Assembly: GCF_044324875.1 (NCBI RefSeq)
Contig: NZ_CP172187.1
Source of the DNA: Escherichia coli
GTDB lineage: Bacteria > Pseudomonadota > Gammaproteobacteria > Enterobacterales > Enterobacteriaceae
DNA: 64,000 nt
Direction: 5' to 3' (one strand)
Part shown: positions 1 through 64,000 of the stretch, in pieces
Layout of the letters: each line of letters opens with the position of its first letter
Position numbering within the stretch: the first letter of the stretch is position 1
Position numbers and translations under genes: made by a program
Notes under the pieces: model-generated
Seen by the model: only the letters and a program-made list of their open reading frames with translations
Told to the model about the DNA's origin: nothing
Database searches by the model: none

Positions 1-549
1 TCCAGCACCGTGCATTTTTCCGGTAATAATCACGGCACCATCCCCGATTGCCTCGCGAATATCTCTCGCTGCCAGCCCCAGAGCGCAATTGCTGACCCCG
101 TTATTAGGATTACCTGTTAGCACCAGAATTTTTGCGCCCATATTAACTAGCTTACGGGCATTGTTAGCCGTTGCTGCCCGCCCTGATTTCATTTTCCAGA
201 TATCGTCATGAGCAACAGCAAATTCAGGGTCTACGGCCTCCAGGTTCACACCAATGATACGGCCTGTCAGGCGTTGCAGTTCATGCAACGTTTGTTCTGG
301 TGCAATACCTGCGGGTAATCCCTGAATATACGGATTTTCACTGTCAAACATATTAACCAGTAAAATATCTGCGCCCTGTGATGCAGCAAGTTCGGCATTC
401 GTGACATTGTTCAGTAATGGCTGGGTAATCGCGATGGATTCGCTAACCATCACACGGCCTTCACTGGCACGAATAGCGTACAGAAGCCTGGTTTTATCCA
501 TCGATACAAAATCGGAAGCACAGCAGTCCAGCAGCCGTTTATTGGTCAT
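1..549 (-). CDS. hypothetical protein, partial (3' end beyond window edge); start ATG overlaps the stop of the upstream PTS gene
   Basis: Open minus-strand frame from ATG (complement of 547-549; MTNKRLLDCC...) running off the window; ATGA start/stop overlap with the PTS gene; family not recognised. Confidence 0.5.
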   Translation of the reverse strand, partial: MTNKRLLDCCASDFVSMDKTRLLYAIRASEGRVMVSESIAITQPLLNNVTNAELAASQGADILLVNMFDSENPYIQGLPAGIAPEQTLHELQRLTGRIIGVNLEAVDPEFAVAHDDIWKMKSGRAATANNARKLVNMGAKILVLTGNPNNGVSNCALGLAARDIREAIGDGAVIITGKMHGAG

Positions 550-1943
550 TGAGCGCCTCCTTGCTGATTAACCAGTTCACTGATTTCACCCGCGATAATT
601 TCTGCCCGGGTTCCTACAATGACCTGTAGCCCGGTATCTCCGCGTTTTACAACGCCCATGGCTCCGAGTTTCCTGAGTTCTGGCTCTTGAATCATGTCCA
701 TGTTTGCGACCTCCAGGCGCAGACGGGTAATACAGGCATCAATACGCATAATGTTTTCTTTCCCACCCAAAGCGGCAAGATACGCCGTTGCTAAATCGGA
801 GGAACCGGCAATAGCTGAAATGGTTTCCTCATTATCTTCTCTTCCTGGCGTAGCGAGATTAAAGCGACTAATAAAAAAGCGGAACAGGAAGTAATAAATC
901 AGTGCCCATAAGCCCCCAATAGGTAGCATTAATAACGGATGTGAGGCCAGTCCGAATGACAGTACATAATCAATTAACCCAGCCGAGAACGTAAATCCAA
1001 GTTTAATCCCAAGAATTTGACACACAGCCATAGAAACGCCAGTCAGTACCGCGTGGATACCGTAGAGCACAGGCGACAAAAACAAGAAGGTGTATTCCAC
1101 GGGTTCCGTAATCCCCGTCAGGAATGTCGTCAGCGCGAGTGACAGGAATAACCCGGCGACAGCGGGGCGTTTATCTTTCGGGGCTGCGTGATACATCGCG
1201 AGGCATGCAGCAGGCAGAGCAAACATAAATACCGGGAAATATCCCGCCATAAATGCCCCGGCAGAGGGATCACCGGCAAAGAATCGGTGGATATCACCGG
1301 TCACCACGGTACCATCCGCCGCCGTAAAGGAACCGAAAACAAACCAGACCAGCGAGTTAACAATATGGTGCAAACCCACGACGCGAAAAAGAACGTTCAG
1401 TATACCGTACACAAAGGGGCCAACCGGGCCAGACGCTACCAGCCAGTTACCAATTGCATTCACGCCATGCTGTACCGGTGTCCATGCCCAGCCAAGAATA
1501 ACACCCAGCAGCAGGCAACTTAACCCAGTGGCTATTGGGACAAAACGTTTTCCACCGAAAAAAGCCAGATATTCCGGTAACTTGATATTATGATAGCGAT
1601 TATACAGCACGCCCGCCAACAACCCAGTCAGAATGCCAGACAGGACCCCCATATTAAGTTCAGGATTGATAGCCTGCATCACAGAAGTCAGTACCAGGTA
1701 ACCAATCGTACCTGCCAGGCTGGCGGCACAGTGATTGTCCTTTGCAACCCCCCCACTGATACCTATGGCAAACAGTAGTGGTAAGTTTTCAAACAGTGTT
1801 TGCCCTGCTTTCATTACAAACACAATATTGAAAACATCGGGCTGCCCAAGACGTAGCAGCAACCCGGCGACGGGTAATACAGCAATAGGTAGCATCAGTG
1901 CCTTGCCCAGGCGCTGCATGATGACGAAAAAATTCCCCTGCAT
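546..1943 (-). CDS. PTS system glucose-family EIICB component (sugar unknown)
   Basis: 465 aa ORF; N-terminal multi-TM EIIC resembling PtsG/NagE; C-terminal EIIB with DACITRLR cysteine motif. Confidence 0.85.
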   Translation of the reverse strand: MQGNFFVIMQRLGKALMLPIAVLPVAGLLLRLGQPDVFNIVFVMKAGQTLFENLPLLFAIGISGGVAKDNHCAASLAGTIGYLVLTSVMQAINPELNMGVLSGILTGLLAGVLYNRYHNIKLPEYLAFFGGKRFVPIATGLSCLLLGVILGWAWTPVQHGVNAIGNWLVASGPVGPFVYGILNVLFRVVGLHHIVNSLVWFVFGSFTAADGTVVTGDIHRFFAGDPSAGAFMAGYFPVFMFALPAACLAMYHAAPKDKRPAVAGLFLSLALTTFLTGITEPVEYTFLFLSPVLYGIHAVLTGVSMAVCQILGIKLGFTFSAGLIDYVLSFGLASHPLLMLPIGGLWALIYYFLFRFFISRFNLATPGREDNEETISAIAGSSDLATAYLAALGGKENIMRIDACITRLRLEVANMDMIQEPELRKLGAMGVVKRGDTGLQVIVGTRAEIIAGEISELVNQQGGAQ

Positions 1944-2176
1944 AAATTCACCTCAGTAGTCGTTGTTCATTTTGCGCATGAGACAGTAAACCATCTATGT
2001 ACCATTTGTAGACCATAATGTTTTATGGCTAAAAAGACCTACTGATAGATAGCTGTTTTGTGATCTAACGAGCTTTATTTTTCTTCTGTGAGTGATTTCC
2101 AGGATGACAATGGACGCTCACTGGTTAAGAATTGGTATACAGAGATTGAACCAGATATAACCTGCTAAGAGGAACG

Positions 2177-2926
2177 ATGAAAAAAACTCCGCAACCCGAA
2201 TTTCATCTTGATGAATCCAGCGCGATGCCGCTGTATATGCAACTGGTTAATGCCATTAAGTTAGCCGTAGCGGAAGGTCGACTGCATCCTGGTGACGTTT
2301 TGCCGTCAGAACGGACACTGGTAGAGACGTTGAACATTGCGCGAGGCACAGCCCGTAAAGCATTGCAGCAACTGCTGGAAGAGGGCGTTCTCGTGCGTAA
2401 TCAGGGTTCTGGTACATTCGTTGCTCCACATGTACTTCAATCTCTGCCGTTATTGGAAAGTTTCAGTGAAATGGCCGTTGCCAGTGGTGGAGAAGCACAA
2501 AGCGAACTGGTCGGGTATCAGCGTCGGGCATCTGCGCCGGAAGAGCGTCGTGCCCTGCAACTGACAGATGGTAAAGATGAGGTTGTGGAGCTAACCCGAC
2601 TGCGGAAGATTAACGGTATTGCCGTTTCCCTTCAGACAGCGATTTTACCTGCGGCTCTGCTGGATAAAATCAGTGAACTGGATGAGTCGTTGTACCTGCA
2701 TCTGGAGAAGAAAGGCGCTCCAGTGCTGCGGGCGAGTCAGAGCTTCCGCGCAGTGCCAGTGGACAATAAACTGGCACACTATCTGAACATCGGGGAGCAT
2801 GAACCACTCCTGTTGGTAACCCGCACAGGCTTCACTCACGAAGATAAGCCGGTGGAATACACCCGGACATGGTGCCTGAATGATTACTATGATTTTACGA
2901 TTGAGCTACATCGAAAAGAATCATAA
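2177..2926 (+). CDS. GntR/HutC-family transcriptional regulator (HTH plus UTRA-like effector domain)
   Basis: 249 aa; N-terminal GntR-type HTH (SERTLVETLNIARGTARKALQQL); divergent from the PTS operon. Confidence 0.8.
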   Translation: MKKTPQPEFHLDESSAMPLYMQLVNAIKLAVAEGRLHPGDVLPSERTLVETLNIARGTARKALQQLLEEGVLVRNQGSGTFVAPHVLQSLPLLESFSEMAVASGGEAQSELVGYQRRASAPEERRALQLTDGKDEVVELTRLRKINGIAVSLQTAILPAALLDKISELDESLYLHLEKKGAPVLRASQSFRAVPVDNKLAHYLNIGEHEPLLLVTRTGFTHEDKPVEYTRTWCLNDYYDFTIELHRKES

Positions 2927-3013
2927 GGTAATTTTTTCGCATTCTCCAAAAACGGTTTTTAATATACAAAAATCATTATTTATCAAATACATTATTTTAT
3001 GAAAATAAATGTT

Positions 3014-3376
<363 letters not shown>

Positions 3377-3406
3377 TCAACATAGGTCATCCTAAAATAC
3401 ATTAAA

Positions 3407-3487
3407 GATAACAAGATAACAAGATAACAAGATAACAAGATAACAAGATAACAAGGTGTTATCTTGTTATCTCAAGGTGTTATCTTT
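3407..3487. repeat. iteron array: six direct copies of GATAACAA followed by three inverted copies (TGTTATC)
   Basis: Read directly at 3407-3454 (direct) and 3455-3487 (inverted); immediately downstream of the parG-like gene. Confidence 0.85.
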
Positions 3488-3782
3488 GTTTTACTTCTGC
3501 TATCAATCGTGATACCTCTGTTTTTGATAGTGTTTTAAGTGCTTCTACCGCCGCCCTGACAACATCAGAACGATTCACTCTGCCTTTACCTGAAACCATC
3601 TCAGCCGTTATAAGGGCATCAATGTCTTTTAGGTTTTCTTCAAAAAAAGAAATACTCACTGGTTTTGCTTTGCTTACAACCGATGATTTATCTGATGACT
3701 TTTTGGTATTATCAAGGCCAGCCGTGCCACCGTTAATAAATGCTGCCTCGTCACGAGGTGAAGTGTTTGCTCTATTTCTCAC
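3480..3782 (-). CDS. ParG-like ribbon-helix-helix centromere-binding partition protein
   Basis: 100 aa with flexible basic N-tail and RHH-like C-terminus; 4-bp overlap with the upstream ParA-family gene, typical of type Ib par operons. Confidence 0.6.
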   Translation of the reverse strand: MRNRANTSPRDEAAFINGGTAGLDNTKKSSDKSSVVSKAKPVSISFFEENLKDIDALITAEMVSGKGRVNRSDVVRAAVEALKTLSKTEVSRLIAEVKQR

Positions 3783-4405
3783 AGAATAACCTCTTTCACT
3801 AACGCTTCGATTTCTTGCTGGGCTTTATCATTTTGCGTTTCAAAAATTGTCATTGATTCGGCCCAAGCATCTCGATGTGCTTTACGATCACATACCCGGG
3901 AGTTTGCCAGATGCATTTCAGGGTAATCCTTAAGTACTTCAGCTGCCTCATTGGCTTCATTAACAAACATATTTGTGGGCGTCATGTTTAAAACGAGATA
4001 TCCCCGAACATCCTCATTAAAATCTTTTGCTGCTGTAAAAACGGAGCATGTATGAGGCACAACATCCAGGTCCATCTGAGATGGGCGCAAAGGAGAAATG
4101 AATACATCTGCGGCCATCAATCCACTACGCATTTCTGCGCTATCACGGCCAGCACAGTCTGCAATAACAAAATCATAGGATTTTTCGTGTTCCTTTAACA
4201 TGGCTTTGATGTTACCTGTCGCGCCTGTAACCGGAATATGAGGGAGATCTTCAGGGCGATTGTTGTACCAGGTTAATACTGATTTCTGGTCATCTGCGTC
4301 GACAATAATCACTCTATTGCCTAGTGACATCAGATACGCAGCTATAGATACCGCCAGTGTACTTTTACCTACCCCACCCTTTTGACTACCTAATACTATT
4401 ATCAT
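3779..4405 (-). CDS. parA: ParA/ParF-family partition ATPase (small, type Ib)
   Basis: 208 aa; deviant Walker A KGGVGKST at N-terminus; GAGG RBS upstream of ATG. Confidence 0.85.
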   Translation of the reverse strand: MIIVLGSQKGGVGKSTLAVSIAAYLMSLGNRVIIVDADDQKSVLTWYNNRPEDLPHIPVTGATGNIKAMLKEHEKSYDFVIADCAGRDSAEMRSGLMAADVFISPLRPSQMDLDVVPHTCSVFTAAKDFNEDVRGYLVLNMTPTNMFVNEANEAAEVLKDYPEMHLANSRVCDRKAHRDAWAESMTIFETQNDKAQQEIEALVKEVIL

Positions 4406-4413
4406 TATAGCCT

Positions 4414-4500
4414 CATATTAAGTTGTTAAGTTAACAACTTAATATTGCCATCTGAACGCGAATCATGCAATTATTTTTGTTATATTAACAACTTAACAAG
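4414..4500. promoter_or_regulatory. palindromic operator-like sites upstream of the par operon (TTAAGTTGTT-AAGTT-AACAACTTAA and repeated AACAACTTAA motifs)
   Basis: Perfect inverted repeat read at 4414-4443 and related motifs to about 4500, in the par promoter region. Confidence 0.5.
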
Positions 4501-4532
4501 TTATTAAGTATTTGATTTATAGATTAATTAAT

Positions 4533-4580
4533 ATAACAAGATAACAAGATAACAAGATAACAAGATAACAAGATAACAAT
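4533..4580. repeat. iteron array: six tandem copies of ATAACAAG (same 8-bp unit as 3407-3487)
   Basis: Read directly; upstream of the par operon, so the par cassette is bracketed by the same iteron. Confidence 0.85.
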
Positions 4581-4600
4581 ATTATGGGTGGATTACATAT

Positions 4601-5872
4601 TCATAACTGGGCTACTGGCAAATCTGTCCATCTGGTGGTATACGCAGGAGAAAGCATTTCCCGTTTCATTTGCCATTCAGGGGCGGTTCCTCGCCCCGCA
4701 AACCACACTTTCCCTTTTCCAGACTGGTTCAGTTCATCGAGTGTTTTCATTAACTTTTCGCTGTTTTTACGGGGCTGGATCTCATCAAATAATCCCGGCT
4801 GCGCTATACCCGATGGTGTGAAATCAGCCAGCATGACTCCTGCCTTCATATAGCGGTACCCTTCACGCCAGACATGGTTTAAGGCTCTGCATGCGGCGGC
4901 AATAATGTCCCGGCTGTCCTGTGTGGGCAATGGAAGCTTTTCCACAGCGGCATTGCTGTAACAGGGTTCTTTTACTGCAAAGGGGGATGTCCGTACAAAT
5001 GTCGTCACCTGCCGGCAATACTGACGTTCCCCACGTAGTTTCTCTGCGGCCCGCTCTGCATACTGAACAACAGCCTGGTGCATGGCATCTTTGTCTGTGA
5101 TTCGTTCACCAAAACTGCGACTACAGACAATCTGCTGTTTTGCCGGTGGTGCTTCTTCCAGGGATATGCAGGACTCGCCGTTGAGTTCGCGTACCGTACG
5201 CTCAAGAATGACGCTGAAGTTTTTCCGGATGAATGCCGTGTTAGCCTGCGCCAGCTGCAGTGCTGTGTTAATACCCAGCGCATTCAGCTTTTCCGTCAGT
5301 CTGCGTCCTACTCCCCAGACCTCACCAACTGGCTGCAGCCCCAGTAGCTTCAAGGTCCGATTACGGTTTTCTGCCGTCAGCGCGACCACTCCGGAAAACT
5401 GTGGCCATTGCTTTGTTGCCCACTGTGCACTTTTAGCCAGCGTTTTTGTAGGCGCAATGCCCACCCCCATGGTGAGTCCTGTCCAGCTCTTTACCTGTTC
5501 CCTGAGCTGATGACCAAAAACCTCCGGAGAGATGCAATGATTTATCCCCCGCAAATCAATGAACATTTCATCAATTGAGTAGGGCTCAACTGCGGGAGAA
5601 AGCGACTCCAGAACAGCCATAACCCGTTGGCTCATGCTGTGGTACAGCGCATAATTGCTGGAAAATACATGTATTTTCTTCTCCAGGCGCATTTGTCTCA
5701 CCTGAAACCAGGGCTGCCCCATTCTGATGCCAAGGGCTTTTGCCTCCGGGCTGCGCGCGATCACACAGCCATCGTTATTGCTGAGTACGATGACCGGTTC
5801 GTTGCGAAGGTCCGGGCGGAAAACTTTTTCACATGAGGCGTAGAAACTGTTGATATCAGCCAGTGCAAACAT
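4601..5872 (-). CDS. impB: Y-family error-prone DNA polymerase subunit (UmuC/MucB/ImpB family)
   Basis: 423 aa starting MFALADINSFYASCEKVFRPDL, the conserved UmuC-family N-terminus; gene order small-DinI-like/UmuD-like/UmuC-like matches impCAB (symbol by synteny, from memory). Confidence 0.85.
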   Translation of the reverse strand: MFALADINSFYASCEKVFRPDLRNEPVIVLSNNDGCVIARSPEAKALGIRMGQPWFQVRQMRLEKKIHVFSSNYALYHSMSQRVMAVLESLSPAVEPYSIDEMFIDLRGINHCISPEVFGHQLREQVKSWTGLTMGVGIAPTKTLAKSAQWATKQWPQFSGVVALTAENRNRTLKLLGLQPVGEVWGVGRRLTEKLNALGINTALQLAQANTAFIRKNFSVILERTVRELNGESCISLEEAPPAKQQIVCSRSFGERITDKDAMHQAVVQYAERAAEKLRGERQYCRQVTTFVRTSPFAVKEPCYSNAAVEKLPLPTQDSRDIIAAACRALNHVWREGYRYMKAGVMLADFTPSGIAQPGLFDEIQPRKNSEKLMKTLDELNQSGKGKVWFAGRGTAPEWQMKREMLSPAYTTRWTDLPVAQL

Positions 5873-6309
5873 CAGCGTAACTCCCGCGTCCTGTGTATCA
5901 CGTGAGTGACAACACCAAAAATACAGATGTTTTCCGGATACAGTGTGCGGAACTCCGGGCTGTCTGAAACCGGCTCCAGTGCCGGGCGTGGGCGCAACAG
6001 CAGTCGTTTGACGGTGAACTCACCATCGATCTCAGCGATAACGATGTCCCCGTGTTGTGGTTTTTCGGCCCTGTCCACTACCAGCAGATCACCATTCTGC
6101 ACGCCAGCCTGGTTCATCGATTCACCGCTGGCGCGCAGAAAGAAGGTGGCTGCAGGTCTGCTGATGCAATAGCTGTTCAGATCCAGTTCCTGCTCAGCAT
6201 AATCAGTGGCAGGCGAAGGAAAACCGGCCTGGCAACGATCGGCAAACAACGGTCGCACGTAACTGTCATTGCCTGAAGGGTCAGCCGGACGGTGATAAAC
6301 GGTACTCAT
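5872..6309 (-). CDS. impA: UmuD/MucA/ImpA-family LexA-like S24 peptidase subunit
   Basis: 145 aa; C-terminal S24 peptidase region (GESMNQAGVQNGDLLVVD...); ATGA overlap with downstream polymerase gene. Confidence 0.85.
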   Translation of the reverse strand: MSTVYHRPADPSGNDSYVRPLFADRCQAGFPSPATDYAEQELDLNSYCISRPAATFFLRASGESMNQAGVQNGDLLVVDRAEKPQHGDIVIAEIDGEFTVKRLLLRPRPALEPVSDSPEFRTLYPENICIFGVVTHVIHRTRELR

Positions 6310-6554
6310 GCTGCAGGCAGCCAGCTGTCGTCCTGCCAGATTTCTTCCAGCAGAGACAGGATACGTTCTTTATCCTTGTCGTTGCGGGCTCCTGTGACAG
6401 ATACAGACGGGGCGCTGCCCTGGTCTATACGCAGCCAGATTTCCGGGTAGTGTGGTTTCAGACGTCGTTCGATTTCATTCTGTAGCGCCTGAAGTGTGCC
6501 TGATTTGAGGTTTTTTGTGCTCTGGCGGTCGAAAAGAATTTCAATGCGGATCAT
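6306..6554 (-). CDS. impC: DinI-like small protein (ImpC-like), first gene of the operon
   Basis: Start chosen at internal ATG (MIRIEILFDR...) preceded by GGGAGA RBS; C-terminus ...ILSLLEEIWQDDSWL resembles DinI family. Confidence 0.7.
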   Translation of the reverse strand: MIRIEILFDRQSTKNLKSGTLQALQNEIERRLKPHYPEIWLRIDQGSAPSVSVTGARNDKDKERILSLLEEIWQDDSWLPAA

Positions 6555-6577
6555 GTTCTCATCTCCCTTTTCTTTTG

Positions 6578-6593
6578 CTGTATGTATATACAG
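6578..6593. promoter_or_regulatory. LexA box (CTGT-N8-ACAG): CTGTATGTATATACAG
   Basis: Consensus SOS box 24 bp upstream of the impC-like start codon. Confidence 0.8.
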
Positions 6594-6862
6594 TATTCTA
6601 ATAACTGAATCCACACACAGTCAAATGTCATTATTGTGACTAAAAAACGCTCAATTCTCTGAGGGTGTGGCTGTATGCCTGCTGTGGACTGCTGTGTCCA
6701 GCTTATCCACAGCATTTTGCGCACGGTTCTGTGAATAAAATACCTGGTTACCCAGGCCGTGCCGGCACGTTAACCGGGCTGCATCCAATGCAAGTGTGTC
6801 GCTGTCGCCGGCATCCTCACCAGGTCACTCAGCAGTCAGGGAGAAAAATGGCGGATGAAGTA

Positions 6863-7221
6863 TGACGGAGACGGTCGGGCAAGTGCCCGTTTCTTTTCCG
6901 ACAAAGGATGTCGCCGTGCTCCTCTTTTTACTGCGCCGGCTGACGCGGCGCGGCATAAACGCTGCCTGTGGTCAGTGTCCCGCGTCCGGCGGGCACGGGA
7001 CGGGCGCTTTTACCGCTCCCGGCTGGCGTCGGTGACAGTGTACGCCAGCCCGTCGCCCTTTTCTGATGAACGCCCTTCAAGCCGCTTTCGCGGCATAGCC
7101 TTGCCGTCAAAAAGACGACGGCTGCGGTATTCCACGGTCGGCCTGACCCGTTACCGGACGCGGTGAACAGCCCACAGGCAGCGGGGAACGGGCACCACAG
7201 GGGGGCCCTCCCGGTGCTCCT
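6863..7221 (+). repeat. leading-region repeat family A, copy 1 (~360 bp, GC-rich, contains long imperfect inverted repeat arms 6954-6989 / 7154-7184)
   Basis: Near-identical to 8168-8526; ends at the RBS of the downstream gene. Confidence 0.85.
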
Positions 7222-7236
7222 GTGAGGAGAATTCCC

Positions 7237-8163
7237 ATGCCAAACTGGTGCTCAAATCGTATGTATTTTTCTGGTGAACCAGCACAGATCGCTGAGATTA
7301 AACGACTGGCCAGCGGTGCAGTCACACCGCTTTATCGCCGCGCCACAGATGAAGGTATTCAGCTGTTTCTGGCCGGTAGTGCCGGACTTCTGCAGACCAC
7401 TGAAGATGTGCGGTTTGAACCATGCCCCGGACTGACGGCTGCCGGACGTGGTGTTGTATCGCCGGAGAATATCGCGTTCACCCGCTGGCTGACACACCTG
7501 CAGAACGGTGTGCTACTGGATGAAAAAAACTGCCTGATGCTGCATGAACTCTGGCTGCAGAGTGGTACTGGCCAGCGTCGCTGGGAAGGATTACCGGATG
7601 AGGTCAGGGAAAGCATCACCGTGCATTTCACCGCCAAAAGAGGTAACTGGTGTGGCTTCTGGAGTAACGAGGATGTATCGGTGTGGTGGAACCGTCTGTG
7701 TGACAATGTACTGCCGGAAAAAACCATGCCGTTTGACCTGCTGACGGTTCTGCCCACCCGCCTGGATGTTGAAGTGAATGGCTTTAACGGTGGTGTTCTG
7801 AACGGTGTTCCTTCTGCGTATCACTGGTATACGGAACAGTATGGCGTGAAGTGGCCTGTGGGGTATGAGGTGAATATCAGCAGTCAGGGAGACAACTTCA
7901 TTCAGGTTGATTTCGACACGCCGTGGTGTCAGCCGGAAAGCGACGTTATTGCAGAATTAAGCCGCCGTTTCAGTTGCACACTGGAGCACTGGTATGCCGA
8001 GCAGGGCTGCAATTTCTGTGGCTGGCAGCGATATGAGCGTGGAGAGCTTGTTGATGTCCTGTGGGGGGAATTGGAATGGTCTTCCCCGACAGATGACGAT
8101 GAGCTGCCGGAAGTCACCGGACCTGCGTGGATTGTCGACAAGGTGGCGCATTACGGTGGATGA
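7237..8163 (+). CDS. hypothetical Cys-rich leading-region protein (family not assigned)
   Basis: 308 aa from ATG preceded by GAGGAG RBS (MPNWCSNRMYF...); multiple Cys/Trp-rich motifs incl. CNFCGW. Confidence 0.7.
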   Translation: MPNWCSNRMYFSGEPAQIAEIKRLASGAVTPLYRRATDEGIQLFLAGSAGLLQTTEDVRFEPCPGLTAAGRGVVSPENIAFTRWLTHLQNGVLLDEKNCLMLHELWLQSGTGQRRWEGLPDEVRESITVHFTAKRGNWCGFWSNEDVSVWWNRLCDNVLPEKTMPFDLLTVLPTRLDVEVNGFNGGVLNGVPSAYHWYTEQYGVKWPVGYEVNISSQGDNFIQVDFDTPWCQPESDVIAELSRRFSCTLEHWYAEQGCNFCGWQRYERGELVDVLWGELEWSSPTDDDELPEVTGPAWIVDKVAHYGG

Positions 8164-8167
8164 ATTC

Positions 8168-8526
8168 TGACGGAGACGGGCGGGCAACCGCCCGTTTCTT
8201 TTCCGACAAAGGATGTCGCCGTGCTCCTCTTTTTACTGCGCCGGCTGACGCGGCGCGGCATAAACGCTGCCTGTGGTCAGTGTCCCGCGTCCGGCGGGCA
8301 CGGGACGGGCGCTTTTACCGCTCCCGGCTGGCACCGGTGACAGTGTACGCCAGCCCGTCGCCCTTTTCTGATGAACGCCCTTCAAGCCGCTTTCGCGGCA
8401 TAGCCTTGCCGTCAAAAAGACGACGGCTGCGGTATTCCACGGTCGGCCTGACCCGTTACCGGACGCGGTGAACAGCCCACAGGCAGCGGGGAACGGGCAC
8501 CACAGGGGTGCCCTCCCGGTGCCTTC
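8168..8526 (+). repeat. leading-region repeat family A, copy 2
   Basis: Near-identical to 6863-7221; ends at RBS of the methyltransferase gene. Confidence 0.85.
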
Positions 8527-8546
8527 TGTAAGAGAAGGAGGCTTTT

Positions 8547-9230
8547 ATGTCCCGTTTTATCCTGGGTGACTGCGTGCGAGTTATGGCCACGTTTCCGGAC
8601 AATGCTGTCGATTTCATCCTCACCGACCCGCCGTATCTCGTCGGTTTCCGTGACCGTTCCGGGCGCACCATTGCCGGTGACGTTAACGATGACTGGTTGC
8701 AACCTGCCAGCAATGAGATGTACCGCGTACTCAAAAAAGACGCTCTGTTGGTCAGCTTCTACGGCTGGAACCGTATTGACCGCTTTATGGCGGCCTGGAA
8801 ACGCGCCGGATTCAGCGTGGCAGGGCACCTCGTGTTCACCAAAAACTACACATCCAAATCTGCGTATGTCGCGTACCGCCACGAATGCGCCTACATCCTG
8901 GCAAAAGGCCGTCCACGTCTGCCACAAAACCCGCTGCCGGACGTGCTGGGCTGGAAATATTCGGGCAATCGTCATCACCCGACGGAAAAGCCTGTTACCA
9001 GCCTGCAACCGCTGATTGAGAGCTTCACACACCCGAACGCAATTGTGCTGGACCCGTTTGCAGGCAGCGGCTCAACCTGCGTTGCCGCCCTCCAGTCCGG
9101 ACGCCGGTATATCGGTATCGAGCTGCTTGAGCAGTATCACCGTGCCGGACAGCAACGACTGGCTGCCGTTCAACGGGCCATGCAGCAGGGGGCCGCGAAT
9201 GATGACTGGTTTATGCCGGAGGCTGCGTAA
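8547..9230 (+). CDS. orphan N6-adenine DNA methyltransferase (DPPY motif before FAGSGS motif; beta-class order)
   Basis: 227 aa; LTDPPY and DPFAGSGSTC motifs; AGGAGG RBS; no adjacent restriction endonuclease. Confidence 0.8.
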   Translation: MSRFILGDCVRVMATFPDNAVDFILTDPPYLVGFRDRSGRTIAGDVNDDWLQPASNEMYRVLKKDALLVSFYGWNRIDRFMAAWKRAGFSVAGHLVFTKNYTSKSAYVAYRHECAYILAKGRPRLPQNPLPDVLGWKYSGNRHHPTEKPVTSLQPLIESFTHPNAIVLDPFAGSGSTCVAALQSGRRYIGIELLEQYHRAGQQRLAAVQRAMQQGAANDDWFMPEAA

Positions 9231-9452
9231 ATGAACTATGCCGGACACGAAAAACTTCGCGCCGAAGTGGCGGAGGTGGCCAACACCATGTGTGACCTTC
9301 GGGCCAGGCTGAACGATATGGAGCATCGCTGTCGTTTTGATTCCGATGTGCTTGTTGAACGCCTGACACGCCAGACGCTGTATCGCGCCAATCGCCTGTT
9401 TATGGAGGCGTATACCGAAATTCTTGAACTGGATGCGTGCTTCAAAGATTAA
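9231..9452 (+). CDS. hypothetical small protein (73 aa)
   Basis: ATG overlaps upstream stop (TAAATG); within a co-directional gene block. Confidence 0.5.
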   Translation: MNYAGHEKLRAEVAEVANTMCDLRARLNDMEHRCRFDSDVLVERLTRQTLYRANRLFMEAYTEILELDACFKD

Positions 9453-9464
9453 GGGGGAGACGAA

Positions 9465-9899
9465 ATGTACGGAACATGCGAAACACTCTGCCGGGAGCTG
9501 GCAGCGCAGTATCCGGGAGACACGCCGCTGATGCTGGTTGTCTGGTCCCCGGAAGAGATTCAGGCACTGGCTGACGGTATGGAAATTTCTCTGACCGATC
9601 ATGAAATCAGGACCGTCCTGTCGCGCCTGGAGGACATCCCGGAAGACCAGCGGAGTGAATCCGGTATTTCTTCTGCCGCTGCGATGGAGATTATCAGCAA
9701 CGTGAGCGAAAACCGCCAGGTGACCGTCCCTGCTGAACTGCTGGCGTCCCTGATTCAGACCGCCGAACAGGCACTGTGGAAACGTGAATGGGCCGCCCGT
9801 GATAACGGCCTTGCCGTCCCGGAATGTGTTACCCGCCGTCAGGCAGTGATTAATCAGGCCCGCACCCTGCTGAAAAACAACACACACGAAAACAACTGA
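9465..9899 (+). CDS. hypothetical leading-region protein, paralog of the 11376-11798 product
   Basis: 144 aa; GGGGAGA RBS; shares MY..E..RE...VTVPA..L backbone with the 11376 ORF. Confidence 0.65.
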   Translation: MYGTCETLCRELAAQYPGDTPLMLVVWSPEEIQALADGMEISLTDHEIRTVLSRLEDIPEDQRSESGISSAAAMEIISNVSENRQVTVPAELLASLIQTAEQALWKREWAARDNGLAVPECVTRRQAVINQARTLLKNNTHENN

Positions 9900-10013
9900 T
9901 GTTATCGCCGCCTGCCCTCTGCCATTCAGAGACTGACCGGAACCGGGGCGGAACTGGTACTGTCCGGCAGTCAGTGGCAGTCGCTGCCGGTACTTCCGGC
10001 AGACGGAACGCAG

Positions 10014-10487
10014 GTGTCTTTCCCGTATGCCGGAGAATGGCTGACCGAAGACGAAATCAGGGCTGTTCTTGATGCGGTGCACGATGCGGTACGAAGCATC
10101 TGTTACCAGGTGGCAGAAGATACGCGGCGTATCCGTGCGGCGCTGACCACCACCGGTCAGACGTTGCTGACCCGCCAGACGCGCCGCTTTCGCCTGGTCG
10201 TGAAGGAAAGCGATCATCCCTGCTGGCTCGATGAAGATGACGAAAACCTGCCCGTAGTGCTCGATGTCATCGTGAACCGGGGCGCACGTTTTTCGGCAGT
10301 GGAAATGTACCTGGTCAGCGATTGTATTGAGCATATCCTGTCCAGTGGGCTGGCCTGCGATGTGCTGCGTATACCGGATGAACCGCCCCGCCGCTGGTTT
10401 GACCGTGGTGTTCTGCGGGAGGTGGTCCGGGAAGCCCGGACCGAAATCCGCAGCATGGCGGATGCCCTGGCAAAAATCCGTAAATGA
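10014..10487 (+). CDS. hypothetical protein; start uncertain (frame open back to the TGA at 9897-9899)
   Basis: 157 aa from GTG; same frame as the preceding ORF with only one intervening stop. Confidence 0.45.
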
Positions 10488-10638
10488 TGACACTGGCGGG
10501 GTAAATCCCCGCCTTTTTCCTGCCGGTCCCCGGACAGAGCACAAAGGAAGTCGCCGCCGGCTCCGCTTTACCCGGCCATGCGGGGCATGGCCTTGTGGAT
10601 TTTCAGTTATGTGGCCTCAGCGTCGTGTGCGGGCTGTG

Positions 10639-10858
10639 CCGTGCCTCCATCGTAGCCGGGCTTCTGCGGGCGGGTTGCAAGGTAAGGTGAACCGCTGCGG
10701 TCACCCGGTCCCTCCTTCCCGTCTGCCGTGATTTTCCGGTCGTTCACCCGCTCAGATTTCGCGGTCTCACCCTCCAACTCCCGCCAGCCGTGTGCGTCAG
10801 GCTGCGGCTTCCCTTGCGCCCTTGCAACCCTGCAGGCCCGGCAAAGATGGAGGCACGG
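10639..10858 (+). promoter_or_regulatory. long inverted repeat (arms ~40 nt at 10639-10682 and 10820-10858) able to form a large hairpin in ssDNA; Frpo/ssi-like candidate
   Basis: Arms read directly (CCGTGCCTCCATCGTAGCCGGGCTTCTGCGGGCGGGTTGCAAGG vs reverse complement of CCTTGCAACCCTGCAGGCCCGGCAAAGATGGAGGCACGG); just upstream of the klcA-like gene. Confidence 0.6.
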
Positions 10859-10903
10859 CACCGCCCGGTGTCGCGGAATATGTGAACAACGGAGGAAAAC
10901 ATC

Positions 10904-11329
10904 ATGCAATATGCGAAACCTGTCACTCTGAATGTTGAAGAGTGCGACCGTCTGTTTTTTCTGCCTTACCTGTTTGGCCAGGATTTTCTGTATGCCGAGG
11001 CATCTGTGTACGCGCTGGCGAAAAAAATGATGCCGGAATATGACGGCGGATTCTGGCACTTCATCCGCCTGCCGGACGGTGGCGGTTACATGATGCCGGA
11101 TGGCGACCGTTTTCATCTGGTCAACGGTGAAAACTGGTTTGACCGTACGGTCAGCGCCGATGCCGCAGGCATCATTGTGACTTCCCTTGTGATTAACCGT
11201 CAGTTGTGGCTGTACCACGACAGCGGTGATGCAGGACTGACTCACCTGTACAGGATGCGCGATGCGCAGTTGTGGAGCCACATCGAATTTCACCCCGAAT
11301 GCAATGCGATTTACGCGGCACTGGACTGA
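10904..11329 (+). CDS. klcA: KlcA/ArdB-family antirestriction-like protein
   Basis: 141 aa; GGAGG RBS; size and sequence character match KlcA/ArdB family from memory; followed by GGCGGCAATGCCGCC hairpin. Confidence 0.6.
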
Positions 11330-11375
11330 TTAACGGACGGGGCGGCAATGCCGCCCCTGTAAAGGAGACGAGAAC

Positions 11376-11798
11376 ATGTACTGTACTGTTAAAGAAATTA
11401 TCCGCGAAGTGCTGGATACAGACGTGCCGGACAGTGAATGCGTTTTTGCCGTGGTGCTGACCCGTGGGGATGTGCGCCACATAGCTCAGGACTGGAGTCT
11501 GGCAGACGATGAGCTGGAAACCGTCATGCAGCGGCTGGACGATGCCTTTGAGCATGGTGCGGATGTCAGCGTTGTTCACGACGTTGTTCGTGAACTGATG
11601 GAAGAAAAGCGCGCCAGCCGTCATGTGACAGTCCCGGCGATGATGCTGGAAAAAGTGATGGCGCTGGCAGGCAGTGAAATGAAGCGCCTGTATGCCGTCG
11701 GAAGTGAGAACGGGGGCGACGGTGACGCATTCGTCAGGGAGGAACGCGAAGCAATGGACGTTGTGTTACAGGCGCTGGACGGGGAGACGATGTCATGA
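11376..11798 (+). CDS. hypothetical leading-region protein, paralog of the 9465-9899 product
   Basis: 140 aa; AAGGAGA RBS; paralogy visible by eye. Confidence 0.65.
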   Translation: MYCTVKEIIREVLDTDVPDSECVFAVVLTRGDVRHIAQDWSLADDELETVMQRLDDAFEHGADVSVVHDVVRELMEEKRASRHVTVPAMMLEKVMALAGSEMKRLYAVGSENGGDGDAFVREEREAMDVVLQALDGETMS

Positions 11799-11986
11799 AT
11801 ATCAGCACAGAAACCCGCGAAATTCTGCGTAATTACAGGGCCGTGATTAATGCGCGGCGTCGTGAAATGGGGCAGAAACCGCTCACCACCGCGCAGATTG
11901 TTGATGAAATCTGCGATTTTGTGGCGAATCAGCAGGCGGTTTTCCTGGGCGGTCACTACATCTTACAGGGCAGCAGAAACAGGTGA
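11795..11986 (+). CDS. hypothetical small protein (63 aa)
   Basis: ATGA overlap with upstream gene. Confidence 0.4.
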   Translation: MNISTETREILRNYRAVINARRREMGQKPLTTAQIVDEICDFVANQQAVFLGGHYILQGSRNR

Positions 11987-12178
11987 TACAGGGGCAGGCG
12001 GTGGAGGCCGCCTGTCAGCCCGCGCGAAAACCCCTGGCAGGCTGACGCCTGCCGGAAGGGAAGCGGGCCACGCTGGCGCGTCGCCCGTTACCCTTCCCGT
12101 CTGTGATGTGTCTGACTCAGGAGTGTTTCTTTCTTATGTTGCGGAACTGTTCCTGATGTTGTTGTTGTTCCTTTATCT

Positions 12179-12788
12179 GCTGCTCTGATTCTGACTACTG
12201 CAGTGTTGTTCTGTCTGCCGGGCGCACCTTCGGCTCCCGGCTGCCTGGCGGCATCCGGTCGTCAGGCCCGACTCCGACAGGCAGCTGCTGGCGCACCTGC
12301 CAGTCTCCGCCGAACCCGCTGGCGCGGCTTCGGGCTGCCGCTACGGTCCGATGCGTGAAAACCCCGGGCTTGCAGCGACCGTTCTGGTCGCGCCGCCTCT
12401 GTCGCGCCGTGGCCTGCGCTCCAGGCATCCCGGCAAAAAGACGCCGGGATGTAAGGCGCAACGCCGTTTCGCAAACCGCGCTTCACGTCGTTGCTGCGGG
12501 TCCCTGCTCATTGCCTGCCGGGTGCCACACACCCGTATGAGTCCCTGTCGCCGGGGGCATAGACAGCCACAACCTGCCGCACTGACTGTCCAGGGTAAAT
12601 GAACAGCCCACAAAATTTTTTACCCAAAACCCGGTAAAAAATTTTGCGTTCTGCCCAGGACAGGTGCGTCAGGCCGTGGCAGTGATGCCCCTTGCGGCGA
12701 AGGTTCTCAAACGGGTGAAGTTCATACCACAGGGAATACAGCAGCAGGTTCCCGCGAAACGTCAAAACCGCGGCTCCCGAAACTCAAC
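12179..12788 (+). repeat. leading-region repeat family B, copy 1 (~610 bp, GC-rich, internal palindromes); Frpo/ssi-like
   Basis: Three near-identical direct copies (12179-12788, 15536-16167, 23600-24229); contains hairpins such as CATCCCGGC-AAAAAGAC-GCCGGGATG. Confidence 0.85.
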
Positions 12789-13027
12789 GGGTGATGTTCT
12801 TTAAAAATCAGGATTTATTTCAGGCTCCGGCAATACGCATTTATGTGTTCTGTCAGTCATCCGGCTGGCAGGTAATGAGAACGCAGGAACAGAAGGAGGA
12901 AAACACCGGAGAACGTCAGACGCAGATATGAAAAAAGCAGGCCGGGGAGGACCTGCTTAATCCACACCGCAAAAACTGTTCGAGCAGTTTCTGCGGTTCC
13001 ATTCAACAGTCATAAGGAGTTTCATTT

Positions 13028-13258
13028 ATGACGGTAAGTATTGTTTCACCTTCCGCAGCGGCTGTAAAGCCCCGCCGTCATCCCCGTTTCAGACGCGAAG
13101 ACATCCCCGCGCCGGAAATTGACCCCGTGCTGAAAGCCTTCGGGCGACACATAGCCCGGAGTTTTCACCGGGGGCGTGGTGTACACATCCCCGCCATGAA
13201 AAACACGGCCTTCGGGCAGGTGCTCCGCACACTCGAACTGAAACGCGCTTTTAACTGA
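13028..13258 (+). CDS. hypothetical basic small protein (76 aa)
   Basis: AAGGAG RBS; first ORF after repeat B1. Confidence 0.45.
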   Translation: MTVSIVSPSAAAVKPRRHPRFRREDIPAPEIDPVLKAFGRHIARSFHRGRGVHIPAMKNTAFGQVLRTLELKRAFN

Positions 13259-13309
13259 TGAGGTGAGCCGCCCCGCGAGGGGCGGCAACAGATGGAAGGA
13301 GAACATTTT

Positions 13310-14671
13310 ATGACATTAGCAGCAATCACCATGACCGCCCCGGAAGCCGCCAACCCTGTGCAGATGTACCGCGCGACCTACTCACCGGATGACAACAAAC
13401 TGCGCCTGTATGCCGCGTCACGTCTTGACCCGGAGACGTATAAAAAAGTGCATGATGCCGGTTTTCGCTGGGCACCCAAACAGGCGCTGTTTGTCGCGCC
13501 AGCCTGGACACCGGGCCGGGAAGACGTGCTCCTCTCACTTGCCGGAGAGATTGAGGATGAAGACAGCACGCTCGCTGAACGTCAGGAAGCACGGGCGGAG
13601 CGGTTTACCGGATACAGCGGAAAGCGGGCCAGTGAATCCGCACAGGCACTTGATGAAGTGGAAAGACTGGCCGCGATGATCCCGCCCGGTCAGCCCATTC
13701 TTGTGGGGCATCACAGCGAACGCCGCGCCCGTCGTGATGCGCAGCGTATTGAAAACGGCATGAAACGTGCCGTGATGCTCTTTGAGCGTGCGGAATACTG
13801 GGAGGAGCGGGCGCGGTCGGCACTGCTTCACGCGAAGTATAAAGAACGCCCGGACGTTCGCTGGCGTCGTATCAAAAAAATCGAAGCGGATTTGCGCAAG
13901 GCTGAAAAGACCATCGCGCAGTCGCAGAAATATCTGACGATGTGGCGGGCTGAATCGCTGGATCTGAATATGGCAAAACTCATCAGCAGTCATGACCATA
14001 TCAGCGCCTGTTTCCCGCTGGACAGGTATCCGCGCCCGGCAGAAAAAAGCCAGTATGAAGGAAGTCGATCGTTATGGTCGGCCCTGGATGATGACATCAT
14101 CACCACGGAGCAGGCCCGCGAAATTGCGATCCGCTGTCATGAACGGCAGATTCAGCATCAACAACGCTGGGTTAACCACTATCATAACCGCCTGATCTAT
14201 GAGCGTGCCATGCTGGACGAAAGCGGCGGCGTGGTTACCCGGACACAGGATTTTGAGCCGGGCGGACAGGTTTTCAGCCGGGGCGAGTGGCTGACCATCA
14301 TCCGCGTGAACAAAAGCAACGGGGCGGTGAGTTCAGTCACAACGCCGAATTACAGTTTTCTCGGGTACAGCGGCACGATGAAAGTGACACCCGATCGCAT
14401 CACGGACTACAAAGCACCATCGGCAGAAGAGGCTGCCGTCGCCAGTCAGGCCGCGAAGCGTCCGCCGGTAGTCAACTATCCGGGGGAAGGTTTCCGGGAA
14501 ATGACAAAGGCGCAGTGGGCCGCCCTGCCCCGGGACTGTAAGGCCGTGCGCAGTGTGGCAGAGACAGAAGACCACGGGGCATACCGCTACCGCCGCACAA
14601 TGGACAATAATTTCCGCCTGGTGAATGTGTATATCACTGACATGAAAATCACGGAAATCCCACAGAAATAA
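13310..14671 (+). CDS. hypothetical leading-region protein (453 aa, coiled-coil-rich middle)
   Basis: Start at ATG after GGAAGGAGA RBS (MTLAAITMTAP...); no family recognised. Confidence 0.7.
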   Translation: MTLAAITMTAPEAANPVQMYRATYSPDDNKLRLYAASRLDPETYKKVHDAGFRWAPKQALFVAPAWTPGREDVLLSLAGEIEDEDSTLAERQEARAERFTGYSGKRASESAQALDEVERLAAMIPPGQPILVGHHSERRARRDAQRIENGMKRAVMLFERAEYWEERARSALLHAKYKERPDVRWRRIKKIEADLRKAEKTIAQSQKYLTMWRAESLDLNMAKLISSHDHISACFPLDRYPRPAEKSQYEGSRSLWSALDDDIITTEQAREIAIRCHERQIQHQQRWVNHYHNRLIYERAMLDESGGVVTRTQDFEPGGQVFSRGEWLTIIRVNKSNGAVSSVTTPNYSFLGYSGTMKVTPDRITDYKAPSAEEAAVASQAAKRPPVVNYPGEGFREMTKAQWAALPRDCKAVRSVAETEDHGAYRYRRTMDNNFRLVNVYITDMKITEIPQK

Positions 14672-14717
14672 GGTATATCCCCCCGGGAAATCCCCGGGGG
14701 ATGACGGAGATAATGAC

Positions 14718-15281
14718 ATGCACAGTCAGTTAAGAGAACGTATCCGGCTGATGCGCGCAAGGCTGGATAACGCCGCGCCGGTTGCTGAAATCCGGGCTGA
14801 ATCTCAGCTTTTTGTGACTCCTGCCCCGGTCTGTGATCGCCTGGTGACGCTGGCGGAAATCAGCAACCGTGATCACATTCTGGAACCCTCTGCCGGCACC
14901 GGGGCCATACTGCTGGCGATTCGGGATACCGCGCCGGAGGCCATGTGTGATGCGGTGGAGATTAACAGCGGGCTGGTCCGGTATCTGCGGGAAAATTTTA
15001 ACGGTGTCAGGGTACAGTGTGGCGACTTCATGGAATGGCAGCCGGTGCAGTATTACAGCCGGATCATTATGAATCCGCCGTTCAGTCACGGGCAGGATAT
15101 CCGGCATATCCTGCGGGCTTTTTCCCTGTTGCGTCCGGGGGGCGTTCTGGTTGCCGTCTGTCTCAACGGGCCGCGCCAGCAGGAGAAGCTGTTACCGTTT
15201 TCTGACGTCCGCGAGGAGCTGCCGCGCGGCACGTTTGCTTATACCGATGTCCCGACGATGATTATTCGTTTGCGTGCCTGA
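14718..15281 (+). CDS. small SAM-dependent methyltransferase-like protein (motif I EPSAGTGAI, motif IV NPPF), no obvious target-recognition domain
   Basis: 187 aa; N6-adenine MTase-type motifs read in the ORF; GGAGA RBS. Confidence 0.7.
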   Translation: MHSQLRERIRLMRARLDNAAPVAEIRAESQLFVTPAPVCDRLVTLAEISNRDHILEPSAGTGAILLAIRDTAPEAMCDAVEINSGLVRYLRENFNGVRVQCGDFMEWQPVQYYSRIIMNPPFSHGQDIRHILRAFSLLRPGGVLVAVCLNGPRQQEKLLPFSDVREELPRGTFAYTDVPTMIIRLRA

Positions 15282-15460
15282 TGACACAGGGCTGGCGGGA
15301 GGATAAATGCCCGTCTGTCCGCGCCGGGAAAAGACCGCGCGCCGGTGGCGCTGAAAGGGGCCGCGCTCACGCGCCGCCCCTTTCATTACGCGGACGTTCT
15401 GATGGGGGCTTCTGTCTTTTCAGACCTGTCATTTGTCTGTTACTGATGATGTTGTTGTTC

Positions 15461-15525
15461 CTGCTACTGCTACTGCTACTGCTACTGCTACTGCTACTGC
15501 TACTGCTACTGCTACTGCTACTGCT
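15461..15525. repeat. hexanucleotide tandem repeat (CTGCTA)n, ~11 copies
   Basis: Read directly; absent at the equivalent position of repeat copies B1 and B3. Confidence 0.9.
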
Positions 15526-15535
15526 CTTCTTTTTC

Positions 15536-16167
15536 CTGCTGCTCTGATTCTGACTACTGCAGTGTTGTTCTGTCTGCCGGGCGCACCTTCGGCTCCCGGC
15601 TGCCTGGCGGCATCCGGTCGTCAGGCCCGACTCCGACAGGCAGCTGCTGGCGCACCTGCCAGTCTCCGCCGAACCCGCTGGCGCGGTTTCGGGCTGCCGC
15701 TACGGTCCGATGCGTGAAAACCCGGCTTGCAGCGACCGTTCCGGTCGCGCCGCCCCTGTCGCGCCGTGACCTGCGCTCCAGGCATCCCGGCAAAAAGACG
15801 CCGGGATGTAAGGCGCAACGCCGTTTCGCAAACCGCGCTTCACGTCGTTGCGGCGGGTCCCTGCCCGTTGTTGTGTCCGGTGCCATTCACCTGTTTAAGC
15901 CCCTGTCGCCGGGGGCTGATACAGCCACAACCTGCCGCACTGACTGTCCAGGGTAAATGAACAGCCCACAAAATTTTTTACCCAAAACCCGGTAAAAAAT
16001 TTTGCGTTCTGCCCAGGACAGGTGCGTCAGGCCGTGGCAGTGATGCCCCATGCGGCGAAGGTTCTCAAACAGGTGATGGTGAATACCGGAGGGAACAAAG
16101 AGCAGGTCCCCGCAAAACGTCAAAACCGCGGCTCCCGAAACTCAACAGATGATGGGGGCTGAAAACA
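15536..16167 (+). repeat. leading-region repeat family B, copy 2 (immediately upstream of ssb)
   Basis: Near-identical to copies at 12179 and 23600. Confidence 0.85.
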
Positions 16168-16187
16168 TCAACAGAAGGAGACACATC

Positions 16188-19100
16188 ATGGCAGTTCGTG
16201 GCATTAACAAGGTCATTCTTGTCGGTGTGCGCCGTTGAAGCGCGGTGTTTTATGGAGTGTTGCCTGAAAAGCAACATGGCTTAGTGGTATAGCCATTGCA
16301 TACTGTGGTTAGCCTTGCTTGGTAACAGGCTCGGAGATCCTGAAAAGGAGAGGTGAACATAGCATCCACAGAAAAGGGTGGTGAATATGGAAATCGTTAT
16401 AAGTATCACCATTCAATGCAAGATGTATATGGATAAACTGGGTTTGTTGAAGTCGAGATCTATGTGGGAAACAGGAAACCAATAACGCAGAACGATTGAA
16501 GCGTTATTCCCGTACTAGCACAAGAAATCCGTCCGACGTTGATTGTGACCACTCTAACGGGCCAGCTATTGATGAAATAGTTAAACGATCGAAAGACATC
16601 CTAAGTACATCGCATCTCCACACCGTGAAACTACGGGACTACCTAAACTGGATTTATACCCAGCATGGTAGCGGAGTCTCCATAGTACTCAAGGTCGGCC
16701 TGTAATGGGTTCCGGCAGTCCGCATTATACGGAAGCAGCAAAGGTATAAATCAACCGGAAGGAAGATGAAAGCCTCACAGTGCTGCGGGGAAGGGAGACA
16801 GTTGTTAGATACATCAATCTCTAAGAGGAGGGTTAGCCAATGCTGCCTGATGAACTTGAGAAAAGATTAGATGGAATTGAGGATGCTTCAAAAAAAGGGT
16901 ATCCAGTACGTAATCTATACAAAATTGCGTGTGAGCCCGGACTGTGGCTGCAAGCCTACGTGAATATACGGGCCAATGCAGGTGCACTGACTCAAGGTGT
17001 ATCAACAGATACCATTGATGGCTTTTCTATCGAAAGAGCAGAGAAGCTGGCAAAAACATTGCGGAGTAGAGAATACGTAGCGAAACCTGTACGCAGAGTT
17101 CAGATCCCAAAAAAGGACGGAAAAACCAGACCGCTGGGGATTCCAGGTGGAGACGATAAACTGGCGCAAGAAGTAGCAAGAATTATTCTGGAAAGGGTTT
17201 ATGAACCAGTATTCTCTGAACACTCTCATGGATTCAGACCAAAACGTTCGTGTGAAACTGCGCTCAGATCTATTCGTCCAGTCTGGAACGGAGTTAAATG
17301 GATCGTGGATGTTGATATCAAAGGTTTCTTTGACAATATCCCCCACAAACTATTGCTGAATACACTGGCAGAGAAAATTAAGGATAAGAATTTCCTGAAA
17401 TTAATCGAACAGTGGCTGAAGGCAGGATATGTGGACAATTGGAAATACCATCGCTCATATTCTGGCACGCCACAAGGTGGGATAATTTCTCCCTTACTGG
17501 CAAATATATACCTCGACAAACTGGACCGTTTTGTAGAACAGAATTTAATTCCTGCATATACAAGCGGTACAAAACGAAGAGCGAATCCAGATATGAACAG
17601 GCTGGCCCATAAGATTCATAAACTACGAAAGAAAGTAGACGGTATGGCAACTGATTCTGAATCAGAAAAAGAAGCCATAAAGAAAGAAATTGAACGACTG
17701 CTTGAAGAAAAACGTTCTATACCATCTCAGGTCATGAACGATCCAAACTTCAGGCGTATGTACTATGTTCGATATGCTGATGACTTCGTAATCGGTGTCA
17801 TCGGCTCGAAGAAAGATGCTGAACATATATCAAGACAGGTCAGAAACTTTATTACTACTTCACTGGGATTGGAAGTTAATGAAGCAAAGACCAGGATCCG
17901 CCATATCTCAGAAGGAGTTAATTTTTTAGGCTATGAAATCAGACAGGCAGATGCAAAGAAATTGCTGAAGCAGAAAATGCAAGGGCGGCACGCTCTCCGG
18001 AGATCCACCACAGGAATTGTGCAGCTCTTCGTTCCTGACAATATAGCCGCTAAATTTTGTCACCAAAAGAAATATGGCTGTTATGAGAATGTGAAGGCTG
18101 TACATCGTTCAAGTCTACAAAATCTCAGTGAAGCTGAAATTGTTCTGACTTTCAACGCGGAAATGCGCGGATTGGCGAACTACTACAGTCTGGCGCTGGA
18201 CATGAAATATAAATTATCAAAATTATATTTCATATGGCAAATAAGCCTTTTTAAGACCCTGGCGAATAAACGACGTAGTTCAGTGAATAAAGTCGCCAAA
18301 TCGCTACGGCAAAATAATGGAGATCTGGCTATTACCGTTCAGGCCAAAAATGGATCCCGAAAGATTGAGGTTTTCAAACTCAAACATGTCAATCGCAACC
18401 GAACAACGATTGTCGATACGGAACCGAGAACCGCACATATCACAACCCGCACAACAGAGATCATGCGTCGATTAGGGGCAAGGATCTGCGAGTATTGTGC
18501 GAAGACTGGGCGCTGCGAAGTACATCATGTCAGAAAGCTAAAAGACCTGAAGAAAGGTCGTAAGGCCGGATATAAACCCAGCTTGTGGCAACTAATGATG
18601 ATCGCACGCCGCCGGAAAACGATGATTTTGTGCGCAAGTTGCCACGACAAGTTACATAGCGGAAAACTACCCGATTTGAGACAGGAAAAGGGAAGAATAC
18701 TCCTGCAACCACCTGTCTCAAGCGGGGATTCTGCTAAATGAGTTTATCCCCAATAAGCTAGCAATGGAGAGCCGTATGCACTGAAAGGTGCACGTACGGT
18801 TCGGAGGGGGGGTAACGGTGATCTAACTCAAGATAAGCAGGACATATTCGCCATTTATCTTGAAAGACCACACGTACCCTACCCTACCGTCTGGGAAAAG
18901 ATCCGGAAGTCCGTTACATCCCAAACGGGGGCGCAGTGGCAAACCTGCAGGTGGCCACGTCAGAAAGCTGGCGCGACAAACAGACGGGGGAGATACGGGA
19001 GCAGACAGAATGGCATCGCGTGGTGCTGTTCGGCAAGCTCGCGGAAGTGGCTGGTGAGTATCTGCGCAAGGGCGCGCAGGTCTACATCGAAGGTCAGCTT

Positions 19101-29598: not shown

Positions 29599-30313
29599 TA
29601 CGGCAATAATATTCGGCGGCCTGTTTTTTTCCTGCAGCGTGATGGCCGCAAACGGTACGCTGGCCCCCACTGTGGTGCCAATGGTGAACGGTGGTCAGGC
29701 CAGTATTGCCATCAGCAATACCAGCCCGAATCTGTTTACCGTTCCCGGTGACCGGATTATCGCCGTGAACAGTCTGGATGGTGCCCTGACCAATAATGAG
29801 CAGACCTCCTCCGGCGGTGTGGTGGTGGCCACCGTCAACAAAAAGCCCTTTACGTTCATTCTGGAAACAGAACGTGGTCTGAATCTTTCCATTCAGGCCG
29901 TTCCCCGTGAAGGCGCGGGGCGTACCATTCAGCTGGTCAGTGACCTGCGCGGAACCGGAGAAGAAGCCGGTGCGTGGGAAACGTCCACGCCTTACGAATC
30001 CCTGCTTGTGACCATCAGCCAGGCTGTCCGTGGCGGAAAATTACCTGCAGGCTGGTATCAGGTTCCTGTGACAAAGGAAACCCTGCAGGCCCCGGCGGGG
30101 CTGTCTTCAGTGGCAGATGCCGTATGGACGGGGAATCACCTGAAGATGGTCCGCTTTACCGTGGAAAATAAAACGCTGTCTGCCCTGAATATCCGGGAAA
30201 GTGATTTCTGGCAGCCGGGAACCCGTGCCGTGATGTTCAGCCAGCCTGCCAGCCAGTTACTGGCAGGTGCGCGCATGGATGTGTATGTCATCCGTGACGG
30301 GGAGGGCAACTGA
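29585..30313 (+). CDS. traK: TraK (secretin-like)
   Basis: 242 aa; synteny. Confidence 0.85.
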
Positions 30314-31740
30314 TGGCCAGTATCAACACCATTGTGAAACGCAAGCAGTACCTGTGGCTGGGGATTGTGGTTGTCGGTGCAGCCTCCGCGATTGGTGGGG
30401 CACTGTATCTGTCTGATGTGGACATGTCCGGTAACGGTGAGGCGGTGGCTGAACAGGAGCCTGTACCGGATATGACCGGTGTGGTGGATACGACCTTTGA
30501 TGACAAGGTGCGTCAGCATGCCACCACAGAGATGCAGGTGACGGCAGCGCAGATGCAGAAGCAGTATGAGGAAATCCGTCGTGAGCTGGATGTCCTGAAC
30601 AAACAGCGCGGTGATGACCAGCGTCGTATTGAAAAGCTGGGACAGGATAATGCTGCCCTGGCAGAGCAGGTAAAAGCCCTGGGTGCAAATCCCGTCACCG
30701 CGACCGGTGAGCCAGTACCGCAGACGCCAGCCTCACCGCCCGGCCCGGAAGGCGAACCACAGCCAGGAAACACACCCGTATCTTTCCCGCCGCAGGGCAG
30801 CGTTGCTGTTCCACCGCCGACGGCGTTTTATCCCGGGAATGGTGTCACGCCACCACCACAGGTGACGTACCAGTCTGTGCCGGTGCCTAACCGGATACAG
30901 CGTAAGGTGTTTACCCGTAATGAGGGAAAACAGGGACCATCACTGCCGTACATTCCGTCAGGAAGTTTTGCGAAAGCCATGCTGATTGAAGGGGCGGATG
31001 CCAATGCCTCTGTCACCGGTAATGAATCCACGGTGCCGATGCAGCTGCGTATCACCGGCCTGGTGGAAATGCCGAACAGCAAGACGTATGACGCAACGGG
31101 ATGTTTTGTGGGTCTGGAAGCCTGGGGGGATGTGTCCAGTGAGCGTGCCATTGTACGCACCCGCAATATCAGCTGCCTGAAGGACGGCAAAACTATTGAT
31201 ATGCCGATTAAGGGGCATGTCAGCTTCCGGGGTAAAAACGGTATCAAGGGCGAAGTGGTGATGCGTAACGGCAAAATCCTCGGCTGGGCATGGGGCGCGG
31301 GATTTGTTGACGGTATCGGTCAGGGAATGGAGCGTGCCTCCCAGCCGGCTGTCGGGCTGGGTGCCACCGCTGCTTACGGGGCCGGCGATGTCCTTAAAAT
31401 GGGTATCGGTGGCGGCGCATCGAAAGCCGCACAGACGCTCAGTGACTACTACATCAAACGTGCCGAACAGTATCACCCGGTGATACCGATTGGTGCGGGC
31501 AACGAAGTGACCGTGGTGTTCCAGGACGGCTTCCAGCTGAAAACCGTGGAAGAGATGGCGCTGGAACGCACGCAGAGCAGAGCTGAAGAAGACAATCCGG
31601 AAAGTCCGGTTCCTGTTCCGCCATCGGCTGAAAGTCATCTTAACGGCTTTAATACTGACCAGATGCTGAAGCAGCTGGGCAACCTGAATCCGCAGCAGTT
31701 TATGTCCGGCAGCCAGGGAGGGGGCAACGATGGCAAATAA
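30313..31740 (+). CDS. traB: TraB (VirB10-like)
   Basis: 475 aa; Pro-rich linker; synteny. Confidence 0.85.
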   Translation: MASINTIVKRKQYLWLGIVVVGAASAIGGALYLSDVDMSGNGEAVAEQEPVPDMTGVVDTTFDDKVRQHATTEMQVTAAQMQKQYEEIRRELDVLNKQRGDDQRRIEKLGQDNAALAEQVKALGANPVTATGEPVPQTPASPPGPEGEPQPGNTPVSFPPQGSVAVPPPTAFYPGNGVTPPPQVTYQSVPVPNRIQRKVFTRNEGKQGPSLPYIPSGSFAKAMLIEGADANASVTGNESTVPMQLRITGLVEMPNSKTYDATGCFVGLEAWGDVSSERAIVRTRNISCLKDGKTIDMPIKGHVSFRGKNGIKGEVVMRNGKILGWAWGAGFVDGIGQGMERASQPAVGLGATAAYGAGDVLKMGIGGGASKAAQTLSDYYIKRAEQYHPVIPIGAGNEVTVVFQDGFQLKTVEEMALERTQSRAEEDNPESPVPVPPSAESHLNGFNTDQMLKQLGNLNPQQFMSGSQGGGNDGK

Positions 31741-32314
31741 TATGTCACTCCGTCAGATATGCCATGCCACCCGGTATGTTGTTGTCCGGGGCCTGTGTTG
31801 GTTGTTCTGGTGTCTGAAATACGCCGTCATTCTGCCACTGGCCACAATGGCCCTGATGGCTCTGTTTGTTTTATGGAAGGACAACACCACACCGGGAAAA
31901 TTACTGGTTCAGGAAATTGACTTCGTAAGACAAACAGCCCCTGCCGGGCAGTTTCCTGTAAGAGAATGTTTGCCTTCTCTGCATGATCTTCCAGGAGCAG
32001 AAGAGAAAATCTGCCGTTACCGTGCTGCTGATGCTGCAGATTATGTCAGGGAGACTGACCGGTCACTGATGCAACTGGTCACCGCATTCTGGGCAACGCT
32101 GGCACTTATGTATATGTCGTTTGCGGCAGGCACCGGGAAATATCCGGTGCGACCCGGAAAAATGAAATGTGTCCGTGTGGCAACAGCAGATGAGCGTCTG
32201 AAGGAAGTTCTTGCAGAAGACACTTCCCTGCCGGGAAAAATCAGGGAATGCCATGTTTATTTCCCTGATGACAGAACAATCAGAAACAACGGAGATAAAA
32301 ATGAACATGCGTAA
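31730..32314 (+). CDS. traP: TraP
   Basis: 194 aa; synteny. Confidence 0.75.
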   Translation: MANNMSLRQICHATRYVVVRGLCWLFWCLKYAVILPLATMALMALFVLWKDNTTPGKLLVQEIDFVRQTAPAGQFPVRECLPSLHDLPGAEEKICRYRAADAADYVRETDRSLMQLVTAFWATLALMYMSFAAGTGKYPVRPGKMKCVRVATADERLKEVLAEDTSLPGKIRECHVYFPDDRTIRNNGDKNEHA

Positions 32315-32621
32315 TATTAATGTTATTACTGCCCGCTCTGTACCGGATAAAAGCGTATCAGATGATTTTATGCATGCTGTTCTCAGTAACTGCACCACAA
32401 GAATCGTACTTCCTGCACCGAAGGAATTCAGTTCTGAATCATTGCCGCACAATTTTAATATGGCTGCTGTCGGTGTGATGAAGAAGGGTATGTCGATGAG
32501 CTTATTTTCTTCTCCGGGGCATATTGTGGTTGCCGGACAATCCGGTGGCGGAAAATCTGTTCCGGTGAAAGAACTAATCGACAGAATTATTCAGAAATAT
32601 AAGGAACCCTTCGATGAATAA
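32301..32621 (+). CDS. trbD: TrbD-like (larger than F TrbD)
   Basis: Start at ATG after GGAGA RBS; position. Confidence 0.6.
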   Translation: MNMRNINVITARSVPDKSVSDDFMHAVLSNCTTRIVLPAPKEFSSESLPHNFNMAAVGVMKKGMSMSLFSSPGHIVVAGQSGGGKSVPVKELIDRIIQKYKEPFDE

Positions 32622-32865
32622 GCTGGTTTCTGATGGCAGCGTCAAAAAAATAAATTATCCGGTGCTGTATGAATCCGGAATAACACCTCCGTTATGTGAA
32701 GTCAGTGCGCCAGAACCTGATGCGGGGGGGAAACGCATTGTGGCATATGTTTATAAATCATCACGGAATACGGTTTTTGAAAATCCTGACATTGTAAAAA
32801 CCTGTACGGTCAGGGATTTGAAGAATGATTTTGTGAACTGCGATGAGAAAGGTGAGGGACAATGA
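32614..32865 (+). CDS. trbG: TrbG
   Basis: 83 aa; position. Confidence 0.7.
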   Translation: MNKLVSDGSVKKINYPVLYESGITPPLCEVSAPEPDAGGKRIVAYVYKSSRNTVFENPDIVKTCTVRDLKNDFVNCDEKGEGQ

Positions 32866-33377
32866 AACAGATTTCTTTATTTATTCCTCTGCTGGGGACC
32901 TTATTACTTTCCGGCTGTGCCGGAACCAGTACGGAATTTGAGTGTAACGCCACCACATCCGATACCTGTATGACGATGGAGCAGGCCAATGAGAAGGCCA
33001 AAAAACTGGAGCAGTCCTCAGAAGCAAAGCCGGTTGCGGCATCACTGCCGCGCCTGGCTGAAGGGAACTTCCGGACAATGCCGGTGCAGACCATTACCGC
33101 GACCACTCCGTCCGGCAGCAGACCTGCGGTGACAGCACATCCGGAGCAGAAACTGCTGGCACCACGCCCGCTGTTTACCGCTGCCCGGGAAGTGAAAACG
33201 GTTGTTCCGGTCAGTTCAGTTACGCCGGTAACACCTCCTCGTCCGCTAAGAACGGGTGAGCAGACGGCAGCATTATGGATAGCGCCTTATATTGATAACC
33301 AGGATGTTTATCATCAGCCATCCAGCGTGTTTTTTGTTATTAAACCGTCTGCGTGGGGAAAGCCACGTATTAATTAA
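32862..33377 (+). CDS. traV: TraV lipoprotein
   Basis: 171 aa; lipobox LLLSGC. Confidence 0.85.
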   Translation: MKQISLFIPLLGTLLLSGCAGTSTEFECNATTSDTCMTMEQANEKAKKLEQSSEAKPVAASLPRLAEGNFRTMPVQTITATTPSGSRPAVTAHPEQKLLAPRPLFTAAREVKTVVPVSSVTPVTPPRPLRTGEQTAALWIAPYIDNQDVYHQPSSVFFVIKPSAWGKPRIN

Positions 33378-33511
33378 CTGGCCCTGAAGTTGTATATCAG
33401 CCGGCAATGTCGGCGGGCTTTCTGTATTCAAAATCTGCCTGTAAAACGAGTGCCCTGTGCGTGAAAAGGGATGGGCGGTAGCGTGTCAGAACATGTCGGG
33501 AGGAATATTCC

Positions 33512-33733
33512 GTGAGTGATGAAGCCGATGAAGCATATTCAGTGACAGAACAACTGACCATGACAGGAATAAACCTGATACGCCAGAAAATAAATGCTCA
33601 TGGTATTCCTGTTTATCTCTGTGAAGCATGCGGAAATCCTATTCCGGAAGCCCGGCGGAAAATATTTCCCGGTGTGACGTTGTGCGTTGAATGTCAGGCG
33701 TATCAGGAAAGGCAGAGGAAACACTATGCATAA
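33512..33733 (+). CDS. traR: TraR (DksA/TraR zinc-finger)
   Basis: 73 aa; CEACGNPIPEARRKIFPGVTLCVEC zinc finger. Confidence 0.85.
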   Translation: MSDEADEAYSVTEQLTMTGINLIRQKINAHGIPVYLCEACGNPIPEARRKIFPGVTLCVECQAYQERQRKHYA

Positions 33734-34199
33734 ATCAGAAGCTGAAAAAATAGATTCTATTCTGGATGAACATCAACAGATATATCGCAGACATAACCGA
33801 ATAGATAACATCCTGGCGTTTTGTGCGTGTATTGCATGGGTTCCCTGTATTATTGCTGCGTTCGGCGTTGATGGTATATATCTGAAAATACTGTTTGCGG
33901 TCCTTGCCTGCTGTGGTGCGGTATGCTTTTTTATTTTCTTCTTCACCCTCCTGCCGGAATCACTCATGGTCCTCAGCCGTCAGAGCCTGCTTCAGCTTAT
34001 GCGTCTGACTGAAGACGTACCGGATGCGAGACAGGAACTGCTTAACCGTCTGCTGTCCGGTAAAAAACTGACTGGTCGGGATGAACAGGATATCCGGCGT
34101 CTCTGGCAGGAGAAAGTGGATGCAATGCAGGAGTCTGCCACCCGTCAGCGTGAACAGGATACTATTCGGAAGTTTACTGAAGGGAATAAATCCGAATGA
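33726..34199 (+). CDS. hypothetical membrane protein (non-core, traR-traC interval)
   Basis: 157 aa; AGAGGA RBS; two hydrophobic segments. Confidence 0.55.
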   Translation: MHKSEAEKIDSILDEHQQIYRRHNRIDNILAFCACIAWVPCIIAAFGVDGIYLKILFAVLACCGAVCFFIFFFTLLPESLMVLSRQSLLQLMRLTEDVPDARQELLNRLLSGKKLTGRDEQDIRRLWQEKVDAMQESATRQREQDTIRKFTEGNKSE

Positions 34200-34247
34200 G
34201 AATCTGCAGTGTTTTATGACCTCATAAGTTAACTGAAGGGATATTCA

Positions 34248-34493
34248 GTGATTAATATACAAGCGGAGATAATAAAGAATGCATACCTTTATTTTTCTTG
34301 TGCTGATAAAAATATTAACGGTGGCGGAAGCTGGAATATTACACCCATGCCAAATACGGACGTATGCGTGCAGGTTCTTCGGACAATCGAGTCACACGGA
34401 GGCAGGGGATTTGGAAATACAGGGGAATGTATTGAAGTTAAAACAAATAAACCTTTGAACAACGTGATGGATACACTGAATGGGGGGCAATGA
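34248..34493 (+). CDS. hypothetical protein (81 aa, GTG start)
   Basis: ORF only; weak RBS. Confidence 0.35.
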   Translation: MINIQAEIIKNAYLYFSCADKNINGGGSWNITPMPNTDVCVQVLRTIESHGGRGFGNTGECIEVKTNKPLNNVMDTLNGGQ

Positions 34494-34520
34494 GTGCTTA
34501 CTGCTTCAAAGGAAAATGAA

Positions 34521-34883
34521 ATGAAGTCGATATATTTAGAATCTGTTCTGGCTTTTATATTTGTTGGCGTTATGGCTATGTTGATATGTGGTCTTTTTTA
34601 CAATGACTACCTTGAGCAACAACCTGCAACACCAGAACAACTGAGAGAGATTACACAGGATATCCCCTGTGCAGCAGAAGCATTTAAGGAAGCTATTAAG
34701 TCTGACACATCTGATTATCAGCCTGAACCTTTAAGTCTTGGTAAGGCAAAAGAGCTTGCATCAGCGTGTAGAGAAAGAAACGAAATGGCAGAGGTGAAAC
34801 GGGTAAGAGAAAATGAGCGCAATAAGATTCGCGAAAAACAAATTCAGGCATTAAATGATGCTCATTCAGTAAAGGAACGTTAA
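34521..34883 (+). CDS. hypothetical membrane-anchored protein (120 aa)
   Basis: ATG after AAGGAAAA RBS; N-terminal TM segment. Confidence 0.5.
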   Translation: MKSIYLESVLAFIFVGVMAMLICGLFYNDYLEQQPATPEQLREITQDIPCAAEAFKEAIKSDTSDYQPEPLSLGKAKELASACRERNEMAEVKRVRENERNKIREKQIQALNDAHSVKER

Positions 34884-35008
34884 TCCTGGTTTCCTGTTAA
34901 AAGCCTCCATCTCTTATTTGTGCTGTGGTTTCAGGAATGGCACTGCGTGATATATCCACGGCCACAGACTGATATTTTCCTTTTTTAAACGCACTAAGGA
35001 ATACGCAT

Positions 35009-37639
35009 ATGAGTAATAACCCACTTGAGGCCGTCACTCAGGCGGTTAACTCCCTCGTCACAGCACTGAAACTGCCTGACGAATCAGCAAAGGCCAATGA
35101 AGTGCTGGGCGAAATGAGCTTCCCGCAGTTCAGCCGTCTGCTGCCGTACCGTGATTACAACCAGGAATCCGGTCTGTTCATGAATGACACCACGATGGGC
35201 TTTATGCTGGAAGCCATTCCCATCAATGGGGCGAATAAGTCCATTGTGGAGGCACTCGATCACATGCTGCGCACCAAACTGCCGCGCGATATTCCGTTGT
35301 GTATCCATCTGATGTCCAGTCAGCTGGTTGGTGACAGGATTGAATACGGGCTGCGTGAGTTCTCCTGGTCAGGTGAACAGGCTGAACGGTTTAACGCCAT
35401 TACCCGGGCCTATTATATGAAAGCGGCAGCGACACAGTTTCCGCTGCCGGAGGGGATGAATCTGGCCCTGACCCTGCGCCATTACCGGGTGTTTATCTCG
35501 TACTGTTCTCCTTCGAAGAAAAAAAGCCGGGCCGACATTCTGGAAATGGAAAACCTGGTGAAAATCATCCGGGCGTCGTTACAGGGGGCCAGTATCACCA
35601 CACAGACGGTGGATGCACAGGCCTTTATCGATATTGTCGGGGAGATGATTAACCATAACCCGGACTCCCTGTACCCGAAAAGACGTCAGCTGGACCCGTA
35701 TTCTGATCTGAATTATCAGTGTGTGGAGGACAGTTTTGATCTGAAAGTCCGGGCTGATTACCTGACGCTGGGCCTGCGTGAGAACGGCAGGAACAGCACG
35801 GCCCGCATCCTGAATTTCCATCTGGCCCGTAACCCGGAAATCGCCTTCCTGTGGAACATGGCCGACAACTACAGCAACCTGCTGAACCCGGAACTGTCCA
35901 TCTCCTGTCCGTTCATCCTGACGCTGACTCTGGTGGTGGAAGACCAGGTGAAAACCCACAGCGAAGCCAACCTGAAGTACATGGACCTGGAGAAAAAGTC
36001 GAAGACCTCCTATGCCAAATGGTTTCCGTCCGTGGAGAAAGAGGCGAAGGAGTGGGGGGAACTGCGTCAGCGGCTGGGCTCCGGTCAGTCCTCCGTGGTG
36101 TCCTACTTCCTCAACATCACAGCATTCTGCAAGGACAATAATGAAACGGCGCTGAAAGTGGAGCAGGACATCCTGAACAGCTTTCGTAAAAACGGTTTTG
36201 AGCTGATTTCACCGCGCTTTAACCACATGCGCAATTTCCTGACCTGCCTGCCCTTTATGGCCGGGAAAGGGCTGTTTAAACAGCTGAAAGAGGCCGGAGT
36301 GGTTCAGCGCGCAGAGAGCTTTAATGTGGCCAACCTGATGCCGTTAGTGGCGGATAACCCCCTGACACCGGCAGGTCTGCTGGCACCCACCTACCGTAAC
36401 CAGCTGGCGTTTATCGATATTTTCTTCCGGGGGATGAATAACACCAATTACAACATGGCGGTCTGTGGCACCTCCGGGGCCGGTAAAACCGGGCTGATAC
36501 AGCCACTTATCCGCAGCGTGCTGGACTCCGGGGGCTTTGCCGTGGTGTTCGACATGGGGGATGGCTACAAGTCCCTGTGTGAGAACATGGGGGGCGTATA
36601 TCTGGACGGTGAAACCCTGCGCTTTAACCCGTTTGCGAACATCACCGATATTGACCAGTCAGCGGAGCGTGTCCGCGACCAGCTGTCGGTGATGGCCAGC
36701 CCCAACGGTAACCTGGATGAAGTGCATGAAGGTCTGCTGCTGCAGGCGGTCAGGGCATCATGGCTGGCCAAAGAGAACAGGGCTCGTATTGATGACGTGG
36801 TGGATTTCCTGAAAAACGCCAGTGACAGCGAGCAGTATGCCGGGTCACCGACTATCCGCAGCCGTCTGGACGAAATGATTGTGCTGCTTGACCAGTACAC
36901 TGCCAACGGCACTTACGGCCAGTATTTTAACTCTGATGAGCCGTCCCTGCGGGATGACGCAAAAATGGTGGTGCTGGAGCTGGGCGGACTGGAAGACCGT
37001 CCGTCACTGCTGGTTGCGGTGATGTTCTCCCTGATTATCTACATCGAGAACAGGATGTACCGCACGCCGCGTAACCTCAAGAAACTGAACGTTATTGATG
37101 AAGGCTGGCGTCTGCTGGACTTCAAAAATCACAAGGTCGGTGAATTTATTGAGAAAGGCTACCGTACGGCCCGCCGTCATACCGGTGCCTATATCACCAT
37201 CACACAGAACATCGTCGACTTTGACTCTGACAAGGCCTCCAGTGCTGCCCGCGCGGCATGGGGTAACTCCTCCTACAAAATTATCCTCAGACAGAGTGCG
37301 AAGGAGTTCGCGAAATACAACCAGCTGTATCCGGACCAGTTCCAGCCACTGCAGCGCGACATGATTGGTAAGTTTGGTGCGGCCAAAGACCAGTGGTTCA
37401 GTTCCTTCCTGCTGCAGGTGGAAAACCATTCCTCCTGGCACCGCCTGTTTGTGGACCCGTTAAGCCGCGCCATGTACAGCTCTGACGGCCCGGATTTTGA
37501 GTTTGTGCAGCAGAAACGTAAAGAGGGGCTGAGTATTCATGAGGCGGTGTGGCAGCTGGCGTGGAAGAAGTCAGGGCCGGAGATGGCTTCGCTGGAAGCC
37601 TGGCTGGAAGAACATGAGAAATACAGGAGTGTTGCATGA
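35009..37639 (+). CDS. traC: TraC (VirB4-like ATPase)
   Basis: 876 aa; Walker A GTSGAGKT. Confidence 0.9.
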   Translation: MSNNPLEAVTQAVNSLVTALKLPDESAKANEVLGEMSFPQFSRLLPYRDYNQESGLFMNDTTMGFMLEAIPINGANKSIVEALDHMLRTKLPRDIPLCIHLMSSQLVGDRIEYGLREFSWSGEQAERFNAITRAYYMKAAATQFPLPEGMNLALTLRHYRVFISYCSPSKKKSRADILEMENLVKIIRASLQGASITTQTVDAQAFIDIVGEMINHNPDSLYPKRRQLDPYSDLNYQCVEDSFDLKVRADYLTLGLRENGRNSTARILNFHLARNPEIAFLWNMADNYSNLLNPELSISCPFILTLTLVVEDQVKTHSEANLKYMDLEKKSKTSYAKWFPSVEKEAKEWGELRQRLGSGQSSVVSYFLNITAFCKDNNETALKVEQDILNSFRKNGFELISPRFNHMRNFLTCLPFMAGKGLFKQLKEAGVVQRAESFNVANLMPLVADNPLTPAGLLAPTYRNQLAFIDIFFRGMNNTNYNMAVCGTSGAGKTGLIQPLIRSVLDSGGFAVVFDMGDGYKSLCENMGGVYLDGETLRFNPFANITDIDQSAERVRDQLSVMASPNGNLDEVHEGLLLQAVRASWLAKENRARIDDVVDFLKNASDSEQYAGSPTIRSRLDEMIVLLDQYTANGTYGQYFNSDEPSLRDDAKMVVLELGGLEDRPSLLVAVMFSLIIYIENRMYRTPRNLKKLNVIDEGWRLLDFKNHKVGEFIEKGYRTARRHTGAYITITQNIVDFDSDKASSAARAAWGNSSYKIILRQSAKEFAKYNQLYPDQFQPLQRDMIGKFGAAKDQWFSSFLLQVENHSSWHRLFVDPLSRAMYSSDGPDFEFVQQKRKEGLSIHEAVWQLAWKKSGPEMASLEAWLEEHEKYRSVA

Positions 37640-38022
37640 CCATAACGCAAAAAACGACGGATGTTACAGCCCCCCGACGCAGCCACTGGTGGTGGACGGT
37701 GCCGGGATACCTGGCAATGGTGTTACTGAACGCAGCCATCAGTTACGGCATTGTCAGACTGAACGCACCGGTGACTGCCGCCTTCAACATGAAACAGACC
37801 GTGGATGCGTTTTTTGACAGCGCCAGTCAGAAACAACTGTCAGAAGCACAGTCAAAAGCCCTTTCAGCGCGTTTTAACACGGCACTGGAAGCCAGCCTGC
37901 AGGCGTGGCAGCAGAAACACCACGCGGTCATTCTGGTGTCGCCTGCTGTGGTACAGGGGGCACCGGATATCACCCGGGAAATCCAGCAGGATATTGCCCG
38001 GCGAATGAGGGCGGAGCCATGA
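37636..38022 (+). CDS. trbI: TrbI
   Basis: 128 aa; synteny. Confidence 0.8.
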   Translation: MTITQKTTDVTAPRRSHWWWTVPGYLAMVLLNAAISYGIVRLNAPVTAAFNMKQTVDAFFDSASQKQLSEAQSKALSARFNTALEASLQAWQQKHHAVILVSPAVVQGAPDITREIQQDIARRMRAEP

Positions 38023-38651
38023 GATGCCGGGGGCTGATTGCCCTGCTGATATGGGGGCAGAGTGTGGCCGCCGCCGATCTTGGTACCTGGGGCGATCTGT
38101 GGCCGGTAAATGAGCCGGACATGCTGACGGTGATCATGCAGCGCCTGACGGCACTGGAGCAGTCCGGTGAGATGGGCCGGAAAATGGATGCCTTTAAGGA
38201 GCGGGTGATCCGCAACAGTCTGCGGCCCCCTGCCGTGCCCGGTATCGGACGCACGGAGAAATACGGCAGCCGGTTGTTTGACCCGTCCGTCAGACTGGCT
38301 GCGGATATCCGGGATAACGAAGGGCGGGTGTTTGCCCGTCAGGGTGAAGTGATGAATCCATTGCAGTATGTTCCTTTTAACCAGACGCTGTATTTCATCA
38401 ATGGCGATGATCCGGCGCAGGTGGCCTGGATGAAACGCCAGACGCCGCCCACACTGGAGAGCAAAATTATCCTCGTGCAGGGCAGTATCCCGGAGACGCA
38501 GAAGTCTCTGGACAACCGTGTTTACTTTGACCAGAACGGTGTGCTCTGCCAGCGCCTCGGCATTGATCAGGTCCCGGCACGGGTGAGCGCCGTTCCCGGC
38601 GATCGCTTCCTGAAGGTGGAATTTATTCCGGCAGAGGAGGGCAGAAAATGA
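38019..38651 (+). CDS. traW: TraW
   Basis: Start at MRCRGLIALL...; ATGA-coupled. Confidence 0.85.
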   Translation: MRCRGLIALLIWGQSVAAADLGTWGDLWPVNEPDMLTVIMQRLTALEQSGEMGRKMDAFKERVIRNSLRPPAVPGIGRTEKYGSRLFDPSVRLAADIRDNEGRVFARQGEVMNPLQYVPFNQTLYFINGDDPAQVAWMKRQTPPTLESKIILVQGSIPETQKSLDNRVYFDQNGVLCQRLGIDQVPARVSAVPGDRFLKVEFIPAEEGRK

Positions 38652-39640
38652 AGCGAAGCCTGTGGCTGCTGATGTTATTCCTTCTCGCCGGTCATGTCCC
38701 TGCAGCGTCTGCGGATTCTGCCTGTGAGGGGCGTTTTGTAAACCCGATCACGGATATCTGCTGGAGCTGTATTTTCCCGCTCTCGCTGGGCAGTATCAAA
38801 GTCAGTCAGGGTAAGGTCCCCGACACGGCGAACCCGTCGATGCCCATTCAGATTTGTCCGGCACCGCCGCCGCTGTTCAGGCGTATCGGGCTGGCCATTG
38901 GTTACTGGGAGCCGATGGCGCTGACGGACGTCACCCGATCACCGGGATGCATGGTTAACCTGGGCTTCAGCCTGCCGGCTTTTGGTAAAACGGCACAGGG
39001 AACGGCGAAAAAGGATGAGAAGCAGGTGAACGGGGCGTTCTATCACGTTCACTGGTACAAATACCCGCTGACGTACTGGCTTAACATCATCACATCGCTG
39101 GGCTGTCTGGAAGGTGGTGACCTGGATATCGCTTATCTTTCTGAAATCGACCCCACCTGGACGGACAGCAGCCTGACCACCATTCTCAATCCGGAAGCTG
39201 TCATCTTTGCCAATCCGATAGCACAGGGGGCCTGTGCAGCAGATGCCATTGCCAGCGCCTTTAATATGCCTCTCGATGTTCTGTTCTGGTGTGCCGGTTC
39301 GCAGGGCAGTATGTACCCGTTCAATGGCTGGGTGAGTAATGAGTCCAGTCCGTTGCAGTCCTCCCTGCTGGTCAGTGAACGCATGGCGTTCAAGCTGCAC
39401 CGTCAGGGCATGATTATGGAAACCATCGGGAAAAATAACGCCGTCTGTAATGAATATCCGTCCCCAATCCTGCCCAAAGAACGCTGGCGTTACCAGATGG
39501 TGAATATGTACCCGGACAGCGGACAGTGCCACCCGTTCGGGCGCAGTGTGACCCGCTGGGAGACGGGAAAAAATCCGCCCAACACAAAGAAAAACTTCGG
39601 CTACCTGATGTGGCGTAAACGTAACTGTGTGTTCCTGTAA
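38648..39640 (+). CDS. traU: TraU
   Basis: 330 aa; synteny. Confidence 0.85.
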   Translation: MKRSLWLLMLFLLAGHVPAASADSACEGRFVNPITDICWSCIFPLSLGSIKVSQGKVPDTANPSMPIQICPAPPPLFRRIGLAIGYWEPMALTDVTRSPGCMVNLGFSLPAFGKTAQGTAKKDEKQVNGAFYHVHWYKYPLTYWLNIITSLGCLEGGDLDIAYLSEIDPTWTDSSLTTILNPEAVIFANPIAQGACAADAIASAFNMPLDVLFWCAGSQGSMYPFNGWVSNESSPLQSSLLVSERMAFKLHRQGMIMETIGKNNAVCNEYPSPILPKERWRYQMVNMYPDSGQCHPFGRSVTRWETGKNPPNTKKNFGYLMWRKRNCVFL

Positions 39641-39668
39641 GTCATGTTAATCAATAAGAGGATCGATT

Positions 39669-39980
39669 ATGAAGGTGGGGGTAATAAGAAATAAGCACGC
39701 AGAGGACTTCAGAAAAATATGTCTTCTGTTTATCCGGTTAACGAGCAATGTATTAAAACTGTTTCCTTTTGCTATGGTGATGTGCTCTGTGGTGTGGTTT
39801 TATTTTTGCCCTGAACATATTCTCTCAGACATTGTTAACGACTGGCACGATGCAGATACACTGGAAAAAATACGGATTGTCAGACTGTATCTGAAGACGT
39901 CTTTTATTCTGACAGTGGTGGGCGTTGTTATTTCATATCTTTCTTCAGATAAGTTTATGCCCGTTAAGCGCAGGAAATGA
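39669..39980 (+). CDS. hypothetical small membrane protein (non-core, AT-rich)
   Basis: 103 aa; AGAGGA RBS; two hydrophobic segments. Confidence 0.5.
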   Translation: MKVGVIRNKHAEDFRKICLLFIRLTSNVLKLFPFAMVMCSVVWFYFCPEHILSDIVNDWHDADTLEKIRIVRLYLKTSFILTVVGVVISYLSSDKFMPVKRRK

Positions 39981-40042
39981 GTCTGGCGGTTCTCATAAAT
40001 ATAACCGTGTGTGCATGTGTACAATATAAGTAAAGGTGCGTT

Positions 40043-40564
40043 ATGGGATTTTTCTCGTTTTTACGAAAGATAAGTAATAAAGAAAAAGGGGTGGTTATCT
40101 ATGAGAAGCAGTGGTTCTCACTGCTGGAAAAGGTGAGTGCTTTTGATGAGGTCAGACAATGGGCTGAAAGTAATGGTGGAGCATATTATCCTCTGCTGGA
40201 GTGTCGTCGGCTTACAGACAGTGAAGATGTCAGGAAATCAGAGGATATACTGAACCGACTGGAGTTTATTGACAGAAGATTTCGGGAATTCATCAGCATT
40301 ATGTCTGAACATATTAATAATGATAAAACTAAATCCATGTGGGAGAGGGAATTGTCTGAATATCCACCGGAAAAAATATACCAGGTCCGGAGAGAGGGAG
40401 AACATCTGTCATTAAAAAATTACGGTGATGATATTACTCTGAACAGAGATACCGCCGTGGCTACGGTGCAGATTACTGTCAGCAGAAAATGCATTACTCA
40501 GGAAGAAATGGATGAATTATATGCATTGTCTGAGAGACTGAAAGAAAAGTGCGCCGGTAATTAA
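40043..40564 (+). CDS. hypothetical protein (173 aa, non-core, AT-rich)
   Basis: ATG after AAAGGTG; no family recognised. Confidence 0.5.
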   Translation: MGFFSFLRKISNKEKGVVIYEKQWFSLLEKVSAFDEVRQWAESNGGAYYPLLECRRLTDSEDVRKSEDILNRLEFIDRRFREFISIMSEHINNDKTKSMWERELSEYPPEKIYQVRREGEHLSLKNYGDDITLNRDTAVATVQITVSRKCITQEEMDELYALSERLKEKCAGN

Positions 40565-40590
40565 ATTATATCACTGTGCCGGGAGATGAT

Positions 40591-41229
40591 ATGAGCCGGA
40601 AAATATTTGTACTTTTTGCCCTGACAGCAGGACTGTTTATTTCTGCCCATGCTTCGGAAAATGTGAATACACCCGAAAACCGCCAGTTCCTGAAGCAGCA
40701 GGAAACACTGAGTCAGCAGTTACGTGAAAAACCGGACACACAGCTGCAGGCATGGGCAGAACAGCAGGTCAGGGCGAATCCCCTTCAGCATTCCGATAAC
40801 CAGTTTCTCGATGAACTGGTCCGTAAACAGCAGGCTTCGCAGGGTGATAAACCACAGCAGGGTGCCCTGTATTTTGTGTCGTTTTCCATACCCGAAGAGG
40901 GGCTGAAACGGATGCTGGGTGAAACCCGGCACTACGGTATTCCGGCCACGCTGCGGGGCATGGTGAACAACGACCTGAAGACCACCGCTGAAGCCGTGCT
41001 GTCCCTGGTGAAAGACGGCGCGACTGATGGTGTTCAGATCGACCCGACGCTGTTTTCACAGTACGGCATTCGCAGCGTTCCGGCCCTGGTGGTGTTCTGC
41101 AGCCAGGGGCACGACATCATCCGGGGAAACCTGCGCGTCAGGCAGGCGCTGGAGAAAGTGGCCGCCACAGGAGACTGCCGGCAGGTGGCTCAGGGACTGC
41201 TGGACGGCACCGGGGATAAATCGCAATAA
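40591..41229 (+). CDS. trbC: TrbC
   Basis: 212 aa from MSRKIFVLFALTAG; GGAGA RBS. Confidence 0.8.
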   Translation: MSRKIFVLFALTAGLFISAHASENVNTPENRQFLKQQETLSQQLREKPDTQLQAWAEQQVRANPLQHSDNQFLDELVRKQQASQGDKPQQGALYFVSFSIPEEGLKRMLGETRHYGIPATLRGMVNNDLKTTAEAVLSLVKDGATDGVQIDPTLFSQYGIRSVPALVVFCSQGHDIIRGNLRVRQALEKVAATGDCRQVAQGLLDGTGDKSQ

Positions 41230-41276
41230 GTTTACCTGCAGGCTATTACCGGATTGACCCGGACATCCGTGCACTG

Positions 41277-41597
41277 GTGTCCGCGATGAACGTGCATGGA
41301 TTTCGTACATATGCGTCCTGTCAGGGGCATGGCTTCCCTGTTACGAAACTGCCGCCTTATATCGCCTTTTCCTGTCCGGTAAAAATGGCTGCCCTTCTGG
41401 AGCAGCGACTGCGGCAGGATGCTGAATCAGCAATACCACGTCTGACATGGGGATGGTCGGTGAAGGGGACTTTTAACAGTGATTTTCAGCTTTGCTTCCG
41501 GCTTCAGCCTGAAAGCCCTCATCACTGGTATCACCGGTACTGTCGCCGCTCACTGCGTGCAGACTTCAGGACGCTGGTCCGCTTACTGAATCCGTAA
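41277..41597 (+). CDS. hypothetical protein (start uncertain)
   Basis: ORF only; no clear RBS. Confidence 0.35.
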   Translation: MSAMNVHGFRTYASCQGHGFPVTKLPPYIAFSCPVKMAALLEQRLRQDAESAIPRLTWGWSVKGTFNSDFQLCFRLQPESPHHWYHRYCRRSLRADFRTLVRLLNP

Positions 41598-41621
41598 ATC
41601 TGTTCCCGTAAGGAGGCATTG

Positions 41622-42044
41622 ATGGCGCTGACAAAGAAGCAGCGGGAAAAACTGCGTATGAAATTCGGCGGTCGTTGTGCGTACTGCGGCTGTGAACTGC
41701 CGGAAAAAGGCTGGCATGCCGACCATGTTCAGGCGGTGCTCCGCAAGTCAGAGCAGTGCATGAAGGCTGCAGAAAAGCGCATTTTCAGGCTGAAATCCAC
41801 CGGTGATGTTTTCAGACCGGAGGCCGACTGTCCGGAAAACCTCGTCCCGGCCTGTGCGCCGTGCAACCTGCTGAAAACAACATATTCGCTGGAGATGTTC
41901 AGAACGCAGGTGTCCCTGCAGGTTGAACGGGGGCGAAGAAGCAGCGTGAATTTCAGGACCGCAGAACGGTTCGGGCTGATTCAGGTGGTGAACAAACCAG
42001 TCGTGTTCTGGTTTGAGCAATATCAGAGGGAGAGTGAGGTATGA
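41622..42044 (+). CDS. HNH endonuclease-family protein, translationally coupled to traN
   Basis: CAYCGC...HADHV...CAPCN motifs; AGGAGG RBS; ATGA overlap with traN. Confidence 0.75.
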   Translation: MALTKKQREKLRMKFGGRCAYCGCELPEKGWHADHVQAVLRKSEQCMKAAEKRIFRLKSTGDVFRPEADCPENLVPACAPCNLLKTTYSLEMFRTQVSLQVERGRRSSVNFRTAERFGLIQVVNKPVVFWFEQYQRESEV

Positions 42045-43891
42045 AACGTCTTCTGCCATTGCTGCTGGGGCTGGCAGTCAGTGTGGCACAGGCTGACAGC
42101 AACAGTGATTACCGGGCGGGTTCTGATTTTGCCCGTCAGATTCAGGGGCAGGGTACAGGCAGTATTCAGGGCTTTAAGCCACAGGAGAGTATCCCCGGCT
42201 ATAACGCGAATCCGGACGAGACAAAATATTACGGTGGAGTGACTGCCGGCGGGGATGGCGGCCTGAAAAATGACGGCACCACGGAATGGGCGACCGGTGA
42301 AACCGGAAAAACTATCACAGAGTCATTCATGAACAAGCCGAAAGACATTCTTTCACCGGATGCGCCGTTTATCCAGACCGGCAGGGATGTGGTGAACCGG
42401 GCTGACAGCATTGTGGGAAACACCGGGCAGCAGTGCAGTGCGCAGGAGATAAACCGCAGTGAATTCACAAACTATACCTGTGAGCGGGACACGATGGTGG
42501 AGGAGTACTGCACACGGACTGCCAGTATCACCGGGGACTGGAAATACACGGATGAATATCGTGAGGTGACGATACCGCACTCACAGTTCCAGTTCAGTAT
42601 GAACGGGCTGAAACTGGTGTTCAGTGTCACGGCTCCGGTAACCGGTACAGTGGAAAGTGCATCATTGTCTGTATACGCCGCTTTTTTCTTCCTGAATTCT
42701 CGTTATACCTTCATGAATTCGACGTTCAATGTTGGCCTGGTAAACGGGCAGTCGGGTACTTTCCCCTTGTCCGGGGCGACAGGTTTGCAGGTGACACAGG
42801 GGCAGGTTCTGACCGGTAGTGGCTGTACTGCAAACGGTAATTGCCTCCCGCACGGGAACGGTGACAGGAAAGTCTATGAATCGCTTGTCAGTGGTGCTTC
42901 CACCTTTACGCTGAAACTCAGGATGAAGGTCCGTGATAAAGAATGGGTTCCCCGGGTGGAGTGGGTGGAGAGTTGTCCGTTTAATAAAGCGGATGGCGTG
43001 CTGAAAGGCACTGAGTGTTCAGAGCCGGGGGGTACGAAAACGGGTGTGATGGAAGGTAAACCCTGGAGCATCACACAGGCATGCTGGGCATACCGGGATA
43101 AATATGTCACACAGTCCGCAGATAACGGCACCTGTCAGAAATATGTCGATAATCCGGCCTGTACGCTGGCCTCACGTCAGTGCGCGTTTTATTCCGATGA
43201 GGGAATCTGTCTGCATGAGTATGCCACGTACTCCTGCGAGTCCAGAACATCAGGAAAAGTGATGGTCTGTGGTGGTGATGTCTTCTGCCTTGACGGTGAA
43301 TGCGATAAGGCACAGAGCGGAAAAAGCAGTGATTTTGGTGAGGCTGTATCACAGCTGGCTGCGCTTGCCGCCGCAGGTAAGGATGTTGCCGCCCTGAATG
43401 GTGTGGATGTCAGGGCTTTCACGGGCGAGGCGAAATTCTGCCGTAAGGCCGCAGCCGGCTTCAGTAACTGCTGTAAGGATGGTGGCTGGGGTCAGGATGT
43501 GGGGCTGGCGAAGTGCAACAGTGAAGAAAAGGCACTGGGAAAGGCAAAGGACAACAAACTGACGGTGAGTGTGGGCGAGTTCTGTTCGAAAAAGGTACTC
43601 GGTGTCTGCCTGCAGAAAAAGCGCAGCTACTGCCAGTTTGATTCGAAACTGGCGCAGATAGTCCAGCAGCAGGGGCGTAACGGGCAGCTGCGTATCGGGT
43701 TTGGCAGCGCCAAAAGTCCTGACTGCCGTGGAATAACCGTGGATGAACTACAGCGTATTAAGTTCGACCAGCTGGACTTCACTAACTTCTACGAAGACCT
43801 GATGAATAACCAGAAAATCCCGGACAGTGGCGTTCTGACGCAGAAAGTGAAAGAGCAGATTGCTGACCAGCTGAAGCAGGCAGGACAATAA
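42041..43891 (+). CDS. traN: TraN (Cys-rich outer-membrane mating-pair stabilisation protein)
   Basis: 616 aa; signal peptide; many conserved Cys. Confidence 0.9.
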   Translation: MKRLLPLLLGLAVSVAQADSNSDYRAGSDFARQIQGQGTGSIQGFKPQESIPGYNANPDETKYYGGVTAGGDGGLKNDGTTEWATGETGKTITESFMNKPKDILSPDAPFIQTGRDVVNRADSIVGNTGQQCSAQEINRSEFTNYTCERDTMVEEYCTRTASITGDWKYTDEYREVTIPHSQFQFSMNGLKLVFSVTAPVTGTVESASLSVYAAFFFLNSRYTFMNSTFNVGLVNGQSGTFPLSGATGLQVTQGQVLTGSGCTANGNCLPHGNGDRKVYESLVSGASTFTLKLRMKVRDKEWVPRVEWVESCPFNKADGVLKGTECSEPGGTKTGVMEGKPWSITQACWAYRDKYVTQSADNGTCQKYVDNPACTLASRQCAFYSDEGICLHEYATYSCESRTSGKVMVCGGDVFCLDGECDKAQSGKSSDFGEAVSQLAALAAAGKDVAALNGVDVRAFTGEAKFCRKAAAGFSNCCKDGGWGQDVGLAKCNSEEKALGKAKDNKLTVSVGEFCSKKVLGVCLQKKRSYCQFDSKLAQIVQQQGRNGQLRIGFGSAKSPDCRGITVDELQRIKFDQLDFTNFYEDLMNNQKIPDSGVLTQKVKEQIADQLKQAGQ

Positions 43892-43914
43892 GGTATGGAA
43901 AATAACCGGGGGAA

Positions 43915-44163
43915 ATGATGAAGGTCATATTCACGTCGAACCGTTTTATTGATTTTCTTATCCGGCTTTTGATTACAGCGATTGTCATTTCCCCGGTAAT
44001 TATCTGGTCGTGGGATACGGTAAAAGAAACCACGGCAGACGGGATGCCTGCCGCTGCTTTCGTTATCCTTTACTCCGGTGTGCTCCTGTTTATTCTGTAT
44101 TTTTGTTTTTCTGCCCTGACCTGCAGAAAACCGATGAAAGAAAAAATGATGAAAGGAATGAAG
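43915..44163 (+). CDS. trbE: TrbE-like small membrane protein; no stop codon before the in-frame traF start
   Basis: Frame continues uninterrupted into traF (ORF 43915-44907). Confidence 0.55.
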
Positions 44164-44907
44164 ATGAATAAAGCATTACTGCCACTGTTACTCTGCTGCT
44201 TTATTTTTCCGGCGTCAGGGAAAGATGCAGGCTGGCAGTGGTATAACGAGAAAATAAATCCGAAGGAAAAAGAAAATAAACCTGTACCTGCAGCCCCCCG
44301 TCAGGAGCCGGATATTATGCAGAAACTGGCCGCGCTGCAGACGGCAACAAAGCGGGCGCTGTACGAAGCCATTCTGTATCCCGGCGTGGATAATTTTGTG
44401 AAATATTTCCGGCTGCAGAATTACTGGACTCAGCAGGCCGGGCTTTTCACCATGAGTGCTAAAAAAGCTATGCTGGCACATCCCGAACTGGACTATAACC
44501 TGCAGTACAGCCATTACAACGGCACGGTCCGGAACCAGCTGGCGGCAGACCAGGCGCAGCAGCGACAGGCCATTGCGAAACTGGCTGAACACTACGGCAT
44601 CATGTTCTTTTACCGGGGGCAGGACCCCATCGACGGGCAGCTGGCGCAGGTCATTAATGGCTTCAGGGATACCTATGGTCTGAGTGTTATTCCCGTTTCC
44701 GTGGATGGTGTGATTAATCCGCTGTTGCCGGATTCCCGGACTGACCAGGGGCAGGCGCAGCGCCTCGGCGTGAAATATTTCCCGGCCATGATGCTGGTTG
44801 ACCCGAAACAGGGCAGTGTTCGCCCGTTATCATACGGCTTTATTTCGCAGGACGACCTGGCAAAACAATTCCTGAACGTTTCTGAAGATTTTAAACCCAA
44901 TTTTTAA
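44164..44907 (+). CDS. traF: TraF (thioredoxin-fold pilus assembly protein) with own signal peptide
   Basis: 247 aa from MNKALLPLLLCCFIFPASG. Confidence 0.85.
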   Translation: MNKALLPLLLCCFIFPASGKDAGWQWYNEKINPKEKENKPVPAAPRQEPDIMQKLAALQTATKRALYEAILYPGVDNFVKYFRLQNYWTQQAGLFTMSAKKAMLAHPELDYNLQYSHYNGTVRNQLAADQAQQRQAIAKLAEHYGIMFFYRGQDPIDGQLAQVINGFRDTYGLSVIPVSVDGVINPLLPDSRTDQGQAQRLGVKYFPAMMLVDPKQGSVRPLSYGFISQDDLAKQFLNVSEDFKPNF

Positions 44908-44922
44908 TCGCGGATTTGATTT

Positions 44923-45270
44923 ATGAGTGAAGATTATTTGAAACTGTTTACAGGTGTTGTTCTGTTAATATTTGTCATTATTGCCGGTTATTTCTTTTCT
45001 GAGCGTAATGACAGGAAAATGTTTCTCCTGGGCTCACTGGTTTTCCTTGTTATTAATATCGCGTGTTTATATGTGCTGACTGCCAGTCTCTGGTTTCTGT
45101 GTGGTGCAATTATGAATCAGGGCGCAGCAATGGTTGTTCCAATGGTTATTGGCTCATTACCGAACGTTACGAGCTTCGACGGGTTCAGAAGAATATTTAT
45201 CTGTATTATGTTGTCATCAGTATGGTCCGGAGTGATGTGGTTTTTTATAAGGGGGCTTATGACAGGCTAA
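44923..45270 (+). CDS. trbA: TrbA
   Basis: 115 aa hydrophobic; position. Confidence 0.7.
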   Translation: MSEDYLKLFTGVVLLIFVIIAGYFFSERNDRKMFLLGSLVFLVINIACLYVLTASLWFLCGAIMNQGAAMVVPMVIGSLPNVTSFDGFRRIFICIMLSSVWSGVMWFFIRGLMTG

Positions 45271-45271
45271 G

Positions 45272-45586
45272 TCATATAAAACGGTCATAAAAACCATGCA
45301 AAATAATGAGGTTGATTACTGAAGACCATATGATAAACCATACCGCAATCCAGTGGCTTCTGAATAGCTCACAAAAATAAATATAGATAATTGAAAATAA
45401 CCATAATACAACGATGCCTGCTGCGATACTTAATAAACTTATTACAAGATAGTCAGGGAAGGCATTGACCGGTAATGAATGTGATGCTGCATATATCAGC
45501 GCAATAATTGCCGCATTTCCCAGTAACGACTCTCTTATTATGTTTCTGATTATTTCCAGTTTTTCTTTAAAAGATCGCTTTTCCAT
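45272..45586 (-). CDS. artA: ArtA (anti-sense-oriented small membrane protein)
   Basis: 104 aa on the opposite strand between trbA and traQ, as in F. Confidence 0.65.
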   Translation of the reverse strand: MEKRSFKEKLEIIRNIIRESLLGNAAIIALIYAASHSLPVNAFPDYLVISLLSIAAGIVVLWLFSIIYIYFCELFRSHWIAVWFIIWSSVINLIILHGFYDRFI

Positions 45587-45666
45587 TTGTACCTCTGATT
45601 AATATCACACAAACGCGAATATTACAGACATGAATACTCTCATGTAAATAATAACCGGAGTTTAAC

Positions 45667-45951
45667 ATGATAAGTAAACGCAGATTCTCTTTACCCCGGC
45701 TTGATATTACGGGAATGTGGGTATTTTCCCTGGGTGTCTGGTTTCATATCGTCGCCCGTCTTGTTTACAGCAAACCCTGGATGGCTTTTTTTCTGGCGGA
45801 GCTGATTGCGGCCATCCTTGTGCTGTTCGGCGCATACCAGGTGCTGGATGCATGGATTGCCCGTGTCAGCCGGGAAGAGCGTGAGGCACTGGAAGCCAGG
45901 CAACAGGCCATGATGGCAGAGCAGCAGGAGGGCGGACATGTCTCTCACTAA
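45667..45951 (+). CDS. traQ: TraQ (pilin chaperone)
   Basis: 94 aa; position. Confidence 0.8.
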   Translation: MISKRRFSLPRLDITGMWVFSLGVWFHIVARLVYSKPWMAFFLAELIAAILVLFGAYQVLDAWIARVSREEREALEARQQAMMAEQQEGGHVSH

Positions 45952-46483
45952 ATTACTGCCGGTCATTTTGTTGATGATGGCCACAGGTGTGCAGGCCTCC
46001 ACCCGGGATGAAATTGAACGACTCTGGAATCCGCAGGGTATGGCCGCGCAGCCTGCACAACCGGCAGCAGGCACGTCAGCCAGGACAGAAAAGCCGGCCC
46101 CCCGCTGGTTCCGCCTCAGCAACGGCAGGCAGGTTAACCTGGCCGACTGGAAGGTGGTGCTGTTTATGCAGGGGCATTGCCCTTACTGTCACCAGTTTGA
46201 CCCGGTACTGAAACAGCTGGCACAGCAGTACGGCTTTTCCGTTTTTCCCTACACCCTGGATGGTCAGGGTGATACCGCCTTTCCAGAGGCATTGCCGGTG
46301 CCACCGGACGTGATGCAGACCTTCTTCCCGAATATCCCGGTGGCCACACCGACCACCTTCCTGGTCAACGTCAACACGCTGGAAGCATTACCGCTTTTAC
46401 AGGGGGCAACGGATGCCGCCGGTTTTATGGCGCGGATGGATACCGTTCTGCAGATGTACGGAGGAAAAAAGGGTGCGAAATAA
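45938..46483 (+). CDS. trbB: TrbB (thioredoxin-like, CPYC)
   Basis: 181 aa; CPYC motif. Confidence 0.85.
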   Translation: MSLTKLLPVILLMMATGVQASTRDEIERLWNPQGMAAQPAQPAAGTSARTEKPAPRWFRLSNGRQVNLADWKVVLFMQGHCPYCHQFDPVLKQLAQQYGFSVFPYTLDGQGDTAFPEALPVPPDVMQTFFPNIPVATPTTFLVNVNTLEALPLLQGATDAAGFMARMDTVLQMYGGKKGAK

Positions 46484-46787
46484 GCAGGTGGTGTTACTCA
46501 TTGCCGGAATATCCGGCATCGCGACGGGAATAATCGTCAGCCTGAATATCACCTTTATTCGTCAGGGACTTTTTTATCCCGCCAGCCCTGTAGAAATTGT
46601 CGTTTCGCTGTGTCTTACCTTTTCTGTTTCTGTTGTGTTTTTTGTGGGGGCAATTGTGGGATGGATTTTGGTGTCTGAAATATATTACAGCCGCATGACC
46701 GGTCTGAATGAATCATCAGTAATTTCAGAGGAAACTTATAATGACAGAAAACAAAAAGAATCAGGAATTCAAAATAAGAAAAATTAG
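46473..46787 (+). CDS. trbJ: TrbJ (GTG start)
   Basis: Position and hydrophobic profile. Confidence 0.6.
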   Translation: MRNKQVVLLIAGISGIATGIIVSLNITFIRQGLFYPASPVEIVVSLCLTFSVSVVFFVGAIVGWILVSEIYYSRMTGLNESSVISEETYNDRKQKESGIQNKKN

Positions 46788-47133
46788 ACGGAATATTGAG
46801 TATAGTTTCAGAGGTTCTGACAGATATTTTGATTTGTTTTTTGTTTTCCTTGTTGCCGGAATTGTTTTATGGGCAGTTATGCACGTTATTTTCGATGTCT
46901 GTATTGATTCGTGGATGGCCGACCCGAAATTACTTAATTTCCAGTATATGTGGAATGTTCTGATGAAAGTCATTCCGTTTACGTTATGGGCGCTGGCAGC
47001 AGGGTTTCTTGTTACATTTTTTCTGTCCCCAATGTGCGAATTAATATTCGGAAATATCGGGATATTCCTGCTGAAATGTCGTATGCGCCGGGAGAACAAA
47101 TTAAGGGAGGGCAAGAATGATGCCACGCATTAA
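46741..47133 (+). CDS. trbF: TrbF
   Basis: 130 aa; position. Confidence 0.65.
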   Translation: MTENKKNQEFKIRKIRRNIEYSFRGSDRYFDLFFVFLVAGIVLWAVMHVIFDVCIDSWMADPKLLNFQYMWNVLMKVIPFTLWALAAGFLVTFFLSPMCELIFGNIGIFLLKCRMRRENKLREGKNDATH

Positions 47134-48493
47134 ACCTCTTCTGGTTCTTTGTGCCGCTTTACTGACGGTCACACCCGCAGCGTCAGCGGATGTGAACAGC
47201 GACATGAATCAGTTCTTTAATAAGCTGGGATTTGCTTCCAATACCACACAGCCGGGCGTCTGGCAGGGGCAGGCCGCCGGCTATGCTTACGGTGGCTCCC
47301 TGTATGCCCGTACTCAGGTCAAAAATGTTCAGCTGATTTCCATGACGCTGCCGGATATCAATGCCGGATGTGGTGGCATCGACGCCTACCTCGGTTCGTT
47401 CAGTTTTATTAATGGCGAGCAGTTGCAGCGTTTTGTTAAGCAGATTATGAGCAATGCTGCCGGTTACTTTTTTGACCTTGCCCTGCAGACAACGGTGCCG
47501 GAAATAAAAACCGCAAAAGACTTCGTACAGAAAATGGCAAGCGACATTAACAGTATGAACCTCAGTTCCTGCCAGGCTGCACAGGGGATTATCGGCGGGC
47601 TTTTCCCCCGGACGCAGGTGTCCCAGCAGAAAGTCTGTCAGGACATTGCCGGTGAGAGCAATATTTTTGCTGACTGGGCGGCTTCCCGGCAGGGATGTAC
47701 CGTTGGCGGGAAATCTGACAGCGTCAGGGATAAAGCCAGCGACAAGGATAAGGAGCGGGTGACCAAAAACATCAACATCATGTGGAATGCGCTTTCCAAA
47801 AACAGAATGTTTGACGGCAACAAAGAGCTGAAAGAGTTTGTGATGACGCTGACCGGCTCACTGGTGTTTGGTCCCAACGGCGAAATCACACCGCTGTCGG
47901 CCAGAACCACTGACCGCTCAATTATCCGGGCCATGATGGAAGGCGGCACAGCAAAAATTTATCACTGCAACGATTCGGACAAGTGTCTGAAGGTGGTGGC
48001 GGATGCAAATGTGACCATCGCCCGGGATAAAGCCCTGAAGTCACAGATTACAAAACTGCTCACCAGTATTCAGAATAAAGCGGTCAGCGACACGCCTCTG
48101 GATGACAGGGAAAAAGGCTTCATTTCCAGCACCACCATCCCCGTCTTTAAATATCTGATTGACCCGCAGATGCTCGGTGTTTCCAACAGTATGATTTACC
48201 AGCTGACGGACTATATCGGTTACGACATCCTGCTGCAGTACATTCAGGAGCTGATACAGCAGGCCCGGGCGATGGTGGCCACAGGAAATTATGACGAAGC
48301 AGTTATCGAACATATTAACGACAACATGAATGATGCCACCCAGCAGATTGCGGCGTTTCAGTCACAGGTGCAGGTACAGCAGGATGCGCTGCTGGTTGTC
48401 GATCGTCAGATGAGCTACATGCGTCAGCAGCTTTCCGCCCGCATGCTCAGTCGTTACCAGAACAACTATCACTTCGGAGGGAGCACGCTGTGA
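47117..48493 (+). CDS. traH: TraH
   Basis: 458 aa; signal peptide; synteny. Confidence 0.9.
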   Translation: MMPRIKPLLVLCAALLTVTPAASADVNSDMNQFFNKLGFASNTTQPGVWQGQAAGYAYGGSLYARTQVKNVQLISMTLPDINAGCGGIDAYLGSFSFINGEQLQRFVKQIMSNAAGYFFDLALQTTVPEIKTAKDFVQKMASDINSMNLSSCQAAQGIIGGLFPRTQVSQQKVCQDIAGESNIFADWAASRQGCTVGGKSDSVRDKASDKDKERVTKNINIMWNALSKNRMFDGNKELKEFVMTLTGSLVFGPNGEITPLSARTTDRSIIRAMMEGGTAKIYHCNDSDKCLKVVADANVTIARDKALKSQITKLLTSIQNKAVSDTPLDDREKGFISSTTIPVFKYLIDPQMLGVSNSMIYQLTDYIGYDILLQYIQELIQQARAMVATGNYDEAVIEHINDNMNDATQQIAAFQSQVQVQQDALLVVDRQMSYMRQQLSARMLSRYQNNYHFGGSTL

Positions 48494-51312
48494 ATGAAGT
48501 TTATGTGATTGCCGGTGGTGAGTGGTTGCGGAATAACCTGAATGCCATTGCCGCCTTTATGGGAACCAGAACGTGGGATTCCATTGAAAAAATTGCGCTC
48601 ACATTGTCTGTTCTCGCGGTGGCCGTAATGTGGGTACAGCGGCACAACGTGATGGATTTGCTGGGCTGGGTGGCCGTGTTTGTGCTTATCAGCCTGCTGG
48701 TTAATGTCCGTACATCGGTGCAGATTATTGATAACAGTGACCTGGTCAAAGTTCACCGGGTGGATAATGTGCCGGTCGGACTGGCGATGCCACTTTCACT
48801 GACGACCCGTATCGGGCATGCAATGGTGGCCAGTTACGAGATGATCTTCACGCAACCGGACAGTGTCACCTACAGCAAAACGGGGATGCTGTTTGGCGCA
48901 GAACTGGTATCAAAAAGCACCGACTTTTTGTCCCGTAATCCGGAAATCGCCAATCTTTTCCAGGATTATGTGCAGAACTGCGTGATGGGGGATATTTACC
49001 TGAACCACAAATATACGCTGGAGGAGCTGATGGCCTCCGCTGATCCCTACACGCTGATTTTTTCCCGCCCCAGCCCGCTGCGGGGCGTTTATGACAGCAA
49101 TAATAATTTCGTAACCTGTAAGGACGCTTCGGTTTCGCTGAAAGACAAGCTGAATCTGGACACACAGAGTGGCGGAAAAACCTGGCATTATTATGCCCAG
49201 CAGCTATTTGGCGGACGCCCTGATCCTAACCTGCTGTTCAGTACGCTGATTGGCGACAGTTACAGTTACTTCTATGGCTCAAGTAAATCAGCCAGCCAGA
49301 TCATCCGCCAGAATGTCACCATCAATGCGCTGAAGGAGGGGATCACCAGTTATGCCGCACGTAATGGTGATTCGGCCAGCCTGGTGAATCTGGCCACCAC
49401 GTCATCGATGGAGAAACAACGTCTGGCACATGTATCAATCGGTCATGTGGCGATGCGGACACTGCCCATGACGCAGACCATCCTGACGGGGATCGCCATC
49501 GGTATTTTCCCGCTCCTGGTACTGGCGGCTGTATTCAACAAACTGACGCTGTCCGTCCTGAAAGGCTATGTGTTTGCCCTGATGTGGTTGCAGTCATGGC
49601 CAATGTTGTACGCCATTCTGAACAGCGCCATGACATTTTATGCAAAGCAGAATGGTGCACCGGTGGTGCTCTCGGAAATTTCACAGATACAGCTGAAATA
49701 CTCCGATCTGGCTTCCACTGCCGGGTATCTTTCCATGATGATCCCGCCATTATCCTGGATGATGGTCAGGGGGCTCGGGGCAGGATTTTCCAGTGTGTAC
49801 AGCCATTTCGCTTCCTCTGCTATCAGCCCGACCGCCAGTGCAGCAGGCAGTGTGGTTGACGGTAATTACTCCTACGGCAACATGCAGACGGAGAACGTGA
49901 ACGGCTTCAGCTGGAGCACCAACAGCACCACGTCGTTTGGTCAGATGATGTACCAGACCGGCAGTGGCGCAACTGCCACACAGACCCGTGACGGTAATAT
50001 GGTGATGGATGCAAGCGGAGCGATGTCCCGGTTACCGGTCGGCATCAATGCAACGCGTCAGATTGCGGCGGCACAACAGGAAATGGCCCGGGAAGCATCG
50101 AACAGAGCAGAAAGTGCCCTGCATGGGTTCAGCAGCAGTATTGCCAGTGCCTGGAACACGCTCAGTCAGTTTGGTTCTAACCGGGGGAGCAGTGATTCTG
50201 TCACCGGTGGCGCTGACAGTACGATGAGCGCACAGGACTCCATGATGGCCAGCCGTATGCGCAGTGCAGTGGAAAGCTATGCGAAGGCGCATAATATCAG
50301 TAATGAGCAGGCGACTCAGGAACTGGCATCCAGAAGTACGAGAGCTTCTGCCGGGATGTATGGAGATGCTCATGCTGAATGGGGGGTTAAACCTAAAATT
50401 CTTGGTGTTGGTGGAGGATTAGGTGTTAAAGGTGGTGGTCGCGCTGGTATTGATTGGGAAGATAATGATGCGCATACGGCAAGTAGTAATACTCAGTCGA
50501 GCCATAATGCTCGTCATGATATCGATGCCAGAGCTACACAAGACTTTAAAGAGGCCAGCGATTACTTTACCAGTCGCAAGGTCAGTGAGTCCGGCAGCCA
50601 TACTGACAATAATGCTGATTCCCGTGTGGATCAGTTGTCTGCAGCCCTGAACTCAGCAAAACAGAGTTACGACCAGTTCACGACGAATATGACCCGCAGC
50701 CATGAATATGCTGAAATGGCATCCCGTACTGAAAGCATGAGTGGGCAGATGAGTGAAGACCTGTCGCAACAGTTTGCACAGTATGTGATGAAACACGCGC
50801 CGCAGGATGCCGAAGCTATTCTGACAAACACCAGTTCACCGGAGATTGCAGAACGCCGTCGGGCTATGGCGTGGTCTTTTGTTCAGGAACAGGTGCAGCC
50901 TGGTGTTGATAATGCCTGGCGTGAATCCCGTGGGGACATCGGTAAAGGAATGGAGAGCGTACCTTCGGGTGGTGGCAGCCAGGATATTATTGCTGATCAT
51001 CAGGGGCATCAGGCCATTATTGAGCAAAGAACGCAGGACAGTAATATCCGTAATGATGTAAAACATCAGGTTGATAATATGGTCACAGAATACCGAGGCA
51101 ATATCGGAGATACTCAGAGCAGCATACGTGGCGAAGAAAATATTGTAGGAAGACAGTATTCTGAACTACAAAATCACCATAAAACAGAGGCATTATCTCA
51201 GAATAATAAATATAATGAAGAAAAATCGGGTCAGGAAAGAATGCCCGGGGCTGACAGTCCACAGGAACTGATGAAAAGAGCAAAGGAGTATCAGGATAAG
51301 CACAAGCAATAA
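48490..51312 (+). CDS. traG: TraG (mating-pair stabilisation / entry exclusion determinant)
   Basis: 940 aa MNEVYVIAGGEWLRNNLNAIAAFMGT... Confidence 0.9.
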   Translation: MNEVYVIAGGEWLRNNLNAIAAFMGTRTWDSIEKIALTLSVLAVAVMWVQRHNVMDLLGWVAVFVLISLLVNVRTSVQIIDNSDLVKVHRVDNVPVGLAMPLSLTTRIGHAMVASYEMIFTQPDSVTYSKTGMLFGAELVSKSTDFLSRNPEIANLFQDYVQNCVMGDIYLNHKYTLEELMASADPYTLIFSRPSPLRGVYDSNNNFVTCKDASVSLKDKLNLDTQSGGKTWHYYAQQLFGGRPDPNLLFSTLIGDSYSYFYGSSKSASQIIRQNVTINALKEGITSYAARNGDSASLVNLATTSSMEKQRLAHVSIGHVAMRTLPMTQTILTGIAIGIFPLLVLAAVFNKLTLSVLKGYVFALMWLQSWPMLYAILNSAMTFYAKQNGAPVVLSEISQIQLKYSDLASTAGYLSMMIPPLSWMMVRGLGAGFSSVYSHFASSAISPTASAAGSVVDGNYSYGNMQTENVNGFSWSTNSTTSFGQMMYQTGSGATATQTRDGNMVMDASGAMSRLPVGINATRQIAAAQQEMAREASNRAESALHGFSSSIASAWNTLSQFGSNRGSSDSVTGGADSTMSAQDSMMASRMRSAVESYAKAHNISNEQATQELASRSTRASAGMYGDAHAEWGVKPKILGVGGGLGVKGGGRAGIDWEDNDAHTASSNTQSSHNARHDIDARATQDFKEASDYFTSRKVSESGSHTDNNADSRVDQLSAALNSAKQSYDQFTTNMTRSHEYAEMASRTESMSGQMSEDLSQQFAQYVMKHAPQDAEAILTNTSSPEIAERRRAMAWSFVQEQVQPGVDNAWRESRGDIGKGMESVPSGGGSQDIIADHQGHQAIIEQRTQDSNIRNDVKHQVDNMVTEYRGNIGDTQSSIRGEENIVGRQYSELQNHHKTEALSQNNKYNEEKSGQERMPGADSPQELMKRAKEYQDKHKQ

Positions 51313-51332
51313 TATTGTATGGGGAGATGATA

Positions 51333-51812
51333 ATGAGATGTTTAACCCATATTGCTCTGGTAACGGTGATACAGTTTATCGCCTGTTATCTGGCTGGTTG
51401 GGGGAATGCCGAAACAATTTTTATGCTGTTCTTCATAGTACTATGGCAGGGACTGTTTATATGGTTGTTCTCTCAAATACGAAAAAAACGGAATGTGTCG
51501 GATGAGTTTAAGTTTAGTAAAGGCGTTTGGTATATAACGATGCCAGTATCTTCCTTACTCTCTCCATTATTAAGCCTGATGGTTTTTATCATTGGTACAC
51601 TATACGAATTAAGGCGAGTTAGTGGTTGTGTAAGTGTAAGAGAATGGATGCAATCTCAGGTAAATGAACAAACTAATGAAGATTTGCATCTGGATTTTGA
51701 TAATATGGATTTTCATCGTACTAATCCTGCAACAGGGTTACCTATGTCAGGTATTGGTGTGGATATCGGCGGTAATTCATATGGTTATAGTTCAAAACGA
51801 TATGATGAGTGA
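51333..51812 (+). CDS. traS: TraS entry-exclusion protein
   Basis: Hydrophobic ~159 aa between traG and traT; start chosen after GGGGAG. Confidence 0.7.
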   Translation: MRCLTHIALVTVIQFIACYLAGWGNAETIFMLFFIVLWQGLFIWLFSQIRKKRNVSDEFKFSKGVWYITMPVSSLLSPLLSLMVFIIGTLYELRRVSGCVSVREWMQSQVNEQTNEDLHLDFDNMDFHRTNPATGLPMSGIGVDIGGNSYGYSSKRYDE

Positions 51813-51860
51813 ATCTTAATTTGTATATTATGACGTTTTATTCAATATGAAGGAACATTG

Positions 51861-52592
51861 ATGAAAATGAAAAAATTGATGATGGTTGCACTGGTCAGTT
51901 CCACTCTGGCCCTTTCAGGGTGTGGTGCGATGAGCACAGCAATCAAGAAGCGTAACCTTGAGGTGAAGACTCAGATGAGTGAGACCATCTGGCTTGAACC
52001 CGCCAGCGAACGCACGGTATTTCTGCAGATCAAAAACACGTCTGATAAAGACATGAGTGGGCTGCAGGGTAAAATTGCTGATGCTGTGAAAGCAAAAGGA
52101 TATCAGGTGGTGACTTCTCCGGATAAAGCCTACTACTGGATTCAGGCGAATGTGCTGAAGGCCGATAAGATGGATCTGCGGGAGTCTCAGGGATGGCTGA
52201 ACCGTGGTTATGAAGGCGCAGCTGTTGGTGCAGCGTTAGGTGCCGGTATTACCGGCTATAACTCAAATTCTGCCGGTGCCACACTCGGTGTAGGCCTTGC
52301 TGCTGGTCTGGTGGGTATGGCTGCAGATGCGATGGTGGAAGATGTGAACTATACCATGATCACGGATGTGCAGATTGCAGAGCGTACTAAGGCAACGGTG
52401 ACAACGGATAATGTTGCCGCCCTGCGTCAGGGCACATCAGGTGCGAAAATTCAGACCAGTACTGAAACAGGTAACCAGCATAAATACCAGACCCGTGTGG
52501 TCTCAAATGCGAACAAGGTTAACCTGAAATTTGAAGAGGCGAAGCCTGTTCTCGAAGACCAGCTGGCCAAATCAATCGCAAATATTCTCTGA
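51861..52592 (+). CDS. traT: TraT surface-exclusion lipoprotein
   Basis: 243 aa; lipobox LALSGC. Confidence 0.9.
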
Positions 52593-52794
52593 ACCTCGTC
52601 AGGAGGCTGATCTGACCGGCCTCCTTGCTGACGCCTCGCGTTGCTCGTTGTCCAACCCCGGGATGTAACAAAATAAATTTTGTCACCTCCCGGCGTTTCC
52701 GAAATAAATATGAAAACACTGAGCGGTTGTGCAAATTCTTTGTGCGACCGTGAAGTGTTGCCGGCGAAGCCGGGATCTTCCGGAGAAAGTCATT

Positions 52795-53509
52795 ATGACA
52801 TCAGACAATATCGCTGAATATGTTGGTGAGAATAATCAATTTACTGAGAAGCCTGTAACTGAATACCCCCCGGTGATACAGGATAATACAGTGACCACTA
52901 AAGACTATCTGTACAGCAATAATATTGATACTGACCTTTTAGTGGTTATCGGAGGGCTTATTGTTATATTGTTTCTCATGATGCTTATCATGTACTTTAT
53001 TAATTCTCTCAGGCATAAGGAATTAACTGAAATACTGACAAAAATATCTTTTCCTGAAAAATCCGGGAGCAATTCGCTTAAACCGGAAGCGGTCAGCTGT
53101 AATTTGTTGTCCCTGTGTGTGCTGGCACCGGTATTCTGTACACCCAAAAAGCTGGCTGAAGTTTCCAGGGAGATCATCGTGGCGAGTGCGCAGGAGATTG
53201 CATGGACGCCGGGGAGCAGTCGTATTGATGGTCATCAGGGCGAAAATATTACCTGGTCTCTGTCGTCACAGTCTCATGCCGATAAATACGAGCTCATCAA
53301 TAAAACGTCCCGTGTTTCTCCTGACAGTGGCCGTTTTTATGAACCGGACACAGTTCTGGATCACCGTGAACGGGTACGCCTTTTTATTCAGATCCAGTTT
53401 CCGCATGGGAGTGACTGGTCTGAAGTATTGCGCCTGACTGACATTGTTGCAGAGAAGGTCTCTTCCGGCAGGACTGCAGGTGCGTATTCCGCTCTATTCG
53501 ATCACGGAT
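52795..53509 (+). pseudogene. unknown membrane-anchored protein gene truncated at its 3' end by IS insertion
   Basis: ORF 52729-53583 reads through into IS terminal sequence; one TM segment; AT-rich start. Confidence 0.5.
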
Positions 53510-53579
53510 TGGCATCGAAGTCCGATCAGCGATTCGCATCCATTCGATCAACCGGGAACTTAACTTTTTCTACCGCTTT

Positions 53580-54335
53580 TTAACGCGTTTTTTCGCTGCT
53601 TTCCACTACCGGGGGATTTTTCCTCAGTGACTCTCCCTGAAGGACCACTCGGTGTGAGTTATGTACCAGTCTGTCCAGGATGGCATCTGCTGTTGTTGGG
53701 TTCTCCATCAGACCATGCCATTTATCTACCGGGAACTGGCTTACCACTATCGTGCTGCTTTGTCCGTAACGATCCTCTATGAGCTCCAGAAGGTCATTAC
53801 ACTGGGCGTTACTTAACTGTTCCAGCCCCAGATCGTCCAGGATTAGAACCTGTATTTTTTGCAACTGTTTCAGATATTTCAGCCAGCTGCCATCAACACG
53901 TCCCTGAGCCAGTTGTTCCAGTAATCGCCCGGTTCTACAGTACCGGACGCTGTGTTTCTGTCGACATGCCTGTTCGCCCAGCGCATTGGCTATCCAGCTC
54001 TTGCCACATCCTGTCGGACCGGTTATCAGCAGGTTTTTCCTGTGGGTTATGTAGTGGCCGTTCAGCAGTTCTCTCATCTGTTCAGCCCGCAGACCTCTTG
54101 AGGCCGGATAGCGCAGCCCTTCCGGTGTTGCCTGGTATTTCAGGCCGGCATTTTTTCTCAACCGTGCCACACGGCTGTTTTCCCTGCTCAGAAGCTCGTC
54201 ATCAACCAGCAGCGTCAGCCTTTCCTCGAACGACAGTTCGTCGTAGGTCTGAGGCGTTTCCCGCTGCCGTATCAGGCTCCCGGCCATCGCCGGGAGTTTC
54301 AGTTGGGTCAGTTTGTTTAACAGGTTATCACTCAT
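53580..54335 (-). CDS. istB: IstB helper ATPase
   Basis: 251 aa from MSDNLLNKLTQLKLPAMAG; Walker A GPTGCGKS. Confidence 0.9.
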   Translation of the reverse strand: MSDNLLNKLTQLKLPAMAGSLIRQRETPQTYDELSFEERLTLLVDDELLSRENSRVARLRKNAGLKYQATPEGLRYPASRGLRAEQMRELLNGHYITHRKNLLITGPTGCGKSWIANALGEQACRQKHSVRYCRTGRLLEQLAQGRVDGSWLKYLKQLQKIQVLILDDLGLEQLSNAQCNDLLELIEDRYGQSSTIVVSQFPVDKWHGLMENPTTADAILDRLVHNSHRVVLQGESLRKNPPVVESSEKTR

Positions 54336-54351
54336 ACTGTTGTTCCTTCTG

Positions 54352-55887
54352 TCAGTGGTAGTAGCCCGGACCACGCAGGTTTTCATGCTCTGAAGCATAT
54401 GCCGGATGTTGTTCGCCCTGGCGGGATAATGGAAGCTCCAGGTTCTCCCGATGGTGACGCAGCAGATTGTCGATAAAGCGTCTGTCAGGGGCGTTATAGT
54501 GCAGGGCAACGTAACAGGCCTTTTCCAGCCGTTCCGGGCCGTATTTTTTCTGAAGTGCCAGCAGCCCCAGAACTGCACGATAAGCCAGTTCCGGATGGGG
54601 TTTTGCCTTCAGCATGGATTCAACCACCCGGCCTGTGGACGGGCCCGTACGTTTTCCCTGCTCGATCAGGCGTTCCGGTGTCCATGTCCCGTGCTGCCGG
54701 TGGCGCTCTGGCATGTGAAGCGGATTGGTTGTGTGTTTATATTCATGTGTGCTGCGCGGATGTTGCGCCACACACTGCCCCTTGTGCCAGAGCTGTACCA
54801 CCGACTGCCCCGCCTTCAGTGACAGACGCTGACCGACCAGTTCGTGTGGAACGGAGTACCAGTGACGGGCATATTCAACGTGGTAGTCAGGGCCAACCTT
54901 CACAGCTTTGTATTCCGTGTATTCATAAGGTGCCAGAGGCAGCGGAGAGAGTGCTGGCGCATCCAGTATGCGGAAGCGTTCTGCACGGGTTTGATTGCCG
55001 TACCCCTTCATTGGCCGGTTATTCATGTCTGTCAGTAACTCCCTAAGGCGCGCATTCAGCGCCCTGAGCGTGTGGAAGGTTTCATTACGGATGCGGGCAA
55101 GAAGCCATCGTTCAACGATGAGGACGCCGTTTTCTGCTTTTGGTTTATCTTTAGGTTTGCGTGGTCGGGCCGGGATGATAACCGTGCCATAGTGCTCAGC
55201 CAGTGCCTGATAACTGTCGTTGATGACAGGCTCATATCGATCGGCCTTTTTCACTGCGCTTCTGAGGTTATCGGGGATGAGCAGCTTCGGTACGCCGCCC
55301 AGGAAGGTCAGGCAACGGCTGTGGGCATTTAACCATGACATCATGTCCTGACCTTCGCACGCTTCAACGTAGGTATAGTTGGACGCCCCCATTACGGCCA
55401 CGAAGATTGCCACGCGGCGTATCTCACCGGTGTCCGGATTAATAACAGGAACCGTAGGACCACAGAAGTCGATAAAAAGCTTTTCGCCGGCACGATGCTC
55501 CTGGCGCATGGAGAGACGTCGCGTTTTTTTCCACTCCCGGTAGCAACGGCAGAAGTGCGAGTATCCCATCGCTTTGTTACCCGCCTGTGCCTTGTATTCC
55601 ATCCACAACAGTTGCCGCGTCACACCTGGTTTTCTCATTTCCGTATCGAAGTACAACATGTCAGGCATTACAAGCTCTGATGCAAAGGTGTCTTTGGGCG
55701 GAAAAATGAGTTTCTCCAGCGTGTCATGGGATATATCAGCAGGTAATGGCCATGACAGAGAAGAGGCTTTGAAGCGGGCAAGAACCTCAAAAACGGTTGA
55801 GGCGCTGATGTGTAACGTCAGTCCGATACAACGGTTAGTCAGCTTCTTGTCGAACTTGAGCTGAAGGATCTTAAAACAGGTTTCCAT
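54352..55887 (-). CDS. istA: IstA transposase (DDE)
   Basis: 511 aa from METCFKILQLKF...; AGGAG RBS. Confidence 0.85.
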   Translation of the reverse strand: METCFKILQLKFDKKLTNRCIGLTLHISASTVFEVLARFKASSLSWPLPADISHDTLEKLIFPPKDTFASELVMPDMLYFDTEMRKPGVTRQLLWMEYKAQAGNKAMGYSHFCRCYREWKKTRRLSMRQEHRAGEKLFIDFCGPTVPVINPDTGEIRRVAIFVAVMGASNYTYVEACEGQDMMSWLNAHSRCLTFLGGVPKLLIPDNLRSAVKKADRYEPVINDSYQALAEHYGTVIIPARPRKPKDKPKAENGVLIVERWLLARIRNETFHTLRALNARLRELLTDMNNRPMKGYGNQTRAERFRILDAPALSPLPLAPYEYTEYKAVKVGPDYHVEYARHWYSVPHELVGQRLSLKAGQSVVQLWHKGQCVAQHPRSTHEYKHTTNPLHMPERHRQHGTWTPERLIEQGKRTGPSTGRVVESMLKAKPHPELAYRAVLGLLALQKKYGPERLEKACYVALHYNAPDRRFIDNLLRHHRENLELPLSRQGEQHPAYASEHENLRGPGYYH

Positions 55888-56226
55888 AGTGCTCCTGGAT
55901 TTTCTCTTTCTGGACATTGACGTCTCCACTGGTTTAAACACGGCAATGGAGACTGTGGTGAAAAGAGTTAATTCCCGGAGTGACTGGCAGGATGCCAATC
56001 AATGATCGGAAGCATGCCAAATCGTGATCGATTGTGATGCCAAACTGTGATCGGAGATGGATGCCAAATCATGATCGATTCGAATGCCAAACTGCGATCG
56101 ATTCAGATGCCATTTTGCAGCAGGCGGGTATCACCACCGGCATACAGGGTACACCTGGTCTGTTTCTGTGAATTAACCCCACATCATCCTTTTCTGCCCT
56201 GTTCCAGATTTTCCCGGAGTTTCATC

Positions 56227-58425
56227 ATGAGTTTTAACGCAAAGGATATGACCCAGGGCGGTCAGATTGCGTCCATGCGTATCCGCATGTTCAGCCAGAT
56301 CGCCAATATCATGCTTTACTGCCTGTTTATTTTTTTCTGGATACTCGTTGGTCTGGTTTTATGGGTAAAAATAAGCTGGCAGACGTTTGTGAACGGCTGT
56401 ATTTACTGGTGGTGTACCACGCTGGAAGGCATGCGGGATTTAATCAAGTCCCAGCCAGTATATGAGATTCAGTATTACGGCAAAACCTTCCGGATGAACG
56501 CTGCCCAGGTACTGCATGATAAATATATGATCTGGTGCGGTGAGCAGCTATGGTCCGCATTCGTTCTGGCGTCTGTCGTGGCCCTGGTTATTTGCCTGAT
56601 CACCTTCTTTGTTGTCTCCTGGATTCTGGGGCGTCAGGGTAAACAACAGAGCGAAAATGAAGTCACAGGTGGTCGTCAGCTGACAGACAATCCGAAAGAC
56701 GTTGCCCGGATGCTGAAAAAAGACGGCAAGGACTCCGATATCCGGATTGGCGACCTGCCGATTATCCGGGATTCCGAAATCCAGAACTTCTGTCTGCACG
56801 GCACGGTCGGGGCCGGTAAGTCGGAGGTTATCCGTCGTCTGGCCAACTACGCCCGTCAGCGCGGTGATATGGTGGTGATTTATGACCGTTCAGGGGAATT
56901 TGTTAAAAGTTACTATGATCCCTCCATCGATAAAATCCTGAATCCGCTGGATGCCCGCTGTGCCGCATGGGATTTGTGGAAGGAGTGCCTGACACAGCCG
57001 GATTTTGATAATACCGCAAATACTCTGATCCCTATGGGTACAAAAGAGGACCCGTTCTGGCAGGGTTCAGGACGTACCATTTTTGCGGAAGCGGCGTACC
57101 TGATGCGTAATGACCCCAACCGCAGCTACAGCAAACTGGTGGACACACTGCTTTCCATCAAAATTGAAAAACTGCGTACCTTCCTGCGTAATTCACCGGC
57201 AGCCAACCTGGTGGAAGAGAAAATTGAGAAAACGGCGATTTCCATCCGTGCTGTGCTGACCAACTACGTGAAAGCCATCCGTTACCTGCAGGGGATTGAG
57301 CATAACGGTGAGTCTTTTACCATCCGTGACTGGATGCGTGGTGTCCGGGAAGATCAGAAAAACGGCTGGCTGTTTATCTCGTCGAATGCCGACACCCATG
57401 CCTCCCTGAAGCCGGTGATCTCCATGTGGCTGTCCATTGCCATTCGTGGTCTGCTGGCAATGGGAGAAAACCGTAACCGTCGTGTGTGGTTTTTCTGTGA
57501 CGAGTTACCCACGTTACACAAACTGCCGGACCTGGTGGAGATCCTGCCGGAAGCCCGTAAGTTCGGAGGCTGTTATGTGTTTGGTATCCAGTCCTATGCC
57601 CAGCTGGAAGATATCTACGGTGAGAAAGCGGCGGCCACGCTGTTTGACGTCATGAACACCCGTGCTTTTTTCCGTTCCCCGAGCCATAAGATTGCAGAGT
57701 TCGCTGCCGGTGAGATTGGTGAGAAAGAGCACCTGAAAGCCAGCGAGCAGTATTCCTACGGTGCTGACCCGGTACGTGACGGGGTATCGACCGGTAAGGA
57801 TATGGAGCGTCAGACACTGGTCAGTTATTCCGACATTCAGTCTCTGCCGGATCTGACCTGCTATGTCACTCTGCCCGGACCGTATCCGGCAGTAAAACTC
57901 TCCCTGAAATATCAGGCACGACCGAAGGTCGCTCCGGAGTTTATTCCGCGTGACATCAACCCGGAAATGGAGAACCGTCTGAGTGCCGTACTTGCTGCAA
58001 GGGAAGCAGAAGGTCGCCAGATGGCCAGCCTCTTCGAACCGGAGGTTGCCTCCGGAGAAGGCGTGACTCAGGCTGAACAGCCACAACAGCCACAACAGCC
58101 ACAACAGCCACAACAGCCACAACAGCCACAACAGCCACAACAGCCAGTGTCTTCTGTCATGAATGATAAGAAGTCAGATGCAGGTGTGAGTGTTCCGGCA
58201 GGGGGGATCGAGCAGGAGCTGAAAATGAAACCGGAAGAAGAGATGGAACAGCAACTGCCACCCGGGATCAGTGAATCCGGTGAAGTGGTGGATATGGCCG
58301 CTTATGAGGCATGGCAACAGGAAAATCATCCGGACATCCAGCAGCAGATGCAGCGTCGTGAAGAGGTGAACATTAATGTGCACCGGGAGCGCGGGGAGGA
58401 TGTTGAGCCGGGAGATGATTTCTGA
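56227..58425 (+). CDS. traD: TraD coupling protein (T4CP)
   Basis: 732 aa from [13 protein letters not shown]...; Walker A GTVGAGKS; C-terminal QPQ repeats. Confidence 0.9.
58078..58146 (+). repeat. in-frame 9-bp tandem repeat (CAGCCACAA)x~7.7 encoding (QPQ)n in TraD C-terminus
   Basis: Read directly. Confidence 0.9.

Positions 58426-64000: not shown

Follow-up and report, generated by a model that had tools for sequence, protein, structure and literature searches.

The closest known counterparts of the trbE-traF region described here are those of F (NC_002483) and R100 (NC_002134), in which the genes follow the order traN-trbE-traF-trbA. The reference trbE comprises 85 codons; its terminal TAA falls within an 8-nt overlap with the start of traF (ATGAATAA), and traF lies in the +1 frame. 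In record coordinates, trbE and traF occupy 80848-81105 and 81098-81841 in F, and 66863-67120 and 67113-67856 in R100; in pJJ1887-4 they lie at 1569-1826 and 1819-2562 (locus coordinates). Two further plasmids, pMyJU781 and CP027554, also have a separate trbE stop and the same +1 offset to traF. In the references, the start codons of the two genes are 250 nt apart, and a TGA within the first unit of a CTGA tandem repeat closes the frame of traF shortly before the gene begins. In this ancestral layout, ribosomes translating trbE would terminate at the overlapping TAA. The annotated traF ATG is presumably the true start, an assumption that we take from the literature. Insertion mutants of F in trbE are reportedly transfer-proficient, and the gene is said to be dispensable for F transfer.

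The window analyzed here (the whole stretch of 64,000 nt from an Escherichia coli contig, NZ_CP172187.1) is a segment of a classical F-like plasmid, and its traJ-to-traI operon is otherwise complete. The initial annotation held that trbE and traF share one stop-free frame, and this is borne out: a single open reading frame containing both domains runs from 43915 to 44907. It encodes 330 aa if read from the first ATG of an ATGATG, and 329 aa from the second (at 43918), which is the start used in reference annotations. The TraF start had been placed at 44164, where there is indeed an ATG, now 246 nt from the trbE start and in frame with it. The features of the region are as follows.

43915..44907, plus strand: continuous open reading frame (TrbE residues 1-68, 14 frameshifted residues, full-length TraF)
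43918..44119, plus strand: trbE in its native frame, codons 1-68, with both predicted transmembrane helices and two lineage-private SNPs
44116..44123, plus strand: deletion scar CTGA^CCTG (CTGACTGACCTG in intact relatives), the deletion lying between 44119 and 44120
44120..44163, plus strand: original 3' end of trbE, read here in the frame of traF as residues 69-82 (CRKPMKEKMMKGMK)
44152..44158, plus strand: Shine-Dalgarno-like AAAGGAA of traF, with its AGGA core at 44154-44157, 6 nt before the ATG
44164..44907, plus strand: traF, 247 codons, including a 19-residue signal peptide (MNKALLPLLLCCFIFPASG)
44164..44171, plus strand: ATGAATAA, the native overlap of traF start and trbE stop, with its TAA (44169-44171) out of the trbE frame

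The window was aligned with F, R100, pJJ1887-4, pMyJU781, and CP027554, and all five alignments agree on one 4-nt gap, in the window sequence at CTGA^CCTG, as the only difference of consequence. The window reads CCCTGA^CCTGC, versus CCCTGACTGACCTGC in F, pMyJU781, and CP027554 and CCCTGACTGGCCTGC in R100 and pJJ1887-4. It therefore lacks one 4-nt unit of the CTGACTGA CTGA tandem repeat (the lost unit is not assignable within the repeat), and loss of one tandem-repeat unit is a classic product of replication slippage. Without this unit, trbE after codon 68 falls into the traF frame and the frame-closing TGA is out of register, so that CTG ACC TGC is read across the deletion site and no stop occurs in the 14 codons up to the traF ATG. 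The frame is not open by chance, as it owes its existence to a defined 4-nt deletion that sets the window apart from all reference plasmids. The initial annotation did not include this cause, a frameshift deletion of 4 bp through which trbE counts as a pseudogene by RefSeq criteria, and had left room for the shared frame being simply the native layout. That suggestion is refuted, as trbE in F, R100, and pJJ1887-4 has its own TAA and lies in another frame, and comparison of the F and R100 trbE-traF junctions found no in-frame arrangement in these references.

The rarity of the deletion is evident from a megablast of positions 43850-44950 against PLSDB, which matched 3,676 plasmid records, nearly all of them with 1,105 record bases aligned to 1,101 query bases. 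The 121-nt junction of the window occurs exactly in six of the 3,437 PLSDB records that cover it, and likewise in six of 2,817 covering records from complete E. coli genomes. All other listed records show the 4-nt gap against the window, such that ~99.8% of the ~3,440 matching records are native at this site and the allele makes up ~0.2% of complete F-like records (PLSDB, complete E. coli genomes).

On the 330-aa open reading frame, Pfam identifies TrbE (PF11100; 48.8 bits, cutoff 25) at residues 12-67 and TraF (PF13728; 233 bits) at residues 106-320, and in NCBIfam the models match residues 1-75 (TrbE, NF010271) and 85-328 (the TraF equivalog, TIGR02739) of the fused product. The TraF part belongs to its family by both score and position. 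It reaches 335.8 bits with TIGR02739 (cutoff 204.6) over profile positions 2-255 of 256 and 478.8 bits with NF010257 (cutoff 294), and it lies between trbE and trbA (44923-45270), downstream of traN (42041-43891), with traQ (45667-45951) and trbB (45938-46483) farther along. The TrbE part, at 127.3 bits, exceeds the NF010271 cutoff of 94 over profile positions 1-75 of 84, compared with 160.3 bits over positions 1-84 for TrbE of an intact relative. However, there is no free-standing TrbE of ~85 aa with two transmembrane helices, an acidic tail and its own stop, because the 4-nt frameshift removed the tail and the stop. The native tail (DLQKTDERKNDERNEDE) is acidic, with a net charge of about -4.2, whereas the shifted linker CRKPMKEKMMKGMK carries about +4.7.

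A homologue search for a family of such fusions, which listed cluster representatives only, found no two-domain TrbE plus TraF protein (PF11100 and PF13728) among the 120 listed representatives of 132 significant hits; the best query coverage among those listed was 56%. On the sequences compared, a natural TrbE-TraF fusion family is not supported, and the sole fusion found is this single allele. The 329-aa fusion is itself filed in a 90%-identity cluster in which the representative and most listed members are the 616-aa TraN. This looks like a clustering artefact, and one that hides the fusion from representative-based searches. The idea that trbE and traF are normally one frame, with TraF initiated internally, draws its sole support from the open frame in the window. 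It is contradicted by the separate trbE stop and +1 offset in all five plasmids aligned, by the extra 4 nt in the great majority of matching records, and by the lack of any other protein with both domains among the representatives listed, and we give it practically no credence.

The allele is already on record, under two inconsistent annotations. In each of the six complete carriers, RefSeq (PGAP) treats trbE as a pseudogene ("conjugal transfer protein TrbE, frameshifted") and reports traF as a protein of 247 aa (WP_001030371.1, or WP_001030376.1 in pGZM7d), whereas GenBank and other gene callers give the 329-aa fused product as "TraF" (e.g., AYW28424.1). The carriers, with sizes from 63 to 148 kb, are listed here.

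pTB-nb3 (NZ_CP033634): chicken, China
pGZM7d: chicken, China
pLH50-c-D: poultry, Switzerland
pGF4-A: chicken meat, Switzerland
FDAARGOS_1287 unnamed3: human, USA
pMTY1886_IncFII (pMTY1886): Japan

Over 1,101 nt, pTB-nb3 is 100% identical to the window, and among the five other carriers compared, three match the open reading frame of the window at every nucleotide. All six carry the same deletion together with two linked SNPs, 43923 A>G (synonymous) and 44048 T>C (Leu44Pro), both of them private to the deletion lineage. The 228 nt on the 5' side of the deletion are 100% identical in the six carriers only, with all other records at least 2 nt off. In CP027554, the nearest intact plasmid, trbE differs only at 43923 (G/A), at 44048 (C/T), and by the CTGA unit. 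These sequences show a single origin for the allele, in one mutational event later passed on by inheritance; recurrent slippage with several origins was considered and rejected, given the two private SNPs common to all carriers.

The flanks of the carriers have diverged by as much as 2% and vary in their trbA/artA variants and IS insertions, and the traF part occurs in at least four nucleotide haplotypes. At 14 of 15 carrier loci compared, all traF nucleotide differences from the window are synonymous. Most of this synonymous variation probably came by recombination, and it thus holds little information on selection since the deletion. It should also be noted that Leu44Pro, a non-conservative and private change, lies at the start of the second hydrophobic helix of TrbE. 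It is compatible with relaxed constraint on trbE, although a single substitution is no evidence for this.

Small indels are frequent in long-read assemblies, and a 4-nt gap might accordingly be taken for an error in one sequence. In this case, however, the gap occurs together with the two private SNPs in six complete plasmids, each sequenced independently, from four countries, and likewise in ten additional draft contigs inspected. It corresponds to a 4-nt repeat unit rather than to a homopolymer error. In addition, the exact fused protein (329 aa) is present on 346 contigs (453 index blocks) of a large public protein collection, under NCBI accessions named "TraF" and in a UniRef entry with n=75. 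A sequencing artefact is for these reasons exceedingly improbable, and an allele that has persisted through the divergence and recombination described above cannot be an assembly error.

The DNA-level part of our reading, that this is a frameshift deletion and not the native layout, is near certain. We propose that replication slippage removed one copy of the CTGA-CTGA repeat at codon 69/70 of the 85-codon trbE, and that the resulting -1 shift would carry trbE ribosomes into the traF frame, with loss of the acidic 17-residue C-terminal tail and the stop, so that trbE runs on into traF. Programmed frameshifting was set aside as not needed, since the genes were separate ancestrally and it is a fixed change in the DNA that joined them. 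TraF could then be made by either of two routes: (i) independent initiation at the unchanged ribosome-binding site, or (ii) read-through from trbE to give a 37-kDa (37.3-kDa) TrbE'-TraF precursor.

The AAAGGAA Shine-Dalgarno sequence of traF and its AGGA core are unchanged from F and R100, and TraF itself is 100% identical to that of R100 (WP_001030371.1). The trbE gene has likewise kept its start and its G-rich ribosome-binding site, and with the frame open a TrbE-TraF fusion product, which the initial annotation had raised, would indeed be possible. The same annotation stated that TraF keeps its own signal peptide, and it does: MNKALLPLLLCCFIFPASG, followed by KD, is identical to the peptide in F and R100, and is now internal, at residues 83-101 of the long open reading frame. 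The junction RNA has no significant structure relative to shuffled controls (z = -1.27 for the deleted version and +0.62 for the F version), and an RNA structure that ties traF initiation to trbE translation was dropped as a candidate, as neither allele folds better than shuffled sequence.

Four more in-frame ATGs precede the traF ATG, at 44134, 44146, 44149, and 44158 (region 44134-44166). In intact plasmids they also lie downstream of the frame-closing TGA, and consequently some gene callers give an N-terminally extended TraF, for example, the entries of 254-280 aa.

The expected fate of the read-through product follows from its hydropathy and charge layout. The N-terminus carries +2, the first transmembrane segment spans residues ~10-32, the loop is net -2, and the second transmembrane segment spans ~45-68; by charge count, the linker after it has six basic residues and one acidic. 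Under the positive-inside rule, these segments would insert as an N-in hairpin, with the strongly basic linker in the cytoplasm. The TraF signal peptide would then form a third, N-in/C-out segment, and its cleavage site, between ASG and KD, would be open to signal peptidase I in the periplasm. Cleavage would release normal 25.9-kDa periplasmic TraF and leave an 11.4-kDa remnant with three helices. We therefore predict that any read-through fusion inserts with the signal peptide of TraF in the right orientation and is cleaved to normal mature TraF. Based on sequence, TraF is most likely still made normally, and overall only TrbE would be lost or modified (its native C-terminal tail). Taken as a whole, the statement that this is a slippage frameshift allele, not the native layout, with benign, processed TraF has in our judgment a probability of roughly 0.8. 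For its functional part, "benign, processed," we regard the evidence as making it likely.

Several considerations bear on that functional part. Elongating trbE ribosomes could reduce independent initiation at the traF ATG. Also, cleavage of an internal signal peptide behind two transmembrane helices is not guaranteed, and if it fails, TraF would stay tethered to the inner membrane. The frameshift might accordingly be a deleterious polar mutation, in which TraF is mislocalised or its start occluded, pilus assembly is lowered, transfer is impaired, and the plasmids spread mainly by vertical inheritance or with the aid of a helper. In favor of this, traF is essential for F-pilus assembly and belongs to the essential traHUWNCF cluster (Fernandez-Lopez et al. 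2016, PMC5102898). The carrier pGZM7d has been recovered only together with a conjugative helper: it appeared in transconjugants at 2.3e-4, under co-selection with pGZM7e, a second F-like conjugative plasmid (PMC11067769) that may have provided TrbE or TraF in trans. However, selection with sulfadiazine plus ceftiofur forced the co-transfer (PMC11067769), so the result is uninformative about a defect, and by the same token only consistent with transfer proficiency of pGZM7d, not proof of it. The Shine-Dalgarno sequence and ATG of traF are untouched and unstructured, and the allele is found across numerous backbones and countries, in tra operons that are otherwise intact, a wide distribution that argues for continued horizontal spread and against a strong TraF defect. 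We consider a deleterious polar effect unlikely.

The same wide distribution, over continents, hosts, and mosaic backbones, could be read in the opposite sense, as a sign that the fusion is adaptive, with selection for a functional membrane-anchored TraF or for a TraF dose changed because direct read-through takes the place of termination-reinitiation coupling explaining its spread. The conserved TrbE core (Pfam residues 12-67) is kept, and the strongly basic shifted linker is topologically favorable. Yet the allele is still rare, hitch-hiking on successful plasmids explains the spread equally well, and no independent recurrence was found among the 120 listed of 132 significant cluster representatives. 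Leu44Pro is consistent with relaxed constraint, without proving it. On balance, an adaptive origin for the spread seems very doubtful. Similarly, there is only a slim chance that TrbE'-TraF is abundant, differs in function from wild-type TraF (for example, as a pilus-assembly factor tethered to the inner membrane, or through a TraF stoichiometry that alters piliation or transfer), and has been under positive selection in an IncF lineage associated with poultry and humans. We thus retain the reading of a slippage frameshift with TraF made and processed normally.

Other parts of the window contain further features. Downstream, between traT and traD, there is an IS21-family element near the 3' end of a conserved hypothetical open reading frame, ~100 nt upstream of traD.

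53481-56119: IS21-family element, 2,639 bp, TG...CA ends, istA/istB on the minus strand
53580-54578, minus strand: IstB-like ATPase of the IS21-family element
54352-55998, minus strand: rve/Mu-transposase-C transposase of the IS21-family element

The element, which the closest relative (CP070073) lacks, is flanked by an intact 5-bp target duplication (GCAGG at 53476-53480 and 56120-56124). It could exert a polar effect on expression of traD and traI from the upstream tra promoter, and the insertion may matter more for plasmid transmissibility than the trbE frameshift. In the leading/maintenance region, positions 16840-18741 hold an ltrA-like open reading frame of 633 aa, in which reverse transcriptase, HNH, and group II intron maturase domains are combined; it marks a group II intron that many F-like plasmids share.

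Upstream of traN, this lineage has extra open reading frames at 41619-42044 (141 aa) and 40043-40564 (a 173-aa hypothetical). The former is called an HNH endonuclease by RefSeq in the carriers and is without a Pfam match in the window. Neither is at this position in the PLSDB gene table of R100, a table known to be incomplete. The block orf-HNH-traN (616 aa) is common to all fusion-allele contigs, and the 329-aa fusion always occurs in the context trbC-orf-orf140-traN(616 aa)-fusion, where orf140 is the RefSeq HNH endonuclease.

The feature is an ordinary, rare, already-annotated frameshift allele of an accessory gene. Its biological weight is small, as a lineage-marking frameshift in an accessory transfer gene that leaves its essential neighbor traF untouched. 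The CTGA deletion and the two linked SNPs nevertheless make a clean marker of one F-type transfer sub-lineage in E. coli from chickens and humans. The region is also an annotation trap (329-aa "TraF" from gene callers versus 247-aa TraF plus a trbE pseudogene from PGAP), and surveys of tra gene presence and absence will score trbE inconsistently as a result of these conflicting annotations. Should normal processing of the fusion be shown, the locus would provide a minor instance in nature of a signal peptide that works from an internal position, behind a transmembrane hairpin.

How, then, does the locus compare with known systems? Relative to F and R100, the gene order is the same, the DNA is ~97-98% identical, and the traF Shine-Dalgarno sequence and the ATGAATAA motif are shared; TraF is identical to that of R100 and differs at two residues from that of F. 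The CTGA repeat, in contrast (CTGACTGA in F and CTGACTGG in R100), is 4 nt shorter in the window, and trbE is without its own stop. The six carriers annotated as "TrbE, frameshifted" share this allele, but none matches the whole window end to end (no single PLSDB record is identical to it), and the window differs from them in its extra IS21-family insertion upstream of traD. More generally, the ancestral trbE/traF junction, with its 8-nt overlap, belongs to the same type as the translationally coupled genes of bacterial operons with ATGA or ATGNNTAA stop-start overlaps. To our knowledge, translational coupling at this junction has no experimental demonstration. Unlike in overlaps of that type, the stop of the upstream gene trbE is no longer read in the window, so that any trbE-traF coupling would be replaced by read-through.

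Follow-up and report, generated by a model that had tools for sequence, protein, structure and literature searches.

An insertion sequence in the traT-traD gap of an F-like conjugative plasmid from Escherichia coli raises the question of whether the transfer genes beyond it can still be expressed. The initial annotation of the 64-kb stretch of DNA analyzed here, referred to below as the window, had placed an IS21-family element at this point, antisense to the tra operon and truncating a gene for an unknown membrane protein, and had proposed that it may part traD, traI and traX from upstream promoters. The explanation that we favor, and hold to be rather probable, is a recent insertion of an ISSso4-like element in the 3' end of a gene named here ORF245, accompanied by a loss of traD, traI and traX expression that we infer to be partial rather than complete. 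Insertions of this kind are already familiar, as are the element and the operon, and the discovery is a minor one; an effect on plasmid transfer is nevertheless plausible.

The inserted element

The position of the element between traT and traD (ATG at 56227) and its antisense orientation, on the minus strand, both hold (Table 1), and its limits can be drawn more tightly than before. The span first proposed, 52795 to 56226, does contain an insertion sequence, although the true limits are 53481 and 56119 and the remainder belongs to the gene that was interrupted and to the leader of traD. Likewise, the interrupted reading frame does start at the ATG at 52795, but it enters the element at the 53480/53481 junction, about 30 bp to the left of the entry point of about 53510 given initially. 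The exact ends, which the initial annotation had proposed to define by alignment, were fixed through six other copies from unrelated plasmids, each of 2,639 bp with identical ends and with 0-4 mismatches to the copy in the window.

Table 1. Positions of the element, the interrupted gene and the surrounding transfer genes in the window
Feature	Coordinates	Strand	Details
ops element	33474-33485	+	GGCGGTAGCGTG; between traV and traR; the IS lies about 20 kb downstream
traT	51861-52592	+	Surface exclusion / complement resistance; ORF and annotation of a 99.9%-identical relative
GC-rich hairpin	52601-52625	+	Directly 3' of traT, conserved in F; likely traT terminator; predicted fold
Interrupted gene (262-aa fusion ORF)	52795-53583	+	ORF245 residues 1-228 (to 53480), then 34 IS-coded residues and stop
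GCAGG target-site duplication, left copy	53476-53480		
ISSso4-like IS21-family insertion sequence	53481-56119	-	Complete, 2,639 bp; six same-length copies elsewhere
Right IS end, istB-distal	53481-53539	-	Terminal TGCG...; two inverted copies of ATGCCAANNNNNGATCG
istB	53580-54335	-	AAA+ helper ATPase, 251 aa
istA	54352-55887	-	IS21-family transposase, 511 aa; coordinates carried over from the PGAP annotation of another copy
Left IS end, istA-proximal	55992-56119	-	Five copies of ATGCCAANNNNNGATCG; terminal ...TGCA
GCAGG target-site duplication, right copy	56120-56124		
Orphaned 3' end of ORF245 gene	56120-56176	+	Last 17 codons and stop, 5-bp duplicated stretch included; reconstruction
traD	56227-58425	+	Coupling protein of 732 aa, reading frame intact; start codon, with its ribosome-binding site, 107 bp downstream of the IS end
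traI	58425-63695	+	Relaxase/helicase, intact, 1,756 aa

The ends of the element, TGCGTATTCC... and ...CATTTTGCA, are unchanged in all seven copies, and the terminal inverted repeats open with 5'-TG and finish with CA-3', as is characteristic of the IS21 family. A 5-bp direct repeat, GCAGG, borders the element on both sides as the short target duplication typical of IS21, while the six other copies are flanked by duplications of 5-7 bp; target duplications in the IS21 family measure 4-8 bp. Both ends also carry the repeated short motifs, presumed to be transposase binding sites, that mark this family. All seven matches to the motif ATGCCAANNNNNGATCG in the window fall inside the two IS ends (0.58 expected by chance), a clustering far beyond chance. 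Between the ends lies the IS21 gene pair, in which istA, encoding a DDE transposase, is followed after 16 bp by istB, encoding an AAA+ helper ATPase, on the same strand. The product of istA scores 284 bits against NCBIfam NF033546 (cut-off 160) and, in Pfam, 72 bits against Mu-transpos_C_2, above the cut-off, with rve at 32.0 bits falling just under its cut-off of 32.6; that of istB scores 257 bits against NCBIfam NF038214 (cut-off 200) and 204 bits against Pfam IstB_IS21. Taken together with the TG...CA ends, the terminal motifs and the GCAGG duplication, these profile scores bear out the family originally assigned.

PGAP names the identical IstB protein (WP_001282653.1) "IS21-like element ISSso4 family helper ATPase IstB", and the label "ISSso4-like" used here rests on this naming rather than on an ISfinder reference sequence. 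The name ISSso4 is in use in the plasmid literature (PMC6052338, PMC6361801, PMC9927407). The PGAP-annotated copies of this family share length, ends, gene pair and proteins with the window element, differing from it by 0-4 nt, so that the element itself is no different from those found elsewhere and its location alone is new. Near-identical copies occur in many unrelated contexts, including IncF, IncHI2, IncI and IncX1 replicons as well as chromosomes, and in E. coli they are abundant, at up to 20 places per genome. A composite transposon or larger island was considered and ruled out, as the window holds only one copy of the IS and relatives have the two flanks joined without a break.

The interrupted gene

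ORF245 is our name for a 245-aa hypothetical single-pass membrane protein encoded between traT and traD, whose intact form in plasmid pGZM7d is recorded as "hypothetical protein" WP_123891608.1. The view that a gene for an uncharacterized membrane protein has been interrupted is thus upheld, and one membrane helix is predicted in its product. "Truncating" describes the event in part: the gene is broken, but the insertion point lies 17 codons short of the stop, and the loss is confined to the final 17 of the 245 residues, with 34 IS-encoded residues added in their place. The 17 lost residues nevertheless contain a 13-residue motif that is nearly invariant across homologues, and ORF245 has probably been inactivated or altered by the insertion.

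Searches of Pfam, NCBIfam, PADLOC and PDB sequence profiles gave no match that would indicate a function, and no paper on a gene in this position turned up in the literature searched. An exhaustive phmmer search against 1.84 billion representatives returned only 53 close relatives or fragments, and an AlphaFold2 model built from an 11-sequence alignment has a mean pLDDT of 45. Of the F-like plasmids with a match to this region, about 43% carry the gene; F itself lacks it. Its codon differences, with a synonymous to non-synonymous ratio of about 1:1 and an excess at third positions, show signs of purifying selection; frameshifted variants are also present in databases.

Empty site and distribution of the junction

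Deleting the IS and one GCAGG copy reconstructs an empty site of 1,164 bp, which as a query is matched over at least 80% of its length by 1,787 PLSDB plasmids, with identities reaching 99.9%. In pGZM7d (NZ_CP129283.1) the order traT-ORF245-traD is uninterrupted, and the IS flanks are 99.7-99.9% identical to this relative, with traD and traI intact in the window. The junction, in contrast, was absent from 72,556 PLSDB plasmids, from 5,426 complete RefSeq E. coli genomes and from the GTDB species representatives, and an exact-protein lookup found the fusion protein (WP_395762626.1) on one contig. The insertion is judged to be recent, because the IS is within 0-4 bases of other copies and the flanking tra genes are intact.

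Repeats as numerous in E. coli as the ISSso4-like copies are known to provoke assembly errors, and it might be supposed that a mis-assembled repeat has put the element at this site. This is extremely unlikely, since a clean 5-bp target duplication together with an exact empty site at 99.9% identity is the signature of real transposition rather than of a collapsed repeat, and the TG...CA ends meet the flanks without extra bases. We consider instead that, by ordinary cut-and-paste transposition, an active ISSso4-like element of the IS21 family has recently entered an accessory gene of this F-like E. coli plasmid, at the 3' end of the gene.

Transcription of the surrounding operon

The genes traG, traS, traT, traD and traI share one strand and have intact reading frames, the series being interrupted by the gap between traT and traD, in the arrangement of an F-like (MOBF12 / MPF_F) operon, and Rfam identifies FinP and the traJ 5' UTR upstream; the same search over 52.4-56.4 kb gave no match. 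PY is reported to be the sole promoter known for the tra operon, and full-length tra transcription needs RfaH and the ops element (PMC7303359). Dependence of the distal tra genes on RfaH has been reported for both F and R1 (PMC7303359, PMC7593976), and in ops-bearing operons RfaH prevents Rho-dependent polarity (PMC12360218). The 12-nt ops consensus on the non-template strand, GGCGGTAGNNTG, has one exact match in the window (0.06 expected), and F carries the same sequence at the same position. A site in this upstream location should blunt Rho-dependent polarity. The region of the hairpin behind traT aligns with F at 93%, and we infer that this hairpin is the terminator that has been described as acting on PST transcripts only (PMC7303359).

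Between the stop codon of the fusion ORF and the start of traD, 2,643 nt of the plus strand (53584-56226) are predicted to be untranslated and antisense to the IS. C-rich, G-poor 78-nt segments make up 10% of this interval, compared with 0.4-6.6% in traG, traD and traI. Candidate intrinsic terminators on the plus strand inside the IS, seven weak hairpins each followed by a T-run, were rejected as not above expectation (3.9 +/- 2.1 in shuffled sequence). A consensus scan for a plus-strand promoter that could serve traD from the IS end or the IS-flank junction found none, and neither did a laxer scan of the plus strand over 55850-56235, in which 8 hexamer matches out of 12 sufficed. A literature search likewise found no paper on a traD-specific promoter. 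In older reports traI, and possibly also traD, is weakly expressed independently of TraJ; if the promoters concerned sit upstream of 53481, the IS displaces those too. The proposal that the element may part traD, traI and traX from upstream promoters is anatomically correct, with PY as the sole known promoter (PMC7303359) and nothing resembling a promoter found from the IS to traD.

Coupling by RfaH is most effective where the RNA is being translated, and 2.6 kb of untranslated sequence may still permit termination, which is a caveat to any argument for partial polarity.

Comparison with other insertions

The gap between traT and traD has received other elements. At least 15 complete plasmids, CP057734.1 and NZ_CP024281.1 among them, carry ISCro1-like insertions of the IS66 family there, whereas the ISSso4-like insertion is a single record. 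As in the window, these are complete elements (about 2.7 kb) surrounded by intact tra genes. They occur in two configurations, one inside the 5' end of ORF245 and the other in a gap that lacks ORF245, while the element described here sits at the 3' end of the gene. Besides belonging to another family, the ISCro1-like elements lie in the sense orientation and could feed traD by read-through, unlike the antisense IS in the window. The F plasmid (NC_002483.1, PGAP annotation) offers a second parallel, in that a transfer-proficient plasmid tolerates foreign DNA between traD and traI, namely a vapBC pair in antisense orientation; vapBC is, however, about 0.7 kb long, fixed and downstream of traD, whereas the IS is 2.6 kb long, a one-off and upstream of traD. 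The tolerance of ISCro1-like elements and of vapBC in the distal operon was counted in favor of a partial effect.

The classical case of an IS in the transfer region that alters conjugation is IS3 in finO of the F plasmid (PMC5102898). That insertion knocks out a repressor and raises transfer. The element in the window instead interrupts the operon itself, with essential genes downstream of it, and its only possible effects on transfer are a decrease or none.

These cases invite a further reading in which the traT-traD gap would be a landing pad tolerated through shielding by ops and RfaH and, separately, ORF245 would be a functional accessory protein. The first half would account for the gathering of IS elements, the variable ORF245 cassette and the vapBC of F in the distal operon without loss of transfer; the second draws on the narrow orphan family, the position beside the exclusion genes and the fact that the conserved C-terminal motif is what the IS removes. 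We regard this reading as unlikely.

Probable consequences for traD, traI and traX

Since traD, traI and traX depend on transcripts that start far upstream at PY, their expression is probably lowered but not silenced. Rho-dependent polarity and head-on transcription from istAB would be the sources of the drop, which should be only partial because RfaH, already carried by RNA polymerase from the ops element between traV and traR, suppresses Rho-dependent polarity. The expected phenotype would be a piliated donor with a reduced transfer frequency, and not a dead transfer system.

The effect could be more severe, with the antisense element stopping essentially all PY transcripts before traD, so that pili and exclusion proteins are made while DNA is neither processed nor pumped; the plasmid would then be transfer-dead and have taken the first step of tra decay. 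The 2.64-kb stretch of RNA that should go untranslated, with its C-rich, G-poor segments, the convergent istAB transcription and the lack of any visible replacement for PY, the sole known operon promoter, all point this way, as does a junction known from one contig, which is what a non-spreading plasmid would leave, although any very recent event would equally give a single occurrence. Against this, the ops element is intact and the RfaH system is reported to take polymerase past the traT terminator, traD and traI are free of decay, and an IS in this gap has not prevented other plasmids from persisting, and we judge so complete a block to be somewhat unlikely. The opposite outcome, in which RfaH-modified polymerase crosses the IS almost normally, ORF245 is dispensable and transfer is normal, is in our view improbable. 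It draws on the presence of ops, on the toleration of antisense vapBC between traD and traI by F, and on the lack of ORF245 from F and its frameshifted variants in databases, which suggest that the protein is not needed for transfer. However, RfaH lessens termination and does not abolish it, head-on istAB transcription along a long untranslated stretch should carry a cost, and the signs of purifying selection on ORF245 and the near invariance of its lost C-terminal motif argue against dispensability.

Implications

If the expression of traD and traI is indeed lowered, the plasmid would go on bearing the cost of pili yet spread less efficiently than relatives that lack the IS. This bears on the prediction of transfer from sequence, as typing tools such as MOB-suite score the presence of genes and not the continuity of the operon. 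Compared with an IS-free sibling, the plasmid would also offer a simple natural test of how far ops and RfaH protect a 30-kb operon from insertional polarity.

An IS21-family element between traT and traD

The window represents an F-like conjugative plasmid in which a leading region is followed by FinP and the traJ 5' UTR, and then by tra genes on the + strand that form a complete run as far as traI. All of the gathering-level Rfam matches tabulated below are expected in an F-like plasmid. Relatives annotate ltrA at the position of the group II intron. In the window traD and traI adjoin, unlike in F, with no vapBC insert there.

The initial annotation placed an IS21-family element between traT and traD, antisense to the tra genes, and this is confirmed. 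With the NCBIfam IS21 transposase model the IstA product reaches 284 bits (cut-off 160); in Pfam it matches the C-terminal domain of Mu transposase, with the rve integrase core at 32.0 bits, slightly under its cut-off of 32.6. For IstB, the helper ATPase model gives 257 bits (cut-off 200) and Pfam IstB_IS21 gives 204. The coordinates of both genes were taken over from the PGAP annotation of a copy with one mismatch. In PLSDB, thousands of megablast hits share one pair of end positions. Six copies compared on unrelated backbones (IncF, IncHI2, IncI-gamma/K1 and IncX1) are all 2,639 bp long, start with TGCGTATTCC, finish with CATTTTGCA and show 0-4 mismatches to the copy in the window; each has a 5-7-bp direct repeat on either side. 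For the window copy this repeat, the target duplication, is GCAGG (53476-53480 and 56120-56124). The motif ATGCCAANNNNNGATCG occurs five times in the istA-proximal end and twice, inverted, in the other, and has no further occurrence in the window, against a chance expectation of 0.58 matches in the 64 kb.

The element shows all four features that define the IS21 family: istA paired with istB, ends of the form TG...CA, several repeats at the termini and a short duplication of the target. PGAP labels the identical IstB as 'IS21-like element ISSso4 family', and plasmid papers use the ISSso4 name for such elements (PMC6052338, PMC6361801); by product name and usage the element is probably best called ISSso4-like.

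Features of the window and of comparison loci
Feature	Position	Strand	Remarks
Repeat pair	6850-7231 and 8155-8536		383 bp, 96.6% identity
Direct repeats (3)	12165-12796, 15528-16166, 23584-24229		~630-640 bp, 93-98% identical; leading region
AS-pc01 antisense RNA	12932-13033	-	Rfam gathering-level match
Group II intron	about 16840-18887		633-aa ORF 16840-18741, then Rfam Intron_gpII match 18767-18887
sok	22997-23173		Rfam gathering-level match
traJ 5' UTR and FinP	27181-27290		Rfam gathering-level match
ops, GGCGGTAGCGTG	33474-33485	+	exact, single in window; between traV and traR, 30 bp 5' of traR start
AS-traG antisense RNA	49209-49294	-	Rfam gathering-level match
traT	51861-52592	+	upstream of element
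ISSso4-like element	53481-56119	both genes -	2,639 bp; between traT and traD
istB	53580-54335	-	251 aa; second gene
istA	54352-55887	-	511 aa; first gene
Orphaned ORF245 3' end	56120-56176		separated by element
traD	ATG at 56227	+	downstream of element
TraD PQQ repeat	about 58090-58160		traD 3' region
AS-traI antisense RNA	61274-61350	-	Rfam gathering-level match
ISCro1-like IS66-family element	L010 2242-4939; also L012, L013	sense	traT-traD gap of other plasmids or contigs

The interrupted gene

Removal of the element and one GCAGG copy rebuilds an empty site of 1,164 bp, which matches 1,787 PLSDB plasmids at a coverage of at least 80%, four of them at 99.8-99.9%. One of these, the near-identical plasmid pGZM7d (NZ_CP129283.1), lacks the element and is annotated in the order traG, a hypothetical gene in the place of traS, traT, WP_123891608.1 (245 aa, hypothetical), traD and traI; the rebuilt gene, ORF245, encodes that 245-aa protein. 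Insertion took place 3' of codon 228, replacing the final 17 residues with 34 encoded by the element end in a 262-aa fusion (52795-53583). The initial annotation gave the start at 52795 exactly and correctly had the frame read into the element, although its junction near 53510 was about 30 bp off.

Its description of the interrupted gene as an uncharacterized membrane-type protein is also supported. ORF245 has one strongly hydrophobic stretch (about residues 47-68), which lies inside the helix (43-85) of an otherwise poor AlphaFold model (mean pLDDT 45) and is the sole well-supported part of it. Sequence profiles from Pfam, NCBIfam, PADLOC and PDB gave no match to the protein. When 1.84 billion cluster representatives were searched exhaustively with phmmer, 53 proteins were retrieved, each a close relative or a fragment; all hits of a word-indexed search were hypothetical proteins, from Escherichia, Salmonella, Shigella and Klebsiella, so that ORF245 constitutes a narrow orphan family. 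The C-terminal two-thirds is conserved among relatives, including the 13-residue motif lost through the insertion, which is invariant or near-invariant; the N-terminus and membrane helix are variable. Compared with relatives of 95-98% DNA identity, synonymous codon changes are about as many as non-synonymous ones (10:12, 11:8 and 10:10), with third positions in excess. These counts indicate a genuine gene on which purifying selection is moderate.

Absence from F (NC_002483.1) suggests that ORF245 is dispensable. The 252-bp traT-traD gap of F matches the window in the first 184 bp past traT and the final ~10 bp before traD, and since both edges are shared without the gene, ORF245 acts as a cassette of ~795 bp, present, as judged by coverage, in 1,787 of 4,134 matching PLSDB plasmids (about 43%). 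A 106-aa alternative-frame ORF (53117-53437, +) lies in the +1 frame within it, and about two dozen 213-aa variants carry frameshifts, at differing positions, all into this frame. Many of them come from automated assemblies and are the lone members of their clusters; the variants may reflect sequencing errors or be true pseudogenes. Fragments of ORF245 are also fused in database ORFs (P0015, P0016, P0074, P0078, P0085, P0096 and P0100) to FinO/ProQ, TraX, relaxase, TraU, TraT, TraK or methyltransferase domains, which suggests that deletions and rearrangements often terminate within it.

Age and precedents of the insertion

No more than 4 bases separate the element from other copies. Identity to pGZM7d is 99.87% in one flank and 99.67% in the other, and the traD and traI reading frames are open. 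The sole notable flank difference is the TraD PQQ repeat, with seven copies here and eight in pGZM7d; variation in traD repeat number is reported for F33 plasmids (PMC6052338). Neither the 72,556 plasmids of PLSDB nor 5,426 complete E. coli genomes contain the left junction, and a scan of the GTDB species representatives was likewise negative; within a 15-billion-protein collection the exact fusion protein (WP_395762626.1/XJR48406.1, E. coli) traces to one 100,879-bp contig. By these comparisons a common element has inserted here recently and, so far, uniquely; the event is an ordinary one, of a known insertion sequence into a known operon.

Contigs traced through a 219-aa truncated form of ORF245 carry an ISCro1-like element between traT and the 5' end of that gene, in the same gap as the window element but of the IS66 family and in sense orientation. 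The ISCro1-like element overlaps its flank by about 9 bp (window-equivalent 52812-52820). A 300-bp query across this junction matches 27 PLSDB records at a coverage of at least 80%, 15 of them as one piece, from pig, chicken, human and water isolates. Two configurations occur: traT-IS66-truncated ORF245-traD (CP057734.1) and traT-IS66-traD without ORF245 (NZ_CP024281.1). In F, PGAP annotates vapC/vapB, a toxin-antitoxin pair in antisense orientation, between traD and traI (5967-6592 of the F locus L003, equal to 91966-92591). Together, these cases indicate that it is not rare for the distal tra operon to hold foreign DNA.

Expression of traD, traI and traX

The initial annotation was concerned that the element may separate traD, traI and traX from upstream promoters. 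From the stop of the fusion ORF at 53583 to the traD start, 2,643 nt of + strand would be expected to remain untranslated, and only 107 bp of native sequence is left between element and ATG. C-rich, G-poor composition is the type used by Rho, and such 78-nt windows make up 10% of this stretch, compared with 0.4-6.6% in traG, traD and traI. Transcription of istAB would collide head-on with tra transcription, and the + strand at 55850-56235 holds no promoter-like hexamer pair, even at 8 of 12 matches. PY, the promoter of the tra operon, is described as the only one known for its roughly 35 genes (PMC7303359). These features support the concern.

Against the concern stands the RfaH system. Full-length tra operon transcription is reported to need RfaH and its recruiting site ops (PMC7303359), and RfaH is described as blocking Rho-dependent polarity in operons with ops (PMC12360218, PMC7593976); F carries the identical ops at the identical position. 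The terminator after traT acts only on transcripts begun at the traS/traT promoter (PMC7303359), so that PY transcripts are already termination-resistant on arrival there. Our best estimate is that expression of traD, traI and traX would be lowered, not abolished, with complete loss and absence of any effect as the competing outcomes: a functional consequence of the insertion is plausible, probably softened by RfaH. The uncharacterized ORF245 cassette is one of two mildly novel threads, and the idea that ops and RfaH may allow the distal part of the operon to tolerate insertions is likewise mildly novel.

Follow-up and report, generated by a model that had tools for sequence, protein, structure and literature searches.

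The array of tandem repeats at positions 55979-56116 (minus strand) of the analyzed window, a stretch of 64,000 nucleotides from Escherichia coli contig NZ_CP172187.1, consists of six direct repeats of about 23 bp and can be interpreted, with a probability of roughly 0.9, as a set of binding sites for the transposase IstA that belong to an intact ISSso4-like insertion sequence (IS) of the IS21 family and lie in its left terminal inverted repeat. This interpretation combines the boundaries of the element, the arrangement and conservation of the repeat units and the homology of IstA to a structurally studied transposase, by analogy with which binding is proposed. The original prediction that these are the multiple terminal repeats of the istA-proximal end of an IS21-family element is borne out by an istA/istB element that is bounded by a target-site duplication (TSD). 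Features of this kind are known, as is the very common enterobacterial element that carries the array, and with an expected end architecture and a repeat number that matches the reference the array contributes little in terms of discovery. Its use lies in annotation, for which it provides exact borders, the TSD and a map of the individual sites.

The element spans positions 53481-56119 (2639 bp, minus strand), and its completeness is indicated by an identical copy elsewhere and by the empty target site. Its termini, TGCAAAATGG on the left and GGAATACGCA on the right, are of the form 5'-TGC...GCA-3' and thereby show the TG...CA ends of the IS21 family. The TSD reads GCAGG and adjoins the right (istB) end at 53476-53480 and the left (istA) end at 56120-56124. 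The empty site, composed of both flanks and a single GCAGG, is found uninterrupted in four plasmids with 100% identity over 500 bp; because the joined flanks with one GCAGG match this site at 100%, the borders of the element are fixed to the base. Duplications of 4-8 bp are found across the IS21 family, and those of other copies of this element measure 5-7 bp. In detail, TSD lengths of 5 bp (window and copy L004), 6 bp (L003, L016, L017 and L020) and 7 bp (L002 and L019) were observed, and two further copies (L001 and L018) are without a clean target duplication.

Two consecutive genes are encoded on the minus strand, in the istA-istB order that characterizes the family. The first, istA (54352-55887), is preceded by an AGGAG ribosome-binding site and its translation yields a DDE transposase of 511 aa that matches the Pfam model Mu-transpos_C_2 above the cut-off (E 3e-20) and the model rve slightly under its curated cut-off (E 1.5e-7, 32.1 bits versus 32.6). 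The second, istB (53580-54335), encodes an AAA+ helper ATPase of 251 aa (Pfam IstB_IS21, E 1e-60). The element is inserted directly upstream of traD in an F-like plasmid, 108 bp before the traD start (ATG at 56228), with istAB oriented opposite to traD. This exact insertion was absent from PLSDB and from the complete RefSeq E. coli genomes, and the empty site is common. The insertion may be polar on traD and on the long open reading frame (ORF) that follows it, and may in this way impair conjugation. At the other border, a hypothetical ORF (52729-53583) located between an upstream 244-aa ORF and traD loses its last ~17 codons to the IS. A listed ORF of 792 aa that starts with GTG at 56047 (56047-58425, plus strand) was discarded as an artefact of ORF listing, as it corresponds to the traD frame running upstream into the end of the IS, with the true traD start at the ATG mentioned above.

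The left-end array follows the consensus TTGGCAT-N5-8-CGATC and is divided, from the terminus inward, into the units L1 (56094-56116), L2 (56071-56093), L3 (56047-56070), L4 (56024-56046), L5 (56002-56023) and L6 (55979-56001). The six TGGCAT boxes are located on the minus strand at 56107-56112, 56084-56089, 56061-56066, 56037-56042, 56014-56019 and 55992-55997, with a spacing of 23, 23, 24, 23 and 22 bp from the outermost to the innermost box. Measured from the left terminus, the first TGGCAT box occupies nt 8-13 and the first CGATC box nt 20-24. CGATC follows five of the six TGGCAT boxes, and the innermost one (L6) is followed by a degenerate CAGTC. This register of the units was set by analogy, and the alternative reading CGATC-N6-TGGCAT has a more constant spacing. 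The predicted "about six" tandem repeats of ~22 bp were thus recovered at a spacing of 22-24 bp, provided that the count includes the outermost unit at the terminus as well as the degenerate L6. The span originally given, 55990-56112, does contain the array, but it ends 7 bp short of the true terminus at 56119. Tandem Repeats Finder reports a period of 23 at 56014-56112 (4.3 copies, score 90). The exact motif GATC-N6-TGGCAT occurs six times in the 64-kb window compared to an expectation of 0.23, and none of 100 dinucleotide-preserving shuffles reached this number. The ends of a single insertion sequence account for all exact matches, with five in the left array and one, inverted and 2.5 kb away, at the right end. 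When one mismatch is permitted, the motif is not enriched across the window (9 versus 5.4 expected), and significance is limited to the exact motif and its clustering; in the search with one mismatch, a seventh, degenerate site appears beside the inverted right-end match.

The right end carries three units, R1-R3, which are read inward on the plus strand (53484-53552) and form inverted repeats with the left end. R1 has a degenerate first box (TTCCGCT), R2 has the complete TTGGCAT (53509-53515) and R3 has TTCGCAT (53533-53539), each followed by CGATC. With L1-L6 on the left, R1-R3 on the right and a period of 22-24 bp, the element displays the multiple two-box direct repeats of about 23 bp, at least two per end, that are characteristic of the IS21 family. 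Directly inside the left repeats lies the block CCGGGAATTAACTCTTTTCACC (55957-55978, minus strand), and an inverted-repeat search identified its partner CCGGGAACTTAACTTTTTCTACC at the right end (53552-53574, plus strand). This block, CCGGGAAyTTAAC...C(T)ACC, is common to both ends inside the arrays, in inverted orientation, and extends the homology of the ends to ~95 bp. Since both ends carry it, they align throughout, apart from three additional units (~69 bp) by which the left end exceeds the right. An Aeromonas relative likewise has an inner block that is common to both of its ends.

Among 20 units collected from four diverged elements, only the boxes CGATC and TTGGCA approach an information content of 2 bits, with variable sequence in the spacers. 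Conserved boxes separated by variable spacers are the signature of a two-part site for a binding protein. The structural model is IS5376 from Geobacillus stearothermophilus, whose IstA (PDB 8B4H, 8Q4D) is homologous to that of the window element (phmmer, E 6e-14, residues 75-373 aligned). The N-terminal 74 residues, in which HTH-1 is expected, gave no phmmer alignment to IS5376 IstA. At each end of IS5376, two direct repeats of 23 bp begin 4 nt away from the terminus and, according to cryo-EM and biochemistry, contain the boxes CS1, read by HTH-2, and CS2, read by HTH-1 (PMC10122671). Two complete repeats are needed for integration, and in the IstA tetramer the catalytic subunits occupy repeat 1 and the structural subunits repeat 2 (PMC10122671). 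By analogy, each ~23-bp unit of the window element would be an IstA site with the boxes TTGGCAT and CGATC at a distance of about one helical turn, and the tetramer that pairs the ends and catalyzes transposition would need only L1-L2 and R1-R2. L3-L6 and R3 would then be accessory sites. The extra units may load additional IstA beside its own gene, may make the left end differ from the right and would probably damp istA expression. The binding of IstA to the repeats and a requirement for IstB in strand transfer are predicted here from homology.

In IS5376, IstA binding covers promoter elements within the ends (PMC10122671). The autoregulation of istA via promoter occlusion is a hypothesis that is borrowed from that element. 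A sigma-70 promoter scan of 53400-56300 on both strands returned no site with at least 9 of 12 matches, and visual inspection of a junction formed by abutted right and left ends revealed only hexamers with 2-4 of 6 matches. For the left end, this negative result counts against promoter occlusion by IstA, which would need a promoter to act on. An Rfam scan of 55700-56300 produced a single chance-level match (snR67, E 0.31, 18 bits versus a gathering score of 55). The leader of ~100 nt that separates the istA ATG from the repeats (55885-55978, minus strand) is predicted to fold with -30.9 kcal/mol, more stably than shuffled sequences (z -3.1). The fold comprises a hairpin of 10-12 bp (GTCTCCATTG...CAGTGGAGAC) and an outer helix in which CUCC, located just inside the repeats, is paired with GGAG of the ribosome-binding site. 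Four elements, down to an identity of 82%, retain this fold, with changes that are almost all one-sided; one pair shows a two-sided change in one sequence and is broken in another. By analogy with IS10, the leader fold may block the translation of transcripts that read in from outside.

GATC, the recognition site of Dam, is frequent in the units (55992-56100 and 53500-53550), with five occurrences among the 150 bp of the left end and three among the 100 bp of the right end compared to 1.9 per kb across the window. Judging from Cupriavidus and Burkholderia relatives, which use TGATCA as well, GATC appears to be primarily part of a putative binding box. In enterobacteria, the GATC sites in the units would be methylated by Dam. 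It is conceivable, although doubtful, that L3-L6 constitute a regulatory array that tunes the activity of the element by loading IstA in cis, repressing istA and marking the left end, that alleles with 6, 5, 4 or 3 sites set different transposition rates, and that binding might depend on Dam methylation of the GATC in the predicted HTH-1 box. If true, such Dam-dependent binding would link transposition to the replication of the DNA, in the manner of IS10 and IS50.

Searches of plasmid and E. coli collections revealed that copies of the element are abundant. Plasmid CP110413 carries, at a different position of the tra region, a copy with 100% identity over all 2639 bp. The 240-bp left end is present with an identity of at least 99% in 217 plasmids of PLSDB, and one and the same E. 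coli chromosome record can hold copies at as many as 12 places. Using the copy on the Shigella sonnei plasmid pINV (L002), whose IstA is annotated as "ISSso4 family transposase", as a stand-in for the ISfinder entry, the same gene order, a length of 2638 versus 2639 bp and a nucleotide identity of 96.3% over the full length were observed. The S. sonnei copy also has six left-end boxes and three right-end units. It differs by a nucleotide divergence of ~3.7%, including a mutated sixth box (TGGAAT) with an adjoining 1-bp deletion. By convention, ISfinder treats elements with roughly at least 95% DNA identity as isoforms, and in comparison with the pINV stand-in the window element falls within this range. 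In agreement, PGAP labels the IstB of identical copies "ISSso4 family helper ATPase IstB", and such copies have been named ISSso4 or ISSso4-like on E. coli and Salmonella plasmids (PMC6052338, PMC6361801). Among more distant elements, one from Edwardsiella tarda (82% identical) has six boxes, and one from Enterobacter (82% identical) and an E. coli remnant have five each.

Shorter left ends were detected in some ISSso4-like copies. Four boxes are present in L003 and L005, and three in L004, which is located on a plasmid, and in L019, a chromosomal copy with 96.8% identity to the window element. Only BLAST matches covering query positions 1-300 were accepted as true short forms. Many further matches in E. 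coli genomes (query 1-293, 99%) had the appearance of three-box copies and proved on inspection to be six-box copies aligned in a shifted register. The four-box and three-box forms are each found in several different replicons, and perfect TSDs flank L003 (GCCAGA), L004 (AGGCT) and L019 (ATCTAAG) at different sites. Short copies with TSDs are consistent with inner units that are dispensable for transposition, as the IS5376 system predicts. They could also have lost units after insertion, and the TSDs are no proof that short ends transpose. One reading of this variation holds that L3-L6 have no function and are neutral products of unequal recombination or slippage, tolerated since only L1-L2 matter. 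It draws on natural copies that range over 6, 5, 4 or 3 boxes, on deletion breakpoints that fall inside repeats and on the sufficiency of two repeats for IS5376 (PMC10122671). However, the inner boxes are conserved as well as the outer ones across elements that are 82% identical overall and whose spacers drift, every relative examined has more left than right sites, and the six-box form is the one that more than 200 plasmids carry with 100% identity and that occupies up to 12 places per chromosome record. Neutrality of the inner units is therefore regarded as unlikely, and they are treated here as putative accessory IstA sites.

The number of repeats had also raised the suspicion that six copies are unusually many and might reflect a duplicated end, with a comparison to the reference element proposed as a check. 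A recent duplication or rearrangement of the left end of the window copy, or an assembly artefact, would give it more repeats than the reference. There is indeed a higher-order repeat of 47/45 bp, in which L2-L3 resembles L4-L5 at 81-84% and which Tandem Repeats Finder reports as a period of 47 at 55990-56100 (2.4 copies, 81% matches, score 141). The reference, represented by S. sonnei ISSso4, has six sites too and the idea of a duplicated end is therefore refuted; the same six boxes are present in the more than 200 plasmid copies with an identical left end and in the 82%-identical Edwardsiella element. Moreover, the full-length element has its 100% identical counterpart elsewhere, the left end possesses a single TGCA terminus with no nested second end, and the two-unit blocks are ~19% diverged, which dates their duplication as old. 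A recent event in this copy is thus extremely improbable. The array probably owes its length to the duplication of a block of two units that is older than the split of these elements and thus not peculiar to the window copy. Hardly any credence can be given to iterons or a partition/centromere-like site of the F-like plasmid, for which direct repeats of 19-23 bp are typical and for which the plasmid context (traD and the long downstream ORF) would be suitable, as the TSDs enclose the repeats and the empty site lacks them, in contrast to backbone features beside a rep or par gene that are present independently of the IS. The repeats also move with the IS into chromosomes and unrelated plasmids and have inverted copies at the other IS end.

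With the repeats interpreted as putative IstA sites, their number can be compared to that of relatives within the subgroup with long IstA proteins. The sites of five elements with 44-52% IstA identity, a small sample, were mapped. An unnamed Aeromonas element has five direct and no inverted sites at its left end and three sites at its right end. Four direct left sites are found in ISEc12, ISRme9 and ISBmu3, accompanied by 2-3, 4 and 5 inverted left sites, respectively, and by two right sites in each case. IS1491 has about three direct and no inverted left sites, with a right end without clear mapping. As in the window element, the first four of these relatives display a period of 22-24 bp; their first box is at nt 7 from a TGCGTA/TGCATA terminus. 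The second box of ISRme9, ISBmu3 and ISEc12 is TGATCA or GATC, comparable to the CGATC of the window element. The relatives differ in having 3-5 direct sites and, in ISRme9, ISBmu3 and ISEc12, 2-5 inverted sites between the direct array and istA, whereas the window element has six direct sites and none inverted. Six is the largest direct array in this small sample, the window element included; a total of 5-9 left sites is the rule in the subgroup, and left sites outnumber right sites in every relative examined. Judged by these site maps, six sites are normal for the subgroup. For IS21 itself, the numbers are three repeats on the left and two on the right. From element to element, the two boxes vary independently of each other, with TTTCGG paired with GGCCA in the Aeromonas element and with TGATCA in ISRme9, a pattern that would fit two separate reading heads.

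Two further observations concern individual relatives. ISRme9 (L013, 1202-1400) and ISBmu3 (L014, 1197-1400) accommodate 8-9 sites in ~200 bp, an arrangement that is more elaborate than the structurally studied model with two repeats. The relative L007 on Enterobacter plasmid CP057783 (~3209-3240) starts with TACAAAATGG instead of TGCAAAATGG, has the TSD AAAAG and adjoins short tandem 8-mers (GCAAAAGT GCAAAAGT ACAAAAGT ACAAAA...) that are similar to its own terminus. These 8-mers may reflect a target preference or a coincidence.

The comparison with IS5376 reveals both common and distinct features. Repeats of ~23 bp that begin ~4 nt from a TG terminus, a 5-bp TSD and a homologous IstA are found in both elements, as are two conserved boxes per repeat at close positions and about one helical turn apart. 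The differences lie in the number of repeats, two per end in IS5376 versus six left and three right in the window element, in the size of IstA (400 versus 511 aa) and in the boxes themselves, which are GCCG/CCCCA in IS5376 and unrelated to TTGGCAT/CGATC. The role of extra terminal sites in such transposons is still discussed as an open question (PMC10122671), and the natural left ends with 6, 5, 4 and 3 sites could provide a ready allelic series for asking what extra terminal repeats do in IS21, Mu and Tn7-type elements. Phage Mu, with L1-L3 and R1-R3, and Tn7, with several TnsB sites in different arrangements on the left and right, also use DDE transposases with tandem helix-turn-helix domains, and they resemble the window element in having several asymmetric sites per end and a catalytic core that uses only a subset of them, as is proposed here for L1-L2 and R1-R2. 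Since Mu and Tn7 belong to other families, have other site sequences and employ additional host or accessory factors, the likeness is one of mechanism and not of membership.

Follow-up and report, generated by a model that had tools for sequence, protein, structure and literature searches.

Gln/Pro repeats in TraD and the host gene of this array

In-frame VNTRs in bacterial proteins and contingency loci, the phase-variable simple sequence repeats, are known repeat classes. In F-like TraD proteins, a variable region of the C-terminal extension has been described as the "QQP motif", with the tract QPQQP in F and 23 residues in R1, and was drawn apart from the TraM interaction domain (Lang et al. 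2011, Mol Microbiol 82:1071, PMC3245843). [quoted passage not shown]

The array analyzed here lies in a 64-kb window (the whole stretch of DNA under analysis, 64,000 nucleotides long) and matches these descriptions: an in-frame 9-bp QPQ unit, located in the C-terminal extension of TraD upstream of the TraM domain, and variable in copy number. With the QQP motif it shares the protein, the Gln/Pro repeat, and a location flanked by the NTP-binding and TraM interaction domains, and nothing substantive differs; its tract of 23 residues equals the value given for R1 (Lang 2011). With the Salmonella repeat it shares the 9-bp unit, the tripeptide, and the variability, whereas host and plasmid backbone differ, and the Salmonella counts parallel the 10.67 to 15.67 units that we found on identical E. 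coli traD-traI alleles. As both have been published (PMC3245843, PMC7311658), the feature and its variability are already known. The likeness to contingency loci goes part of the way. Like them, the array is a pure tandem repeat whose copy number changes far faster than point mutations accumulate, most plausibly through slippage, and by sequence comparison it is a hypermutable tandem repeat. In contrast to them, it offers no ON/OFF switching of expression by frameshift, since a 9-bp unit inside a coding sequence is a multiple of 3; it resides in a plasmid conjugation gene rather than in a surface antigen, and no phenotype is linked to its repeat number. To this prior knowledge our analysis adds five lengths on zero-SNP backgrounds of 7.4 kb, a range of 1.67 to 40.67 units, and a non-repetitive linker in distant TraD proteins. 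The features of the locus, all on the plus strand, are as follows.

56227..58425, +: traD, F-type type IV coupling protein, 732 aa plus stop (PRK13700, TIGR02759, Pfam domains, TrwB alignment)
57946..58422, +: TraD C-terminal extension, residues 574-732, missing from TrwB, whose homology stops at 573
58033..58254, +: predicted disordered linker holding the array, residues 603-676 (AlphaFold2 pLDDT <50)
58078..58146, +: 9-bp tandem array, 7 x CAGCCACAA + CAGCCA, encoding (QPQ)7QP, TraD residues 618-640
58309..58422, +: last 38 residues (695-732), putative equivalent of the TraM-binding domain, positioned from the literature
58399..58422, +: last 8 residues (725-732), ...EPGDDF, putative equivalent of the TraM-contacting peptide, positioned from the literature
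58425..63695, +: traI relaxase/helicase, 1756 aa (TrwC relaxase domain, E = 1.7e-80), start codon overlapping the traD stop

The host gene has the features of an F-type TraD: its product exceeds the family cut-offs of NCBIfam PRK13700 (1681 bits, cut-off 1221) and TIGR02759 (834.6 bits, cut-off 521), combines an N-terminal membrane domain with a TrwB-like nucleotide-binding domain (Pfam TraD_N at residues 32-128 and TrwB_AAD_bind at 172-561), ends in an acidic tail, and is followed by traI. The Walker A residues G192, G197, K198, and S199 are invariant across an alignment of 27 TraD sequences. An ISSso4-like insertion is found 107 bp upstream of traD. The tra region of the window is collinear with R100 and AP026457, and of the classical references F and R100 the latter is the closer, its TraD differing from that of the window by 8 substitutions outside the array. 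TrwB of R388 (1e9r/1gl6) aligns to TraD residues 161-573 only, and a PDB search with TraD, covering entries of at least 20 residues, returned no solved homolog other than TrwB. As TrwB homology ends at residue 573, residues 574-732 constitute an F-family-specific extension; the TraD C-terminal extension has been described as unstructured and about 150-200 residues long (Lang 2011, PMC3245843; Kishida 2024).

A pure in-frame array of variable copy number

Read directly from the window, positions 58078..58146 consist of CAGCCACAA seven times, followed by CAGCCA, with every unit perfect. Tandem Repeats Finder delimited nearly the same interval (58076-58146; period 9, 7.9 copies, 100% matches, 0 indels), and translation places the array in frame with the 732-codon traD open reading frame, yielding (QPQ)7QP, 23 residues at positions 618-640. 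Three lines of evidence (direct reading, Tandem Repeats Finder, and translation) thus bear out the description in an earlier note on this DNA of an in-frame 9-bp repeat coding for (QPQ)n in the C-terminal extension of TraD, and the perfection it attributed to the CAGCCACAA units extends to all seven full copies. When period-9 self-matches were scored as runs of consecutive bases matching the base 9 positions upstream, the run in the array reached 62 bases; elsewhere in the 64-kb window no run exceeded 8 bases, and the longest runs in 50 shuffles were 6-11 bases, which excludes a chance origin.

Related sequences were plentiful: a 526-nt query around the repeat matched 3,978 PLSDB plasmids, and a 241-nt query matched 2,736 of 5,426 complete E. 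coli genomes. Among the matches listed, the span minus the query length was an exact multiple of 9 in 56 of 57, 57 of 59, and 33 of 33 cases (146 of 149), and the related plasmids carried from 1.67 to 40.67 units overall, with the window at 7.67 units against 9.67 in R100. The counts were distributed as follows.

F plasmid: 1.67 units, tract QPQQP
R100: 9.67 units
Four PLSDB plasmids, sequences read: 2.67, 4.67, 19.67, and 40.67 units
Complete metagenome arrays (n = 108): 2 to 16.67 units
10.67 units: 17 plasmids, span-derived
11.67 units: 11 plasmids, span-derived
12.67 units: 10 plasmids, span-derived
13.67 units: 4 plasmids, span-derived
15.67 units: 2 plasmids, span-derived

The span-derived counts from 10.67 to 15.67 come from 44 listed matches that share one score (13127 bits) and one identity value; five of these matches were verified as identical outside the array. 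For divergent F-type alleles, such counts are uncertain by about 1 unit, because a separate 9-bp indel lies just upstream (EPDVPEVVSGED versus EPEVASGEG). The longest array (40.67 units, 366 bp) is composed of 35 CAGCCACAA units, 5 CAGCCGCAA units, and a final CAGCCG. In metagenomes, 12 of 120 arrays were broken by contig ends; in the 108 complete arrays, CAGCCACAA accounted for 567 of 603 full units, and copy number peaked at 3.67 and 6.67 units, peaks that may be due to dominant lineages or to preferred lengths.

Variation on identical backgrounds was observed directly. Five plasmids, of which four belong to a single Japanese series and the fifth comes from a US ST131 isolate, have 0 mismatches outside the array over flanks of 1,851 bp on the left and 5,549 bp on the right (~7.4 kb, all of traD and traI), and yet carry 10.67, 11.67, 12.67, 13.67, and 15.67 units. 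AP026457, the nearest relative of the window among the matches listed, shows 6 mismatches over the ~7.4 kb of flanks, and its array has 4.67 units versus 7.67 in the window. Five lengths on zero-mismatch backgrounds, together with the difference from AP026457, indicate that the array turns over much faster than substitutions accumulate in its flanks, and the comparison of flank-identical plasmids suggests that it is hypermutable. The earlier note had expected copy number to vary and proposed comparing it across F-like plasmids; that comparison confirms the expectation, with numbers that clearly are not fixed, spanning 1.67 to 40.67 units and including five lengths on identical flanks.

The linker and its distance from the TraM contact

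An AlphaFold2 model of moderate quality (mean pLDDT 63 from a 27-sequence alignment, with most of the core at residues 21-470 near or above 70) shows pLDDT below 50 over residues 603-676, where low pLDDT is a mere proxy for disorder. Blocks of 10 residues average 21-30 over 611-670, the segment has no secondary structure, and helices at 579-603 and 690-710 flank it. The repeat would therefore sit midway in a predicted disordered linker, in agreement with the published description of the CTD as unstructured. A QPQ tract occupies the same position in TraD homologs at least 75% identical to that of the window, from E. coli and Salmonella, in an Atlantibacter protein, and in several metagenome proteins. 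In more distant TraD proteins (Klebsiella, Serratia, Edwardsiella, Xenorhabdus, and others) its place is taken by a non-repetitive, non-conserved segment rich in P/A/S/T, bounded by the same conserved anchors, LFEP... and GGxEQEL, and 31-93 aa long among the distant non-QPQ proteins of the 18 of 27 homologs that were parsed by anchor patterns. Linkers of the Klebsiella/Serratia/Edwardsiella type thus share with the QPQ array its position, its disordered character, and its varying length, but unlike it they have no tandem repetition at the DNA level, and therefore no hypermutability is expected of them. Judged by these homologs, the conserved element is a putative flexible spacer, loosely constrained in length and composition, rather than the repeat.

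The contact with TraM lies farther downstream. In F TraD it comprises Asp710-Phe717, the final 8 residues, within a conserved Ala680-Phe717 (PMC7555446), and the final 38 residues of R1 TraD are cited as necessary and sufficient for TraM binding (Beranek 2004, via PMC3245843 and PMC7555446). Exchange of the terminal 8-15 residues switches specificity between F and pED208 (Wong 2011; Kishida 2024). The terminal 15 residues, the C15 motif, have a 10^4-5-fold effect on cognate transfer, and by published truncations the rest of the unstructured CTD, including the QPQ region, has an effect of ~10-30-fold (10^1-1.5); the CTD without C15 contributes ~10^3-fold to the transfer of a non-cognate substrate (Kishida 2024). 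The tail of the TraD in the window is acidic, with a terminal aromatic residue and glycine, and so appears to fit the published description of a TraM-docking tail (acidic, terminal aromatic, glycine; review PMC7555446). Its last 74 residues equal those of F TraD exactly, despite tracts of 23 residues in the window and 5 residues (QPQQP) in F.

Measured against these definitions, the array ends at residue 640, 55 residues upstream of the 38-residue domain and 85 upstream of the 8-residue peptide, and residues 618-640 fall outside the 8-, 15-, and 38-residue definitions of the TraM contact alike. The earlier note had located the units in the region of TraD that contacts TraM, which holds loosely, in that they belong to the C-terminal extension, but fails for the contact itself (618-640 versus 695-732 and 725-732). 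Specificity resides in the terminal 8-15 residues and probably not in the repeat, which is uncoupled from the TraM-binding sequence.

Explanations for the length variation

We consider it likely that the array represents a minisatellite, hypermutable and always in frame, within a disordered tether that tolerates changes in length, and that its length differences are mostly neutral or weakly modulatory. Whole QPQ triplets would be gained or lost as strands slip at replication or, alternatively, as copies of the plasmid undergo unequal exchange; because every unit is an identical 9-mer, a whole-unit change never breaks the frame, and each such change would make a Gln/Pro-rich flexible tether 3 residues longer or shorter. 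At one end of this tether would be the hexameric body of the ATPase, which finishes close to residue 573, and at the other the acidic, conserved peptide of the C-terminus, which would dock on TraM tetramers bound at oriT. Such an entropic tether could give all six tails of a TraD hexamer access to the TraM tetramers on oriT; an avidity model with a flexible TraD tail has been put forward (Wong 2011). The purity of the units (567 of 603) would be the expected product of ongoing slippage turnover. Tract lengths from 5 to 122 residues occur in plasmids that MOB-suite predicts to be conjugative, and because the tether tolerates this range, most length variation would be neutral or weakly modulatory; near-neutrality is thus proposed from length tolerance, with the conjugative ability of long- and short-array plasmids as predicted by MOB-suite. 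It is possible that a length effect falls within the margin of the CTD that does not depend on C15 (~10-30-fold for cognate and ~10^3-fold for non-cognate transfer). Our literature search found no paper testing the effect of TraD repeat length.

The strongest rival to this minisatellite reading takes up the suggestion of the earlier note that copy number could tune the specificity or efficiency of transfer, and holds that repeat length sets conjugation efficiency or substrate specificity through the engagement of TraM and the relaxosome by TraD, for example through the reach or avidity of its six tails. The placement of the repeat speaks for it: with the ATPase body on one side and the TraM-binding tail on the other, repeat length sets the reach of the tether, so that a tract of 5 aa would span ~1.6-1.8 nm, one of 23 aa 7-8 nm, and one of 122 aa, if extended, as much as ~40 nm. 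Under the avidity model, TraM tetramers on DNA must be within reach of several flexible tails (Wong 2011), the contribution of the CTD without C15 (10-30-fold cognate, ~10^3-fold non-cognate; Kishida 2024) leaves room for such an effect, and heterogeneity of the TraD tail has been raised as a possible source of plasmid-specific differences (Lang 2011, PMC3245843). However, specificity has been mapped to the last 8-15 residues, whose exchange switches it, F and the window share those identical last 74 residues with tracts of 5 and 23 residues, and length varies 25-fold among plasmids typed conjugative. Distant TraD proteins have no repeat at that position at all, and on one clonal allele the lengths scatter without converging visibly. 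We therefore regard a tuning role as unlikely overall; an effect of length on specificity is unlikely, and a modest effect on efficiency is possible.

A reading in which the variation is itself adaptive treats the QPQ array as a plasmid-borne in-frame contingency locus, whose slippage variants would be under fluctuating selection. Here, for example, cognate relaxosome docking would be traded off against promiscuous mobilization of other plasmids and against susceptibility to male-specific RNA phages. We find this decidedly improbable. A narrower form, to which we give still less credence, holds that the array is an in-frame contingency locus whose length diversifies under selection by male-specific RNA phages (R17/MS2) that need TraD for RNA entry. 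R17 infection via R1 needs TraD and the relaxosome and via F does not, with heterogeneity of the TraD tail suggested as a cause; the QQP length difference between them (23 residues in R1, 5 in F) has been noted, and phage resistance has been proposed as a driver of T4CP diversification (Lang 2011, PMC3245843); the locus also mutates rapidly. The proposal is, however, speculation in Lang 2011 itself, and F and R1 differ in many other ways. An in-frame length change in a disordered linker would be a weak means of blocking entry, and metagenomes show the variation just as clinical plasmids do.

That the array acts as nucleic acid, either as an RNA structure or regulatory element for traD or traI expression or as part of an antisense gene, is extremely improbable. 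The traI gene starts 279 nt downstream of the array, and two antisense open reading frames (57514..58140 and 57956..58138, both on the minus strand) cross it, but the RNA fold has a z-score of 0.12 with the array unpaired in the centroid, every homolog preserves the traD frame, and the units have a length divisible by 3. An Rfam search of the array region matched no family, its sole match, to snoR30, being a chance hit of 22 bits where the gathering score is 60. The RNA-structure role was rejected on the z-score, the unpaired centroid, and the Rfam result, and the antisense frames were rejected as genes, their (WLL)n and (AVV)n translations being by-products of the repeat. Finally, assembly or sequencing artefacts, for which one could cite the 12 of 120 metagenome contigs ending within the array, where short-read assemblers struggle, and the 366-bp array of 40.67 units that exceeds an Illumina read, are excluded for practical purposes because 146 of 149 differences among the matches listed are exact multiples of 9, the differences are present in complete RefSeq genomes and plasmids, the Sanger-era references also differ (F 1.67 versus R100 9.67), an independent hybrid-sequencing study agrees (PMC7311658), and most arrays, at less than 150 bp, fit inside a single read.

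Taken as the in-frame minisatellite that we favor, the array is an already described polymorphism, probably near-neutral, of a conjugation protein that has been studied extensively. Contigs recurrently break at it, it makes assemblies differ in traD length, and it is often the sole difference over 7.4 kb of otherwise identical traD-traI, for instance among plasmids of which one is from ST131, so that it could serve as a fast-evolving marker in fine-scale plasmid tracking. Should it prove true that its length modulates transfer or phage susceptibility, the array would offer a simple, heritable means of adjusting how resistance plasmids spread.

The insertion upstream of traD and the traD-traI junction

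The tra region of the window carries a mobile element ahead of traD:
53481..56119: IS21-family (ISSso4-like) element of 2,639 bp, with istA and istB on the minus strand

A 5-bp target duplication (GCAGG) lies on both sides of the element, at 53476-53480 and 56120-56124, and the traD start codon follows 107 bp downstream of the insertion. The element sits in the 3' end of an ORF that is found between traT and traD in both R100 and AP026457, the nearest relative of the window, and many E. coli plasmids hold copies of it that are 100% identical. Tandem repeats reported by TRF at 55990-56112, with periods of 23 and 47, appear to be the terminal repeats of the element. The insertion probably interrupts transcription of the tra operon into traD and traI. 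At the far end of traD (58425) the traI start codon overlaps the traD stop codon with nothing between them, as in R100 and unlike the F plasmid (NC_002483), in which a vapBC-like toxin-antitoxin pair is annotated between the two genes on the opposite strand (31967..32592).

Integrity of traD and its database entries

Two open reading frames run antisense through the QPQ array:
57514..58140 (-): antisense ORF
57956..58138 (-): antisense ORF

Neither is a gene; both arise artefactually when the complementary strand of the repeat is read. In two plasmids, CP042640 and NZ_CP100504, the span difference (record span minus query length) is not a multiple of 3 (-14 and -10 bp, respectively) and traD is without annotation, and for these reasons traD in both is probably a frameshifted pseudogene. 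Contig ends fall inside the array in 12 of 120 metagenome contigs (including L022, L026, and L035). Chimeric or over-long 'TraD' entries are numerous in the protein database (e.g., P0004-P0009), suggesting that errors of assembly or gene calling may be frequent among the entries for traD.

Cargo and other repeat arrays

Elsewhere, the window holds the following features:
within 546..2926: PTS EIIC/EIIB transporter gene (-) and GntR/UTRA regulator gene (+)
3405..3455: perfect 8-bp array, AAGATAAC x6.4
3779..4405 (-): ParA/MipZ-like ATPase gene, 208 aa
4533..4579: perfect 8-bp array, ATAACAAG x5.9
4601..5872 (-): impB/umuC-type Y-family polymerase gene
14718..15281: small methyltransferase-like ORF
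15461..15525: perfect 6-bp array, CTGCTA x10.8
16840..18741: 633-aa ORF with reverse transcriptase, group II intron maturase, and HNH domains

The PTS and GntR/UTRA genes are metabolic cargo in a segment that is otherwise F-like plasmid, and the domain content of the 633-aa ORF indicates that a group II intron has inserted into the plasmid. The CTGCTA array, downstream of the methyltransferase-like ORF, may be another slippage-prone repeat. The two 8-bp arrays share one unit, ATAACAAG being a rotation of AAGATAAC, and stand on either side of the ParA/MipZ-like gene, beside the polymerase gene; they may represent partition centromere-like sites.
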